From assembly GCA_963753595.1 (NCBI GenBank), contig CAVWCX010000007.1:118424-182423 (forward strand): a stretch of DNA of 64,000 bases. The letters are read 5' to 3'. Positions 1 to 64,000 of this stretch are shown here, piece after piece (position 1 is the first letter of the stretch; each line of letters opens with the position of its first letter). The notes below the pieces were generated by a model, which saw only the letters and a program-made list of their open reading frames with translations, did not search any database and had not been told where the DNA came from. This DNA comes from Candidatus Methanoperedenaceae archaeon (GTDB lineage: Archaea > Halobacteriota > Methanosarcinia > Methanosarcinales > Methanoperedenaceae). The position numbers were made by a program, and so were the translations under genes.

Positions 1-708
1 TCCTAAAGCAGAGCATGCTTCTGCTGCAATGGCATACTTTCCCGCAATGTCATCACCGCATAATTGCACGACTGGAAGCGCTGAAGTGCTTGCAGCCTGC
101 GACCACACCATGGCGAAGCGCTCTGCCAGCGAATGGTACGATGGCAAAAGGTCAATTGAAACATGCAATGGTTCGATGATACCGGCAAGCCTCTCATCAA
201 GATACTGCACCCCTGTAAGATAGTGCAGCACACGTTCATCTATGCGAAGCGGACTCTGTGTCAGAGTGTCTCCATTTCCTGTTTCTATCAGGCGCCAGCG
301 GCGAAGAGGTGACGATGGCGTAAGGGCGCTCCAGTGCGCCCCAGGCAGTGCAGCAAGCGCAAGGCTGAATGTAGGATAATTTCGCCGCGGGTCACCCTGA
401 GCCGCAGCACACAGAGAACCGAAGGTGGAGTCCAGTTCTATACCAGCGCACAGCAGCAGGATATCGCGCTCAAATGAAGACAGGGCGAATATCGCACACA
501 GGGTATCAAGCGCCGGCGGGGAAGGCATTGCTGATGCTGCCTCCAGCAATGTCTTTTCCGACTCTTTAATTTTTACATCCGTATCTTTTTCAGGATTACC
601 CATGGAGTTCGCAGTGCGGGATTCCAGCGATTCGCGCTCAAGCACAAGTGCTGACATCAGGTAGCGTTTGTTTGCCTCATACCAGTTTACAGGTTCATGG
701 GAACTCAT
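1..708 (-). CDS. eCIS-associated AAA ATPase (Afp15-like), N-terminal part; runs off window edge
   Basis: Not in ORF track. Manual translation from ATG 708 (ATGA overlap with the DUF4255 stop) gives MSSHEPVNWYEANKRYL...FALSSFERDILLLCAGIELD...PTFSLALAALPGAHWSALTPSSPLRRWRLIE...LRIDERVLHYL, typical of the N-terminus of CIS ATPases. The Walker motifs lie outside the window. Confidence 0.8.
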   Translation of the reverse strand, partial: MSSHEPVNWYEANKRYLMSALVLERESLESRTANSMGNPEKDTDVKIKESEKTLLEAASAMPSPPALDTLCAIFALSSFERDILLLCAGIELDSTFGSLCAAAQGDPRRNYPTFSLALAALPGAHWSALTPSSPLRRWRLIETGNGDTLTQSPLRIDERVLHYLTGVQYLDERLAGIIEPLHVSIDLLPSYHSLAERFAMVWSQAASTSALPVVQLCGDDIAGKYAIAAEACSALG

Positions 709-1952
709 GGTATTTTCACCTTTGGGTTGGTGTACTGGTTATAAGTCGGGCTGCTCTCATTGGTATCAGTAATAAGCTGACTCTGCGCACCGTCCACCTG
801 TACACGCACAAGATAATCGGAAGCCTTCACACCGCTGACAGAGATTTCAATTGTGGATTTATCTTTATCGCGCGATTTATCAACGAAGGTGTATGACGCT
901 GCATCACCGCCAGATATCTTATTCAATAGCAAGACCACACGCTGGTTCTTGCCGATTATCGGGTTGATTATTATTGTCAACAATGCCGAGCGCAGGGCGG
1001 TGCCCGTCCCTTTAAGATTGGATATCGTGACTTTAGTAATTGATGGATGCAGCACAAAGGCTACCAGATTTGACTCTACACCTTTATGCGGAACAGGCGG
1101 CGTGCCCATAAGTATCTGGTGTATTACCTGTAAACCCTGCACGCCTGCTTGCAGGCCGACCGGAAGCGGTATCGTAATTTGCCCCTCGTTTGTATCTGTA
1201 GGCGTTATTTCGATCCCGTTAACTCTTGCCAGCGTAATATCCCCCCGCAGCTTTTTGCCTTTGATAATCAGCGTGCTACCTTCAACAATGGGCATATCGG
1301 CACCTTTCGATGAAATGACCTGTTCAACAACCGGCTGGTGAAAAGGTACAACGTAGAGGTTGCGTTCGCGTACTGGAAGAGTGCTCTGGGGAGATTCATC
1401 GCTTTCTATCAATACGACCGTGGCAGTGTAGGCTAAAGATAAGCGATATGGAGTCTGGAAAAAGACTGACCAGAGCTTGGATAGCTCCTCCAGGGATAAG
1501 TGAACAGGAGTAAATTTAATAGTTTCAAATGCGTCTGCGAGGTTGGAGCCTTTCAGGATATTGTTATAAAGAGTGTCAATTATTGTATCCTTAATCATCT
1601 GGCGCGTAAGAACGGGTCTGGCATGTAGAGTGCGAACGGCACTACCCAGCAGTCTCTGCGTTTCCAGATTTAAATCATCGCCATAGAACGTCAGCAAATA
1701 GTGCAGATCAAGGGCCACCTGCGGGCGTTGGACAAGCCTTCCTTCGGAGCTGCGGTCAGGCATATTGATATTACGCATCGAAGCATTCGGGGTAACCTGG
1801 TAAAGGTAAAGATTGGCACCTTTTGTCGTTATTCCGGTGCCCTCTGGCCTGACCGTTGATACTTTTGATCCGGGAACGTCTATAATCAGGGCAGCTTCTA
1901 AAGTTCTTCGAAGAGAAGCCGTTACAGTAGCTATAGCCAGAAAATTACTCAT
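705..1952 (-). CDS. DUF4255 / Pvc16-Afp16-like CIS cap protein with C-terminal Ig-like extension
   Basis: MSNFLAIATVTASL...NLYLYQVTPN...LDLHYLLTFYG...LSLEELSKLWSVF..PYRLSLAY; sits in the tail-gene operon; start moved to ATG 1952. Confidence 0.85.
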   Translation of the reverse strand: MSNFLAIATVTASLRRTLEAALIIDVPGSKVSTVRPEGTGITTKGANLYLYQVTPNASMRNINMPDRSSEGRLVQRPQVALDLHYLLTFYGDDLNLETQRLLGSAVRTLHARPVLTRQMIKDTIIDTLYNNILKGSNLADAFETIKFTPVHLSLEELSKLWSVFFQTPYRLSLAYTATVVLIESDESPQSTLPVRERNLYVVPFHQPVVEQVISSKGADMPIVEGSTLIIKGKKLRGDITLARVNGIEITPTDTNEGQITIPLPVGLQAGVQGLQVIHQILMGTPPVPHKGVESNLVAFVLHPSITKVTISNLKGTGTALRSALLTIIINPIIGKNQRVVLLLNKISGGDAASYTFVDKSRDKDKSTIEISVSGVKASDYLVRVQVDGAQSQLITDTNESSPTYNQYTNPKVKIP

Positions 1953-1957
1953 AACAA

Positions 1958-3220
1958 TCATCCATTATACTGTTTCAGGTAATCATCAAGGGAGAGAATC
2001 GGGCGCTGCTTTGGAGGAGGAGACTGCAACTGCGGTGCCTGAGGTGGTGTTACTGCCTTAACTTCTATACGGCCGATGGTTACTTTTACAATCGGTACTG
2101 TTGAAGGCGGTCTTGGTGCAACAGCATGCTGATCAATTAACATATTCCCCTTCTGCTCCAGGGTTGCATTGACATTCGGTTTATTCATTCGATCAGGATT
2201 TTGCCTGCTGGCAATTAGTGAAGGTGTATCAAGATGCGGATAATCAGCCCGATAGAAATCGGTCCCGGATGCAGGCTCACTATTCTGCAGGATATCCCCA
2301 CCGTTCTTCATGCTTGAGAAACTTTCATGTAGCAGGCTGGAATCCGATATGTGCCCAATGAGCGTCTTAGCAACAGGGTTATCTTCAATATCTATCAAAG
2401 GCTCGTTTTGCCAAGTCTCGCCTGTGTTTTTGCTGCCTGGGTGTTTGCCGGCAGATAAATTCTCATAAGGTAATTCCGGATATCTTGTAATATTATTCTC
2501 ATAAGGCAATTCCGGATATCTTGTAATATTAGTTCGGTTGTTATTTCGGTTCTTTTGTATACCCACCGGATGCGAGGGCTTAGACACCTCTAAAGAACCG
2601 GTTTCAGGGTTTTGAGGCGGTTCTTTATCAAAAATCGGATTCATCATCGAAATAGTTTTCCTGTTTTCACGGGCATCAGCAAAATCCTTATGCTCCGGTT
2701 CAACATGCACCTGAGAATCCGGTCCAGGGGAGTGAAACTGCTTTTCATATTTGACATATCCTGAAGTATCGGAATCAACCTGGTGAAGAAGTCCTTTATC
2801 ATGAGCCAGCTCAGGAATACCGTTTTGATTAAGCAGCTCAATATTATGCGGCAGCCTCGATATAGAAGTTAAGTCTTCCGGGCTTCCCCGGCCCTCTATC
2901 TGATAAGAGTGTTTCGCACCATCCTTGTCCCGGGAACCGGATTCAACATACTGAACTGGAACATGCTGGTTATCAGGAATTTTATTTAATGACTTTTTCT
3001 GTGTTGGCTGACCATTATGTTGAGACTTAATTCCGGTTTCCGGGGCACTTTCGATATATATACTTTCCTGATTGCTCACTTGTTCACTATCACTGGCTAA
3101 ATCCTGTATGTAATCACTCTCTCTCGCAGGCATCGGAGCAAATACAGAACCGATTACAGGCCGGGCTACAGGCATCAAACCATACGCCCGTTCTACTAAT
3201 CTTGAGAGAAAATCAGGCAT
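1958..3220 (-). CDS. CIS-locus low-complexity hypothetical protein
   Basis: 420 aa, disordered-looking middle, C-terminal VKVTIGRIEVKA...LSLDDYL motif common in CIS loci; coupled to neighbours. Confidence 0.7.
   Translation of the reverse strand: MPDFLSRLVERAYGLMPVARPVIGSVFAPMPARESDYIQDLASDSEQVSNQESIYIESAPETGIKSQHNGQPTQKKSLNKIPDNQHVPVQYVESGSRDKDGAKHSYQIEGRGSPEDLTSISRLPHNIELLNQNGIPELAHDKGLLHQVDSDTSGYVKYEKQFHSPGPDSQVHVEPEHKDFADARENRKTISMMNPIFDKEPPQNPETGSLEVSKPSHPVGIQKNRNNNRTNITRYPELPYENNITRYPELPYENLSAGKHPGSKNTGETWQNEPLIDIEDNPVAKTLIGHISDSSLLHESFSSMKNGGDILQNSEPASGTDFYRADYPHLDTPSLIASRQNPDRMNKPNVNATLEQKGNMLIDQHAVAPRPPSTVPIVKVTIGRIEVKAVTPPQAPQLQSPPPKQRPILSLDDYLKQYNG
2459..2530. repeat. 36-bp tandem duplication (2 copies, 1 mismatch) encoding NITRYPELPYEN
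   Basis: attctcataagg(t/c)aattccggatatcttgtaatatt at 2459-2494 and 2495-2530. Confidence 0.95.
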
Positions 3221-3945
3221 CAGGTCACCATCCCGAGGTAAAACTGGCGCCGGGTATCACTCATCGACAGGATATCCGATTCACGCCAGCCATATGCCTG
3301 GGCAAGCGCATGGACATCATATAGCAATCGTCTGGCATGTGCGCTGAGTTCCGACCAGAAATAGGACACGATATCAAAAACCATCTGCCACTGATGGCCG
3401 CATTCGGGGCAATGGAGATCCAGCATGATCTCTGCCTGGGGATCGTGTTCTGCCATATGTGCTGAAAGTTCAGCCTTGACATGTGCGGATATGTCGCAGC
3501 AACCCACAGGAACCCCATCGCGAATAACCTGAAGCACACAGCGCTGTACCAGCAGGTCACTTGCTGTATCCCTTAATCCTGCAACAGCAGCAAGGTCCAG
3601 GCTGTTTGGCAAGCGATACCTTAACACGAGATTCCCATTTGTAAGCTCCAGTTCCTGTTTATTTCCAGGTAGGGGCGATAGGCGAATATCTGTTGTCTTT
3701 ATGGTGAACTCCAGACGCTCCTTACATCCCGGACATTCGGCAAAACAGTTAAGTTTTGGGCCAAAGGTCAGTTCCCTGAGCGCCAGGAGGTATGAGTCCC
3801 GCTGCCCAATACTCAACTCAGCCAGTTTATCCCTGGTCATGCCAGGGATCACGGCAAGAAGTAAGGTCAGAGCTTTGTCCATATGATGCTGGACTTGCCC
3901 CTGCTCCCATACCTTCAGAATATCGGGCGCGAACAATGGACGCAT
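3220..3945 (-). CDS. Phage baseplate/tail-assembly-like protein (T4 gp26-like, two CxxC motifs)
   Basis: CPGC and CPEC motifs; C-terminal VHALAQAYGWRESDILSM; directly after the tube gene. Confidence 0.75.
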   Translation of the reverse strand: MRPLFAPDILKVWEQGQVQHHMDKALTLLLAVIPGMTRDKLAELSIGQRDSYLLALRELTFGPKLNCFAECPGCKERLEFTIKTTDIRLSPLPGNKQELELTNGNLVLRYRLPNSLDLAAVAGLRDTASDLLVQRCVLQVIRDGVPVGCCDISAHVKAELSAHMAEHDPQAEIMLDLHCPECGHQWQMVFDIVSYFWSELSAHARRLLYDVHALAQAYGWRESDILSMSDTRRQFYLGMVT

Positions 3946-3948
3946 TGT

Positions 3949-4473
3949 TTAGCTCGGTTCCAGATATGTCGGTTCTTGGGGTTCAGCCACTTCATAATCC
4001 CGTTCCCAGCCTTCGTTCTCAAGTTTAATTGTCTGTATAGCTACAGCATTTGTGCTGGCATCCAGCCCGGGCAGAGCCTGGAATTCGGAAACCCAGCAGC
4101 GATACACTTTATAAGCTATTGCGAGTTGTCCTGCCTCGTTGTAGACTTCGATTATAATGTCTTTTCGGAAGTCCTTGAGCGAGACCTCACTTCCCAATCC
4201 CGACCCATAGTTCCAGACTTTATTTGTCCACTGTTCGAATTCTTTGTCATGGGTGACACCGCGCTCCAGGGTTATGGCATCGTACTTGGTCTGCCCTGGT
4301 GATTTTCTCTCTGTGCTTGGGTCGCCTCCCTCCCGGTAGGTCACGGGAGTGTTAGTGCGCTTCAGGGCGCCAACCTTGTTTACCCCGGCTACGTAACGGC
4401 CATCCCACTTAACCCGGAACTTGAAACTCTTATACGGATCGAAACGCTGTGCATTTACACTAAACTGTGCCAT
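3949..4473 (-). CDS. Contractile tail tube protein (T4 gp19 family, Afp1/5-like)
   Basis: RFDPYKSFKFRV...YREGG...KSPGQTKYDAITLERG...VAIQTIKLENEGW. Confidence 0.95.
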   Translation of the reverse strand: MAQFSVNAQRFDPYKSFKFRVKWDGRYVAGVNKVGALKRTNTPVTYREGGDPSTERKSPGQTKYDAITLERGVTHDKEFEQWTNKVWNYGSGLGSEVSLKDFRKDIIIEVYNEAGQLAIAYKVYRCWVSEFQALPGLDASTNAVAIQTIKLENEGWERDYEVAEPQEPTYLEPS

Positions 4474-4485
4474 ATTTTTTCCTCC

Positions 4486-6750
4486 TTATGTCTGTATGTT
4501 ACCGGCTATTTGCTGAATCTGGATGATTACAAACTCTGCCGGTTTAAGCGGGGCAAAACCCACCACGATGTTGACAATACCTTTGTTGATATCATCCTGA
4601 GTTGTTGTCTCTTTATCGCATTTTACGAAGTACGCCTCTTTTGGCGTTTGTCCCTGGAAAGCGCCCTGGCGGAAGAGCGAGTGCATGAAAGCCCCCAGAT
4701 TCAGGCGGATCTGTGACCAGAGGGGCTCATCGTTTGGCTCGAACACCACCCATTTTGTGCCCCTGAACAGGCTTTCCTCAATGAAAAGAGCCAGCCGTCG
4801 TATAGGGATATACTTGTACTCCGATGCCATCTGGTCCGCACCGCGCAATGTACGGGCGCCCCAGGCAACTGCGCCGAAGACCGGAAAGATGCGTATACAG
4901 TTGGAGCCGAGTGGGTTAAGCGTCCCGTTCTCCATATCGGTTAATTGATATTTAACGTCCTTTACTCCAACCAACGTGGCATCCGTGCCTGCAGGAGCTT
5001 TCCATACCCCGCGTGAGCTGTCCATACGTGCATACAACCCCGCGACCGTGCCGCTTGGCGGGCATAAACGTACTTTGCCACCCTTTAATGGGTCAGCTAT
5101 CCCGATCCATGGGTAGTAGACTGCTGCATGATCCGATTTCGGAAGTGCCGTGCCTGAGATAACACTGACCATTTCTGTTGGATTCTTCGTAATAAGGGGT
5201 GCATCGATAATCATGAATGCACGCCGCTCCTGGCAATATGAGACGGCATCAGCCAAAATACCGCTGTCAGTGACCCCTGGAAGGCAGAGCAGGTTGAATA
5301 TATCAACCTCTTCCAGGGCGTAGATACCATCGCGGTCTGCCCGGCTGGCAATGTATATATTATACGCCTCGGCATCGGTAAAGGATTCTTCATTACCGTC
5401 CGCCAGTGTTAAATTCGTCGCATTTGTTCCACCTAATAGAAGTTTTAATCCTTTAGCCAGACCGTCACCCGTGACCTCATTAACCATTACTGTTGAACCT
5501 GTCCCCGTGCTTCCTGAAGACAGTATCAATTTTGATGCAGAGGAAACGGTACAGGTGAAATTCATGTAACTGGGATTGGATGTTTTAAGTGCACATACAC
5601 TAGTCTGGATACGCTTTGCTATATCCTGCAGGTTAGCTGCTGATGTTGTACTTATATCAACTGCATCAGGACCGTAGCCGTCTATGCTTATGTAGAAGCT
5701 TCGGTTGCCGAGACTGGGCAGCCCAGGAGGTCCGGTCAGATCAGTGGCACTCAATACGCCGCTGGTCAGAGTTCCATGATCAGGGACTTCCACAGGTCTG
5801 ATCACCGAAACTGCATCAGTCTCTTGTCCACCATTTACGGTTCCAAGCTTTAACCTGCCTGCAGCATCGTTTCGTATGCCTGCTAGCACACGCACACTGG
5901 ATGCCTCTTTCCCTTCGCCTGAAGTCATTATAATACGATTTTTATCTGTATTGGGGACACAAGTAAATAGGGACTGGGCGGGATTTCCATTAGCTATACC
6001 CGCATCCCTCACTTTCTTCTGGATCGCACTGCAGAGCTTGGTTAGCTTGGCAGCCGGATCCCCTGCTACATCAGTCGGCAGGGTGATTTGCACGCTTATA
6101 GGTTCTGAGCGATTGACCGATATAAGCAACTGGTTGTGAGTAGCATCCAGTAATGGTTTACTCAGTGTTGGATCCAGATCACCGATTTCGCCGCTTATGC
6201 TTGTTCCATTGCCCAGGCCCGCCAGATCATGAACCCGTTCAACTTCTACCAACCGCGAAGCACCCTTCAAAATGTCACCAACGTAACGCGCATCTTTACT
6301 GTTCATCGAGAGATCAAGATACGTCTCATCGCCAACAGCGAGGTTGAATGTACTGGCAGGATTAGCGGTTTTGTAATCTACCCGAACTTCAATATCATTA
6401 CCTGTTTTACCCTCGTCCAGGGCTGTTATCTTAAGCACATCTTTACCGGTACTGTTTTGCAGAGTTTTTGTGGCTGCAACTGCATTCTTAGCTACTCTCA
6501 CAACCCAGGCATCGCTTCCGCCGTTGGAAAAAAACTGGCGCACTGCATAGCTCATCTCCGAATCCTCAAATAAACCTCCAAAACGGCGTTCAAAGTCGCT
6601 GTAGCTCAGGATATGGATCGCTTTATTTATCGGACCTCTCTTAGCTGATCCGGCAAAGGCTGTTACCGAGGTGCTGACCCCCACAATAGTCCGCACACCA
6701 CTGGGAATTTCCTGGACATATACTCCTGGATAGGTTGGATTAATTGGCAT
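4486..6750 (-). CDS. Contractile tail sheath protein (Afp2/3/4-like)
   Basis: YPGVYVQEIPSG N-terminus; RGVWKAPAG, WGARTL, WVVFEPNDEPLW, VGFAPLKPAEFV; RBS GGAGG. Confidence 0.95.
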   Translation of the reverse strand: MPINPTYPGVYVQEIPSGVRTIVGVSTSVTAFAGSAKRGPINKAIHILSYSDFERRFGGLFEDSEMSYAVRQFFSNGGSDAWVVRVAKNAVAATKTLQNSTGKDVLKITALDEGKTGNDIEVRVDYKTANPASTFNLAVGDETYLDLSMNSKDARYVGDILKGASRLVEVERVHDLAGLGNGTSISGEIGDLDPTLSKPLLDATHNQLLISVNRSEPISVQITLPTDVAGDPAAKLTKLCSAIQKKVRDAGIANGNPAQSLFTCVPNTDKNRIIMTSGEGKEASSVRVLAGIRNDAAGRLKLGTVNGGQETDAVSVIRPVEVPDHGTLTSGVLSATDLTGPPGLPSLGNRSFYISIDGYGPDAVDISTTSAANLQDIAKRIQTSVCALKTSNPSYMNFTCTVSSASKLILSSGSTGTGSTVMVNEVTGDGLAKGLKLLLGGTNATNLTLADGNEESFTDAEAYNIYIASRADRDGIYALEEVDIFNLLCLPGVTDSGILADAVSYCQERRAFMIIDAPLITKNPTEMVSVISGTALPKSDHAAVYYPWIGIADPLKGGKVRLCPPSGTVAGLYARMDSSRGVWKAPAGTDATLVGVKDVKYQLTDMENGTLNPLGSNCIRIFPVFGAVAWGARTLRGADQMASEYKYIPIRRLALFIEESLFRGTKWVVFEPNDEPLWSQIRLNLGAFMHSLFRQGAFQGQTPKEAYFVKCDKETTTQDDINKGIVNIVVGFAPLKPAEFVIIQIQQIAGNIQT

Positions 6751-6763
6751 TTCAAATCCTCCT

Positions 6764-6877
6764 CTATATTATAGCATCCGGTTCATTTTTGTCTTCAACT
6801 GTCATTGTTCGGATTGCCGGAATTCCCAGCATTCCAGGGACGTTGATATACAGCGCCCATTTCATCATTTTCTTCAT
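6764..6877 (-). CDS. 37-aa microprotein upstream of sheath
   Basis: Manual: MKKMMKWALYINVPGMLGIPAIRTMTVEDKNEPDAII; RBS GGAGGT; ends 13 bp before the sheath ATG. Confidence 0.5.
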   Translation of the reverse strand: MKKMMKWALYINVPGMLGIPAIRTMTVEDKNEPDAII

Positions 6878-6920
6878 ATTTTTACCTCCGTTTGATAATC
6901 CATAGAATTTCTATTCTGTT

Positions 6921-7232
6921 TCAAAGTCTTTTAAACGCCTCAAGTAGTATCTCGCGATCTGACAAAATCCCCCTCGACTTCAACCGGTCAACCTCCAGGA
7001 GAAGTTTCTCAGCATCCTGGCTATCAAGTTTATTCTTTTCAGCAAATCTCTTTGTCAATACTTTCAGTTCTATTCTGGAAGAATACTTCTTGGGAATCGT
7101 ATCATCAATAAAATTGAATATATGCCCGCATTTATGATGCCCTATCGTTGAAGTTGACGGACCTGCGGAAGTTCTTATGTAATCCCTGAAAGTATCACCT
7201 TTGATAATCTCTCCACACTCGCATATTAACGT
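6921..7232 (-). CDS. 103-aa hypothetical protein with Cys/His motifs, probable ACG start
   Basis: Manual: (M)LICECGEIIKGDTFRDYIRTSAGPSTSTIGHHKCGHIFNFIDD...LLEAFKRL; RBS GGTGGTG 5 nt before ACG; no ATG/GTG/TTG at the N-terminus. Confidence 0.6.
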   Translation of the reverse strand, partial: TLICECGEIIKGDTFRDYIRTSAGPSTSTIGHHKCGHIFNFIDDTIPKKYSSRIELKVLTKRFAEKNKLDSQDAEKLLLEVDRLKSRGILSDREILLEAFKRL

Positions 7233-7761
7233 TTTAACACCACCATTTTATTTTTAAAATTTTAAAAAAAACATTACAGTATCAACTATCCACAAGGAGT
7301 TTCATCGCCCTGCTGCTCACTCCTTATTAATAATTATGATTATCTCATATAGATGCTCATATATATGTATTGTGATTGTTTATTGTTGGGCTATCTATCT
7401 CTCCGGCCGGCAAAATGATTTTTCTGGCTGTCCCTTTACAATCTGTTTTGGGTCTGATCTTAAACATCACTTTTTGCCGCTTTCTTCTACGCTTCCTTCT
7501 GAAACCATCCGGAATTCCCATCAATCACGACCAGCCCTGATTATCACCGAACCATATCCTGATTTTCAGGGTTTCATGGGTTACAAAATTGGAAAAGAAT
7601 AACTATGAATCGTATTTTATAGGCATCTGAAAAATTTCAAAATTTTGCGCTTAAATTTATATTCAATTCGGGCCAATTTATCTTTTTTGTATTGAAAAAC
7701 TTTATCACAGCCGAAAGATTTAAAATATAGAAAGAATAGGTTTAGTAGGAGGTGAAAAAAA

Positions 7762-7899
7762 ATGGTTGGACTCGAAAGCTCAATGGATAATGCAACGGCA
7801 GCGAAAAAGGTAAAAGCAAAAGAAGATCCTGCTGAGAAAAAGAGATTAGACGATTTTAATGCAAAACTGAGATCTCGCAAGGCACCTCAGCCGAAATAA
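7762..7899 (+). CDS. 45-aa basic microprotein
   Basis: Manual: MVGLESSMDNATAAKKVKAKEDPAEKKRLDDFNAKLRSRKAPQPK; very strong RBS AGGAGGTGA. Confidence 0.7.
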   Translation: MVGLESSMDNATAAKKVKAKEDPAEKKRLDDFNAKLRSRKAPQPK

Positions 7900-8133
7900 G
7901 AGTATTGTTGCATAAACAACAATTCTCATATTCCTGCAGACATCAGGACGGCGCTTTTTGGCCTTACTCTTTGCATGTTGCCGGCGCATAATGGTGTCTG
8001 AAGGTTCTTTTTTGTCATCAAAAATAACATCTATAGCTATTTTTTGGATTTATCTATTCTTTGAATTTATATTAATAGTTTGTTTGGTCAATGAGTTTGA
8101 TCGAAATATAAGATAGATTCTTAAATCAATAGA

Positions 8134-8550
8134 TTGTTAATCAGACCAATGATTCTTGATTACAAAGATATTGCAGACTATATCATTAATAATTACAAGA
8201 ATAAAGTCGTGGAAGTGGGAGTCGGAAGCCTTCCCCAGGTCGCTCTTCTCCTGAAGGATAAATTGGACGTAGTTGTCACGGATATCAATGAGCAGAAGTA
8301 TGCGGGAGTAAGATTTTGCAGGGATGATATCTTCAAACCTGATATGGGAATATACAGGAATGCATCCCTTATTTATGCTATCAGGCCTCCCATTGACCTC
8401 CAGGATGCGATCGCGGCGATTGCCAGGGAAGTTGAGGCTGACCTTATCATTCGTCCATTCGGGAGCGAAAAAGCTGATTTGATAAAATATTTTAAAGAAT
8501 ATTCTCTTGTGAATTATAAAAAGGCAAGATTTTATTTGTACAGGTCTTAG
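8134..8550 (+). CDS. UPF0146 family protein
   Basis: KVVEVGVG, DDIFKPD, LIYAIRPP motifs; true start may be ATG 8149. Confidence 0.85.
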   Translation: MLIRPMILDYKDIADYIINNYKNKVVEVGVGSLPQVALLLKDKLDVVVTDINEQKYAGVRFCRDDIFKPDMGIYRNASLIYAIRPPIDLQDAIAAIAREVEADLIIRPFGSEKADLIKYFKEYSLVNYKKARFYLYRS

Positions 8551-8592
8551 GTTTTAATCGTTTTTTGAAGGTCTTAAAAAGAAGTTTGCTTG

Positions 8593-9390
8593 CTAATTCT
8601 TTCTTACTTTAAAAACATATATTATTACTATAAATACAATCCCGATCCCGATAATATTCCAGTTTCTTATTTTATTAGAAATACCAGATGCCGGTTTTGT
8701 AATATTTTCATTTAATCCAGGAGAAGAATTTTCGGTTATATTGCCCTCAGGAGCAGTTTCTTTGTATGATTCATTCTTTGTTATATTGATCGTTATTTCT
8801 CCCCTTTTATCAGATAAATTAGAGAAAAAACCTGTGACCTCAGCATGCGAATCGATATTTTTATTTTCAATATTCATGCCTGAAATATCCACAATATCGA
8901 TACCCTGTGGCAGAATTATTGTTACGGGGGATTTTGGTTCTCCGAGGAACCAGATGCTACTGCCGTTATAAATACTATCGTTCAGCCTGTAATGTACGTT
9001 ATACCTGTTCTCGATCGTATCCGGAGTATGGGTATTTCCAATGATGGCCTGCGATAATGAAGAATCAACATCCATCATTTCTATACCCGAAGTCTCATTA
9101 TTTATCCTGATATCAAGTTCATTTTCTATAGAGCTTTTGAACCTTTGGCGCGATTCCTGATCCGCTTTAAGGACTTCCCATGCATTAACAAAACTGTCAT
9201 TATCCCCGATCCCCGTGTCAATGCTTATCTTATATCCTATGGAATCCATGCCTGTATAAATCTCGGTGTAACCCCATGTGATATTATATTTGTCTACGGT
9301 TATATTATTTATCCATTGGGTTTGCGCGCCAGCCATATCTGTTAACGTAAAAAGAAGAAATATGGATAAAAATAACCGCAATATTTTCAT
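8593..9390 (-). CDS. Secreted/cell-surface protein with C-terminal membrane anchor
   Basis: Signal peptide (AGA-Q), many N-x-S/T sequons, C-terminal TM helix plus basic tail. Confidence 0.75.
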   Translation of the reverse strand: MKILRLFLSIFLLFTLTDMAGAQTQWINNITVDKYNITWGYTEIYTGMDSIGYKISIDTGIGDNDSFVNAWEVLKADQESRQRFKSSIENELDIRINNETSGIEMMDVDSSLSQAIIGNTHTPDTIENRYNVHYRLNDSIYNGSSIWFLGEPKSPVTIILPQGIDIVDISGMNIENKNIDSHAEVTGFFSNLSDKRGEITINITKNESYKETAPEGNITENSSPGLNENITKPASGISNKIRNWNIIGIGIVFIVIIYVFKVRKN

Positions 9391-10262
9391 CTGGTGATTA
9401 CCTCACATCCATCCGTTGTTACTATGATCGTATGTTCAGCCTGGGAAATAAGGCCGCCCTGGATCTCCTTAAGTATCGGGTATGGCCTGATAATATTTGC
9501 TTTGGCAAGAGCAAGCATTGCAAAATCCACACGCTCACCGAGCCATCGTTTCGCAAATGGGAGCGTCTTATATTTCTCTATTTCCTGCAATAATTTTCTT
9601 GCTGATGGATGCCTGACCGGTCTTTCGGAAACAAGATGGAAGATCTCAGCACTTCCCGCATCATGAATTTTTCCCGCGCCGTTCGTAGCGAAAGGTTCAA
9701 TTGCAATGATATCTCCTTCCTGGAGAATTACACCGCCAGGCATTCTCTTATTCGGGATCGCAGGCGGAGCATGCTGGATGTACTGTGCAAGCCCATGCCC
9801 TGTGAGGTTGATTATGGGTTTATAACCAAAGGAGGTTATAGCATCTTCAATTACTCCCCCGATATCTGAAGTATTAACACCTGCTTTGACGAATTCAATC
9901 GCTTCTTCAAGAGCAGTTTCAGCAGCCTTGACAAGCTTTGGATTACCGGAAAGATCAACGGTTATTGCGGTATCAGCGATATATCCGTCGATATGAACCC
10001 CTATATCCAGTTTTACGATATCTTTTCCAAATACGGATTTATCATTTAAACATGGAGTGGAATGAGCAGCCTCGTCATTTCGTGAAATGTTCACCGGGAA
10101 TGCAGGCTCTCCGCCTTTTTCACGTATCAGGTTCTCTGCGAATTCCGCGACCATAAGAAGGCTTGCACCTTCAGTTACTTTTTCTGCAGTAAGTTTCCGG
10201 ACTTCGGACAGGATCCTTCCTGCCCGCCTGTATTTCTCGATTACTTCATCAGTTTCTGTCAT
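9387..10262 (-). CDS. map: Methionine aminopeptidase type II
   Basis: AFPVNIS, KLDIGVHIDGYIAD, NLTGHG, AIEPF, SQAEHT. Confidence 0.95.
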   Translation of the reverse strand: MTETDEVIEKYRRAGRILSEVRKLTAEKVTEGASLLMVAEFAENLIREKGGEPAFPVNISRNDEAAHSTPCLNDKSVFGKDIVKLDIGVHIDGYIADTAITVDLSGNPKLVKAAETALEEAIEFVKAGVNTSDIGGVIEDAITSFGYKPIINLTGHGLAQYIQHAPPAIPNKRMPGGVILQEGDIIAIEPFATNGAGKIHDAGSAEIFHLVSERPVRHPSARKLLQEIEKYKTLPFAKRWLGERVDFAMLALAKANIIRPYPILKEIQGGLISQAEHTIIVTTDGCEVITR

Positions 10263-11416
10263 TATAACACCAGATTCTTTTCAAACATAGTTAAATTCTT
10301 GCATCCGCTCCGGGTAACGACCACAACATCCTCAATGCGAACACCGCCGATCTTCTTATAATAAAGACCGGGTTCCACTGTGACAATACATCCTGCTTTA
10401 AGTTCCTTTCCATTCTCGCCCAGGTTTGGGCCCTCATGAATATCAAGACCTACTCCATGCCCTGTCGAATGAATAAAACCTTCTGTGAATTCACCGCTTT
10501 TTCCTCTTGAGGTCTCATATCCTCTTTCTTCCAGTACATCACATACGATATTATGAATTTCAGCGCCGGTAACCCCTGCTTTTATTTTATTTAATGCAGC
10601 TTCCTGCGAATCAAGCACGGCAGAATATATATCTTTAAGTTCTTTAGAGGGGGTTCCATGCATGACGGTTCTTGTCATGTCAGAATAATACCTTTCTTTC
10701 CTGGATCGCGGCACCATATCAATGACTATTGGCTCATCTGCGAGCAGTTCTCCTTCTCCTTTCCAGTGCGGGTCGCTGCTTCCTTTCCCGCATGCGATAA
10801 TAATATCCGGCGCTTCACAATTAAAAGACAGTAGTGATCTGTCGATTATTGCCCGCACGTCCTCTGTTTTTAAAGGCGAATCTTCAAGTTCACTCATAAG
10901 AACGCCATTCCTGACAGAAGCATTTTTTATCGCATTGATGCCTTCTGAAAGTGCTTTCTCGCCTGCTCTCTGGGCATATTCGATCGCACTTATTTCTGTT
11001 TGGCTTTTTATATCACGCATTTCACGCAATGGGCTTTTTACCGGTATTATCTCAAAATTTGCCTTCCGGAGGCAATCAGCAAGCTGTACCGGAAAATTAT
11101 ACGGCACTGCGATACGATCTAAATTCTTTGAATGAAGGAGTTCCTGGATCATTTCACAATATGCGGCATCAACATCCCTGTTCTTTCGGACCTTATCCAT
11201 AATGTTGTATCTGGATGTCGGGAACACCTCTTTGACTTTAGATTCTTTTTTTGCCCTTCCCAGTTCCATATCCGATACAAGGATCATATCGTCCCCGGAA
11301 TTCAGGTAAATGAATGAATCATAAGCAAGGAACCCGCTGGCATAATACATATCAGCATTGTGTTCGCTTTCACTCACCATCAGGAATGCCTGGGAATCAG
11401 GGAGAGTCAGTTTCAT
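10262..11416 (-). CDS. Xaa-Pro aminopeptidase/dipeptidase (M24)
   Basis: YYSDMTRT, HSTGHGVGLDIHE, TVEPGLY, GVRIED. Confidence 0.92.
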   Translation of the reverse strand: MKLTLPDSQAFLMVSESEHNADMYYASGFLAYDSFIYLNSGDDMILVSDMELGRAKKESKVKEVFPTSRYNIMDKVRKNRDVDAAYCEMIQELLHSKNLDRIAVPYNFPVQLADCLRKANFEIIPVKSPLREMRDIKSQTEISAIEYAQRAGEKALSEGINAIKNASVRNGVLMSELEDSPLKTEDVRAIIDRSLLSFNCEAPDIIIACGKGSSDPHWKGEGELLADEPIVIDMVPRSRKERYYSDMTRTVMHGTPSKELKDIYSAVLDSQEAALNKIKAGVTGAEIHNIVCDVLEERGYETSRGKSGEFTEGFIHSTGHGVGLDIHEGPNLGENGKELKAGCIVTVEPGLYYKKIGGVRIEDVVVVTRSGCKNLTMFEKNLVL

Positions 11417-11632
11417 TTGTTATATGAGGTAAATTATTGTAGATATTACCTTCGGATAGGTTTATGGGTTCGAAGATCCTTGCCCCTTTCCTGTACGCCC
11501 AAGATGTCGATGATGTGTCATCCACCTGCCTAACTGACCTGACTGGAAACTAATGTCAATGCCCTGGGAAGATTAATGCTGCATAGAAAATCTTATAGCA
11601 TTCACTACCAATATTAAAGTAATTGATATACT

Positions 11633-11923
11633 ATGACTACCCAGGTAAACATACGGCTTGATGAACATCTCCTTCAGGAGATAGATGCGCTTTCACACAT
11701 GCTCCATGTTCCGAGATCTGAATGGCTTAGAATGAAATTAGCAGAAGTTGTAAAAGATAACATTTTAAAATATCGTGAAGCACTGGCGCTGGAATATACA
11801 ATGGGACACATTTCATTTGAAGAATTACATACTTTAATTGGCAAAGATGCCGATGATGTCAAATTGATACATCAGATGACTCAAAAAGGGAAAAAAGAAA
11901 TTGACAAACTATTCGATAAATGA
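11633..11923 (+). CDS. RHH/CopG-type antitoxin
   Basis: QVNIRLD...VPRSEWLR ribbon-helix-helix; ATGA overlap with PIN gene. Confidence 0.75.
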   Translation: MTTQVNIRLDEHLLQEIDALSHMLHVPRSEWLRMKLAEVVKDNILKYREALALEYTMGHISFEELHTLIGKDADDVKLIHQMTQKGKKEIDKLFDK

Positions 11924-12390
11924 CAATTTTTGCGATCGATACTTGTTCTCTGATAGCCCTCCAGTATAGCGGTTATCTTGAAATAATCATCAAAAATGTG
12001 AATCTTTTGATCACAAAAAAAATTGTTTCTGAACTTAAAGAGATTTCTGCTATCCATGATGATGATGGCAGAGCTGCAGGGGATGTTTTAAGATCATTAT
12101 CCGGATTGTCAATCATAGAAACAACGCCAAAATACAGCGGTGAAGAAGAACTGATAGAAGTTGCTCTTCAGGATAGGTGCGATTTTATTGTATCTGATGA
12201 TATACGTGCCATTCCAAAATTTAAGACGGTTAATTTGCCAATAATTTTCAGCAGTCATTTGTTGTATTATATTTATAGAGAAGGTATTATCTCAAAAGTA
12301 GAAGGCCTGGTCGCACTTGAAAAAATGCGAACCAAACGTTCCTGGAAAGAGAATGTTATATACATTGCAGGAATACAATTGTTAAAATAA
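11920..12390 (+). CDS. PIN-domain protein (VapC-like toxin)
   Basis: FAIDTCSLI, GEEELI, IVSDD acidic PIN residues. Confidence 0.75.
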   Translation: MTIFAIDTCSLIALQYSGYLEIIIKNVNLLITKKIVSELKEISAIHDDDGRAAGDVLRSLSGLSIIETTPKYSGEEELIEVALQDRCDFIVSDDIRAIPKFKTVNLPIIFSSHLLYYIYREGIISKVEGLVALEKMRTKRSWKENVIYIAGIQLLK

Positions 12391-12408
12391 TTACATAAAT
12401 CAAAACTT

Positions 12409-12606
12409 CATCTGTCATCGGTTAAGGAATTTAATGGCTAAGAAAATATCTTTTTATGGTTTCTATTAGATCTCCAATTAGTCTAAATAGAACGCGGATG
12501 ACGCTGATTACGCGGATTTACACGGATAATCCAATCCGCGCTTATCCGCGTAATCCGTGCAATCTGTGTTCTATGTCCTGATTTTTCTCTTAACCGATGA
12601 CATATG
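12409..12606. mobile_element. 198-bp MITE with 18-bp terminal inverted repeats and 10-bp target-site duplication
   Basis: TIR CATCTGTCATCGGTTAAG / CTTAACCGATGACATATG (1 mismatch); ATCAAAACTT direct repeat at 12399-12408 and 12607-12616. Confidence 0.85.
12487..12574. repeat. Imperfect long hairpin built of 9-bp ACGCGGATT-like units inside the MITE
   Basis: atagaACGCGGATG ACGCTGATT ACGCGGATT...AATCCGCG..TATCCGCGT AATCCGTGC AATCTGTGTtctat. Confidence 0.75.
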
Positions 12607-12748
12607 ATCAAAACTTAATTGCCTTGTTTCCTGAAATACGGCAGCTTTATTACGAAAAAGTGTATAAAAAGACAATTGGGAAAATACCTAAATAGTATTG
12701 ACACCATATATAGTTCGTATAAATACGAATAAATATGAGGAAAAAAAC

Positions 12749-13639
12749 ATGAAAGAAGAACGCTGGGGCAACCTGGGCTCAAAATTCGCGCATCTTACGA
12801 GTGCTCATCCCTGTTATAATGAAAAAGCGCATTTTACGACCGCAAGGATCCACCTGCCAGTTGCGCCGCGCTGCAATATACAGTGCAACTACTGTATTCG
12901 GAAATTAGATAAATGCGAACACAGGCCAGGTGTTGCGTCATTTATTCTTAATCCCCGTGAAGCTCTTGTCAGGGTTGATAAATACGCAAAGGAAATGCAA
13001 AATCTTAAAGTAGTAGGTATCGCCGGACCCGGTGAGGCGCTTGCAAATGAAGATAGCTTTGAAACCATGCGCCTTGTGCATGAAAAATACCCGGAACTTA
13101 TAAAATGTGTGGCAAGCAACGGTCTTATGCTTTCTGAAAGAGTTGATGACCTTGTCAAAGCCGGAGTAACAAGCGTTACTGTAACTATAAACGCAGTTGA
13201 CCCTGAGGTCGGCGCAAAGATATATTCATTTGTCCGCTACCATGATAAGACTTATAAAGGCGTGGAAGGCGCAAAACTCCTGATAGAAAAACAGTTCGAG
13301 GGGGTAAAGAAGGCAAGTGAAGCGGGACTTAATGTTAAAGTCAACACAGTGCTTATTCCTGAGATCAACTTTTCCCAGATAAAGGAAGTTGCTAAAAAAG
13401 CGGCAGAGAACGGTGCAATAATAATGAATATCATTCCAATGATACCGCTTCACAATTTTGAAAAGGAAAGACCCCCGGATTGCGATGAACTCAATATGGC
13501 AAGAACCATTGCAGAAGAATTCCTGCCCCAGTTCAGGCTGTGCAGGCAGTGCCGCGCAGATGCGGTTGGTGTACCGGGTGCAGAGCCATGCGGCTCACCC
13601 GTGCAGCAGCGCACAACCAGCGAATACTATCATGCTTAA
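12749..13639 (+). CDS. nifB: NifB-like radical SAM protein (no NifX domain)
   Basis: HPC, CNIQCNYC, AGPGEALAN, CRQCRADA; start set at ATG 12749 after GAGG. Confidence 0.85.
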   Translation: MKEERWGNLGSKFAHLTSAHPCYNEKAHFTTARIHLPVAPRCNIQCNYCIRKLDKCEHRPGVASFILNPREALVRVDKYAKEMQNLKVVGIAGPGEALANEDSFETMRLVHEKYPELIKCVASNGLMLSERVDDLVKAGVTSVTVTINAVDPEVGAKIYSFVRYHDKTYKGVEGAKLLIEKQFEGVKKASEAGLNVKVNTVLIPEINFSQIKEVAKKAAENGAIIMNIIPMIPLHNFEKERPPDCDELNMARTIAEEFLPQFRLCRQCRADAVGVPGAEPCGSPVQQRTTSEYYHA

Positions 13640-13677
13640 TATTCATCAAGGAAATAAAAAACAAAAGAGGTGAAAAA

Positions 13678-13833
13678 ATGTGCTTTGCAGATTCATCGGT
13701 CAGCGTGGAAATTGAGGAAGGAGATATGGTATTTGACCAGTATAAATGCATGGATTGCAGTTCCAGTTTCCGCGGGATCGGGAAAAAGGTAAAATGCCCT
13801 ACGTGTGAATCAGGAAATGTGAAGAAGGTTTAG
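13678..13833 (+). CDS. 51-aa zinc-ribbon protein
   Basis: MCFADSS...YKCMDC...KCPTCES; RBS GAGGTGA. Confidence 0.75.
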   Translation: MCFADSSVSVEIEEGDMVFDQYKCMDCSSSFRGIGKKVKCPTCESGNVKKV

Positions 13834-14625
13834 TACCTCATCCATGCTACCGCTCCTGAAACCCATAAGGTCTAGTGTAACATAAGAAAAACCAAGCCTC
13901 TTAAATTCAACAGAAACCGCATCGCGCATCTCCATCAACCGAATCATCTCATCAGGGGTGATCTCAATGCGGGCAATCCCGGCATGGTCGCGCACACGTA
14001 CCACATTGAACCCGCATCCACGAAGAAAATTCTCGGCAGCTCCCACGCGCCTTAAAGCATCAGCCGTGATCGTTTGTCCATACGGGAAACGGGACGAAAG
14101 GCATGCCATTGAAGGCTTATCTGCGACAGATAAACCAAGTTTTCGGGCTATCTCCCTTATCTCTTCTTTTGTGATCTTAAATTCCACGAAAGGATTATAG
14201 ATCCCCTCTTCAACCACAGCCCTGTGTCCTGGCCTGCGGTTCTTCAGATCGGAAATATTTGTTCCTTCGAGAATAGTTTTTATGTCATACTCTGAGGCGA
14301 TTTTTTTTAGCTCCCTTATGAGTCCCTTTTTGCAATGATAGCATCTATCTACAGGATTTTCTGCAAACCCGGGCTCGCCAAGTTCATCGTAGTATATCGT
14401 TTTATGCGTAATTCCGATCTCTTTCGCTACTGTTTTTGCACGATCAAGCTCACCCGGGGCAAGTGTCTGTGAATCCGCTGTGACAGCAATTGCCTTTTTT
14501 CCAAGTGCCCTGTATGCCAGAGCCGCAAGGACAGAGCTATCCACTCCGCCTGAAAATGCAATAAGAACGCTGCCTTTTTCTGCAATATCTGCCAGAATAA
14601 ACTGTATTTTTTCGTCAATTGACAT
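13810..14625 (-). CDS. larE: ATP-dependent sulfur transferase LarE-like (PP-loop)
   Basis: AFSGGVDS, RCYHCK, ACLSSRFPYG, GFRSGSM. Confidence 0.9.
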   Translation of the reverse strand: MSIDEKIQFILADIAEKGSVLIAFSGGVDSSVLAALAYRALGKKAIAVTADSQTLAPGELDRAKTVAKEIGITHKTIYYDELGEPGFAENPVDRCYHCKKGLIRELKKIASEYDIKTILEGTNISDLKNRRPGHRAVVEEGIYNPFVEFKITKEEIREIARKLGLSVADKPSMACLSSRFPYGQTITADALRRVGAAENFLRGCGFNVVRVRDHAGIARIEITPDEMIRLMEMRDAVSVEFKRLGFSYVTLDLMGFRSGSMDEVLNLLHIS

Positions 14626-14979
14626 TGCAATAATAACAATCCGAAAAGATGTAAGCGTTTCTATAAAACTGATGAAACATGCAATATACTGAATAGAACA
14701 TTTTCCACCTGAAATGAAGGTAAAACAGTAAACATATTTCGAAAGAATGACATTAATGTGCTAAAATCAATATCTATTATTCGTGTTAAATCATGAATCG
14801 ATAGCCTATGGCTGATTTCATGTGCTGTTTTTCCATCATAATAATGAATATCATTATTTAATTTCTCCATTAGAAATAAAGGGGTTAAAATAATAATAAA
14901 AATGGAAAATGATCAGAAAACAATCAGGAAATATGTTGGAAATATTGACTATTGAAAAAAAAGTATTTTATAAGAACAA

Positions 14980-15391
14980 TTATTTCAACAATATTGTAAA
15001 TGTATGTTTGTGTTCTTCCTCTTCGGCAAGGATCTCTTCAAACAGCAATCTTGTGGTCGAATCTCCTTTTTTTGAAGCAAAAACAATGATTTTCTTATAT
15101 AGCTCAATAGCTTCATTTTCTGCTTCAAGATCATGTCTCCACCATCTCTTCAAGCGAACCGCCAACTTTTATGGGTGTGGGTATTACTGTCGGGATCCCG
15201 CCAAGATAAAACAGCCTTTCTGCGATCTTCTCAGCATGCTTCATTTCAACTATAGCAATATCTTCAAAAACGTCCTTTACTTCAGGGCTTTTCATCCCCA
15301 TTGCCATCACATGCTGCCACATATACTGGACACTTACACCTATCTCCCTGGCTATCGCTTTATTAAGTAATTCTATTAATTCACCCGCCAT
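14980..15391 (-). pseudogene. Ferritin-like/bacterioferritin gene split by a 1-bp insertion near 15140
   Basis: ORFs 15131-15391 (EMKHAE) and 14980-15165 (EEEEHK) join as ...EEMVRHDLEAE... if one G is removed; may be an assembly error. Confidence 0.8.
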
Positions 15392-15439
15392 AATTGATCT
15401 ATGTATTATTTATTTTGTTCTTATTTAAGGATTGACATT

Positions 15440-16432
15440 TCACTTAATTTCCAATCCTTTCACATTTATCCCTTCTTCCACGATTTCCCCAACTACTTTT
15501 CCACCTAACATCTGTGCCGCATTTTTTGCATCTTTTTTGGGGATTACGACTACAAAACCCATACCCATATTGAATGTTTTATACATCTCAAGGTCTTCCA
15601 CATCCCCTTCTTCCTGCAGGAACTTGAATATCGGCTGGGGTTCCAATGGGTCATTGATATCAAATCCGTATTTTGTGGTGCGGCGAAGTTTCATAAGACC
15701 GCTTCCGGTAATATGGGCAAGCCCATGAATATCGAACTTTTTTGCTGCATCCAGTATTTCCATATAGATCCTTGTAGGTACCAGCAATTCATCCCCTATA
15801 GTCGTCTCTTCATTGTATGGAAATGTGTCATGATATGAATGGCCTGCGTCTTTTATGATCCTCCGTACGAGGGAATATCCATTACTGTGCACGCCGCTTG
15901 ATGGTATCCCGACAATGGCATTGCCTATTTCGATCTTTTCTCCTGTGATCACTTTCTCTTTTTTGACCATTCCCATACATGTGCCTGCAAGGTCAAAACC
16001 ATTGATAATATCCGGAAGAGTAGCAGTTTCCCCCCCTACAATGGTCATCCTTGATATTTCGGCACCTTTTGTAAGCCCTTCCCCGATTTGTCCCATGATC
16101 TCCGTATTGGGTTCGTGTATGGCGATGTAATCAACAAATGCAAGAGGTTCAATCCCCATAGCCAGAAGGTCGTTCACATTCATGGCGATACAATCAATCC
16201 CGATCGTGTTCCATCTTTTCATCTCGTTTGCGATCAGGACCTTTGAACCCACACCATCTGTAGTCAGTGCAAGAGCATATTCCCCAAAATCGATCAGACC
16301 CGCATAGTGGCCAACATCGGTTATAGGGGCGCCAATGCCTTTGCGTTTATAGGTAAGCTGTTTTGCAAGGGCAGCTATTGCCCGGTTTTCAGTATCGATA
16401 TCAACGCCTGCTTTTGCATAAGTTAACGCCAT
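15440..16432 (-). CDS. purM: Phosphoribosylformylglycinamidine cyclo-ligase
   Basis: TDGVGSK, GIDCIAMNVND, GGETA, SSGVHSNG, HITG, TFNMG. Confidence 0.96.
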   Translation of the reverse strand: MALTYAKAGVDIDTENRAIAALAKQLTYKRKGIGAPITDVGHYAGLIDFGEYALALTTDGVGSKVLIANEMKRWNTIGIDCIAMNVNDLLAMGIEPLAFVDYIAIHEPNTEIMGQIGEGLTKGAEISRMTIVGGETATLPDIINGFDLAGTCMGMVKKEKVITGEKIEIGNAIVGIPSSGVHSNGYSLVRRIIKDAGHSYHDTFPYNEETTIGDELLVPTRIYMEILDAAKKFDIHGLAHITGSGLMKLRRTTKYGFDINDPLEPQPIFKFLQEEGDVEDLEMYKTFNMGMGFVVVIPKKDAKNAAQMLGGKVVGEIVEEGINVKGLEIK

Positions 16433-16800
16433 ACACGCTTCAATAAGAGTGATTGCATAAAGATTTTATGATTGGATAGAGCAGGCGTTGGATAGGTGTG
16501 TGTGGGAGTGACATAAAAAAATGCCTGCTCATACTTATGATAATTACAATACTATTTAACTATTTTGGTTGGTCGTAATAAATACCGATAAAATATATGT
16601 ATTCTAGAAATAATTGCAAAGCTCTGGTAACGAAATAATTCACAAAAAAGGAAAAATTATTAAACTTACTTTGTGCGGGTCAAGGGGTAGAGAACGCCCA
16701 ACGCCTTTAGGCTTAGGCTGAATCGTACCCCTTGGTAGTTATTACTTTCACATCGTCCTATCATAAAAGATATATGTTCCTTAAAGAATGTCAATGCTGC

Positions 16801-17958
16801 ATGAAAAAAACGTATCAATTCAGGATATACCCGAACAAGAATCAGGAAGTGATACTGAACAGAACCCTCTCTACATGCAGACGGCTTTATAATAATTCTC
16901 TTGCAGAACGGAAACAACAGGCAGAGCTTAACCGATTGAAAAAGGATTTTCAGTTATTCCCGTGGGGTAAACCTGAATGGATAAATAAATATGACCAGAT
17001 GCTTGACCTGACAGCTACCAAAACACCATATCAAAAAGAAGTATTCTCTCAGGTACTCCAAGATGTGATTAAACGAGTTGACCACAGTTTCAAGAATTTC
17101 TTTAAAGGCTTCGGGTATCCCCGGTTTCAGGGACGGGATAGGTATAACAGTTTCACATATCCGCAATCGGGCTTCAAAATCGAAGATGGAAAACTTAATC
17201 TGTCGAAAATCGGAAGTATCAAGATCATCCTGCATAGACCGATTGAAGGCATAATCAAGACCTGTACCATCAAAAAGGATATTGACCAGTGGTATGTTTC
17301 GTTTTCCTGTGAAATTGAAGACCCGATCCCCGTTGAGATCAAGACCAAAACAGGTATTGACGTGGGCTTAATCGACCTGATAACCCTGAGCAACGGGGAA
17401 CAGGTCAAACCGCCAAAATTCCTGCGAGAATCAGAGAATAATCTGACACAAGAACAGAAAAGGTTAAGCCGGAAAAAGCTCAGTTCAAAGAACCGAAATA
17501 AGCAGCGGGCGATAGTATCCAGGGTACATAGAAAAATCAGGAATCAAAGAAAAGATTTTGCTCATAAGACCAGCAAGGTTCTTGTGGATTCCTATGACCG
17601 TATCGTGTTTGAAGATTTGCAGATAAAAAACATGGTGCAAAACCATCATTTTGCTAAATCCATCTCCGATGCTGGCTGGTATCAATTAATGCAATTCACA
17701 AAATCCAAGGCAGAATGTGCCGGGAAAATAGTTGAATTCGTTAATCCCACAGGAACATCTCAGACCTGTATTTGCGGTTTCCGTGTCCCGAAAGACCTTT
17801 CAATGAGGGTACATAGTTGTCCTTCCTGTGGTCTTGTCATGGGAAGAGATCAGGTGTCTGCAATATTAATCGAGAATAGATGTACGGTAGGAACTACCGG
17901 AATTTACGCCCGTCAAGGATATCTCAGCGGAGTATCAATGCAGCGGGACGCTCCGTGA
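16801..17958 (+). CDS. tnpB: RNA-guided endonuclease TnpB
   Basis: KTYQFRIYP, RuvC GIDVG / FEDL / RD, Zn-finger TSQTCICG..CPSCG; start may be 16774 or 16801. Confidence 0.93.
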   Translation: MKKTYQFRIYPNKNQEVILNRTLSTCRRLYNNSLAERKQQAELNRLKKDFQLFPWGKPEWINKYDQMLDLTATKTPYQKEVFSQVLQDVIKRVDHSFKNFFKGFGYPRFQGRDRYNSFTYPQSGFKIEDGKLNLSKIGSIKIILHRPIEGIIKTCTIKKDIDQWYVSFSCEIEDPIPVEIKTKTGIDVGLIDLITLSNGEQVKPPKFLRESENNLTQEQKRLSRKKLSSKNRNKQRAIVSRVHRKIRNQRKDFAHKTSKVLVDSYDRIVFEDLQIKNMVQNHHFAKSISDAGWYQLMQFTKSKAECAGKIVEFVNPTGTSQTCICGFRVPKDLSMRVHSCPSCGLVMGRDQVSAILIENRCTVGTTGIYARQGYLSGVSMQRDAP

Positions 17959-17963
17959 CTTTA

Positions 17964-19694
17964 GAGGCTGTCCGATAATTAACTGAAAAACTCTCCGATT
18001 TTTCCATAATTCCAAATTATAATCAAGCCCATTGCTTGCGAAATAATTTCAAAACATTTATATCATACAAATACAGTTTTTAAATAAATATGACTTTCTA
18101 TAAAGACCTCAAAGACCAGGAACTGCTCTTACCTCCAAACATTCGTGATATGATACCAAAAAATCACATCTGCCATCTGGTTGATAAAATAATCCAGAAT
18201 ATGGATCTATCTGATATCGAAAAGGAATACGAAGGAGCAGGACACCCCGCATATCATCCAAAACTCATCCTCAAGCTTCTGATATTGGGTCAAATAGATG
18301 GAGTATGTTCATCAAGGATAATAGCAAAAAATGCTAGAGAGAACGTGGTATACATTTACCTTGCAGGTCTTCTCCAACCTGATTTCAGGACGATAAGCGA
18401 CTTTCGGAAAAACAATCTTGAAATGGTCAAATCATCATTTCATGAAGTTGTAAAATTCGCAAAAGATCTTGGCATGGTATCTCTTGGTCACATATGCATT
18501 GATGGAACAAAAATAAAAGCCAATGCATCAAATCACAGTGCAGTAACAAAAGATGATTTTTTAAAATTGAAGGAACTCGTTGAAAGAGAACTGGAAGAAG
18601 GCATCAGAATAGACGAGGAAGAGGACAGGATCCATGGTGATAAGAATATCGATGAGCTGCCAGATAACATCTTTGACAAAACGATAGCGGAAAAATTGAA
18701 AGAGAAATATCAGTCAGGGAGCAAAGAACAAAAAGAAAAAATCAAGAAACAGGTTGATAAGATCGAAAAAGAAATCGAAAAATCAGAGAGTGCCATCAGT
18801 GCTACTGATCCTGAAAGCAGGTTCATGCCAAATAACAAGAAGGTCACTGAATATTCCTATAATCCTCAGATAACAGCGGATTCTTCTTTTGGGATAATCA
18901 TTTCCAACGATGTCACGTCAGAGGTAAGGGATGCAAATCAGCTTCAGCCTCAGATAATACAGGCAGAAGAGAATGTTGGAACCCTTCCGGAAGGTACGAA
19001 GGTGAGTGCTGATAATGGATATTCAAGCAGCAAGAATCTCAAATTCATGAAGAAAAAAAAGCTGGATGGCTATATCCCGGATGAAAAAACGGCATCAAAC
19101 CTGAACAAAAATGAAGGAAAACCAGAAAACCCATTCGGTAAAGAGAATTTCGATTATGACCCGATAGAAGATTGTTTCATTTGCCCCAATAATCAGAAAC
19201 TGACGTTCCGTTTTGAGTATGTGGATATTGCCAAAAACAGAAATGTGTGGATTTATAAAGGCACTCAGTGTAAGCAATGTCCTGATCGTAAAAAATGTTC
19301 AAAGAACTCTCGGGATGGAAAAGTGATCAAGAATTATGAGGGAATGGAAGAGGAAAGAAGGAAGATGGCTTCTAAATTGATGTCAAAAGAGGGAGCATTG
19401 ACATATCAGACGAGGAAAAAGGTCGTGGAGTGCATCTTTGGTCATATCAAGAGGAATCTTGGGTTCAGGGAATTTCTGTTGAGAGGGATTAATGGGGCGA
19501 AAATTGAGTTCAATCTTACCTGCATTGCTTCAAACCTGAGAAGAATGTGGAACTTTTTGAATGGATTTATTGAAGTAAGATGTTAAATTGGAGAAGAAGT
19601 ATCGTTTTTTTTTTGTTTGTCTGAAAAATTAGGCAATTATTGCTGTAACATTGCTTGAATAAACTGTATTTGATATCAAATGTCGGTCAACCTC
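17964..19694 (+). mobile_element. IS1182-family insertion sequence
   Basis: Imperfect TIR GAGGCTGTCCGATAATT / AAATGTCGGTCAACCTC; 5-bp duplication CTTTA at 17959-17963 and 19695-19699. Confidence 0.88.
18090..19586 (+). CDS. IS1182-family DDE transposase
   Basis: G.PAYHP, PDFRTISDFR, IDGTKIKANAS, TDPESRFM, ADNGY, VECIFGHIK. Confidence 0.93.
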   Translation: MTFYKDLKDQELLLPPNIRDMIPKNHICHLVDKIIQNMDLSDIEKEYEGAGHPAYHPKLILKLLILGQIDGVCSSRIIAKNARENVVYIYLAGLLQPDFRTISDFRKNNLEMVKSSFHEVVKFAKDLGMVSLGHICIDGTKIKANASNHSAVTKDDFLKLKELVERELEEGIRIDEEEDRIHGDKNIDELPDNIFDKTIAEKLKEKYQSGSKEQKEKIKKQVDKIEKEIEKSESAISATDPESRFMPNNKKVTEYSYNPQITADSSFGIIISNDVTSEVRDANQLQPQIIQAEENVGTLPEGTKVSADNGYSSSKNLKFMKKKKLDGYIPDEKTASNLNKNEGKPENPFGKENFDYDPIEDCFICPNNQKLTFRFEYVDIAKNRNVWIYKGTQCKQCPDRKKCSKNSRDGKVIKNYEGMEEERRKMASKLMSKEGALTYQTRKKVVECIFGHIKRNLGFREFLLRGINGAKIEFNLTCIASNLRRMWNFLNGFIEVRC

Positions 19695-19711
19695 CTTTAG
19701 CCCGGAGCAGT

Positions 19712-20371
19712 TCACAGGAATCCCAGTGTATCTTCTATACGGCTAATCTCAGGGCTGGTGGTTTCTTCGCCCACCACATAGCCTTTTACATTGGCAAGAA
19801 GCCCGGAACCAACAAGAGGTGAGCCAAAATTAACCGTCCCGATATTGACTGGTAATTTGAACAGCTCTTCAATTACCGAAATCTCAGCAGGGCTGGATTT
19901 AGGATGCACGAGTACACCTTTGTTCGTGGCTATACCTGCCATTCCCACGGTCTTTAAACCGCCAAGAGTGCCTCGCTGGACTTCGACACCGAGAGTTTTC
20001 TGAATTATCTTAATGGACTTTTCTGAGAGATCCGGATGAACAAGGGCTGCCGTATCATTGGCTAAAATAAGATTTCCTGCTGCGTTATGCTCTTCAGTCA
20101 ACCTTGCTGCCTTGATATGTTTCCTTATGGCCCTGATCTCTTTTTCCAGGACAAAGCCTGCTACCATCATCCCGTTATTGTTTCCCCGCATAAGTGAACC
20201 CAGAATGGCACTTCCGCTTATTGCAGTGCGGCAGGCTACAACGCCCAGTGATTCTTCCAATTCCCCTATGGTTTCGGCAGATGTATCATAAGGTACAAAT
20301 ACAAATTCATCTGTACATGTTGCAAAAACGCCCAGTACGGGGCTCCCTGAAATATTTAATTTACGTTTCAA
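19712..20371 (-). CDS. eif6: Translation initiation factor 6 (aIF6)
   Basis: GNLILANDTAALVHP, GTVNFGSPLVGSG, TTSPEISRIE; follows L31e. Confidence 0.95.
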   Translation of the reverse strand: MKRKLNISGSPVLGVFATCTDEFVFVPYDTSAETIGELEESLGVVACRTAISGSAILGSLMRGNNNGMMVAGFVLEKEIRAIRKHIKAARLTEEHNAAGNLILANDTAALVHPDLSEKSIKIIQKTLGVEVQRGTLGGLKTVGMAGIATNKGVLVHPKSSPAEISVIEELFKLPVNIGTVNFGSPLVGSGLLANVKGYVVGEETTSPEISRIEDTLGFL

Positions 20372-20389
20372 TTATGCCCCAAAAAAAAA

Positions 20390-20653
20390 TTATTCCTGGG
20401 CGAGTTCGGCCTGAACGCCGCCGGCTTCGAACTTGACCGCCCTTACTCTTAATTTTAACGGCGGTTTCATTGAGCCTCTCTCCCAGAGTTTCTCGTTGAT
20501 GGTCTTATCGATCTTGACCTCGTCAAGGTCGGTCTTCAGGTGTTTTCCGAGGTATGCTCTTACTTTCCTGACTGCGCATTCTGCTCTCTTCCAGCGCGGG
20601 ACTTTCCTTGCATCCGAAAGGGGAATAGTATAAATTCTTTCAATATCTGCCAT
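20390..20653 (-). CDS. rpl31e: 50S ribosomal protein L31e
   Basis: [26 protein letters not shown]. Confidence 0.95.
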
Positions 20654-20663
20654 AATAATCACT

Positions 20664-20816
20664 TTAAACCTTGAGTGTGCTTCTTCTCCAGTTGCGTCTC
20701 TTTGGGTGGGTCATTACATTTCTCTTGGTCTTTACGATAACCCATGCCGGGAGGCGCTGGTTCTGGTTCTGGTGTTTTGCCAGTCGTTTCTTCTTTGCTT
20801 TTGTCCTTTGAGTCAT
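20664..20816 (-). CDS. rpl39e: 50S ribosomal protein L39e
   Basis: Manual: [50 protein letters not shown]; standard L39e-L31e-eIF6 order. Confidence 0.95.
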
Positions 20817-20935
20817 AAGAATTCACCGAATAATCTAGAATTGGAATACCCTGTACGTCTTGATACATTGATAAAGCTTTTGGATACCTATTTATACCCT
20901 CCTGCCATCTAAAATCCTCTTGAGGGTGATATGAT

Positions 20936-22210
20936 ATGGAAAAAACATCAAAGATATCAGGTTTTTATAAGCAAAGCCCGGAAGAAAGGCTCAGGATAGT
21001 ATCCGAATTCTCGGGGCTCTTAGAAGAAGAAGCATCATGCATAGGTGCAACTGGCGCTCTTTCACTTGATGCTGCTGACAGAATGGTGGAAAACCTCATT
21101 GGAATTATGGAAGTGCCGATGGGTGTTGCGGTGAATTTCCAGATAAACGGCAGGGATTATCTCATTCCCATGGCAATTGAGGAACCATCAGTGATAGCCG
21201 CAGCGAGCAATGCAGCGAAAATGGCGCGGGAAGGCGGGGGTTTCACAACGAGCAGCACCGGTCCGGTAATGATGGGCCAGATACAGGCAGTCGGGATAAA
21301 AGACCCAAATGGCGCCAGATTGAACATTCTTGAGAAAAAAGATGAGATCATAAGGCGCGCGAACGAGGTTGACCCGATACTTGTTAAATTCGGCGGCGGC
21401 GCAAAGGATGTTGAAGTCCGGGTGATAGATACGCCTTCAGGGAAAATGGTCATCACGCACCTTGTAGTGGATTGCAGGGATGCCATGGGCGCAAATGCCG
21501 TGAATACGATGGCTGAAACAGTGGCTCCTTATATTGAAGAACTCACCGGAGGGCGCGTATATCTTCGTATTATTTCAAATTTTGCAGATAAACGTTTGAT
21601 GAGGGCAAAAGCGGTTTTCCCAAAAGAGACTATCGGGGGAGAAGATGTTGTTGACGGTATCCTTGCAGCATATCATTTCGCGGCAGGCGATCCATACAGG
21701 GCGGCAACTCATAACAAAGGTATCATGAACGGGGTTTCAGCAGCAGTGCTTGCTACAGGTAACGATACAAGGGCAATAGAAGCAGGGGCGCATGTTTATG
21801 CATCACGAAGCGGAGTTTACCGGCCCCTTTCGTGTTATGAGAAAAATGCAAATAATGATCTTGTTGCAACAATAGAAATGCCAATGGCCGTAGGTCTTGT
21901 AGGCGGGGCGACGAAAACAAATCCGATAGCGCGTGCTGCTGTAAAGATCCTTGGCGTAAAGTCAGCAACAGAAATGGGTGAAGTATTTGCAGCCCTTGGT
22001 CTTGCCCAGAATTTTGCAGCAATGCGTGCACTTGCCACAGAAGGCATCCAGAGAGGACATATGGGGCTTCATTCAAGGAATGTAGCCATCCAGGCAGGCG
22101 CCACTGGTGATCTGGTTGATAAAATAGCAGAAATAATGGTCAGGGAAAAGAAGGTAAGGGCGGACAGGGCAAAGGAACTGCTGGATGAGATGATAGAAAA
22201 AAGGAAATAG
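20936..22210 (+). CDS. HMG-CoA reductase, class II
   Basis: ENLIG, MAIEEPSVIAA, DAMGANAVNT, THNKGIMNG, GIQRGHMGLH. Confidence 0.93.
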   Translation: MEKTSKISGFYKQSPEERLRIVSEFSGLLEEEASCIGATGALSLDAADRMVENLIGIMEVPMGVAVNFQINGRDYLIPMAIEEPSVIAAASNAAKMAREGGGFTTSSTGPVMMGQIQAVGIKDPNGARLNILEKKDEIIRRANEVDPILVKFGGGAKDVEVRVIDTPSGKMVITHLVVDCRDAMGANAVNTMAETVAPYIEELTGGRVYLRIISNFADKRLMRAKAVFPKETIGGEDVVDGILAAYHFAAGDPYRAATHNKGIMNGVSAAVLATGNDTRAIEAGAHVYASRSGVYRPLSCYEKNANNDLVATIEMPMAVGLVGGATKTNPIARAAVKILGVKSATEMGEVFAALGLAQNFAAMRALATEGIQRGHMGLHSRNVAIQAGATGDLVDKIAEIMVREKKVRADRAKELLDEMIEKRK

Positions 22211-22383
22211 GCTGATTCAGGGGTCAGTCGTCAAAATAAAGGATTGCGCTATTAACGAAATTTGCCTCATCCGAAGCAATATCTGATAGCGCATACCTGG
22301 TCAGGTTGGCAAGTAAACTGCATCAGCTTAACACTATAAAAATATTTTGTTCAAGAATTAGCAATTATTGACAGGCTTGAACT

Positions 22384-22473
22384 TCACTTTGCCCCAAATC
22401 CGCCGCGAAGAAACCTCTGGAGGTCTTCTTCATCGTCATTATCCTGATATTTATGTGTTTTTTCTTCATCCAT
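22384..22473 (-). CDS. 29-aa peptide
   Basis: Manual: MDEEKTHKYQDNDDEEDLQRFLRGGFGAK; ATG 1 bp after the upstream stop. Confidence 0.55.
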   Translation of the reverse strand: MDEEKTHKYQDNDDEEDLQRFLRGGFGAK

Positions 22474-22474
22474 T

Positions 22475-22630
22475 TTAATTTTCCAATCCCAACAGATTGT
22501 CCTCTATAGTAAAAGCGCCCCTGCCACAGTCGATACATGAAACCATTGCAATTCCCTTAATGAAATCGGCGCTTCTTAACGGTATTGACTGTTTGCAATT
22601 CGGGCATACATATTGTTTCTCGGTGATCAT
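22475..22630 (-). CDS. 51-aa zinc-ribbon microprotein
   Basis: Manual: MITEKQYVCPNCKQ...VSCIDCGRGAFTIEDNLLGLEN; RBS GGTGG; two CxxC motifs. Confidence 0.8.
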   Translation of the reverse strand: MITEKQYVCPNCKQSIPLRSADFIKGIAMVSCIDCGRGAFTIEDNLLGLEN

Positions 22631-22755
22631 ATCAACCACCAGACATAATCCCGGTTATTTTCAGAGTTCATTTCATGCTCGCTTTTCCGGAATTTATTTA
22701 CTTTACCCTCATGGCTATTTCCCTCTAATTCTCCTCTGCCATCATTCTTGATCAT
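22627..22755 (-). CDS. 42-aa peptide with aromatic C-terminus
   Basis: Manual: MIKNDGRGELEGNSHEGKVNKFRKSEHEMNSENNRDYVWWLI; ATGA overlap with the next gene. Confidence 0.45.
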   Translation of the reverse strand: MIKNDGRGELEGNSHEGKVNKFRKSEHEMNSENNRDYVWWLI

Positions 22756-22757
22756 AA

Positions 22758-22886
22758 CTACTCATATCTTTTTGTTTTGTTCATAATCCCGCGATTCTGT
22801 GACAAAAGTGCCACATGACTAAGATCCGATATCAACCCGTAATGCTTCCTGTTTTTTAGATTACAGGGAGATAACAGTACCATCAT
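22758..22886 (-). CDS. 42-aa peptide, possible leaderless first ORF
   Basis: Manual: MMVLLSPCNLKNRKHYGLISDLSHVALLSQNRGIMNKTKRYE; BRE/TATA-like GAAAGCCTTTTATA just upstream. Confidence 0.3.
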   Translation of the reverse strand: MMVLLSPCNLKNRKHYGLISDLSHVALLSQNRGIMNKTKRYE

Positions 22887-22986
22887 AATGATTATAATAA
22901 TATAAAAGGCTTTCGCAGTTTATTGCTGATAATCTCACCTCACAAAGAGGGCTGAAATACTGCATAAACGCAGAGGACTACAATTA

Positions 22987-23448
22987 TCATTTATCTTTTT
23001 TTCTATGCCCGAAACGGGATGATCCAAGAGGCTTGAAACCATCAATAAGTCCGGGCATCTCTGTATTTCCTGCCTGTTTTACAAGATCCGGAAAATCATT
23101 CAACCCTGGCTTTCTTTGTGAATGCAGTATCCTAAACTCTTCGATTTCATCATGATCGATTTTTATCTCAGAAACATTTACCTTTTTCACAACATCAGCA
23201 GCTTTTTCAGCAGCTTCACTATCACTGCCCTTGTCCCTGCTTTTCTTACCGTTTAATTTGCCATCCTGGTAATGGATTTCAGGAGATTTTATACCCAGCT
23301 TAAGGGCACGCTCCGCAAGAGTATTATATTCTCGTATTACCCAGCCAATTTCTGAGTGGCTTTTGAATCCCACTTCAAAGCCAAGCTCATATATTTTCTT
23401 TATCAGTTCAGCCCTCTCTTTTTCCATTTTTGTATCGGTAATACCCAA
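22987..23448 (-). CDS. Hypothetical protein co-transcribed with KaiC-like ATPase
   Basis: 153-aa ORF, RBS AAGGAGG, 11 bp after the ATPase stop. Confidence 0.75.
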   Translation of the reverse strand: MGITDTKMEKERAELIKKIYELGFEVGFKSHSEIGWVIREYNTLAERALKLGIKSPEIHYQDGKLNGKKSRDKGSDSEAAEKAADVVKKVNVSEIKIDHDEIEEFRILHSQRKPGLNDFPDLVKQAGNTEMPGLIDGFKPLGSSRFGHRKKDK

Positions 23449-23459
23449 AACCTCCTTGT

Positions 23460-24212
23460 TTACTTCTTGAGCGATTTTCCTACTTTTATGCCCTTATCGG
23501 AAAATTCAATGGCTCGCAGCTCACAGTCATGTTTTGTCCCGCGCATTTTAATGATCTGTAAAGCACGGACCATACTTCCCTGCTTGTCCATGAAATTATG
23601 CAGGAATATCACACCATGGGATGCAAATTGTTCAATAGTATAAGCATCTGGTTTTGTAAGTTCGGATAGAAGGATCGTTGTACACCCCAGGGTTTTCAGA
23701 TTGCGGATGAACCTGCTAATTGAACGCTCTTCCGATGCCGGATCCCTTGACGCGAACCTGATCGAAGACAAAGAGTCGATCACCAGTCTCTTAATGCCGA
23801 ACTTTTTGACATGATTTTCCACTTCTTTAAATACGGAAAATGGAGTAGGTGGTTGATTCACAAGGTTCTCACCTGATTGCTGGACATAATCCGGAGCAAT
23901 AAGATTTGACATCTCATCATATTCCCCATAATTTATCGTAGGACCCAGATCTATAAAGAACAATTTTTTCTTCTTGATCAGATCATCGATATGCAGGTCA
24001 TATCGAGACATATCCTCTATAAAGATCCCGACACTCTCTGATAATGCAACGTATGCCCCTATCTCGCCTTCAAGGGCTCCGGCTGCAAGAAACTGGACGC
24101 CAAAAGTACTCTTTCCACTTCCCGGTGTGCCGCTCAATAAATACTGCCTTCCCTGCGGAAATCCTCCTTCAACCAGCGTATCAAATCCTTCAATCCCTGA
24201 TTTTATTCTCAA
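23460..24212 (-). CDS. KaiC/RAD55-family single-domain ATPase
   Basis: SGIEGFD..VEGG, GTPGSGKST, RLVIDSLS, IIKMRGTKH. Confidence 0.92.
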   Translation of the reverse strand: MRIKSGIEGFDTLVEGGFPQGRQYLLSGTPGSGKSTFGVQFLAAGALEGEIGAYVALSESVGIFIEDMSRYDLHIDDLIKKKKLFFIDLGPTINYGEYDEMSNLIAPDYVQQSGENLVNQPPTPFSVFKEVENHVKKFGIKRLVIDSLSSIRFASRDPASEERSISRFIRNLKTLGCTTILLSELTKPDAYTIEQFASHGVIFLHNFMDKQGSMVRALQIIKMRGTKHDCELRAIEFSDKGIKVGKSLKK

Positions 24213-24301
24213 TACCTACACCTCATAATCGTTGTTATAGTGTAATATTTTTTGAGTATATAAAAGCATTGATAAATGCGTACCTGAAATCACAACACGT
24301 T

Positions 24302-25735
24302 TTATTCCAGCCCCATATGTCCCAGAAGATGGTGATAATGTTCGGGAGGAACCAATGAATAAAAAGCTTTCTGGACAACCTCGCTTATTGCAGGATGGAT
24401 ATGCATTCCCTGGATTACAGGTTCTGGATTTTCTTCTTTTGTATACATGAGGTTCACAACTTCCTGGATAAGGATAGATGCATATGGGCCTATGATATGG
24501 GCGCCTAATATCCTCTCTGTGCTTTTTTCAAATATGATCTTCACAAAATAATCTTTTAAGTCCATCGCCTGGCCTTTTGCCGTATCTTCATATTTATGGA
24601 AACCGATCAACAGGTTTGCATGTCCGTATTTTTCCAGGGCTTCTTTTTCCCCCATTCCAACGCTTGCCATCTCAGGATATGAAAAAACAGCATAAGGGAC
24701 TGCGTGATAATCAACTTTTATCTTCTTTTTCATGACCGCATTATAGAAAACGACCCTTGATTCATAATTTGCCACATGCTTGAAGAGATATTTTCCATTG
24801 GAATCCCCGAAAGCCCAGACACCGGGTTGGTTTGTCTCAAGATATTCATTTACAACGATCCATCCTTTTGCATCTGTATTTATTCCTCCTTTCTCAGGAT
24901 GCAGGATGTCATGAGTGGGCCCCCGTCCTGAGGCAACCAGGATCTCATCAACGATAATATCAACTTTTTCCCCTTCACCCCGGGCAATGACTTTTTTCTT
25001 CCCATCTGCTGTTGTTTGCACTTCCTCGACTTCATGACCTGTGATGATATCCATGAATCCGGACATGTCTCTTTTTGCCAGCCTTGAAATCTCAGGCTCT
25101 TCTTCAGGGATGAACTGCCTGTTCCTTCCGATAATAGTTACCTTAGAACCCATTGAGGAGAAAAAATGGCCATACTCTGCTGCTATATATCCACCCCCAA
25201 TTATGGCAATGCTTGCCGGGAGTTTTGTCATTTCCAGAACAGTATCACTTGTGAGATAACCTGCTTCCTCCAGCCCCTTTACTTTCGGTATTGTTGTTTT
25301 TGAGCCGGTACACAGAAATATCATTTTTGAAGTAATGAGTGTGCCGCCAACTTTCATAGTATATGGTGATACGAAATCTGCAATATCGTGATAATAATCA
25401 ACATTCGGGTCACTGGAAAGTCCTTCACGTATCGATCCAATGTCTTCTGATATAATTGACCTCATTATATCCATAATGTAATTGAAATCAACAATTTTCA
25501 TTTCAACATCTATGCCGAATTTCCGGGCTGTTCCTATTGTCCTTATAAGTTCAGCAGGGTATAGCAGGAGTTTGGAAGGTATGCATCCGCGGGTAAGGCA
25601 TATTCCTCCCGGCTCATCTTTATCTATTACGGCGATTTTAAAACCAGGATTCTTTTCAAGGATTGAGCCAACATAGTTCATTCCCGAACCTGTTCCGATC
25701 ACGATCAGGTCATACTTTTTTATATCATTATTCAA
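24302..25735 (-). CDS. lpdA: Dihydrolipoamide dehydrogenase-family disulfide oxidoreductase
   Basis: GTGSG, GGICLTRGCIPSK, GGGYIAAE, HIHPAISE. Confidence 0.85.
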   Translation of the reverse strand: MNNDIKKYDLIVIGTGSGMNYVGSILEKNPGFKIAVIDKDEPGGICLTRGCIPSKLLLYPAELIRTIGTARKFGIDVEMKIVDFNYIMDIMRSIISEDIGSIREGLSSDPNVDYYHDIADFVSPYTMKVGGTLITSKMIFLCTGSKTTIPKVKGLEEAGYLTSDTVLEMTKLPASIAIIGGGYIAAEYGHFFSSMGSKVTIIGRNRQFIPEEEPEISRLAKRDMSGFMDIITGHEVEEVQTTADGKKKVIARGEGEKVDIIVDEILVASGRGPTHDILHPEKGGINTDAKGWIVVNEYLETNQPGVWAFGDSNGKYLFKHVANYESRVVFYNAVMKKKIKVDYHAVPYAVFSYPEMASVGMGEKEALEKYGHANLLIGFHKYEDTAKGQAMDLKDYFVKIIFEKSTERILGAHIIGPYASILIQEVVNLMYTKEENPEPVIQGMHIHPAISEVVQKAFYSLVPPEHYHHLLGHMGLE

Positions 25736-25872
25736 TAAAATTCCCCGTTAATAAAAAGTATTCACTTATTCATTTAAATCCTTTTTCTAATGGTCAAAAT
25801 GTTTTTTAATAGTCATAACCTAATAGTCATAATGGAATATGATTAATATCAGTCCGATCATTTCAGGAAGCA

Positions 25873-26172
25873 ATGAAAGATGCCATCAAAATCACCCGGG
25901 ATGGGGTGATCCTTGATCTTGAAATAACAGCAGGAGCAAAAGAAACTGCGATCCAGGGTTATAATCCATGGCGAAAGCGTATTGAAGTAAGGATCGCCCA
26001 AAGGGCTCAAAAAGGAAAAGCCAACGGAGAACTTATTTCATTTTTATCAGTATTATTTAATATTAATTCTAAGAACATAGAAATAGTATCCGGCCTGGCA
26101 AGCAGTAAGAAATCAGTAATGATCTTCCAGGGGAACCAAGAAGAGATCTTAGAAATCCTGAGTTCGAAATGA
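25873..26172 (+). CDS. UPF0235/DUF167 protein
   Basis: KGKANGELI...IEIVSG..S.KK. Confidence 0.88.
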   Translation: MKDAIKITRDGVILDLEITAGAKETAIQGYNPWRKRIEVRIAQRAQKGKANGELISFLSVLFNINSKNIEIVSGLASSKKSVMIFQGNQEEILEILSSK

Positions 26173-26594
26173 TGCAAAGTGATCTTGAAGATATAGAACG
26201 TCTTGAAAAACTCGAAGAGATTATTCTGGAACTGAAGGAACTCGTAAAGGCAGGGGCAATTATCATTGTCGAAGGCAGGAAGGATGAAGGTTCTTTGCGA
26301 TATCTTGGCATTAATGGTAATATCCAGTTTGCTTCACAGCAGCCATTGCTTGATCTTACGGATTCGCTCTCAAAGACCGGAAAAGAAATCGTGATATTGA
26401 CCGACTGGGATAAAAAAGGAAGCCTTGTTGCACGCAAAATAATTAAACATCTCTCTGCTTATGGTATTGTGCCCAATACCAAAATCCGGTTAAAGTTAAG
26501 ATCCCTTTCAAAAAAAAGAATAAAAGACGTGGAAAGTCTCAATAATTATGTTACTAAATTGAGATATGAAATTCATGGAATAATGAGATTTTAG
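26169..26594 (+). CDS. Small TOPRIM-domain protein
   Basis: IIVEGRKD and ILTDWDKKG motifs. Confidence 0.88.
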   Translation: MMQSDLEDIERLEKLEEIILELKELVKAGAIIIVEGRKDEGSLRYLGINGNIQFASQQPLLDLTDSLSKTGKEIVILTDWDKKGSLVARKIIKHLSAYGIVPNTKIRLKLRSLSKKRIKDVESLNNYVTKLRYEIHGIMRF

Positions 26595-26685
26595 AAATGC
26601 GAGTCGAAAAAAGAAAAATTGAACCCACATTTATCCTGCCTAACCAGCAGATATAAGGGATAATGATCATTTTTAGATTGAAATC

Positions 26686-28494
26686 ATGAAATCCCAACCC
26701 CCACTCCTTCCGATGTCACTACAGGAAGCCAAAAAACTTGGTATCCGTGATTTTGACATAATCCTTGTAACAGGCGATGCTTATGTCGATCATCCTTCTT
26801 TTGGGACAGCATTGATCGGGCGCGTTCTCTGGGATGCAGGATTTACTGTTGGTATTATAACACAACCTGACTGGAAGAGCAATGATGATTTTAAAAAATT
26901 AGGAAAACCGCGATTATTCTTCGGTGTGAGTTCGGGAAATGTTGATTCCATGGTAAATAATTATACTGCGAACCTCAAAATCCGAAGTGATGATGTTTAT
27001 TCACCTGGCGGACAGGGAGGACTGCGGCCAAACCGCGCATCAATTGTATATTCTGATAAGCTCCATTCAATTTTCCCTGGTACACCAATAATTCTTGGCG
27101 GGATTGAAGCAAGCCTGCGGCGCTTTGCCCATTATGATCACTGGTCAGATTCTGTACGCCAGTCCATCCTTGCTGATGCGCCTGCTGATATGATCGTCTT
27201 CGGGATGGGAGAAAGACCAATTGTCGAGATCGCAAATCGTCTTTCAAAAGGCGAGAACATTAAAGAGATCATAGATTTAGCAGGAACAGCTATTAAAATG
27301 GAAATCAGCAAATGGCGCTCAATCAGTCATGAGGGCTATGTAGAAATCCCCGGATTTCCTGAAGTTTCACGCGATAAAGAGCTTTATGCTAATGCATTTA
27401 ATCTTCATTACAACGAGCAAGACCCGGTCAGGGGAAGATCTGTGGTGCAACCGCACCCGAAAACCACAATAATCCAGAATAAACCCGCAATGCCGTTGAG
27501 TACACAGGAACTTGACCATGTATATGAACTTCCATTTTCAAGAAAAGCGCATCCCTCGTATAATAAGCCCATACCAGCACTTGCCCCTGTCAAATTTTCG
27601 GTCGTGAGCCACCGTGGATGCTTTGCATCATGCTCCTTTTGCGCCCTTACGCATCACCAGGGCAGGATAATCCAGAGCAGGAGCATAGAATCGATCGTTC
27701 GGGAAGTAAAAAGAATGGCGAAGATGCCTGATTTTAAGGGCATCGTGCAGGATGTGGGGGGGCCAACGGCAAATATGTATTCGATGCATTGCAAGCGGTG
27801 GGAGGCACAGGGCGCGTGTCCCGATAAAATTTGTATGGATTGCAAAAGTCTTGATGCAAGCCATAAGGGCCAGGTTGAACTCCTCAGACGACTCCTCGAA
27901 ATAGAAGGCGTCAAAAAAGTATTCATAGGTTCGGGGATACGCTATGACCTGGCGCTTAAAGATACATCCGGGTATCTTTCCCGGCTATGCGAGCATCATG
28001 TGAGCGGCCACCTCAAAGTGGCGCCTGAACACATAATAAAACATGTCACGGATATTATGCATAAACCTGGAAAAGAAGAGTTCGAGGAGTTCAGGAAACG
28101 ATTTGATGCAGAAAATAAAAGGCTGGGGAAACGGCAATATATTCTTCCATATTTCATGTCAGGGCATCCCGGATGCACAGTGGAGGACATGGTCGAGCTT
28201 GCCGAATATATCCGCGATAACAATCTTTACACGGAACAGGTACAGGATTTCACGCCCACGCCCATGACAGCTTCAACGTGTATGTATTACACAGGCATCG
28301 ATCCAGCCACCATGGAAAAAGTGCATGTGGCAAAAGGACGGGAAAAAAGGATACAAAGGGCGCTTTTGCAGTACAGGGATGAAAGGAATTACGGGTTTGT
28401 GGCTGAGGGACTGAAGATAGCTGGAAGGGAAGACCTGATAGGGAGTGAGAGGAAGTGCCTGATAAAGAGGGGAAGAGAAAATAGAAGGATCTAA
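26686..28494 (+). CDS. YgiQ/UPF0313 radical SAM protein
   Basis: GDAYVDHPSFG, RGCFASCSFC, EQVQDFTPTP. Confidence 0.93.
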   Translation: MKSQPPLLPMSLQEAKKLGIRDFDIILVTGDAYVDHPSFGTALIGRVLWDAGFTVGIITQPDWKSNDDFKKLGKPRLFFGVSSGNVDSMVNNYTANLKIRSDDVYSPGGQGGLRPNRASIVYSDKLHSIFPGTPIILGGIEASLRRFAHYDHWSDSVRQSILADAPADMIVFGMGERPIVEIANRLSKGENIKEIIDLAGTAIKMEISKWRSISHEGYVEIPGFPEVSRDKELYANAFNLHYNEQDPVRGRSVVQPHPKTTIIQNKPAMPLSTQELDHVYELPFSRKAHPSYNKPIPALAPVKFSVVSHRGCFASCSFCALTHHQGRIIQSRSIESIVREVKRMAKMPDFKGIVQDVGGPTANMYSMHCKRWEAQGACPDKICMDCKSLDASHKGQVELLRRLLEIEGVKKVFIGSGIRYDLALKDTSGYLSRLCEHHVSGHLKVAPEHIIKHVTDIMHKPGKEEFEEFRKRFDAENKRLGKRQYILPYFMSGHPGCTVEDMVELAEYIRDNNLYTEQVQDFTPTPMTASTCMYYTGIDPATMEKVHVAKGREKRIQRALLQYRDERNYGFVAEGLKIAGREDLIGSERKCLIKRGRENRRI

Positions 28495-28573
28495 ATGATA
28501 TTTTCAGTATCGATGGGGGGATTTTCGTACTATCGCAGTAAACTATTTATAATAGTTGCAATCCTATATAAAT

Positions 28574-28823
28574 AATAAGAGGTGTAATTATGGAATTCAA
28601 TGAAAAAACCGTTGGTTACATATTGTATGCAGTAGGAATTGTTGGCGGCGTGGAAGGAGCTACTAATGCGCGTCCGGGATTAAGCCTTGTGATAAGTATT
28701 GTATCCATGGTTGTTATCATAATCGGCAGCTATCTATTAGCGAAGAAATAATACTTTTTTTAATCTTTTGATCTTTTTTCAGGCATAGGGGAATGTGAAT
28801 AACAGAACATTTAGCAAAGGAAT
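28574..28823 (+). repeat. 250-bp direct repeat, copy 1
   Basis: Near-identical to 29275-29524 (offset 701 bp). Confidence 0.95.
28590..28751 (+). CDS. 53-aa two-TM membrane microprotein, copy 1
   Basis: MEFNEKTVGYILYAVGIVGGVEGATNARPGLSLVISIVSMVVIIIGSYLLAKK; RBS GAGGTG; T-rich terminator after the stop. Confidence 0.75.
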   Translation: MEFNEKTVGYILYAVGIVGGVEGATNARPGLSLVISIVSMVVIIIGSYLLAKK

Positions 28824-28832
28824 TCGTGGTTC

Positions 28833-28964
28833 TTATTTTTTCATCATCTTCTTAAATTCATCCACAGATAATCCAGCATCAGCCAATATACTTTTAACAA
28901 CTTTTGGATGCAGGATTTTTCCGCTATGATAAGCAATAGTTACTCTTGGTAGCTTTTCGCTCAT
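28833..28964 (-). pseudogene. hicA: HicA toxin with internal in-frame deletion
   Basis: MSEKLPRVTIAYHSGKILHPKVVKSILADAGLSVDEFKKMMKK; both HicA termini present but the central GSH segment is missing; ATGA overlap with hicB. Confidence 0.8.
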
Positions 28965-29185
28965 GCTGTCACTTCAAGGGCAACAAGACTGAAAGAGTTA
29001 ATCTTTTCAATTACCTCCCCGCTTTCGAGAATATCTTCTATGTGCAGGCGGATAGCGTCTTTTATATTTTCGAGGGCTTCCTCATAAGTATCCCCCTGAG
29101 AGTAACAGCCCTGCAAAGCCGGGCACATTGCAAAATAGCCATCATCGTCTTTTTCTATTACAACAGGGAGGGTATATTTTTCCAT
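28961..29185 (-). CDS. hicB: HicB-family antitoxin
   Basis: VVIEKDDDGYFAMCPALQGCYSQGDTYEEALENIKDAI. Confidence 0.9.
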   Translation of the reverse strand: MEKYTLPVVIEKDDDGYFAMCPALQGCYSQGDTYEEALENIKDAIRLHIEDILESGEVIEKINSFSLVALEVTA

Positions 29186-29274
29186 AGATAGATTCCTTTC
29201 AAATCTAATTGATTTGGAAAGTATTTAATGATTACATTTCCCACTTCTGTTAGTTTCATCAAGCATACTTTTCC

Positions 29275-29524
29275 AATAAGAGGTGGAATTATGGAATTCA
29301 ATGAAAAAACCGTTGGTTACATATTGTATGCAGTAGGAATTGTTGGCGGCGTGGAAGGAGCTACTAATGCGCGTCCGGGATCAAGCCTTGTGATAAGTAT
29401 TGTATCCATTGTCGTTATCATAATCGGCAGCTATCTATTAGCGAAGAAATAATACTTTTTTTAATATTTTGATCTTTTTTCAGGCATCGGGGAATGTGAA
29501 TAACAGAACATTTAGCAAAGGAAT
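29275..29524 (+). repeat. 250-bp direct repeat, copy 2
   Basis: Near-identical to 28574-28823. Confidence 0.95.
29291..29452 (+). CDS. 53-aa two-TM membrane microprotein, copy 2
   Basis: Same as copy 1 apart from L>S and M>I; RBS GAGGTG. Confidence 0.75.
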   Translation: MEFNEKTVGYILYAVGIVGGVEGATNARPGSSLVISIVSIVVIIIGSYLLAKK

Positions 29525-29904
29525 ATTCGTCACTACCTAGGACTCCGCTTCGCTAAAGTCCAAGGCATCAACTTGGTGCATGAAGTTTTTTATCTTCGAT
29601 TGGTTGTTTTGGCCATTATCAAAGGGGGGCACAGAACAGGCATATGTGTAATCGCTCTTATGTGCTTCTTTTGTCATGAATCGTTGTGTATATAAGGTCG
29701 GTAAATTGCGTATGAAATCAATGAGTTTGGCATTTTTGTTCTTACATCTGGTATACAAGTTATTCATGCTCATGAAATAGACAAATAAATAGTTACTGGT
29801 TTCTTTGGATTTATGTGACATAATTACTCACATACCCTGACAAAAACATAAGTTATATATACAATGTGGATAAACAATTTATCAGTGTGGTGAAATAATT
29901 GTTC

Positions 29905-29939
29905 TTTTTTTTCAAGAGTAAAAGTATCTTGAAAAAAAA
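29905..29939. promoter_or_regulatory. Inverted repeat (13-bp arms, 9-bp spacer), candidate operator
   Basis: TTTTTTTTCAAGA gtaaaagta TCTTGAAAAAAAA upstream of the protease island. Confidence 0.4.
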
Positions 29940-29983
29940 TAAAAAGAACATTTTTCAAATGAAGATTGGAGGTTAGAAGCGAT

Positions 29984-32860
29984 ATGAAAGAAGATACCGA
30001 GATAACAAGAAGAAGAAAAACTAATGATTATATAGTTTATGGACGAGTTACATATTCCGAGTCAGGCCAGCCGGCAGTTGGCGTGCATGTCACTGCAATG
30101 GATGCCGACCTGCTATTTGACGACAAGCTTGGCGTAGCCACAACGGATGATGATGGCCGGTTCAATATAACCTATGGAGTTGATAAATTCCGCGATCTTT
30201 TCGAGCGTGCGCCTGATATCTATTTATTTATTCACGATGAGCACGGTTGCCTATTGACAACTACGAGAGATTCGGTTATCTGCGATGCAGGGGCCACACA
30301 AGAAATCCTTGTGCAATTGCTTGGGGCTGGTCCCGAAAAAAAGCCGCCGACCACAGAAGTAGGCAGCATTCTGGTTAACCGTCGTGCTTTCGAACGGTTG
30401 GAGCCACAAATCGTACTAGGAATAGCTGACTTTGCGATCCAAGGTCGTGGCGACCCCAAAAAATTCACGAGGATTATGAAGGAGTTAAGCCCAGAATTAA
30501 CCCCCGAGCATCTCAATGCCCAGTTTTGCTTTACTCCTTTATTAAAATTTCTCCGTGATACTATCCAGATAAAAGGGTGGCCACGTGAAATTCGCTTGCG
30601 TCTTGAGGAGATATTGACTGGTTATGATCCGGAAGCAAGCTATGCTACATTTAGCTGCCCAAACTTCACAATAACCTATCAAAATAGCGGAACTGACCAA
30701 CCCCCCACGGCTGATACGGGTGGTAACATCACAATGCCGGGCACAGGAACAGTTGTTGGAACAACTACAGGGGGAAATGGTGTTCCAGACTACATTGAAA
30801 AGCTTTGTTTCTGGATTGGAAATGCGCTCGCCCGCTACACTAATCCGCCATTCAGCCTAAGGAACCCCGCGGCGAGTGGGAATATTCCTGTAAATGTCAC
30901 AGGTACAGCGGCGGGTTTTGCAGGCGGGGGATCGATGACCATTGGAAGGAATCTCAACGATGATCTGCTCGCGGCTGTTCCCACTCACGAACTGATGCAC
31001 CTGATCCAAGAGCTGTATGAGGGAGCTGGCACTACAGGTGGCTGGAATCCGGGAATGACCGAAGGAGGGGCAGTGCTTGGAGAGGACGTTGTATTTGATA
31101 CCCACAATCGCTACATTGTACAAGCTGGCACGTCAGGTTCATTAGCATTTCCGAACACGTCGATTAAAGATTCCAGTAAGCGATACGAGTTGGCGTTGTT
31201 CTTGAAGTACATCTCCGAGCAGCAATCTTCGAGGATCAACCCTGGTGATGAACCAGCAATTGGTGTGGAAACCTATAGGACACTCCTCGAGGGGTTTGAC
31301 GCAAGTGGCTACACCGATGCTGCTTTCGCAACAGCAATTGGTCAATTGCCGTGGTATCAGGGTTTTTATGAGTTCAGCTACTTGGATCCAGCAAGGTTTG
31401 ATGAGACCTCGTCAGAGACTCTTCTGGGCAATTTCTGGCTCGCATGCTACCTCAAGGACTTCGGTATCAACGTGCCAGATCGCCGATTTGACTTCATGGA
31501 GGACGAGGAGAATGCCACTTGGGACACAATATTCATGGGTGCAGATACAGTTAGCACATTGGGCACAGTGGCCCTAACTTCTACTAACACGTTGAACAGT
31601 GGGGGCAGCCTCACTCTAAGTTCCGGAATTGGAGGAACGGTCGATCCTTTTGCAGCTCGCTTCTACAAAGTCAACATAGCCGCAGGTGTAGATACACTGC
31701 GAGTGGACTTCACGAATAGTCCAGGCTTTTCTCGGCCTCTGGTGCAGATCGTATTAGTCGAGCCGGGCAACATCGTCCGTGACATTCTCAGATATGACAG
31801 AGCTACTTTATCACGTACAATTGCCAACGCCCGCGGCGGAACTAATTTGGATTACATCCTTATTGTTGTTGCCGGCACTAACACTGGGGGCTTATTTACT
31901 CTGACGGCGAGAGATGTTCCACCTGCTCCAGATATCATGGTTACCCGCTGGCACCATGTTGCAGGCACTCACTATGAGATTGACTCTTTAGGGTGGGCTT
32001 GGACATGGATTTCGCCTGACATATGGGTAGACAATGATGGAAATGGTCTTGCAGATAGTGAGGTTTTCTTCAACCAGAACAATAAGTTGTTTATTCGTCT
32101 CCGCAATCAAGGCCATATCAGCGCCTCAGGCATAGGGGTCGACTTCTGGTATCAAGATGCTTCGGGGGGCTTGAGCGACTCGGCATGGCTTCCTGTTCAG
32201 AATACTGCGGGAGCGACACAAGTATTAACTGGCTTGAGTTTAGCAGCGGAGGCAACAGACAAATGGTCTGTGGATTGGGCGCCTGTGCCGTCTGGGACGA
32301 GCAAACATTTCTGTATTAGAGCAGTCGTTACCGTGCCAGGAGATCCAAATACAGATAACAAACGATGCCTATCAAACTTTGCTAATGTCCATGCTTATGG
32401 TCCATACATTGACCTTCCACTACTTCGCCGCCTGCCACGAAAATTCAGAGATTTCCGCATCGATGTTATTCCGCGAACTTATGGTCGGCTTTTCGTCTCA
32501 ACCAGTGATTTAGCTCATGCCGAAACAATCGACATCAAGCCAGGGCAGGAAGTTACCGATACATTCCGGATCCGTCGCCGAGCCGAGTTAATCCAACAGA
32601 CCGGTCATGTTGATGCGACTACTGAATTTTTAGCTAAAAGGCCTTGCCCTAGCAGAGAAAAAAGTAGCCGGCGAGAGATCAGGCCAGACCCATTTGGGCA
32701 CTACCCAACAAATTCCCGAGCCCTGCCACCTGGTTTGGAAAATGTCCCGCTGGTCACTATTGCCCATGTCGTAGACGGGAGGCCTATAGGCGGCTTCACT
32801 TGGGCTATCCGTGAGGATGAAAAGATAACCAAGAAGAAAGGTAAACGTATGGGACAATAG
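29984..32860 (+). CDS. Large multidomain zinc metalloprotease-like protein (transthyretin/Cna-B-like N-domain, HExxH, Ig/CARDB-like C-domain)
   Basis: VYGRV..GQPAVGV..MDADLLFDDKLG..TDDDGRF; THELMHLIQ..MTEGGA; WISPDIWVD..N.LFIRLRNQG; RBS GGAGGT before ATG 29984. Confidence 0.75.
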   Translation: MKEDTEITRRRKTNDYIVYGRVTYSESGQPAVGVHVTAMDADLLFDDKLGVATTDDDGRFNITYGVDKFRDLFERAPDIYLFIHDEHGCLLTTTRDSVICDAGATQEILVQLLGAGPEKKPPTTEVGSILVNRRAFERLEPQIVLGIADFAIQGRGDPKKFTRIMKELSPELTPEHLNAQFCFTPLLKFLRDTIQIKGWPREIRLRLEEILTGYDPEASYATFSCPNFTITYQNSGTDQPPTADTGGNITMPGTGTVVGTTTGGNGVPDYIEKLCFWIGNALARYTNPPFSLRNPAASGNIPVNVTGTAAGFAGGGSMTIGRNLNDDLLAAVPTHELMHLIQELYEGAGTTGGWNPGMTEGGAVLGEDVVFDTHNRYIVQAGTSGSLAFPNTSIKDSSKRYELALFLKYISEQQSSRINPGDEPAIGVETYRTLLEGFDASGYTDAAFATAIGQLPWYQGFYEFSYLDPARFDETSSETLLGNFWLACYLKDFGINVPDRRFDFMEDEENATWDTIFMGADTVSTLGTVALTSTNTLNSGGSLTLSSGIGGTVDPFAARFYKVNIAAGVDTLRVDFTNSPGFSRPLVQIVLVEPGNIVRDILRYDRATLSRTIANARGGTNLDYILIVVAGTNTGGLFTLTARDVPPAPDIMVTRWHHVAGTHYEIDSLGWAWTWISPDIWVDNDGNGLADSEVFFNQNNKLFIRLRNQGHISASGIGVDFWYQDASGGLSDSAWLPVQNTAGATQVLTGLSLAAEATDKWSVDWAPVPSGTSKHFCIRAVVTVPGDPNTDNKRCLSNFANVHAYGPYIDLPLLRRLPRKFRDFRIDVIPRTYGRLFVSTSDLAHAETIDIKPGQEVTDTFRIRRRAELIQQTGHVDATTEFLAKRPCPSREKSSRREIRPDPFGHYPTNSRALPPGLENVPLVTIAHVVDGRPIGGFTWAIREDEKITKKKGKRMGQ

Positions 32861-32861
32861 G

Positions 32862-34973
32862 GTGCAATTGGAGGATATAATAGTGCCCAAAAAGGATAAA
32901 ATGTCAATAATCATGTTCCTAGACCAGACGTTCGGGACCCTCAGGCTGATTCGACAGGGAAGCTCGATCAGTTTGGGAGGAATCGATCTCGCACCTGGTA
33001 CGGCTGATGCTCTGGCACATCTCAAAGAAGCTGGCACCCGGATAACGCTGGTTACATTGGAACCACTATCCCAGCAAGCACAGCAAGTTTTAAATCAATT
33101 CCTTCCATCGATTGAGAATATCATCCCATTTGAGCGAGACATAACCAATACACTTTCTACTTGTGCGAAGCAGCTTTCAGTTGATCTGAAGCAAACAATT
33201 TTCGTTGCAGCCGATCGCATGTGGAGAGGCGCGGCGACAGAGCAGGGATGCCTTGCCGTTTCTCATCCAACAATTGCAGCTCTTGTAGCTCGTGGATGTT
33301 CTCTCCAGTTTGCCTATGCGACCGGGGATCGTGAGCAGTTCAACCGAATTTCTGAAGTCATTCCTTATTTCTGGGAACGAAATGAAAATGGCTCATGGAG
33401 TTTACTGGCTGTAATGTCTCATGCTGCTGTTGCCGAAGCTGTTGGACGGCGAATTCGAGTCGAAATTCTGCCACTTGATATATCCAAAGAGGATCCTCTC
33501 TTAGTTCAGCTTGACGAGATCAACGAACGTGCCAAAGAAGAACTAAAAAAACAGAAAATACTATTCGCTGACGGTCGGAGAATGCTTGTAGCATTAGGTC
33601 CTTCTATTTTCAACGATTCTCTTGCTATCCATGGATGGCACTTTCAATTCCTGATGCCCAGCCCAGAGTTGCTGCAACCTGCTACCAATACATCCATTGC
33701 TATTCGGGAAGCTCAGGTGGCTTTTGGCAAGTGGCCTCTAGACAAGGTCAAAGTCGGACGAATCCAAATCGATCCAGACATTTTAGACATTATTCTGAAT
33801 CGGTGCCCTTCAACAGCAATATCTTTTCAAGCTGATATCGATCGCTATCGTGGGGCTTCCAATCTGGACAGTTCCGGCCCAATTATATCGAGGCATATAC
33901 GGCATTCCGACAATCAAAGGACAGTGCAGGCTATTGTGAACGAGTTGAATGAGATGGGGTATTGTGCTTATACTCATAGTTTCACTCACGCTGGAATGAC
34001 ATTGAACAATGTCATCGCCGATTTGCCTGGAACTGGCTATTTCAGACTAGATCCGAATATCCGGGAACGAGTGAAGGAAATCTTTTTAAAGCATCCTTTC
34101 CCTGATCCGCCAGATCCTTGGATAAAATCCATCTCCAAACTTGTAGGAATGAAGTGGTTCAAGGATCAAAACTTCAATAGGCTTTCTCCTTTAAAGTTAA
34201 GAAGCACACTTGAAACAATGTTTGAACTTAAGCCTTGGTTTCCCTGGTGGCTGAAACGATGCCCGCTTGCTGGACTGGGGTCGCAGATCATTATTGTTGG
34301 CTGCCATCTGGATTCTACTGCTGCTAGAGATGTAGGATATAATCCCCTCACGGATCCTGCTCCTGGTGCCGACGACGATGCTTCTGGAATTGTAGCTACA
34401 CTAGCGATTGCCCGTTATCTATCAGGCTTTCGCGGGAAACTGACACATTCCGTGCGTTTCTGCTTCTTCAACGCAGAGGATTCTGGCTTGGTTGGCAGCA
34501 AAGCATATGCTGCAATGCTGAAAGCATCAGGTGCTCCGATTAAGGCAGTTGTTTGCATGGATATGATTGGTTATAATAGCGACGCAGCGCGCATATTCGA
34601 AATACACGCAGGGTACACCGATCCTGCTGTGCGCGATAATAGCGCGCCAATCGCTGACTCGATTGCGACGTGGGCTTCCTGCTTAGGAGCTTTGGCTCCT
34701 GCTCAAATATACAAGGGTACGAGCAGTGCCAGCGGAGCAGACCGAAACCTCTATGATGGCGCAATCAATCGTAGCGACCATGCTGCTTTTCACCAACAAG
34801 GCTACCCTGCAGTAGTAGTCTCAGAAGATTTCTTTGTCAATCTCGCATCAGAGCCTGGCGTGGATCCAAATCCGAACTACCATAGGGGAGATGATACGGT
34901 CATCGATAGTGCCTATGCCTCAAATATAACCTGTGCCGTATCTTTCGCTATTAAGGAGCTTGCCAGAGGATAA
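32862..34973 (+). CDS. M28-family metallopeptidase with degenerate HAD-like N-terminal domain
   Basis: GCHLDS, PGADDDASG, FNAEDSGLVGS, MDMIG, RSDH, NPNYH; N-terminal FLDQTFGTL; start may be ATG 32901. Confidence 0.85.
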   Translation: MQLEDIIVPKKDKMSIIMFLDQTFGTLRLIRQGSSISLGGIDLAPGTADALAHLKEAGTRITLVTLEPLSQQAQQVLNQFLPSIENIIPFERDITNTLSTCAKQLSVDLKQTIFVAADRMWRGAATEQGCLAVSHPTIAALVARGCSLQFAYATGDREQFNRISEVIPYFWERNENGSWSLLAVMSHAAVAEAVGRRIRVEILPLDISKEDPLLVQLDEINERAKEELKKQKILFADGRRMLVALGPSIFNDSLAIHGWHFQFLMPSPELLQPATNTSIAIREAQVAFGKWPLDKVKVGRIQIDPDILDIILNRCPSTAISFQADIDRYRGASNLDSSGPIISRHIRHSDNQRTVQAIVNELNEMGYCAYTHSFTHAGMTLNNVIADLPGTGYFRLDPNIRERVKEIFLKHPFPDPPDPWIKSISKLVGMKWFKDQNFNRLSPLKLRSTLETMFELKPWFPWWLKRCPLAGLGSQIIIVGCHLDSTAARDVGYNPLTDPAPGADDDASGIVATLAIARYLSGFRGKLTHSVRFCFFNAEDSGLVGSKAYAAMLKASGAPIKAVVCMDMIGYNSDAARIFEIHAGYTDPAVRDNSAPIADSIATWASCLGALAPAQIYKGTSSASGADRNLYDGAINRSDHAAFHQQGYPAVVVSEDFFVNLASEPGVDPNPNYHRGDDTVIDSAYASNITCAVSFAIKELARG

Positions 34974-35397
34974 GAGAGACTGCAATGCTATGTGAAAATT
35001 AGAGCTCGCAATAGGATTTTTACGACAGAAAATCAAAAAAGTCATGCGACCCTAGAAGTATAGACATGTTCCATTTCATGGTGTTTATTTTCCTAATCGC
35101 TATTCTTTTTGGTTAAATACGTACCCCAACTTAACACCACGATTTTTATTCGGGATTCCTATCGCCTATACGAGCATAACACCTCTATCGCCTTCAGTCA
35201 CCGGTATACCCCGTACGATGTACGAGGCCTGTATAACTGCATCAGCCCCCTATTAGACCCTAATTCTCCACTATATACTATTTGAATTAAATGGTTTTGT
35301 GTTGCACACTGGCTTTAATACCAGGACGAATTGAAACATTCTCCTTTTTCCCAATAATTTAATTACATCAACATACAATTAGAACCGGAGTGAAATT

Positions 35398-36444
35398 ATG
35401 TTTGATAGAAAAGCGCTTTTAGAGAGATTATCGAATGCCCATGGTGTTTCAGGGTATGAAGGAAATATAAGGCAGATCATTGAAGAGGAAGTCAGGCCTT
35501 ATGTTGATGAAATAAAAACTGATAAGATGGGCAATCTCATTGCTACAAAAAAAGGAAAAAAACCTGTCGTGATGCTTGCCGCCCATATGGATGAGATCGG
35601 CTTGATGGTAAAATATGTTGACGATAAAGGCTTTGCACGTTTCACAAAAACCGGAGGATGGTTCGACCAGACCCTCCTTAACCAGAGGATGATATTGCAT
35701 ACGGAGAACGGCCCTGTTTATGGTGTTCTTGGTTCCAAACCTCCGCATGTGATAAAAGAAGAGGAGAAGAATAAAGTAATAAAAGCCGATGACATGTTCA
35801 TTGATGTGGGAGCAACAAGCAAGGAAGATGCGGATAAAATAGGTGTAAAAACCGGAACCCCGGTCACTTCAGATATTGATTTTAAATCCCTGGGAAATGA
35901 CTTTGTCACTGGAAAGGCTTTTGATAACAGGGCAGGCTGCGTAATGCTGATCGAAGCGCTTAGCATGATGAAAGATGTAAAAGCCACAGTCCATGCAGTG
36001 TTTACTGTACAGGAAGAAGTAGGATTAAAAGGAGCAAAAACATCTGCTTTCAGATTGAATCCTGATGTCGCTCTTGCTACTGATGTCACAATAACAGGAG
36101 ACCATCCGGGAATTGATAAAAAAGATTCTTCTATTGAGATGGGAAAAGGTCCTTCAGTCACCGTAAGTGATGCTGACGGGCGCGGGATAATCGTTCCTGA
36201 ATCTGTATTGAAATGGCTAAAGGAGGCTGCCGGTTCTAGCATCCCATACCAGCTTGAAGTGGGAAGCGGCGGCACTACTGATGCAACAGCGATACACCTT
36301 ACAAAGGAAGGAATACCCACAGGTGTTATCAGCATGCCTACACGTTATATCCATACTCCCGTATCAGTGTTGAGCATGGCAGACCTTGAAAAGAGCGCAG
36401 AATTGATCGCAAAGGCAGTTGAAATCGTGGATAAGTTTTTCTGA
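35398..36444 (+). CDS. M42-family (TET) aminopeptidase
   Basis: AAHMDEIG, KAFDNRAG, TVQEEVG, GGTTDA, RYIHTP. Confidence 0.95.
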   Translation: MFDRKALLERLSNAHGVSGYEGNIRQIIEEEVRPYVDEIKTDKMGNLIATKKGKKPVVMLAAHMDEIGLMVKYVDDKGFARFTKTGGWFDQTLLNQRMILHTENGPVYGVLGSKPPHVIKEEEKNKVIKADDMFIDVGATSKEDADKIGVKTGTPVTSDIDFKSLGNDFVTGKAFDNRAGCVMLIEALSMMKDVKATVHAVFTVQEEVGLKGAKTSAFRLNPDVALATDVTITGDHPGIDKKDSSIEMGKGPSVTVSDADGRGIIVPESVLKWLKEAAGSSIPYQLEVGSGGTTDATAIHLTKEGIPTGVISMPTRYIHTPVSVLSMADLEKSAELIAKAVEIVDKFF

Positions 36445-36494
36445 ATAGAGGCTATTATTGTTGACATTATAATTAATAAGATGGTGATATAAAT

Positions 36495-36674
36495 ATGAAG
36501 AATGTTGAAATGTCAGTAGAAGGGAACATCTTAACGATAAAGGTGGATTTGACAAAGGATTTCGGGCCATCAGCATCAGGGAAAACTATCATTATAGCAT
36601 CGAGTGAAGGCAACCAGTCCATACCTGGAAAGGAAGCTTTGAAAATAGGATTGAATGTTTATAAGAAGAAATAA
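36495..36674 (+). CDS. 59-aa conserved hypothetical protein
   Basis: Manual: MKNVEMSVEGNILTIKVDLTKDFGPSASGKTIIIASSEGNQSIPGKEALKIGLNVYKKK; RBS GGTGA. Confidence 0.85.
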   Translation: MKNVEMSVEGNILTIKVDLTKDFGPSASGKTIIIASSEGNQSIPGKEALKIGLNVYKKK

Positions 36675-36725
36675 AATCGCAGATAAATCCAGATTATGGA
36701 AATTATTGAGTAATAGTGCACAAAT

Positions 36726-37019
36726 ATGAAAACCATCGGTGAAATAAAATCAATCCTTTCAGAGCAGAAGCATAAGCTAAGAAAGACGTACAGAGTAAAA
36801 GAGATAGGAATTTTTGGCTCTTATGTCCGGGGAGAACAGAAAGAAATATCCGATCTTGATGTTCTCGTTGAATTTGATGAGCCAGTTAGTCTTCTCTGGC
36901 TTGTAAAAGTTGAGATATATCTGTCTGAGCTTTTAGGCATAAAGGTTGACCTCGTGCCCAAAAAGGACGTAAGACCTGAGCTAAAAGAAAGAATTCTTAA
37001 AGAGGCGGTATATCTGTGA
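36726..37019 (+). CDS. MNT minimal nucleotidyltransferase (MntA-type antitoxin)
   Basis: IFGSYVRGEQ..SDLDVLVEF, KVDLV. Confidence 0.92.
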   Translation: MKTIGEIKSILSEQKHKLRKTYRVKEIGIFGSYVRGEQKEISDLDVLVEFDEPVSLLWLVKVEIYLSELLGIKVDLVPKKDVRPELKERILKEAVYL

Positions 37020-37057
37020 ATCGTGATATTTCCATTTATCTTAAGGATATCCTCTGA
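37016..37057 (+). pseudogene. HEPN (DUF86/HepT) toxin stub, 13 codons
   Basis: GTGA overlap with the MNT stop; (M)NRDISIYLKDIL* resembles the DUF86 N-terminus; the rest is absent. Confidence 0.65.
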
Positions 37058-37130
37058 CAGAAAAAGTAATATACAACTCAAGACCGTTATACTGGATTCA
37101 CAATCAATAAAATAATAGAAGGGATTTCCT

Positions 37131-38615
37131 TTATTTAAAAATATAAAAATACTCGATACCACCCTCAGGGACGGAGAACAGACACCCGGAGTTTCACTCA
37201 CAACAGAGAACAAGCTATTGATCGCAAGAAAGATAGACAGCCTTGGCGTTGATATTCTGGAAGCAGGTTCTGCTATTACTTCCGAGGGTGAGCGCGCTTC
37301 GATAAAAGAAATAGCAGCGGCAGGGTTGAATGCAGAGATATGCAGCTACTGCCGTATTAAGAAAGAAGATATTGATGCAGCCATTGCCTGTGATGTTGAC
37401 TCAATCCATCTTGTTGTACCTGTATCTGATCTTCATATCCAGCAGAAATTAAAAAAAGACAGGGATTCTGTCCGGGAACTGGCCGCAGAAATGACAGAGT
37501 ATGCAAAATCACATGGATTGATCGTCGAATTAAGCGGGGAAGATGCATCAAGGGCTGATCTTGAATACCTTAAATCCGTTTATAATGCAGGGATCGACGC
37601 GGGAGCTGACAGGCTGTGTTTTTGTGATACGGTAGGAATTCTTCTTCCTGAAAATACCTATGAGATCTTCACTGACCTTTCTTCGCTTCGTGCTCCTATA
37701 AGCGTTCATTGCCACAATGATTTCGGAATGGCTACAGCAAATACGATTTCAGCTCTGCGTGCAGGCGCAAATGAAGCCCATGTTACAATAAATGGCATCG
37801 GAGAACGCGCAGGGAACACCTCACTTGAAGAAGTGGTCATGGTTCTTTATTCATTATACAAATATAAAACAGCAATAGATATAAAAGGTTTATACACCAC
37901 TTCGCGTCTTGTCAGCAGGCTAAGCGGCATTCCGGTCGCTCCCAATAAGTCAATAGTAGGTGGAAATGCGTTCACTCATGAAGCGGGCATCCATGTTCAT
38001 GGACTTCTTGCAAATACCGCCACATACGAACCAATAACACCTGAACTTGTGGGACGTGAGCGAAAGATCGTACTCGGGAAACACGCAGGAAGAAGTTCAG
38101 TAGTTCTTGCATTAAAAGAACTGGGGCTGGATGCAAGTGAAAAACAGATCGATGATATCGTTATCCGGATGAAAGAACTTGGAGATAAAGGAAAACGTGT
38201 CACGGATGCAGATCTCCAGACAATAGCTGAAACAGTCCTTGGAATATACCAGGAAGCAAAGATCAAGCTGGAAGAACTTACTGTCGTAGCAGGAAATACT
38301 GTAATGCCTACTGCTTCCATCCGGTTGAAGGTCAACGGGAATCATGTCGTTGAAGCAGGCGTGGGAACAGGACCTGTGGATGCTGCAATAAATGCATTGA
38401 AAAAAGCCCTTTCAGGGGTAGCGGATATACATCTTGATGAATACCATGTTGATGCCATTACAGGCGGAACCGATGCCCTTGTTGAAGTCTGGATAAAACT
38501 CAGTAAAGGCGGGAAGACAATAACCGCAAGAGGCGCAAGGACAGACATCATAATGGCATCAGTTGAAGCAGTCCTTGAAGGCATAAACAGGTTAATACAA
38601 CAGGAAAAAAAATAG
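37131..38615 (+). CDS. cimA: (R)-citramalate / 2-isopropylmalate synthase family; start codon non-canonical or uncertain
   Basis: DTTLRDGEQTPG at 37155, upstream of the ORF-track start; HCHNDFG, GIGERAGN, HEAGIH; precedes ilvBN; cimA versus leuA is inferred. Confidence 0.8.
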   Translation, partial: LFKNIKILDTTLRDGEQTPGVSLTTENKLLIARKIDSLGVDILEAGSAITSEGERASIKEIAAAGLNAEICSYCRIKKEDIDAAIACDVDSIHLVVPVSDLHIQQKLKKDRDSVRELAAEMTEYAKSHGLIVELSGEDASRADLEYLKSVYNAGIDAGADRLCFCDTVGILLPENTYEIFTDLSSLRAPISVHCHNDFGMATANTISALRAGANEAHVTINGIGERAGNTSLEEVVMVLYSLYKYKTAIDIKGLYTTSRLVSRLSGIPVAPNKSIVGGNAFTHEAGIHVHGLLANTATYEPITPELVGRERKIVLGKHAGRSSVVLALKELGLDASEKQIDDIVIRMKELGDKGKRVTDADLQTIAETVLGIYQEAKIKLEELTVVAGNTVMPTASIRLKVNGNHVVEAGVGTGPVDAAINALKKALSGVADIHLDEYHVDAITGGTDALVEVWIKLSKGGKTITARGARTDIIMASVEAVLEGINRLIQQEKK

Positions 38616-38670
38616 ATCAAAATTTCAGAAATATTTATACAATATCAGTCAGTGTTAAAGGTAGATAAAA

Positions 38671-40350
38671 ATGACCAAACCCAAAATGTCTGGTGCGCAC
38701 GCAATAATTGAATCGCTTTCGCATGAAAATGTCGAAGTTATCTTCGGATATCCAGGAGGGTCAGTGCTTCCCCTGTATGATGAATTATACGATGCAAAAA
38801 TAAGACATATCCTTGTAAGACATGAGCAAGCTGCAGCGCATGCTGCTGATGGCTATGCAAGAGCTACTGGTAAAGCGGGAGTCTGTCTTGCCACTTCAGG
38901 ACCCGGGGCTACAAACCTTGTTACAGGTATTGCCACTGCATATATGGATTCTGTGCCCATGATAGCAATTACAGGCCAGGTACAAAGGTCGCTTATAGGT
39001 TATGACGCATTCCAGGAAGCCAATATCACAGGTATTACACTTCCGATCACAAAACACAATTATTTAGTCCAGGACGCACAGGACATACCCCGGATTTTCA
39101 AGGAAGCCTTCTACATTGCCCAGACAGGCCGGCCCGGACCAGTCCTGATCGACGTACCTAAGGATGCTCAAATTGAGATAATAGACTTTGAATATCCGCA
39201 GGAAGTAAAATTGCGCGGTTATAAACCAACCTATGCGGGAAATGAACAGCAGATAAAAAAGGCTGCATCATTGATCGTAAAAGCTGAAAAACCCATATTC
39301 TATGTCGGAGGAGGTATTATTTTCTCAAAGGCCTCTGAAGAATTGAGGACTCTTGCTGAAACCATAATGGCTCCTGTTACAACGACCCTTATGGGTATGA
39401 GCGCTTTTCCCACAGCTCACCCGTTGTCTGTTGGGATGCTGGGAATGCATGGTACAAGATATGCAAATTATGCAATTCAGGAATCTGACCTGATAATCGC
39501 AATTGGGGTACGCTTTGATGACAGGGTGACAGGTAAAATATCTGCATTTGCGCCTAATGCAAAGATAATCCATATTGATATCGACCCGGCTGAGATAAGT
39601 AAAAATGTACGCGTAGATATCCCGATAGTCGGGGATGCCAGGAATGTGCTCAAAAGCCTCATAAAATATGTAAAAATCGAACAGGCAAAGACGGATGCCT
39701 GGATCAAGAAGATAGATGGCTGGAAAAAAGAATATCCACTAACCTATAAGAAGGATAAAATGCTTCGCCCCCAGTTCGTGGTCGAGCAGATATCCGAGAT
39801 TTGTCCTGATGCGATAATCGTTACCGAAGTCGGACAAAACCAGATGTGGGCAGCACAATTCTTTAATTATAAGACGCCAGGGACATTTATATCAAGCGGA
39901 GGGCTTGGCACTATGGGTTACGGCTTCCCCGCAGCCATAGGCGCAAAGGTTGGAAAACCTGAATCCACGGTTATTGATATCTCAGGTGATGGATCGTTCC
40001 AGATGAACTCACAGGAGCTTGCAACAGTTGTCCAGGAAGACATTCCCGTCATCGTTGCAATATTGAACAACGGGTTTCTTGGAATGGTCAGGCAGTGGCA
40101 GGAACTGTTTTTCGACAGGCGGTATTCATCAACATGTCTTGAGAATAGCGTGGATTTCGTGAAACTTGCAGAGGCTTATGGGGCTCTTGGATTGCGTGCA
40201 ACCAGGAAAAGTGAAGTGAAGGATGTTATTGTAGAAGCTGTAGCATCTAAGAGGCCAACAGTTATTGATTTTGTAGTTGAACGGGAAGAAAATGTATCTC
40301 CAATGGTTCCAGCCGGGGCTGCTATCAATGAGATACTGGACCTGGAGTGA
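38671..40350 (+). CDS. ilvB: Acetolactate synthase large subunit
   Basis: [33 protein letters not shown]. Confidence 0.96.
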
Positions 40351-40355
40351 TCAAA

Positions 40356-40856
40356 ATGAAACATACGCTTGCCATACTTGTGGAAAACAGACCCGGAGTC
40401 TTAACCAGGGTCGCAGGTTTATTCTCAAGGAGAGGTTTTAATATCGAAAGCCTGGCTGTTGGTGTTACAGAAAACAAGGATATTTCGCGTATTACAATTC
40501 TTGTAAGCGGAGATGACAATGTCCTTGAACAGGTCGAAAAACAGCTGAATAAACTTATTGATGTTATAAGGGTAAGTGACATCCCGGCAGAGGAATCAGT
40601 AAACAGGGAACTTGCACTCATTAAAGTCGGGGTAGATACAACAACCCGCGCTGAAGTAATGCAGATAGTGGATATCTTCAGGGCTAAAATCGTTGATGTG
40701 GGAATTAAATCGCTTGTTATTGAAGTGACAGGAGATGAGAGCAAGATCAATGCCATTGAGCAACTGCTTCGACAGTTCGGGATAAAAGAAATGGTCAGGA
40801 CAGGTAAGATCGCGATGAACCGAGGGGCAAAAGTTGTCCAGAGTGAAAAACGGTAG
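40356..40856 (+). CDS. ilvN: Acetolactate synthase small subunit
   Basis: [29 protein letters not shown] domain. Confidence 0.96.
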
Positions 40857-40881
40857 GAGCCATTAACTAAATTGGGGTGTT

Positions 40882-41397
40882 TCAAATCCTCCATGTTTCC
40901 CACATTACGATCTCATCGAAACCTTTTCGTGGTGTTGGCTGCGGGATATCCGCGGGATATCCAAGAGATAGAAGCGTAACCACTCGAATTTCATCAGGGA
41001 CATTTAATATTTCCTTGACCTTTTTTTCATCGAATGCACCAATCCAGCATGTTCCAAGTCCTTCTTCAACTGCTGTAAGTGTCATGTGATCAACAGCGAT
41101 AGCAGTGTCAATGGGATAAGCAAGCTGGCCGCAGGCCATTACATAATCTTTTTGGACAGAACAGGCGGCAATAACTACAGGCGCCTGGGCCAAAAATTTC
41201 TGGTTTCTTGCAGCTTCTGAAAGAGCTTTTCTGGTGCTTGCATCTTTTATTATAATAAACCTGCGCTCCTGGCGGTTTGAAGCTGAGGGTGAAAGTCTTC
41301 CTGATTCAAGTACCTTCATCAATTTTTCCTCTTCCACCTCGCGGGGTTCATACTCCCGGATACTTCGTCTGGTTCTTATTGCTGTTTTCACATCCAT
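40882..41397 (-). CDS. Nitroreductase-family protein
   Basis: RRSIR, SPSASNRQ, GLGTCWIG. Confidence 0.92.
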   Translation of the reverse strand: MDVKTAIRTRRSIREYEPREVEEEKLMKVLESGRLSPSASNRQERRFIIIKDASTRKALSEAARNQKFLAQAPVVIAACSVQKDYVMACGQLAYPIDTAIAVDHMTLTAVEEGLGTCWIGAFDEKKVKEILNVPDEIRVVTLLSLGYPADIPQPTPRKGFDEIVMWETWRI

Positions 41398-41435
41398 AAA
41401 TCTTCACTCCTTTATTTTTTTAAATTTTGTTGATA

Positions 41436-41454
41436 TATGATATCAAATATCATA
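41436..41454. promoter_or_regulatory. Inverted repeat upstream of nitroreductase, candidate operator
   Basis: TATGATAT-caa-ATATCATA. Confidence 0.3.
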
Positions 41455-41586
41455 ATATTATCATCCATATATAAATAAAATAGCTGACTTGCCAGGAGCT
41501 TATTATAATGTCATCGTTTGATCGTTTATATTGATCTCATCCACCGCGCCCCATTCCGTGTGACACCCACTCATCTATCTATAAAT

Positions 41587-41793
41587 TCAATTATCAGTTA
41601 TCAGGAATTCCAATCCTGGTTTTGTAATTTTTACTTTTCCTTCATTTAATTCGATCAGCCCGAATTCATTCAAAAATTTGAAAATAGCTGTGTCTGAAAG
41701 CATTAGCTTATCCCTGATAGTTTTGATATCCACTATATCCCCATATTTCAATATTTCGAGAATTGAATCTATATTCTCTCCGAATTTTGACAT
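41587..41793 (-). CDS. Small winged-helix DNA-binding protein
   Basis: ILEILK...FLNEFGLIELNEGKVKITKPGLEFL wing pattern. Confidence 0.7.
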   Translation of the reverse strand: MSKFGENIDSILEILKYGDIVDIKTIRDKLMLSDTAIFKFLNEFGLIELNEGKVKITKPGLEFLITDN

Positions 41794-41958
41794 AAGTCTT
41801 ATATTATATGAACTTTCTTATATATCATTAGGGAACAAAGTTCCTTAACTATTTTTCTTAATATAATTTATAAACTATATTTAGTGTTATTTTATATTGG
41901 CTACCGTCATTGTAATAATTGCCCTACAGGGGTCAAAATAAAGGAGACACGAAATATA

Positions 41959-42048
41959 ATGAAAAACCAGAAAGATCAAAAACAGAGAAAAGATGAAGAA
42001 AAAGTAGCAGAAGAAATTTTTAAGAGAGTAGTTCTCGGTGCGGGTTAA
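41959..42048 (+). CDS. 29-aa peptide upstream of UbiA prenyltransferase
   Basis: Manual: MKNQKDQKQRKDEEKVAEEIFKRVVLGAG; AAGGAGA upstream; ends 24 bp before the UbiA start. Confidence 0.6.
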   Translation: MKNQKDQKQRKDEEKVAEEIFKRVVLGAG

Positions 42049-42072
42049 AAATCATAAACATGTAAAAAAATT

Positions 42073-42960
42073 GTGGAGTTGTTAAGACTTTGTAACACTC
42101 CAGCTTCAATTATTTCACCCTATCCATTCTTTGCGATAGCGATTTTTTTAATATCGCATAATAATTTTACTTATAATATAAATTTTCTATTTCTAGGAAT
42201 AATTGTAACACTTCTATCTAATTATGCATCTAACTTATGGAACCATTGCAATGATCTGAAGGAAGATATTGCACAGGGGAAAAAAACCATTTTGACACAA
42301 GATATTTCAATACAGAAAATAGCTATTATTTTTTCGGTCATGCTATATGCTATTTCCATATTAATCGTATATAAAATTTCCGTGGAAGTTTCAAGACCTA
42401 TTTATATATATTTTCTGATATGGGCGATAGCAACCTGGTGTTATTCAGATAATTTGATACTAAAAAAAATTACTGGCTTTAGATTAAAAGAACATTATAT
42501 TGGGGAATTTATAACTTATGGAATTGCCTGGCCAATGTACACTTTAAGTACATGGTTAATATATACAGATATAACCAAGAGTGGGAAAATAGTTATAACC
42601 GCTTTTTTTTTCTTTAGTATATCTCTATTGTTATTAAAAGATTTAAAGGATATTTCAGGAGACAGGAAAGCTGGTTTGAATACTTTTGGTGTGGTTTTTT
42701 CCCCTTCAAAATTGATAAAATATTCATGTTATTTGATGGTTATTTATTATTTAATTGTTCTAAATCCGATCACTTTGGATTATTTTAACCATGGTATTTT
42801 GATCATGATAATTCCATTTGCTTATTTCATGAAATATACTTTTTTGCACATGCAAAAAAAAAATTGGACTTTGGAAGCAGGAGATTTAAAAGCACTAAAA
42901 TCTCTTGGCTATTCTGTATATGCATCAATATTTTTTCTGGGATTTAGCACAATTCTTTAG
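42073..42960 (+). CDS. UbiA-family intramembrane prenyltransferase
   Basis: Multi-TM; Asp-rich motifs NHCNDLKEDIAQGK and KDLKDISGDRKAGLNT. Confidence 0.85.
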   Translation: MELLRLCNTPASIISPYPFFAIAIFLISHNNFTYNINFLFLGIIVTLLSNYASNLWNHCNDLKEDIAQGKKTILTQDISIQKIAIIFSVMLYAISILIVYKISVEVSRPIYIYFLIWAIATWCYSDNLILKKITGFRLKEHYIGEFITYGIAWPMYTLSTWLIYTDITKSGKIVITAFFFFSISLLLLKDLKDISGDRKAGLNTFGVVFSPSKLIKYSCYLMVIYYLIVLNPITLDYFNHGILIMIIPFAYFMKYTFLHMQKKNWTLEAGDLKALKSLGYSVYASIFFLGFSTIL

Positions 42961-44327
42961 ATTTCTAAAGAGGCATTTGTGCCAGCACTTGAAAAGAATA
43001 TCTTTTTTCCTGATTCCGAAAAATAATTCCTTAACTGGAGTTCTAATGGGATATATGCAGATGGAGCAAACGATAATATCCCAAAATAATCGTTTCCTAA
43101 CAATTGTTTGACTTTATCTTTGTATTCATAAACTTTCTCTCCAAAGGCTGTTGTCACACCTACATCCACAAAGAAAAAAACAAATCTATCATCATATTTT
43201 TTATGAGTTAAAGAGGATATGAAAGATTCGAACTTATCTTCGATTATTTCATATACAAGAGTAACATCCTCTGAATAATCAGATAAATCGGCAAAAAATG
43301 GAAATAGCTCAAAGGGATAATATGACCCAATTCCAAGCAGGAAAACTCCGTTTGTTTTTTTATTAAAAAATAAAAGTTCATATGGAATATACAACTTATA
43401 TTCCCCCCTTTCAAGTTTCTCTAACAAATCTTCTTTCTTTTTTTCAGCAGCATATATTAAATTTTCCACTGCCTCTACCGGAGCCATACCATCCAGTGAT
43501 ATCAAAATATTCTTTTCAAAGATCGCTTTGAATTCTTTGATGATTGTAAATTCTTTATTGACATTTCGCCTGGTTTCTTCCATTGTTTTTCCTTTTTCAG
43601 AAAAAATATCGTCATAAATTGCGTTGACATCTTGTTTTTCAATTACCAGAGCTGCGATCCCACTTCCAATATCCTTAAAATTACAGAATATGCTTGGGGA
43701 ATTGATCCTGACCTGCGTATGCATTACGTTTACACCAATTATAGGAACACTGTAACCAGTTTGCTTTGCAAAAATTTCAAGTATTGTCGGGGGCAGGTAA
43801 AAAATGTTATCTTTATCACAATATTGTGCAAATTTCCTTGCATTTTCTTTCTGGTTTTCGATAGTTGCTCCTTTGCATAGTTTACTATAATAATACCCTT
43901 TTGCAAAAAACTCAGCTGATTTAAGTACGCTTGGTACCCTGACAAGAGGAAAATGCAACACTACACATCCATTATTACATTTTATCATACTGGCAAGTTT
44001 TTCTGCCGATTTTACCACTCCTTTCTCAGCGACACCTTTTACACTTATCCGGGCATCGTCATCTTTGCAAAGGACAAGTGCTGCCCCATCTGTACGCATA
44101 TCATCAGGAAATATCATACCATCTACTGAAGCCCCAATTTGCGGTATTTCGCCGAACTCAGTATGAAAAATATCCAGCATAGATTGGTATTTGCCATTGT
44201 ATTTTAATGTTGCATAAAATAAAATAAGACTTGGATTAAAATCCTTTCTCAAACGGGCTTTTTCAATAAGGTCATTGGCAGCTTGAACATGATCTTTCTT
44301 ATTTGTGAAAAATGTGATTGATTTCGT
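42957..44327 (-). CDS. FIST-domain sensory protein (stand-alone), probable ACG start
   Basis: PSLILFYAT..Y..ML, PQIGASVDGMI, LISLDGMAPVEA; frame stays open 25 codons beyond the ORF-track start to an ACG 5 nt after AAGGTG. Confidence 0.7.
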   Translation of the reverse strand, partial: TKSITFFTNKKDHVQAANDLIEKARLRKDFNPSLILFYATLKYNGKYQSMLDIFHTEFGEIPQIGASVDGMIFPDDMRTDGAALVLCKDDDARISVKGVAEKGVVKSAEKLASMIKCNNGCVVLHFPLVRVPSVLKSAEFFAKGYYYSKLCKGATIENQKENARKFAQYCDKDNIFYLPPTILEIFAKQTGYSVPIIGVNVMHTQVRINSPSIFCNFKDIGSGIAALVIEKQDVNAIYDDIFSEKGKTMEETRRNVNKEFTIIKEFKAIFEKNILISLDGMAPVEAVENLIYAAEKKKEDLLEKLERGEYKLYIPYELLFFNKKTNGVFLLGIGSYYPFELFPFFADLSDYSEDVTLVYEIIEDKFESFISSLTHKKYDDRFVFFFVDVGVTTAFGEKVYEYKDKVKQLLGNDYFGILSFAPSAYIPLELQLRNYFSESGKKIFFSSAGTNASLEI

Positions 44328-44336
44328 TCTAACACC

Positions 44337-44690
44337 TTATGCCACACATGCTTCTATGATCTTTGTCGCACGCAGGGCTTCAAGCGAGATGAGCTGCTGG
44401 TTTGCCTCTGCTTTTGCAATAGTTACAAGAACAGTAGATCTTGAAGACGGAGCGATCAGGATGCGGCTGTTCCTGAAATAAAAAATAGTTTCCTTCAAAC
44501 CTTCCCGGTTCATTTCCCCGAGTACCCGTTTTATGTGCTTCTGAAGCCAGAACATAGTTTCCAGAAGTTGCTCCCTGTAACCAGGGACCCTTATTGTTAT
44601 GGGCACCCCGTCTATCCTGTAAAGCATACAGGCTTCAATTCCCTCTATATCATAAAGTTGATCAAGAGTATCTTCAAGTTCTAATTTCAT
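44337..44690 (-). CDS. Roadblock/LC7-domain protein
   Basis: LEDTLDQLYDIEGIEACMLYRIDGVPI; overlaps the KaiC 3' end; start set at MKLELE. Confidence 0.82.
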   Translation of the reverse strand: MKLELEDTLDQLYDIEGIEACMLYRIDGVPITIRVPGYREQLLETMFWLQKHIKRVLGEMNREGLKETIFYFRNSRILIAPSSRSTVLVTIAKAEANQQLISLEALRATKIIEACVA

Positions 44691-45606
44691 TGCTCTTTGT
44701 CTCTTCTTCCAGTATAAGTTCAAGAATTTGTTGCGGATCTTCATCGTGAACCCAGTTTTTCCGCAGGGATTCGATCTTTGCCGCTAATTTTTCACCCAGA
44801 TTTCCCAAAGATCTTGTTTTCTCTAAAGCATCTTTAAATCTAGCATCGAATTTTGTTTTTGGCGTTACCCGGTCGATCTGTTTTTTCGAAGCCCTCAGGA
44901 CTAATCCTATTCCTGTTTCTATTGAATAAGGATACATACCCTCACCATGTTTTGATCCCCTGTGTTTCATTATCCTGATGGTCCTGTCATACAGTTCCCC
45001 AAAACCAAGATTCTGCATGAACAAAACAGTATCTGATAAATACAAGGGTGTAGATAAAAAACCGTTCATATGCGAAATATCGCCAGGATTTCCAGTAGTT
45101 GCGTTATCCACAGGCTCTTCCAGAACTACAACTGTGGTTCCAATGGTCCGCAGGTCCTGGAATATTGTGCTGATCGATTTTCTTTTCTCTTTATCGGAAT
45201 AAAATGTAGGATATGTAAAAGGATCAATTACTATTCTAGGATCCTGTCCGGGATTTGATTTCTTTATGATCTCTGTAATATCAAGACTTGGGAACTCGAG
45301 GTCTTCTCCAAAAATATGGATTATTTTCAGATCCCCCCTCTCTACATAATCATTAATGGCTCCCCATCCCATGTCATTACAATCACGGATGATCTGTTTC
45401 TCTGACATCTCAAAGGAAACATAAATAACTTTTTCCCCGCGATCCAGGCCAAAAAGTGAGTATTGCAGCGCGAAGGTTGTTTTACCAACACCCGGCCCAC
45501 CATAAATTGAATTGATAGTATTTTTCCTGAAGCCTCCATCCATCAGTTCATCCAGGCCATATACACCTGTTAAGATCCTATCCGTTTTCATATTATGCCT
45601 CATCAT
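44674..45606 (-). CDS. KaiC/RAD55-family ATPase with C-terminal extension
   Basis: TGVYGLDELMDGG, GGPGVGKTT, VSFE, RIVIDP, IMKHRGSKH; start may be 45591. Confidence 0.92.
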   Translation of the reverse strand: MMRHNMKTDRILTGVYGLDELMDGGFRKNTINSIYGGPGVGKTTFALQYSLFGLDRGEKVIYVSFEMSEKQIIRDCNDMGWGAINDYVERGDLKIIHIFGEDLEFPSLDITEIIKKSNPGQDPRIVIDPFTYPTFYSDKEKRKSISTIFQDLRTIGTTVVVLEEPVDNATTGNPGDISHMNGFLSTPLYLSDTVLFMQNLGFGELYDRTIRIMKHRGSKHGEGMYPYSIETGIGLVLRASKKQIDRVTPKTKFDARFKDALEKTRSLGNLGEKLAAKIESLRKNWVHDEDPQQILELILEEETKSNEIRT

Positions 45607-45703
45607 TATAATGTCATGTAGTATGCCCTGAATATTATTTATAGTTTAGTGTTGGAAAAAAATTTATACAGACGAAAAATCGCTCCATAATCCGATAAAT
45701 AGA

Positions 45704-47692
45704 TTATTGAATTGTATGTGACCTGGAAAACTGCCCTGCTTTTTCAGGTCGCAAATCGGGCAATATCCTGTCAAAATATTTGACCACTACGCATGATCCA
45801 GTACATTTACCGCATCTGGTGCAAACTTTCCCGATAGTAAGGTGTGGTTCCAGAACAATTGCATTTACAGGGCAAACTTTCAAACATACTCCGCACTTTG
45901 TGCATTTTTTCGCCCTGATCAATTGTTTTGCCATATTTTCAAAAAGAGATAAAGCCTCTTCATTCCCCGGCGCATTAACAGATATATGTCCCGACGAGAA
46001 TATCTTGATATTTCCTTCTTTAATATTTCCACCTTTAACATTTATCAACAATACACCAAGTTCTTCTGAAAAAACATTTTCGCCCAGGATATTTGCGATA
46101 TTTTGCGCGTCCCGGGGAATAAGCCCCGTGATCCTTCCTTCCATTGTGTATCCGCCTGTCTTGCACGGCGAAATCCCGCCTGTCACTGTGATCCCGAACT
46201 CTTCTTTCTTAGGTTCCAATTTCGTATTTATTTTGAGTTCTTCGGCAAGACGGATCATTTTTGGAGGAAGAGTTTTCCAGCGCCAGAACCCATGCCTGAC
46301 AAACGCTTCATCCAGGCCGTATTCTTTAGCCCAATTCAAAAGATATTCGTTCCAGCGTGTAAAAAGCTCAGGATGCAGCTGGCCAAACCTGTAATATTCA
46401 GCACTAAGTTCCGCCGGGCAAAGCCAGCACCCCACGCGCTCAAAACCTTCATCATAGAGAGGATTATATTCAAGTTTACGATAAAAAATGTAAAGCCATA
46501 CTTCGATGGCGCGCCAGTTGCGGATCGGGAACACGCTCACCTGGCCGGGAATGAACGGGTTTTCTTCTTTTGGAGCTATCCGGGAGCGAGTGAATGATTC
46601 ATATCTTCTTTTGCCATCAATTGTAAGGCATTTTTGTCCTGTGCGGGTGCACTCTTCTATCACTGAATTAATAGGCGCAAGTTTGCATACTTTGCAGCAC
46701 CACCTGAAATCCTTTGCAGGAGGCCCGAAACTCGGAAGATTCTCCCAGAAAGCCTCCTGGACTTTGACCTCAATGAGCTCTATATCGTTTTCTTCACAAA
46801 ATCTTCGCGCGAATTCAACAGTTTCCGGGAACTCAATACCGGTATTTGCAAAGAACACTTTTATTGGCTTTTTCACAGCGCTGCGGGTAAGGTCAAGCGT
46901 GGTCAGGCTGTCTTTTCCCCCTGAAAAAGAAACATAGACTGGTGTTTCCCTGAACTCTTTCTGGTTTGCGATTCCCCTGATGGTATTTACCGCATCTTTC
47001 ACAAGTTGTTTCATGTGAGGCGCATTTGCCCGGATGACATCTTCAAGCCCCGGTTTTCCCGGCAAAAAAGTTACTTTTCCCGATCCAATTTTTTTTATCT
47101 TTAAGGATTGGCCGGGGGTCTTTAACTCTCCACTGTCCCTGTATGCTATCCCGAAGCCGCAAAGGTTCCTGCCTGTTACAAGTACGGTATCCCCTATTAT
47201 GATATCGCCAGAACATTCAATAACCTGCGTTCCATCTATGTTTTTCCCGCTAAGGTGCCTCCCGCCGGATGAGATTTTTATACGTTTTTTACTTATTCCA
47301 GAATCAATAAGCGCACACGCTCCATCGACCATCAGGTCAAGCTTGAAGGCAAGCTCTTTCATATCGAATCTCAATATCCCGAAATGAAGCCCGTCCACTA
47401 TTATTTCATCGGTTTTATCTTCACCAGGGATCTTATTCAAAAGGATAAGTTTTTCAGCAATGGGATTTTCACCAAAGGATTTCAAGACCAGTTCATTTAT
47501 TATGTTTTTTTCATAAGGTGACGCAAAACGAACATCTCCTGGCGGGGATAGATCGACATTTTGGCCTTTTTCCCTGCATATCCCGCATAGAGCTTCCAGT
47601 AAGGGGATATTGCATTTATGGCACCAGAAAAGGTGACTTTCTTCAAGTTCAAATGAGGTGTTTGGATTTTGTTTTTGTTTAATAAAATGCAT
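45704..47692 (-). CDS. PAPS-reductase-family PP-loop protein with PUA and ferredoxin domains
   Basis: SFSGGKDS, RWCCKVCK, RVGCWLCP, two CxxCxxC motifs. Confidence 0.9.
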   Translation of the reverse strand: MHFIKQKQNPNTSFELEESHLFWCHKCNIPLLEALCGICREKGQNVDLSPPGDVRFASPYEKNIINELVLKSFGENPIAEKLILLNKIPGEDKTDEIIVDGLHFGILRFDMKELAFKLDLMVDGACALIDSGISKKRIKISSGGRHLSGKNIDGTQVIECSGDIIIGDTVLVTGRNLCGFGIAYRDSGELKTPGQSLKIKKIGSGKVTFLPGKPGLEDVIRANAPHMKQLVKDAVNTIRGIANQKEFRETPVYVSFSGGKDSLTTLDLTRSAVKKPIKVFFANTGIEFPETVEFARRFCEENDIELIEVKVQEAFWENLPSFGPPAKDFRWCCKVCKLAPINSVIEECTRTGQKCLTIDGKRRYESFTRSRIAPKEENPFIPGQVSVFPIRNWRAIEVWLYIFYRKLEYNPLYDEGFERVGCWLCPAELSAEYYRFGQLHPELFTRWNEYLLNWAKEYGLDEAFVRHGFWRWKTLPPKMIRLAEELKINTKLEPKKEEFGITVTGGISPCKTGGYTMEGRITGLIPRDAQNIANILGENVFSEELGVLLINVKGGNIKEGNIKIFSSGHISVNAPGNEEALSLFENMAKQLIRAKKCTKCGVCLKVCPVNAIVLEPHLTIGKVCTRCGKCTGSCVVVKYFDRILPDLRPEKAGQFSRSHTIQ

Positions 47693-47757
47693 TTTATTAG
47701 CCGCAAAATGGTTTCATAGTAATATAACAAAATGCTTTATTAAATGTTGGTATGCAC

Positions 47758-48555
47758 TCACCTTCTTCTATTCCTTCTCCCCTGTGTTATCCCCAGCTTC
47801 CTGATGTTTCCTATCGTTCCAAGATTTGTCCCATCAAGCAAATAGGCGATCGCATTTTCAAGATCGATCGCATGGTTGGCAAAAACCGGTCCAAGCAAAT
47901 CCTCACGAATGGACTCATTGAACGGTATCCCTCCGCACAATTCGTTAAAAGCAGGCATAATAAGTACTTCAGGGTCCATCCACTCAATATCCCCATAATG
48001 ATCTCGAATGGATCTCTCAACAAAATGCGTCCGTATCCACACTTTTTCCGAAACAGCATGCCCCAGCGAATCAGTGAGTCTCACTGTGGGATGGTTATGG
48101 GACATCACAACATGCTTTGCTGATAATAATTCAGCATCAGGCCATGTATGGCCGTGGAAATATCCGGCGCCGTCAAGCACAAACCCCCGCATCCCGTGCA
48201 CTGTGACATTTCCGGTGATCAGCTCCTCAATATCCCCGTCATGATTCCCTGGCACGATATCAACAGGCGCATAAGCTGCGATCGTTTCAAGAAAATCGGG
48301 GACTTCTTTTTTTTCCTGCCATGAAGTCCTGGGCACATTGTGTTTTATGTCGCCAAGAAGTACGATCCTGTCCGGCTTCATATTTTCAAGATACTCACAA
48401 ACCCGCTTCTTTCTTTTTTCAACCTGGCTGGGAATAGAAAACCCCTTATGATAAAGCTCCCATTCGATGCCAAGATGAACATCCGCGATCACAAGAACTT
48501 TTATAGTATTCTCGACGAAAAGTGCGGGTTCATTCAAAACAGGGGTTACTGTCAT
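47758..48555 (-). CDS. Calcineurin-like metallophosphoesterase
   Basis: ADVHLG, LGDIKH, PGNHDG, HGH, HNHP, MPAFN. Confidence 0.9.
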   Translation of the reverse strand: MTVTPVLNEPALFVENTIKVLVIADVHLGIEWELYHKGFSIPSQVEKRKKRVCEYLENMKPDRIVLLGDIKHNVPRTSWQEKKEVPDFLETIAAYAPVDIVPGNHDGDIEELITGNVTVHGMRGFVLDGAGYFHGHTWPDAELLSAKHVVMSHNHPTVRLTDSLGHAVSEKVWIRTHFVERSIRDHYGDIEWMDPEVLIMPAFNELCGGIPFNESIREDLLGPVFANHAIDLENAIAYLLDGTNLGTIGNIRKLGITQGRRNRRR

Positions 48556-48741
48556 TTATTATATACCATTATTTGACATAATTGATTGATATTCCGGATG
48601 AACGTATATTATTGTAATACATATATCAGTATCTCTGAAACAAAATTGTCATTTTGAAAATATTTTCTCCTTGAATTAAATGGCTGCAAAGCGCAAAGAA
48701 TTTATAGTGTGAGTACCTTCTTTCCCAAGGGAGGTATTTGA

Positions 48742-49908
48742 ATTTCAATATCCATTAAAATAAGGGAGCAGATGGCTGCCTCATCTTCGGTTACAAAGAT
48801 GTTTGATGAAAAGGTGAAAGAGAAGGAATTTTACGATTTTACGCTGGGAAATCCGGAGATAGAGACGCCTGCAAAGTTTACCGGGGAGCTGAAGCGCATT
48901 GTAGATAATTCTTTTCCGGGTATGCATCGTTACACGCCCCTGGCAGGCTATACCAAAACAAGAGAATCAATAGCAAAGACCCTATCAAAGGAACATGGAT
49001 TATCCTTCAATGCACAGCATGTAATTATAACGGCTGGCTGTGCCGGTGCATTAAATATTGCTTTAAAAGCGCTTCTGGACCCGGGTGAGGAGGTTATTAT
49101 TCTGGCGCCCAGTTATCCGGAGTATCCCTATTATATAGATAACCACGGTGGAATTTGCCAGATAGCGCAAACAAACCAGGACTTCACAATAAACATTGAT
49201 AATATAGCCTCTAAAATAAACTCCGGTACAAAGGCGATTATCCTGAACTCACCGAACAACCCGACCGGGGAGATATACTCTGAAAAAACTCTGGGATCTG
49301 TTGCAAAACTTCTATATGAGAAGAGCCAGGAGTTTGGAAAAGATATTTTTTTGATCTTTGACGAAGCATATCGGGATATTGTTTACGATGGCATTAAGCT
49401 TCCTGGTATTTTCAGAATTTATTCAAATACCATTATTACAGCTGCCTATTCCAAACCATTATCGATCCCGGGAGAAAGGATAGGATACGCGGCAGTCAAT
49501 CCCAAAATGCAGGATGCCCGGAATATTATGGAAGCAATGACCTTTGCGAATCGCATTCTTGGATTCATTAATGCTCCTGCCCTTATGCAGCAGGTAATTA
49601 CTAATCTGCAGGATGTCCATGTCGATATCTCAGAGTACCAGGAAAGAAGAGATTTTTTCTGTGATGCTTTGGATGAATTGGGTTACTCATTCATACGTCC
49701 CAAAGGTACGTATTATATTTTCCCGGAGTGTCCTGTGGATGATCTCGTATTTGCCAGGGAGCTTTCCCGGGAAGGAATATTTGTATTTCCAGGAACGTTA
49801 TTTGGAAGAAGTGGATACTTCAGGATAGCTTTTTGTGTAAAGAAGGAGACAATAAAAAAATCCCTGCCCGGGTTTAAGAAGGTACTTCTTAAATATAAAA
49901 AAGTTTAA
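48742..49908 (+). CDS. PLP-dependent aminotransferase class I/II, probable ATT start
   Basis: LGNP, NSPNNPTG, DEAY, YSKPLSIPGERIG; GGAGGT 6 nt before in-frame ATT 48742. Confidence 0.9.
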   Translation: MSISIKIREQMAASSSVTKMFDEKVKEKEFYDFTLGNPEIETPAKFTGELKRIVDNSFPGMHRYTPLAGYTKTRESIAKTLSKEHGLSFNAQHVIITAGCAGALNIALKALLDPGEEVIILAPSYPEYPYYIDNHGGICQIAQTNQDFTINIDNIASKINSGTKAIILNSPNNPTGEIYSEKTLGSVAKLLYEKSQEFGKDIFLIFDEAYRDIVYDGIKLPGIFRIYSNTIITAAYSKPLSIPGERIGYAAVNPKMQDARNIMEAMTFANRILGFINAPALMQQVITNLQDVHVDISEYQERRDFFCDALDELGYSFIRPKGTYYIFPECPVDDLVFARELSREGIFVFPGTLFGRSGYFRIAFCVKKETIKKSLPGFKKVLLKYKKV

Positions 49909-49919
49909 TCAACCAATAT

Positions 49920-50927
49920 ATGCATGAATATGACGCAATAATCGCAGGGGCAAGTTTTGCAGGACTTGCGGCTGCCGATAGCCTGGAAGGGGATATACTT
50001 CTCATAGACAGGAAGGAAATCGGAACACGGCAGACCTCAGCGTGCGGAACTTTCACATCAGTATTAGAAGAATCAGGATGCAAGAGCTCGATAATGCAGG
50101 AATTTGACACGCTAACGCTTCATATTCCTGATGAAAAAAAAGTTGAATTGATCGAGCCTATCAGTACATTTGATTATGAAAAATTCTGCAAAACAATCGG
50201 GCAGCGCTTAAAAGTGAAGACCCTGAAAGCATCGGTGAAAGGTGTTGTGGAAGATACGGTTTTGACAGATTCGGGAAATTTCAGTTCACAATGTATTCTT
50301 GATTGTACGGGCTGGAGGGCAGTCCTTGCCAGTTCTCTAAGGCAGGATTATGTTGACAAAAGAAATCTTGCATTCGGCCTGGAATCAGAGGTGGATTATA
50401 AGGATGACAGCCTGCATTTTTTTGTTGATCCGAAGATCATAGGACAGGGCGCAGCATGGATATTTCCGGCAGGGGAAAAATCCCGGATCGGAGTGGCAAG
50501 TTATGCAGGGAAAACCCGGGTCATGCCGCAACTTAGCGGATTCATAAATACACTTGGTCATGATATTTCAAAAACCCATGGCGGTTATATTCCCTTCGGC
50601 CTTCGTGAACCTGTGGTTGATAATCTATTCATGGTCGGTGATTCTGCGGGCATGGCGCCGCCAACGACGAGTGAAGGAATACGCCCCGCGATAAACTTCG
50701 CAAGGGACTGTGCAGGGATCATCCAGGGCATAATCGATGGTGATAAAATGCTAAAAGATGGCCTTATTGAGTACAGGGATATTGTAAATAAGAGTAAGAG
50801 CAGATACAAGTGGCTGCAAAATCTGCAAACACCACTTCTTGATAATATTGTTCCCGGAACCATCAAAAAGGCCGCATGCAACAGGATATTTTCGAAATTG
50901 TTCCAGAAGATGTATCTGGGGATTTGA
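49920..50927 (+). CDS. Geranylgeranyl-reductase-like FAD oxidoreductase
   Basis: GASFAG, WIFP, VGDSAG..P...EGI. Confidence 0.85.
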   Translation: MHEYDAIIAGASFAGLAAADSLEGDILLIDRKEIGTRQTSACGTFTSVLEESGCKSSIMQEFDTLTLHIPDEKKVELIEPISTFDYEKFCKTIGQRLKVKTLKASVKGVVEDTVLTDSGNFSSQCILDCTGWRAVLASSLRQDYVDKRNLAFGLESEVDYKDDSLHFFVDPKIIGQGAAWIFPAGEKSRIGVASYAGKTRVMPQLSGFINTLGHDISKTHGGYIPFGLREPVVDNLFMVGDSAGMAPPTTSEGIRPAINFARDCAGIIQGIIDGDKMLKDGLIEYRDIVNKSKSRYKWLQNLQTPLLDNIVPGTIKKAACNRIFSKLFQKMYLGI

Positions 50928-51057
50928 TTTATTGGTTATATCGCAAAGATGATCAAAGAAAAAAGAGGATGCTAAGAAAGGAATTCCCTCAATTAATGTT
51001 TGGTGCACAGATAATCTCTGGGCACCAAGCTGTTATCATGGCTCTGTTAAAATTTCA

Positions 51058-51366
51058 TCAGATTCCAACTGCACCTAAAATTATTCCGGCGATTATACCA
51101 CCAAGAATGGCAACGGGTGATGTATACTTTCTTGTTACGGAATATATGCTATAATACAAAAATAATGGCTCCAGCAATCGGAATTACAATCGGACTGATA
51201 TGCAACACATGAAAATAATAACCGGCTATGGTTTCAGCAATATATCCTATTTGGGCACCAATTGAGCCAGCAACTGCGCTTTCAAGAAGTACATTTTTTC
51301 TGGTTTGTAGAACACCTGAAATCCCACCTACGACCGCCCCAATACTGCCATTAATAAATACTCCTC
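51058..51366 (-). pseudogene. Decayed glycine-zipper membrane protein gene
   Basis: GVFINGSIGAVVGGISG..AVAGSIGA.. then TAG and a frameshift, ..AILGGIIAGIILGAVGI*. Confidence 0.55.
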
Positions 51367-51391
51367 ATTTATATAGTGGTTATTATCAAAA

Positions 51392-51880
51392 CTAATCAAT
51401 AACAATGCCACCACCCATTATACCTGTGGCAATTCCAGCGATCATACCTCCAATAACTGCATTTAAAATTGCTTGCTTACTTGCTCCAAAATACAGGCAA
51501 ATAGCCCCCCCAATAATTACCCCAGCGACCAGACTTACAATAAGACTGATATATAGAGCTTCAACCTGAAAAAAAACACCTGTAATTGCACCAGCAATTG
51601 CACTGCCAATCAAACCTGATGCGACGCCCATGGGTATCGCTTTTTTATTCGTAGTAACTCTTCCTGCAGGCAATTCAATAACTCCACCAATTAGATTGCT
51701 ATTATAATGCCTAAAAATGGTACCTAATCCCCCAAAACCAATAACACCACCAATTATTGCACCATTCATTGAGCCTTTTCTATTATCATTGAAAACTACC
51801 CGGCCAATTAAACTCCCGATTAAACCCCCAAGAATAACCACTCCAATTGCAGCACCAATATATTCAACAATAGTTGTCAA
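51392..51880 (-). CDS. Glycine-zipper (GxxxG-rich) membrane protein
   Basis: Several GxxxGxxxG hydrophobic helices; RBS GAAGGAG before TTG. Confidence 0.75.
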   Translation of the reverse strand: MTTIVEYIGAAIGVVILGGLIGSLIGRVVFNDNRKGSMNGAIIGGVIGFGGLGTIFRHYNSNLIGGVIELPAGRVTTNKKAIPMGVASGLIGSAIAGAITGVFFQVEALYISLIVSLVAGVIIGGAICLYFGASKQAILNAVIGGMIAGIATGIMGGGIVID

Positions 51881-51923
51881 ATCCTTAGCTCCTTCAAATG
51901 GAACACAAGAATTGCCCCAGCAA

Positions 51924-52151
51924 TTAACTCAAATTTACATACTTAATTATCCCGGCAATTGCTCCGACAATTGCACCAATAAATACACCGATAATCAAAA
52001 ACCGCTAAGCCCAACCAGTGTCTTCCGCAAAAAAACCAAAGTTTATGATAATCTTAGAATCACGGCACCAGCAATAAGACCCACAAAAACCCTAGATGGA
52101 AGCAATAATCAAGTCCTTTATCGCACTTTTACCTGCATCTACACTCGTCAT
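51924..52151 (-). pseudogene. Decayed glycine-zipper membrane protein gene
   Basis: MTSVDAGKSAIKDLIIASI*, VFVGLIAGAVI and LIIGVFIGAIVGAIAGII in different frames. Confidence 0.5.
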
Positions 52152-52154
52152 TTG

Positions 52155-53432
52155 CTATTCTGCCCTGATCCTATTCTTTTTCAGATATACCATTACAATT
52201 GTTAAGATAATGCTAATAATTAGTAAAAGGTTCATCAATTTTGCTATAAAAGGTTTATACTCAAGAATATGGTCGCCGTTTATACCTTTAAATCCATCAA
52301 ATGTGCCGTTTTGCGCCGTAAAGGTAATTGACTTTATAATAGGTCCACCCCACCCGTTATCAATTCCTTTTAAAATAAGCGGTTTATTGATAATTACATT
52401 TTCATCATACATCCCGCTGTAAACTAATACTGTGGCACCTGATCTCGCATTATTAATGGCATCCTGAATTCTTGAGTAATCCGCTCCTCCACTATCGTCA
52501 ACTGTAAGTGTCATTTTAGTTGTTGAAGATAAATGCTAGTGGCAGTAGTCAATATTATAGGGATCATGAAAATCATAAGGTGAATCGCATATTCCATCGC
52601 TGTCGTTATCTGCACATATTTGACTGAAGCCAGTGTCCATTGGATCCGCCCAAAAATTGCCACCGAGGTTAGCACCTCCAACAGTGTTAATGCCTGGAGT
52701 TTTGGTAATATTCCAGTTGTTTTCAAAATTGCTCCCGGACATAAAGTTCTTGTTATTTTTGAAAAAGTTGTTATAAATAGTATTATTGCTGGCCCAGAAA
52801 GAAAGAGACCAAATACTTTGTTGAGAGAGACATTGTTTCCGCTTAGCGTATTGTTACTGCTGTAAACGAAGATGCCATTGTCATTGTTCGATGCTGTGTT
52901 GCCGTCAAGATAATTGTTATTGCTATCATCAACCAGAAATATACCATATTTATTGTTCAAAACCGTATTGTTATTCAATGTATTATTACTTGAACTATTC
53001 AGATATATTCCGACTACGTTGTCAAATGAAGTATTATTTATAATTACATTGTTTTCCAAAATTACATTAATTCCAGCTATGCCACCTTCGGTTCTAAATC
53101 CATCAAGGGTAACACTTCCTGAAATCAAACCTACAGGAATTTCATCTGGTCTTTCCCTTGTTGTAGCCTTCACAACAGGTGTTACCTCCACCGTTATCGA
53201 TGCCTTTAAGAATAAGTGGCTTGGTAACAACTACTTTTTCTTGATATATTCCGCTATAAACTAATATTGTATCTCCGGCACTCGCATAATGTATAGCATC
53301 CTGTATCTTTGTAAAATCAGCTCCACCGCTGTCATCGACCGTAAGCGTTTGAGCCCCAGCTCCGCCTACCAGCAATAAAATTGTCAGCCCAATTATTCCT
53401 GCAGCTATTTTTTTTGAAAAAATACTTTTCAT
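52155..53432 (-). pseudogene. NosD/CASH right-handed beta-helix surface protein, multiply frameshifted
   Basis: Signal peptide, two LTVDDSGGAD..IQDAI starts, Asn-rich repeats, GGNFW..DGICDSPY, C-terminal TM; breaks near 53180, 52795 and 52543. Confidence 0.8.
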
Positions 53433-53636
53433 TTGCACCCTTTTTATAAATATCTTTCAACTAAATATACTTTTTCATCTTGTATATCAAATTAATTCTA
53501 CGATTTTCTAAAATCGAATGTGGTATATAAAACAAATATATCACTAAAAAGATATTATATATTGGCATAATGTTGGACAATTGAAATATTTAACCATCGA
53601 TAGTTTCTTTTAACCACAGGACTAATAGGAGTTCCC

Positions 53637-54975
53637 ATGGCAATCCATCCTATTGAATACCGCTACGGCCACGCTGAAATGAAAGCTGTATGGAATGAGG
53701 ATACGCGTCTATCCAAAATGCTCTCTGTTGAAGCGGCCCTGGCAAAAGCCCAGGTGCACCTGAATTATATCCCGAAAGGAATGGATGAAAAAATTTCCAC
53801 AGGTGCAAAGAAAGTAACACTTGAACGCGTCAAGGAAATAGAAGATGAGATCCATCATGATGTCATGGCTGTTGTTCTTGCACTCACCGAGCAATCCCGG
53901 GATGCAGGAAAATGGATTCATTTCGGGGCAACTTCAAATGATATTTTAGATACCGCCACCGCTCTCCAGATAAAAGATTCACTCCTGATATTACGAAAAG
54001 AAACTGTGAAATTACGCCAGGTTCTTATCGAAAGCGCCCTGTCCCATAAAAATACCGTATGTGCCGGGCGCACTCACGGCCAGATCGGGGTTCCCACGAC
54101 TTTCGGCCTGAAGTTTGCGATATGGGCATCAGAGATTGATCGGCATATTGAAAGGCTTGACCAGCTGGCACCACGCGCCACTGTTGGAAAAATGAGCGGC
54201 GCAGTAGGCACGCAGGCCGCATTCGGGAAAAAGGGCATCCAGATACAGGAAAAAACCATGGAATATCTTGGCATCGAAGCAGCGGATGTTTCAAACCAGG
54301 TGATACAGCGGGACAGGCATGCTGAATTCGTGATGTGGATGGCAAATACTGTTACTACTCTTGATAAAATATGTATTGAGATCCGAAGTCTCGCAAGAAG
54401 TGAAATTGCAGAGGTGGAAGAAAGCTTCGGCAAGAAACAGGTGGGCTCATCCACCATGCCCCACAAGCGAAACCCCATAAAATCAGAACAGGTCTGCGGA
54501 CTTGCAAGAATTGTAAGGGCAATGGTTGAGCCAGAACTCCGCAACAATACCCTGTGGGATGAGCGCGACCTTACCAATTCATCATGCGAACGTATCGTAT
54601 TCCCGGAATCCTGTGTACTGACCGACCATTGTATACGCCTTACAACAACAATTATCCAGAATCTTCGGTTTTATCCTGAAAATATCAGGAAAAACCTGAA
54701 CCTGCTAAATGGGTTGAATATGGGCGAAGCCATTATGATCGAACTCAGCAAGAAAGGCGTCGGAAGGCAGGAAGCCCATGAGATCGTCCGCCAGTGTGCC
54801 ATGTCTGCAAGGGAATCCGGAATTCATATGAAAGACGCTCTTCATCAGGAATGATATTGTATCAAAATACCTGACAGAAAGTGATATAATCCAGCTAATG
54901 GACCCGGATAATTATATAGGCACGGCAGTAGAACAGGTAGAATCTCTTGCTAATAAATTGAAAAATAAAGTGTGA
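53637..54975 (+). CDS. purB: Adenylosuccinate lyase with apparent 1-bp insertion near 54843
   Basis: HFGATSND, GSSTMPHKRNP; the conserved tail LMDPDNYIG continues in the +1 frame to TGA 54975. Confidence 0.93.
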
Positions 54976-55439
54976 CAGAGGATACATTGTTAAGAAAAGC
55001 AACCATCAAAGACGTGGAAAAGATATGGAAACTCGTGAATAATTACGCAGATAAGCGCATCATGCTTCCGCGCTCATTGAGTGAATTGTATGAGAACCTG
55101 CGGGATTTTTATGTGGTCATAGAAGATGACAAATTGATAGGCTGCGGCGCGCTTCATATTACCTGGGAAGATTACGGGGAGATACTGTCTCTTGCAGTTG
55201 AACCTGAAAGGGCCAGGCAGGGAATAGGTTCACAGATACTTAAAGCATGTGAAGAAGAGGCAGTTACACTCGGATTGAATAAACTCATCACTTTGACTTA
55301 CGTGCCTGAATTTTTTGAGTCGCATGGGTTTGTGAGAGTGAAAAAAAGCACGCTTCCACATAAAATATGGAGCATGTGTATCAAATGCCCAAAGTTCCCT
55401 GAGTGCGATGAGATCCCGCTTGTGAAGAAGATCATTTGA
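54972..55439 (+). CDS. GNAT N-acetyltransferase (short ArgA-like N-acetylglutamate synthase)
   Basis: MLPRSLSELYENLRDF, QGIG, LPHKIW..C.KCPKFP.CDE. Confidence 0.85.
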   Translation: MTEDTLLRKATIKDVEKIWKLVNNYADKRIMLPRSLSELYENLRDFYVVIEDDKLIGCGALHITWEDYGEILSLAVEPERARQGIGSQILKACEEEAVTLGLNKLITLTYVPEFFESHGFVRVKKSTLPHKIWSMCIKCPKFPECDEIPLVKKII

Positions 55440-55456
55440 GCTTATATTTTATTGAT

Positions 55457-55753
55457 TCACTTTATATTCGCCAATAGCTCCTGTAATCCTTTTGAATTCA
55501 GCCTGAATTTATTCCCATCCACCTGGGCATAGCACTCTTTTATGAGAAAATCCATCTGGAATTTTAACTGGGATTCGGATATCTTAACTTCGTCCATTAT
55601 TTCATTTTTTGTTTTACCGAAAGGTCCTATGGATTTTACTATCTTTCTCCTCAGGGGGTTCTCAAGTGCCTTGAACATGATCCTGTGGCCCTGAGGTGTT
55701 TTCATCTCGCAAGCATCGTATTCTTGCGGGATAGGTTCAATATTATCTGTCAT
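55457..55753 (-). CDS. ArsR-like winged-helix protein
   Basis: FKALENPLRRKIV...LKFQMDFL. Confidence 0.75.
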   Translation of the reverse strand: MTDNIEPIPQEYDACEMKTPQGHRIMFKALENPLRRKIVKSIGPFGKTKNEIMDEVKISESQLKFQMDFLIKECYAQVDGNKFRLNSKGLQELLANIK

Positions 55754-55875
55754 AATCTCACTCCTTATTAATATTTGACGGCTTATCTATTAATGATATC
55801 GTAAGGAACCTGCAATAAAAAAAAAGAATCTTTAGACAGAATCCTTAATATATCCTGAAAAATATATGAAGCCCC

Positions 55876-56409
55876 ATGGACACCTCGCTGCTTCACAAGG
55901 AAAACGCGCCGGGAAATTACAAATGTGCAATATTGACCATAAGTACATCCCGATATGAAAAATATGGAAAAACAGACCGTCCTGAGCGCGCAGAGGATGT
56001 ATCCGGAAAACTTATCTGGGGAATGCTGCAGGTCAAGGGAAGCAGTATAGTGAATTATGAATTGATCCCTGATAACCTCGAAATGATACGGGATGCCTTC
56101 AAGAAAGAATTATATTCAGATGCCGATGTGATAATATCAAGCGGTGGCACAGGTCTTTCCCCTGCTGATGTTACTATTGAAGCGGTGACCCCGTTCATTG
56201 AGAAAGAAATGCCTGGCTTCGGGGAGCTATTCAGGATCAAAAGCCTGGACCAGGTAGGGAATTCTATAATGCTTACAAGGGCTATCGCAGGTGTTGCCAG
56301 GGAAAAGGTCATATTTTGCCTTCCGGGATCGCCAAATGCTGTAAAACTTGCACTCGAACTAATCCTTCCTGAGATGGGACACATCCTGAAACATGTAAAG
56401 GGATTGTAA
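55876..56409 (+). CDS. moaB: Molybdenum cofactor biosynthesis protein MoaB/MogA
   Basis: SGGTGLSPADVT, MPGFGELFR, LPGSP. Confidence 0.9.
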   Translation: MDTSLLHKENAPGNYKCAILTISTSRYEKYGKTDRPERAEDVSGKLIWGMLQVKGSSIVNYELIPDNLEMIRDAFKKELYSDADVIISSGGTGLSPADVTIEAVTPFIEKEMPGFGELFRIKSLDQVGNSIMLTRAIAGVAREKVIFCLPGSPNAVKLALELILPEMGHILKHVKGL

Positions 56410-57780
56410 ATGGAATATAAGTGGAAAGCAATGGGTGTTGTCTGGATAGGCATCTTCATGGCTACCCTTGATGGAAGCATAGTGAATGTCGCTCTTCCAA
56501 CGCTCACCGATCACTTTAAAACGGATATAACAACGATCGAATGGGTCGTGATGGCGTATCTTTTGACCATAACAAGCCTTCTTCTTAGCCTTGGCAGGAT
56601 ATCGGACATGGTGGGCAGGAAAAGCATTTTTGCAGGAGGGCTGGCTCTATTCACGATCGGCTCAGGGTTATGCGCGATATCAACAACAGAGGGACAGCTT
56701 ATACTTTTCAGGGTAATCCAGGGTATCGGGGCAGCAATGTTGATGGCAACAGGAGTTGCTATAATTACTCATGCATTTCCTCCGCGTGAAAGGGGAAAAG
56801 CAATGGGATTAATTGGAACGGTCGTTTCAATTGGTTCAATGGCAGGTCCGGTATTGGGTGGTTTCCTGATCCAGAGGGTCGGATGGCAATCGATTTTTTA
56901 TATTAATTTACCTGTCGGGATAATCGGGACTGTGATGGCGCTAAAAATTCTTCACAAAGATGAGACTACTAATAAAGACCAGACATTTGATATTCCTGGC
57001 GGACTTACACTATTTATAAGTTTGATATCTTTACTCCTTGCTTTAAGTGAAGGCCAGGAAAAGGGCTGGGGATCAGCCTTAATTATATCCTTATTTCTAT
57101 CATCCATTGTATTTTTCATAATATTTGTCAGGATCGAAACAACAGCAAAACAGCCCGTTCTTGATCTTCGACATTTCAAGAACATGCAATTTGCGGCTGC
57201 GAACATCAGCGCTCTCGTAAGTTTCATAGCAATGTTCAGTGTCATACTTTTGATGCCTTTTTACCTGCAGGATGAACTCGGGTATTCAACAGAGAAAATG
57301 GGATTTGTTTTCATGTCAGTCCCGCTTGTAATGTCTGTTGTCTCGCCTCTTAGCGGCTGGTTATCTGACCGGACAAATTCGCATGTCTTGAGTTCGATCG
57401 GTATCGCTATCGGAGCATTCGCCATACTGTCAATGGGTTACTTAAACATGGATTCAAGTTTCACCGATGTAGCTATCCGTCTTTCCTTCCTGGGTCTTGG
57501 CATGGGGCTTTTCCAGGCCCCGAATAACAGCATAATCATGGGTTCGCTTCCAAAAGAACAGCTGGGGATTGCAGCAGGGGTAATGGGAACAATGAGGAAT
57601 ATGGGTATGGTCATAGGTGTTGCTGTTTCAGGGGCAGTATTCTCAAACAGGTTTGTCTTTTATGGCAACGACCAGGGTTCGTTCTTACCTGCGTTCAGGG
57701 ATGCTTATATCGTTTCTGCCATGATCTGCGGGATCGCGGTGCTTGTATCACTTGTGCGCAGCAAATCGAAAATAGAATAA
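56410..57780 (+). CDS. MFS drug:H+ antiporter (DHA2/EmrB-QacA-like)
   Basis: LDGSIVNVALP, GRISDMVGRK, about 14 TM helices. Confidence 0.92.
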   Translation: MEYKWKAMGVVWIGIFMATLDGSIVNVALPTLTDHFKTDITTIEWVVMAYLLTITSLLLSLGRISDMVGRKSIFAGGLALFTIGSGLCAISTTEGQLILFRVIQGIGAAMLMATGVAIITHAFPPRERGKAMGLIGTVVSIGSMAGPVLGGFLIQRVGWQSIFYINLPVGIIGTVMALKILHKDETTNKDQTFDIPGGLTLFISLISLLLALSEGQEKGWGSALIISLFLSSIVFFIIFVRIETTAKQPVLDLRHFKNMQFAAANISALVSFIAMFSVILLMPFYLQDELGYSTEKMGFVFMSVPLVMSVVSPLSGWLSDRTNSHVLSSIGIAIGAFAILSMGYLNMDSSFTDVAIRLSFLGLGMGLFQAPNNSIIMGSLPKEQLGIAAGVMGTMRNMGMVIGVAVSGAVFSNRFVFYGNDQGSFLPAFRDAYIVSAMICGIAVLVSLVRSKSKIE

Positions 57781-57969
57781 CTACCTTGCAGATCTGTGTT
57801 TCTGTGACCTGAGAATTAGCACATATATACAGAGCATCAGCCCGCCGATAGCAATAAAAAAAAGCAATATCATAGAAGAGTATTCATAGAAATAAATAGC
57901 AATACTAGTTCCTATCACCATGGCTATTGGCAGTAAAAAACTAAGAATTGTTACGCTTTTTGATACCAT
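57781..57969 (-). CDS. Small two-TM membrane protein
   Basis: 62-aa hydrophobic ORF with basic tail. Confidence 0.5.
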   Translation of the reverse strand: MVSKSVTILSFLLPIAMVIGTSIAIYFYEYSSMILLFFIAIGGLMLCIYVLILRSQKHRSAR

Positions 57970-58297
57970 ATTCAGTCTCTATTCTAAATCTAATTGTTTC
58001 TCAATGATAAAACAAAGGTTGTGAAGAATAGTGTGAAAGTAATTTTTCAATCCGTCTATTAATATCTATTATTTTGATGTTTTATATTTCTATATTAGTT
58101 AATTTTAAAAACAAAACAAAAATATATATAATTTGACAATTACAAGTTAGATAAAATATTTTTATTGTATTTATGGCGAAAATTTATTTTAAAATATTAC
58201 ATATATTATTCACACAAAAAACTATTCACACATTTTTCACAACTCCGTTTATATTCAGGTGAACCATTTATTGGTTTAGCGCTATCAGGACGTTTTT

Positions 58298-59329
58298 ATG
58301 TCAGTAAGAAAAAATATCTCATTAGAAAAAGGGCATTTAAGAAAACTTGAGCCACTTGTTCTTAAACATAAGGGGAATTTTAGCGCGGCAATGCGTGAAA
58401 TAATAGACCTTATTGACACGATGACCAGAGATCCTGAAGCTATTAATAACCTTATAGAAGGATTGAAAACAGACTACAATCTGACTGAAAATGTCATATT
58501 CTGGTTGATCAAACAGACACGAGGAAGGCTTATCGATCCTGAGCATCTTAACAGTATTATAGATCCTTCAAAGATAGTGCTGCTTTCTGACCTTGAAAAG
58601 TATATGGGCGAGATGACAAATGGGGCGAGCTGGCAGACGAACACAAGAATTGAAGATTATGACGATAATGTAAATCCATCATATCTAACACTCACACTTT
58701 CGGGAAATAGTAATTATAAACTTGAATTTCTTGGGGGTTTGATCTCATCTTTCGTAGTATTGCACAAGAAACAAGAGATAGTTTCTTTAAAGAAGATGTC
58801 CAATAAAATGACCGTTTGTTTCAGAAAGCAAATCAATGCAAATCTTGCAAAACAATCACTTATTAATTATTTTGGGGATATGGAAGATATCTCAACAGAG
58901 ATATCAAAAAAGCTGGATTTCTGGAAATGCATAGTAAATCTTTACAAACAGACAAATTACAATATGGTCACAATTCCTAAGAATTACTATCAGGAATTAT
59001 TGATCGGCAAAGAGGCCCCGAGTTATCTAACTGCACCTATTGAAGCTATCCATAAGATCCCGATCCGGGATATTCCCCTTGATGTCCTGATCCCGACCAT
59101 GAAATCAGTTTATGAGTACATGGGGATCGTTGAGCGAATCGATGTTAATGAGAACACATTGTATATTTACCACGGAAATACGGATAAACGCGCAATACGT
59201 GCAATTGAAAAAATCCTCCTGAATGTCCTGAATTCCCATGGCACCATGTATGAATCACGGTGTTCGGAAAACCTGATCGTGATGAGTCCTGTCTTGAATA
59301 AAACCCAAATAATCGTTGCCGGACAATAA
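58298..59329 (+). CDS. Hypothetical protein with N-terminal RHH-like DNA-binding motif
   Basis: VRKNISL...GNFSAAMREIID; long ORF. Confidence 0.7.
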   Translation: MSVRKNISLEKGHLRKLEPLVLKHKGNFSAAMREIIDLIDTMTRDPEAINNLIEGLKTDYNLTENVIFWLIKQTRGRLIDPEHLNSIIDPSKIVLLSDLEKYMGEMTNGASWQTNTRIEDYDDNVNPSYLTLTLSGNSNYKLEFLGGLISSFVVLHKKQEIVSLKKMSNKMTVCFRKQINANLAKQSLINYFGDMEDISTEISKKLDFWKCIVNLYKQTNYNMVTIPKNYYQELLIGKEAPSYLTAPIEAIHKIPIRDIPLDVLIPTMKSVYEYMGIVERIDVNENTLYIYHGNTDKRAIRAIEKILLNVLNSHGTMYESRCSENLIVMSPVLNKTQIIVAGQ

Positions 59330-59432
59330 AATATTGATCAAGCTATTCAATTCATGCAAATGATTTAAATAGAAATAAAAATAACATAAACTTTGCTTCC
59401 GATAAAAATTAGAAGCAGAAGGGTACATAAAA

Positions 59433-59771
59433 ATGGCAAATATGAGCGAAGATGCGCTATTTAAAGCGCTGTTAAAAAATAAACCACCACAGCAGCCGCC
59501 GAAACCTCCGGTTGCGCAAAGTATTCCAAGAGAGGTACCAAGACCATCTCCTGCAGCCCAGCCTGTAGAAAGATATCCGGTTCAAGAACCTCCGGTCGAA
59601 ACAAAGATAACACCTGTTGTTAAGCCAGCCAATCTGGAGCCTGTAGTAGATTCAATAAACCGCCTTAATTCAAGCGTAAATATGATTTACGGGCTGATGA
59701 AAAATGTCATTGTGCCAGTGCTGATATTGACATTGGTCATCTCAATTGCTATATTTGTAAATAGCAAATAA
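59433..59771 (+). CDS. Pro-rich protein with C-terminal TM anchor
   Basis: PPQQPPKPP linker, helical segment, TM helix. Confidence 0.7.
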   Translation: MANMSEDALFKALLKNKPPQQPPKPPVAQSIPREVPRPSPAAQPVERYPVQEPPVETKITPVVKPANLEPVVDSINRLNSSVNMIYGLMKNVIVPVLILTLVISIAIFVNSK

Positions 59772-59774
59772 TAT

Positions 59775-60398
59775 TCAATTTGAATATTGTGATGCCATCA
59801 ACAATGACAATTTGATCTGGTCATTTGCGTTGTTCATTACAATATCTCCATGTCCTGGATACATTATCTTAACATCAAGGAGTGTAAGCTTTTTTATTGA
59901 TCCGATCAATTGGGAAGAGTCACCCCCATAAAGGTCTGTGCGCCCGAAACTTCCATCCTGGAAAACGGTGTCACCGGAAAAAAGGGTTTTGGATATTGGA
60001 TCATAAAGACAGATTCCTCCCGGGGTATGACCCGGTGTATGGATAATTTCAAGATCCCCAAATTTCTCACCACCCGCAAGAAGGATATCAGGCACGATAA
60101 TGGGGGCTTTTTTTCCGAATAAGCGTGAAGCGCTCGCATCCGGATTTCCAAGGAGCAAAGCATCATTTTTATGAACTGCTATTTTTGCGCCAGTTGCTCT
60201 GGCAACACCTTCTGCCCCGCCTGAATGATCATAATGGCAGTGTGTAAGGATTATTATTTCCAGTTCATTCAGGGCTATATGTTTCCCAAGTTCAGAAATA
60301 ATTTCACTGCTATCCATTCCCACATCTATGAGTATTGTTCCATTTACAAGGTATGCATTGGCATCATAGGGAGAATTATTTATTTTAATGACTTGCAT
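59775..60398 (-). CDS. Metallo-beta-lactamase-fold hydrolase
   Basis: THCHYDH, TPGHT, SGD, PGHG. Confidence 0.92.
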   Translation of the reverse strand: MQVIKINNSPYDANAYLVNGTILIDVGMDSSEIISELGKHIALNELEIIILTHCHYDHSGGAEGVARATGAKIAVHKNDALLLGNPDASASRLFGKKAPIIVPDILLAGGEKFGDLEIIHTPGHTPGGICLYDPISKTLFSGDTVFQDGSFGRTDLYGGDSSQLIGSIKKLTLLDVKIMYPGHGDIVMNNANDQIKLSLLMASQYSN

Positions 60399-60482
60399 AA
60401 TCAGTCATATAATGCAAATTCATTTAAGACTTTGTGTCTTTGCTTTGTTAATGTGGATTTTTGCATGAAACGGATATGATTT

Positions 60483-60908
60483 ATGAAACAACCTGAAAGT
60501 GCAATGGATTGCGATATTGAACAATGCAGATCGCTTTGCTGCCACAACTGCGCCGTCCTGACAAAAGCGCAAGTTTCTGGATTGATCACAAATGTCAATA
60601 AGCAGTATTCCCTGGAACTTGAACCCAAAAAATATTTCAGGGAGGTAAAAGGGGAACGTGGCATATATTATGCTACTAAAATGATCAAAGGACGGTGCAT
60701 CTTTTTAAATAAGGAGAACCGCTGCCGCATTTATTTGTGCCGCCCCACATTATGTAAATTATACCCTGTTATTGACATTGATAAGGTGGATGAGCGATGC
60801 CCTATGGTAAATATCCTGGCGGCTGAGGTGCTTGCTGGTTTGAAGCGAAGGTATGCTGAAGAGATCGATGAGGATATAAAAGCTGAACAGACATTCCTGT
60901 TCGTTTGA
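60483..60908 (+). CDS. YkgJ-family cysteine-cluster protein
   Basis: CEQC..CC, CIFL....CRIY..RP..C..YP. Confidence 0.85.
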   Translation: MKQPESAMDCDIEQCRSLCCHNCAVLTKAQVSGLITNVNKQYSLELEPKKYFREVKGERGIYYATKMIKGRCIFLNKENRCRIYLCRPTLCKLYPVIDIDKVDERCPMVNILAAEVLAGLKRRYAEEIDEDIKAEQTFLFV

Positions 60909-60909
60909 T

Positions 60910-61065
60910 TCACATTTTCTCAAACATTTCTTTTCCCACACCGCACTGGGGGCATACCCAGTCATCAGGCAAATCCTCAAATGCAGTTCCTGGTTTGATG
61001 TTCGGGGAATCCCCCACTTCGGGATTGTAAACATATCCGCATACTGTACAAGTATATTTGTCCAT
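60910..61065 (-). CDS. Rubredoxin
   Basis: Manual: [51 protein letters not shown]; RBS GGAGG. Confidence 0.96.
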
Positions 61066-61153
61066 TTTGTCCTCCCTTAATTACTTGATATATGGAAAAT
61101 TATTTCATTATGATAAATAAGTATTGTTATTATAGTATAATGGGAGAGATCAA

Positions 61154-62362
61154 ATGACAAAAATCGAATTAGCAACAGGAGTTTACTGGGTTGGCGCAAT
61201 TGACTGGAACCTTCGGGATTTCCATGGATACACAACTCTTCGGGGAGCGACATACAACGCATACCTTATAGTTGACGAAAAAATCGCTCTTGTTGATACT
61301 GTAAAATATGGTTTTGCAGATGAAATGCTGGGCCGGATAAGGGAAATCATTGATCCGGCAAAGATCGATTATGTAATTTCAAACCATGTGGAAATGGACC
61401 ATTCCGGTTCACTTCCCGATATTATGAAAATTGTTCCCGAAGCACAGCTCATCTGCTCGGAAAAAGGAAAGGAAGGGCTGATCAGGCATTTCAGATCAAT
61501 GTGGAATTTCAAGACAGTCAAAACCGGGGATGAGTTAAAACTTGGCAAGAAAACCCTTTCATTTATTAATGCGTCAATGCTTCATTGGCCTGACAATATG
61601 TTCACATACCTCAAAGAGGATAAAATACTTCTTTCCAATGATGGTTTCGGCCAGCATCTTGCCTCATCTTTCAGGTTTGATGAGGATGTTTGCAGTCTTA
61701 CCGGGTATGATTGCGATACTGTGATGGAGGAAGCTGCAAAATATTATGCCAATATCCTCATGCCATTTGGCGGAGTTATCCTTAAGAAAATCGAGGAGGT
61801 CCAGAAACTCGGCATCGAAATAAAGATGATCGCACCTTCGCATGGAATGATCTGGACTAATCCCGGAAAGATAATCGATGCTTATCTTAAATGGGCAAAA
61901 GGCGAGTCAAAGCAGAAAGTACTGGTCATTTATGATACAATGTGGCAAAGTACTGAGACCATGGCAAATGAGATATTAAGAGGAGTTTCAGATTCAGGGA
62001 TTGAAGTGTCTCTTTTTAACCTTCGAAAGACAGATTGGAGCGAAATAGTACGGGAAGTCCTTGAAGCAAAGGCAATTCTTATTGGCTCACCTACGTTGAA
62101 TAACGGAATGTTCCCATCTGTGGGAGGATTTTTAACCTACCTTATGGGACTTCGCCCCAAAAATAAACTCTGGGCGGCATTTGGTTCCTTCGGCTGGGCT
62201 GGCGGGGCTGTCAAGGCTGTCAATGAGAAATTAAAATCGGGTGGATGTGAACCCATTGAATCGATTGAAGTGAATTTCAGGCCGGATGAGCAGGATTTAG
62301 AAAAGTGCTATGCTCTGGGGCAAAAAATAGCTTCGATGGTAAAAGCTAACGCAGCTGCATGA
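61154..62362 (+). CDS. fprA: Flavodiiron protein (FprA)
   Basis: NHVEMDH, LHWPD, APSHG, flavodoxin domain FGSFGW. Confidence 0.93.
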   Translation: MTKIELATGVYWVGAIDWNLRDFHGYTTLRGATYNAYLIVDEKIALVDTVKYGFADEMLGRIREIIDPAKIDYVISNHVEMDHSGSLPDIMKIVPEAQLICSEKGKEGLIRHFRSMWNFKTVKTGDELKLGKKTLSFINASMLHWPDNMFTYLKEDKILLSNDGFGQHLASSFRFDEDVCSLTGYDCDTVMEEAAKYYANILMPFGGVILKKIEEVQKLGIEIKMIAPSHGMIWTNPGKIIDAYLKWAKGESKQKVLVIYDTMWQSTETMANEILRGVSDSGIEVSLFNLRKTDWSEIVREVLEAKAILIGSPTLNNGMFPSVGGFLTYLMGLRPKNKLWAAFGSFGWAGGAVKAVNEKLKSGGCEPIESIEVNFRPDEQDLEKCYALGQKIASMVKANAAA

Positions 62363-62492
62363 GCTGGGGTCTTAGGAAATGAAGCTTGTAGCGAAGGCAT
62401 TTCTCGAAAGTATCCCCTGAGAAATCGCATGGTTCAAGGTCGCAAGCCGTGCATTTTTCGGCTGAGAAGAAGGTACATTTTTCAAGTGGCAT
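62346..62492 (-). CDS. 48-aa Cys-rich microprotein
   Basis: Manual: MPLEKCTFFSAEKCTACDLEPCDFSGDTFEKCLRYKLHFLRPQLMQLR (5 Cys). Confidence 0.5.
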   Translation of the reverse strand: MPLEKCTFFSAEKCTACDLEPCDFSGDTFEKCLRYKLHFLRPQLMQLR

Positions 62493-62545
62493 ATTTATCT
62501 GTCTGATATGATATTGGATAATAGTAATATTTGTTTCGGTTGTTG

Positions 62546-62839
62546 TTATAATTCTTTTAGTAACTGCTTTTGGGCAGACATGGCAAGGATGGAATTCACA
62601 AATTTCTTTCCCTCTTCTACATCGTTTACCATTCTGATAGTTACTTTTCCACTTGAAAAGAAATTTGCTTCACGCCTCCCGATACGCACCAACAAAACGC
62701 CCAGACTTTCGGAGTAACGCGCGTCCAGGTTTTCTGCAAGCTCTTTAAGATCTGGCGGGCTATTAAGATGGGCTATAATACGAATTTTCCATGGGTCAGC
62801 AAAGCATGGAAGCACCGCTTCTATACGTTCTACGAACAT
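62546..62839 (-). CDS. Hypothetical protein resembling the N-terminal domain of PCxAD-type (Fe-S)-binding proteins
   Basis: LPCFADPWKIRIIA...FSSGKVTI; RBS AAGGAGA. Confidence 0.7.
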   Translation of the reverse strand: MFVERIEAVLPCFADPWKIRIIAHLNSPPDLKELAENLDARYSESLGVLLVRIGRREANFFSSGKVTIRMVNDVEEGKKFVNSILAMSAQKQLLKEL

Positions 62840-63056
62840 TTCATCTCCTTAAAAGACACCCCACTTATTTTTAACTTGAATCGTCATCAATTTATTCCCT
62901 TTTGTTATTGAATTCTTTATGTATCGTAAATTAACGAAGATAAAATAAGCATATAAGCCTGATATCAAAAATCATTGAATTTTGCTATAAAGTAAGTATT
63001 TTTTATCAACTAAATTTTCTTTATATTTTAACATTGATTTTTAGTCTTATTAAACC

Positions 63057-63998
63057 TCATGCGCCTATCGCTTCATCCAGGCTGTATAGAAATGCTTTAA
63101 GTTCTTTTCCCGGTATGCGTGCTCCTGCTGCAAATGGATGACCTCCTCCTGTCCCGCCATGATCCGGCGCCACACGGCGCAGTATTGTATTTAGATCCGC
63201 ATCACCGTTACGCCTGCGGATACTTATATCATATACATTTTTATGAGACCTGTACTCGCAGGATATCCCTACATCCGCATTCCCGATAGAAGCAGCATAT
63301 ATTGCAGCTTTTGACAGATACCCGTTAATATCCCGGACATAAGCAAGGTTTCTTAATTTCACTACTTTATGCCTGACATCGTCCTTTAACTCCTCTTCCT
63401 TTCTTGAGGCGATGACAGCTGATTCAAGAAGACCCGCAATTTCAGGAGGAGGCAAATCCTCTGAAAGTGCGTCTAATATCCTCCTTTTATAATCATAATC
63501 CCTGCCGACGTGGGTTATTCCCTGGATCAATGTCCCGGCATAGAAATACAACGTTCTCGTATCCCAGTCGCGCTCCCATTTTTTTACAAGAGGCGTCTCG
63601 CTGAAATCACCTATGGCGCCGTAAATTGCTACCCTTCTCATATCCCGGCTCAGTTTATCCTCGAAAGTCCGGAATGCCTGTTCCGAAGATGAATAATTGT
63701 CGTGATGAAACCAGCTTTTGTTATATTTCTTTTCAGGCAGAGGATGATGGTCCAGATATATTAAATTTGATTCGGTATCAAGCTCATTTAATTTAATTTT
63801 CAATTGAGGGAATGTTTTCTCATCGATCGCGATATCGCATATCACAATGTTTTCATAATTCCCGGCAAGATTGTTCAGTTCCCCGAGCAGGCTCACAGGG
63901 CTTGTAAAAAATACAGTGGAATCGGGAAATGCACTTTTGACAATAGCTCCAGCGCAGATACCATCGGAATCGCCATGGGTAAAAATGATCGATCTCAT
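63057..63998 (-). CDS. DHH/DHHA1 phosphoesterase
   Basis: HGDSDG, LDHH, GGGHPFAAGA. Confidence 0.92.
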   Translation of the reverse strand: MRSIIFTHGDSDGICAGAIVKSAFPDSTVFFTSPVSLLGELNNLAGNYENIVICDIAIDEKTFPQLKIKLNELDTESNLIYLDHHPLPEKKYNKSWFHHDNYSSSEQAFRTFEDKLSRDMRRVAIYGAIGDFSETPLVKKWERDWDTRTLYFYAGTLIQGITHVGRDYDYKRRILDALSEDLPPPEIAGLLESAVIASRKEEELKDDVRHKVVKLRNLAYVRDINGYLSKAAIYAASIGNADVGISCEYRSHKNVYDISIRRRNGDADLNTILRRVAPDHGGTGGGHPFAAGARIPGKELKAFLYSLDEAIGA

Positions 63999-64000
63999 CT

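Follow-up and report, generated by a model that had tools for sequence, protein, structure and literature searches.

Repeated insertion of an IS1182-family element into hairpins of IS200/IS605-type ends, including a TnpB right end, in a Methanoperedenaceae archaeon

Targeting of hairpins or palindromes by IS1182-family insertion sequences, as exemplified by IS1272, is already known. A 2015 review, as cited in excerpts of PMC4923244 and PMC5678879, states that some members of the family target palindromes. The closest described system, IS1272 / TnSha1 of staphylococci, targets inverted repeats or hairpins with little primary sequence in common, and one hairpin can be struck repeatedly and in both orientations (excerpts of PMC4923244 and PMC5678879). 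The element described here resembles it in belonging to the same transposase family, in using hairpin targets, and in having inserted repeatedly in both orientations. However, IS1272 is characterised in the excerpted text as cutting within the stem or at its base and deleting the hairpin partly or wholly, with no duplication, whereas the present element keeps the hairpin, cuts at the centre of the loop and duplicates 4–5 bp; this outcome corresponds to ‘pathway c’ of the model in PMC5678879, as excerpted. The ‘stem-loop replacing’ behaviour of IS1272 is not what we find here, since both hairpin halves are kept and 4–5 bp are duplicated at 8/8 self-consistent sites. The present target also differs from that of IS1272 in having a clear sequence bias, with CYCCG arms and an A/T centre.

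The REP-targeting insertion sequences provide a second comparison. IS1397 is one of them, and their transposases belong to the IS110, IS3 and other families. ISPpu9, ISPpu10, ISPa11, ISPsy8 and ISRm22 are further examples (excerpt of PMC1525189), and there is a resemblance between REPs and the subterminal hairpins that IS200/IS605 elements carry (excerpt of PMC3333891). Like these, the present element is specific for small G+C-rich hairpins that form a dispersed family; unlike it, they strike host REP repeats and not functional TnpB-element ends, and no guide RNA is affected. No prior description of IS1182 together with TnpB, or of an insertion sequence within IS605 ends, was found in the literature outside subscription journals, ISfinder and TnPedia. 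What is new is the target class, namely hairpins at the ends of IS200/IS605 elements in an archaeon, together with the 4–5-bp footprint at the loop centre.

The window analysed here is a stretch of 64,000 nucleotides from a methane-oxidising archaeon whose draft genome comprises 37 contigs and is 92% complete. Our reading, which we hold with considerable confidence, is that an active and recently expanded IS1182 element repeatedly targets hairpin palindromes, here mostly those of IS200/IS605-type ends. In the window its host is a TnpB element, with the following features:

16665–16669, forward strand: CTTAC, the presumed transposon-adjacent motif 5′ of the left end of the TnpB element
16670–19715: the host TnpB element, a span that includes the inserted IS1182-family element
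16670–16760, forward strand: left end with nested hairpins, the outer formed by CAAGGGGTA/TACCCCTTG and the inner by GCC-TTTA-GGC at 16703–16712
16813–17958, forward strand: full-length open tnpB gene (381 aa), with Pfam OrfB_IS605, Cas12f1-like TNB and HTH domains
17950–17963, forward strand: inner half of the right-end hairpin, comprising the left arm GCTCCG, the TGA stop and the first CTTTA copy
19700–19715, forward strand: outer half of the right end (GCCCGGAGCAGTTCAC), comprising GCC, the right arm CGGAGC and the terminal AGTTCAC
19716–19735, forward strand: putative guide-flank if the end were intact, within the 3′ end of an opposite-strand eIF-6 gene

To judge from its sequence, the host is a TnpB-only (IS1341-type) element of the IS200/IS605 family carrying a gene for a TnpB RNA-guided nuclease. 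Subterminal hairpins are present at both its left and its right end, terminal inverted repeats are absent, and the terminus is conserved. The 381-aa reading frame scores 307 bits against the NCBIfam model guided_TnpB (NF040570; cut-off 100), and its residues 3–360 match solved chains of ISDra2 TnpB (8bf8/8exa and 8h1j) with an E value of 5.7e-49. Alignment to 9yyg, an AI-designed homologue, places D, E and D within GIDVGL, FEDL and GRDQ, which we take to be the catalytic residues. The left end is common to other copies from GGGGTCAAGGGGTAGAGA on, the family copies in the genome start behind a sequence ending in TAC or GAC, and all terminate in AGTTCAC (a few in AGTTTCAC), with flanks that diverge beyond this point. 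Two contigs, of runs X5 and X7, may represent an empty site: they jump from 16667/16670 to 19714/19717, and the jump of 3046 nt equals the length of 16670–19715, with 20–21 nt on the shorter side of the joint. A search for a Y1 (HUH) TnpA to move the host element gave only three partial Y1_Tnp matches in this 92% complete genome. Elsewhere in the genus, full-profile Y1_Tnp matches lie within about 1 kb of matches to the tnpB 3′ end on the same contigs (G009:C1, G007:C19 and G028:C237).

The element inserted into this host has the following features:

17964–19694, forward strand: IS1182-family insertion sequence of 1,731 bp, one of 11 genomic copies
17959–17963, forward strand: CTTTA target duplication, first copy
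17964–17983, forward strand: left terminal inverted repeat, in which 14/20 positions equal the reverse complement of 19675–19694
18090–19586, forward strand: IS1182 transposase gene, 498 aa
19675–19694, forward strand: right terminal inverted repeat
19695–19699, forward strand: CTTTA target duplication, second copy

The transposase profile, the inverted repeats and the short duplication all place it in the IS1182 family. The 498-aa frame scores 403.5 bits against NCBIfam transpos_IS1182 (NF033551; cut-off 270) over residues 8–488 of 498, and its Pfam domains are DDE_Tnp_1_6 (93.6 bits), DUF772 (52.8 bits) and also DDE_Tnp_1. The element begins GAGGCTGTCCGA and ends TCGGTCAACCTC. The palindrome or hairpin preference reported for some members of the family is also found here, as described below. 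A BLAST search of the genome gave the 11 copies at 99.4–100% identity, with 0–11 pairwise differences over 1,731 columns. Eight of them are flanked by identical 4–5-bp duplications of their own. In the remaining three the flanks pair only across copies or are absent at a contig end, and the swapped flanks reflect either inter-copy recombination or mis-assembly.

The first-pass annotation had placed the IS1182 insertion in the loop of the right-end hairpin, and this can be read directly from the sequence: the element occupies 17964–19694 between CTTTA duplications, on the dyad axis. Removal of the element and of one CTTTA restores, as that annotation had stated, the GCTCCG/CGGAGC hairpin followed by AGTTCAC, with a 6-bp stem, an 11-nt loop, the duplication exactly central, and a predicted DNA fold of -7.8 kcal/mol. 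The annotation was also right that tnpB is left intact, as its TGA stop (17956–17958) lies directly 3′ of GCTCCG (17950–17955), ahead of the insertion. The CTTTAG letters that it had noted in the left end are there too, in the inner hairpin. The left end is unbroken by the element in the five copies whose left end was viewed in full.

The right-end hairpin shows covariation, with 7/9 pairs changed on both sides among 23 homologous ends, and stems upstream of it also covary in the same set. The fold z-score of the presumed omega-RNA region is -2.64; an Rfam search with the broken copy and an intact copy gave no match. TnpB guide RNA is described as spanning the 3′ end of tnpB through the right end to about 16 nt of flank (Karvelis 2021, PMC8612924, as excerpted), and it is on this family logic that we propose 19716–19735 as the guide position. 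The eIF-6 gene that would supply it is assigned with a Pfam score of 232.5 bits. Five RNA runs, one of them only guessed to be RNA, contained about 7% of the sampled words, and RNA run X18 yielded a single contig, which fits the tnpB of a relative.

The same nucleotide is occupied in four of the seven right ends of the tnpB family, namely in the window copy and in those on contigs C10, C36 and C37, the last being a mini-element. The four insertions differ in their outer flanks, and each is bordered by a separate CTTTA/TAAAG duplication. The three empty right ends all deviate from the consensus in arm or loop (CTCCA; loop CTTTC; GCTTTG..AACC). We considered whether a single ancestral composite of TnpB and IS1182 had been copied, or whether the assembler had misjoined copies of the insertion sequence to right-end halves. 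The draft state of the genome, the three copies with swapped flanks, and the 99.4% identity of the C10 and C36 host elements would suit this explanation. However, the insertion sequence lies in opposite orientations in C10 and C36; the host elements are otherwise only 83–87% identical to one another, a difference of 13–17% against at most 0.7% among the IS copies; the outer flanks are all distinct; and each junction is short-range with its own duplication. We therefore regard copying or misjoining as improbable in the extreme, and take the four insertions to be independent.

Another five copies occupy hairpins belonging to a family of repeats, about 90 nt long, that resembles IS200 ends, a count made with a profile derived from these very sites. 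The region 3′ of a remnant tnpA of this genome (C1:30915–31112) belongs to the family, which is also found 3′ of an intact IS200-type tnpA in relatives (L112 and L114). One unoccupied member lies within the window:

35159–35240, reverse strand: unoccupied IS200-end-like hairpin repeat member (nhmmer, C7:153582–153663, E 1.6e-13)

Of the two copies left, one is in a degenerate look-alike hairpin and one is within an ordinary gene resembling those for multihaem cytochromes; the hairpin is poor at two of the 11 sites, one of which is the site in this gene. The tnpB right end has no detectable sequence likeness to the IS200-type end: 867/2000 shuffles align at least as well, and a single TnpA-recognition class for both ends therefore lacks sequence support. 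Two unnamed reading frames beside two of the target hairpins were considered as belonging to another element, but are mutually unrelated and match no family, and so give no grounds for defining one.

The target sites have a clear structural and sequence signature. A perfect stem of at least 5 bp is centred exactly on the duplication in 5/10 rebuilt sites, compared to 0.64% of 199,726 random axes. C is found at positions -12, -11 and -10 in 31/41, 32/41 and 32/41 half-sites respectively, and A at -2 and -1 in 25/41 and 26/41. The genome contains 10,299 perfect hairpins (stem of at least 6 bp, loop of 3–13), of which 263 have G+C-rich stems. The use of hairpins is thus selective, many of those in the genome being empty. 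Because four of the 11 copies share one site, and stems are centred on the duplications far more often than on random axes, insertion into the TnpB right-end hairpin is real targeting and not chance.

A rival explanation is that the element inserts at random and that copies persist only where they do no harm, for example within other transposons. In its favour, only one of the 11 copies disrupts a gene, and the hairpins that bear the motif outside both families lie mostly in long open reading frames or rRNA-like DNA, as judged by eye. For this latter reason, selection removing harmful insertions could add to the apparent specificity. Survival alone, however, is unable to bring four separate insertion events to one nucleotide position, with both orientations represented and always on a dyad axis, and much of the remaining non-coding DNA lacks the element. 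It is already contradicted by the shared insertion position, and we consider it very improbable.

We therefore return to targeting of hairpin palindromes, for which we propose the following mechanism. The DDE transposase would integrate on the dyad axis of small palindromes with G+C-rich arms and an A/T-rich centre; the cut would fall 2–3 nt away from the arm, typically CYCCG, with duplication of the 4 central bp where the loop is even and of the 5 central bp where it is odd. Fitting non-coding sites in this genome are almost wholly the subterminal hairpins of IS200/IS605-type elements, comprising TnpB right ends and copies of the repeat to which the end 3′ of an IS200-type tnpA belongs, and this would be why the element lands repeatedly in such ends. 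The copy at 17964 splits the final covarying stem 5′ of the element boundary while tnpB stays open, moves the guide 1.7 kb away from the presumed omega-RNA scaffold, and breaks the hairpin that a Y1 TnpA would need at the right end. From these three consequences it would follow that the occupied TnpB copy most likely neither homes nor gets excised. The TnpB nuclease is probably also cut off from its guide RNA.

It had been suggested at the outset that this IS1182 may specifically target IS200/IS605 hairpins, with collection of the flanks of all copies as the check, and that insertion of the other copies at unrelated, unstructured sites would make the event a chance one. The collected flanks place nine of the 11 copies in tnpB right ends or IS200-end-like hairpins (10 with the degenerate site), and only one copy is in an ordinary gene. 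The suggestion thus holds for where the element lands (four copies in tnpB right ends, five in repeat hairpins), but not as far as a distinction between IS605 ends and a motif. Outside genes, IS605 ends and hairpins with the motif are nearly the same set in this genome, and these data do not separate them: specificity may be for the stem/loop motif (CYCCG stem, A/T loop) carried by IS605 ends rather than for IS605 ends per se.

The stronger proposal is that this lineage is adapted specifically to ends of the IS200/IS605 type. The signal that it reads might be the TnpA-type hairpin, perhaps when the DNA is single-stranded at the replication fork, and the lineage would gain either by silencing or immobilising the host element or by having a safe landing site. 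Besides the placement of the copies, this is favoured by the occupation of all four right ends with consensus arms and loop, by the same association in other genera of the order, and by the variation of stem letters (CCCAA/TTGGG in G003 and G010) at a constant loop-centred position. Against it, IS1182 relatives insert in unrelated hairpins such as terminators (PMC4923244, as excerpted), one of the present copies interrupts a gene, and the right ends of genome G047 are free. G047 has one copy of the element and none of its six listed tnpB right ends filled, and occupancy is therefore not obligatory. The advantage to the insertion sequence is moreover putative. We regard such dedicated adaptation as quite unlikely. 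In its boldest form, a Methanoperedens/Methanosarcinales IS1182 lineage would be a specialised parasite of IS200/IS605 ends that reads the Y1 hairpin, fills all consensus right ends in a burst, and switches off TnpB homing by separating scaffold from guide. This idea is speculative and on balance unlikely; if true, it would represent a conflict of one transposon with another, played out on an RNA-guided nuclease.

On the preferred reading of hairpin targeting, the locus provides a clear natural example of a transposon that repeatedly disables a different one at the single place where the latter's DNA substrate, the TnpA hairpin, and its guide RNA overlap. IS1182 elements that seek out hairpins can follow a sequence rule that is readable and leave a footprint centred on the loop, and are now linked to IS200/IS605-type hairpins, which resemble REPs. 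The sites offer simple test substrates for how a DDE transposase locates a hairpin. They also carry a warning for annotation, in that an open tnpB gene is not necessarily a working TnpB-guide unit.

Related genomes and metagenomes were also searched. The protein-based search of the genome contigs gave one locus only, a DNA search of five relatives with the right end of the element gave nothing usable, and the left-end matches in G010 and G031 are truncated fragments whose empty sites could not be rebuilt. The 29 loci of a class-wide search were inspected by eye only. Among 10 other genomes of the genus, the flank signature is the same at 16/17 readable left junctions, as judged by eye, and three of these junctions adjoin the outer half of variant tnpB right ends. 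In a Methanosarcinales relative, a perfect palindrome of 8 bp contains a copy, and a tnpA homologue lies about 130 nt away. When metagenomes were scanned for the 18-nt end core, which is common to many unrelated IS1182 elements, 40 loci were obtained, which were excluded from the statistics. Only five resemble the Methanoperedens type in the sequence following the repeat, and four of these five have end-like flanks by eye. Loose ends in soil run X1 provide two further sites with the same signature.

The source genome (G000) is an archaeal assembly of 2.89 Mb in 37 contigs, in which the window is C7:118424-182423. Among relatives matched, Candidatus Methanoperedens nitroreducens is the one with a name. 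The locus adjoins the eIF-6 gene and comprises the following features:

16813-17958: tnpB ORF, 381 aa, full-length TnpB by Pfam and NCBIfam
17964-19694: IS1182-family insertion sequence (IS), 1,731 bp, whose terminal inverted repeats are imperfect (14 of 20 positions match)

Solved ISDra2 TnpB chains are matched by the 381-aa ORF (E 5.7e-49), and the 498-aa ORF within the IS is an IS1182-family transposase (403.5 bits; cut-off 270). The tnpB stop codon lies directly 3' of GCTCCG and is followed by CTTTA and then the IS; on the 3' side of the IS, CTTTA occurs again, followed by GCCCGGAGCAGTTCAC. Removal of the IS and one CTTTA rebuilds a right-end (RE) hairpin with a 6-bp stem and an 11-nt loop, in which the duplication is exactly central. 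The first-pass annotation had described an IS1182 element in the loop of a TnpB RE hairpin, and it is right in each detail that can be checked, including the CTTTAG letters in the left-end hairpin (16703-16712).

All seven ends of this tnpB family in G000 finish in AGTTCAC, with flanks that diverge beyond it, which places the right boundary of the host element at 19715; the left ends start after ..TAC or ..GAC, which places the left boundary at 16670. In contigs from two soil sequencing runs (X5 and X7), exactly 3046 nt are missing between the two boundaries; with a shorter joint side of only 20-21 nt, these contigs offer weak evidence for an allele without the whole TnpB element. We note that the element sits exactly at the eIF-6 stop codon (minus strand; window 19712-19717 and 16665-16669). 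On our reading of the rebuilt joint, this stop is a TGA formed from the last letters of the RE where the empty site would read TAA, so that the end of the eIF-6 protein (..G F L) would be unaltered.

The genome contains 11 copies of the IS, 99.4-100% identical to the window copy by BLAST and with 0-11 pairwise differences. Four of them occupy the identical position in an RE hairpin: those in the window, on C10, on C36, and in a deleted mini-element on C37. Every one of the four is bracketed by its own 5-bp duplication and differs from the others in its outer flank. Their host elements are 83-87% identical to each other, except for the C10/C36 pair (99.4%), in which the IS orientations are opposite; these are therefore four separate insertions. 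Every RE in G000 whose arms and loop follow the consensus is occupied (4/4), and the three empty REs are off consensus (C15, left arm CTCCA; C30, loop CTTTC; C37b, GCTTTG and AACC). The insertion in the window is not a chance event. The mini-element (C37:67430-67558, locus L008) joins a tnpB left end to the last ~130 nt and RE with no gene between, and its hairpin likewise holds the IS.

Eight of the 11 copies are bordered by matching duplications of their own. For C1:31157, C1:39970 and C35 (a contig end), the flanks match only when paired across copies, a pattern that points to either recombination between copies or assembly mis-joins; the copies concerned are C1:31157-32886, C1:38241-39970 and C35:1-1730. 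The genes for ribosomal protein S7 (C35) and EF-2 (C1), as a rule adjacent in archaea, lie on the two sides of these cross-paired copies. After re-pairing, five IS sites fall within hairpins of a ~90-nt repeat, which is made up of a G+C-rich stem around an A/T centre, a few bases, GTGACTG, and a tail to near CATGC. One subtype, ACAGGCCTCG..., lies directly 3' of a tnpA remnant (C1:30915-31112), and is also the conserved region downstream of an intact 150-aa-class Y1 tnpA in two relatives (L112, L114), indicating that copies of an IS200-type end are among these repeats. A search with a profile built from the same sites that it searches for gave five clear unoccupied repeats, one of them in the window, plus four weaker matches. 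Intergenic repeats are at window 35159-35240, C1:36611, C1:41408, C34:12708 and C36:145524. In one subtype, the other side carries a second hairpin (GCATCC..GGATGC), and tails resembling those of the repeat occur next to IS copies in other Methanosarcinales (L160, L161, L169, L183). The copy at C7:13868 occupies an imperfect hairpin with a tail similar, by eye, to the ~90-nt family, and that at C1:160751 is inside a multihaem-cytochrome-like ORF. Next to one IS copy is a transposase-like ORF of 400 aa that matches ISH6/IS6 weakly (C1:33097-34299; L002:4441-5643); the flank upstream of this ORF recurs on both C6 and C28, with 100% identity.

The IS inserts on the dyad axis, with a duplication of 5 bp at an odd loop and 4 bp at an even loop. 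A perfect centred stem of at least 5 bp is present at 5 of 10 rebuilt sites, compared to 0.64% of 199,726 random axes. The flanks of the 11 copies, taken together, support the first-pass inference of targeting. Structure alone is insufficient for targeting, since perfect hairpins whose stem is at least 6 bp number 10,299 in G000; of these, 263 have a G+C-rich stem and 138 an A/T-rich loop as well. The perfect left-end hairpin of the tnpB elements (GCGCCC/GGGCGC) is intact wherever a copy shows it. Among 41 half-sites from G000 and relatives, some of them duplicates or from kin, C occurs at -12 to -10 in 31-32 and A at the two final positions in 25-26. Hairpins that carry the motif but belong to neither target family (tnpB REs and ~90-nt repeats) lie mostly within long ORFs or in DNA that by eye resembles rRNA, so that targeting of the motif and of IS605 ends are inseparable here; the pattern may also owe something to selective loss of harmful insertions.

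Hairpin targeting is documented in two papers for IS1272, also of the IS1182 family (PMC4923244, PMC5678879), which cite a review in which palindromes are targeted by some IS1182 members. As described there, IS1272 deletes the hairpin and makes no duplication, whereas the window IS keeps both hairpin halves and has a 5-bp duplication. REP hairpins are described as targets of other IS families (PMC1525189) and as resembling IS200/IS605 end hairpins (PMC3333891). No description of an IS1182 element within TnpB or IS200 ends came up in our literature searches. The hairpin targeting is of a known kind; the target class and the likely consequence are new.

RE hairpin pairing is kept by two-sided changes in 7 of 9 pairs across 23 homologous ends, in which two upstream stems also covary, and the intact end folds better than shuffles (z -2.64). 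Rfam had no model matching the TnpB end in the occupied or the intact copy, and one RNA sequencing run yielded only a single contig, which fits the tnpB of a relative. In ISDra2, the RNA bound by TnpB is described as spanning the 3' end of tnpB and the RE and ending with ~16 nt of flanking sequence that form the guide (PMC8612924), and TnpA of the IS200/IS605 family as binding subterminal imperfect palindromes (PMC3201880). On this basis, the insertion would take the right arm and last 7 nt of the scaffold out of the transcript, shift the guide 1.7 kb away and destroy the presumed TnpA substrate. By analogy, disruption of the omega-RNA scaffold and guide and of the TnpA substrate is plausible. 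Y1 tnpA occurs in G000 only as fragments, and the TnpB elements may therefore be immobile in any case.

Of 53 genomes in the family, 10 have DNA matches to the IS and 12 its end core (both including G000). In 10 other genomes, left junctions with readable flank show the same signature by eye in 16 of 17 (the exception being in G028); this signature is a CCCCG- or CCTCG-containing arm together with GTCAC/GTGAAC, GATGCC, or the 3' end of a tnpA. At three junctions (G003, G010, G031), the IS adjoins the outer half of a variant tnpB end; these variants have CCCAA/TTGGG stems, and intact copies of them exist elsewhere. The IS pieces at the three junctions are truncated, as shown for G010 and G031. 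In G047, which has one IS copy, none of six listed tnpB ends holds the IS, which counts against an obligatory link. Loose ends in run X1 gave two further sites of the same kind. A class-wide protein search found matches in 38 of 301 genomes; individual examples from other genera lie in centred palindromes, one ~130 nt from a tnpA homologue. At L184 in a relative (G018:C79), a tnpB fragment covering only residues 237-381 has a distant IS1182-type transposase gene next to it; here the insertion may lie within tnpB itself, not in its end.
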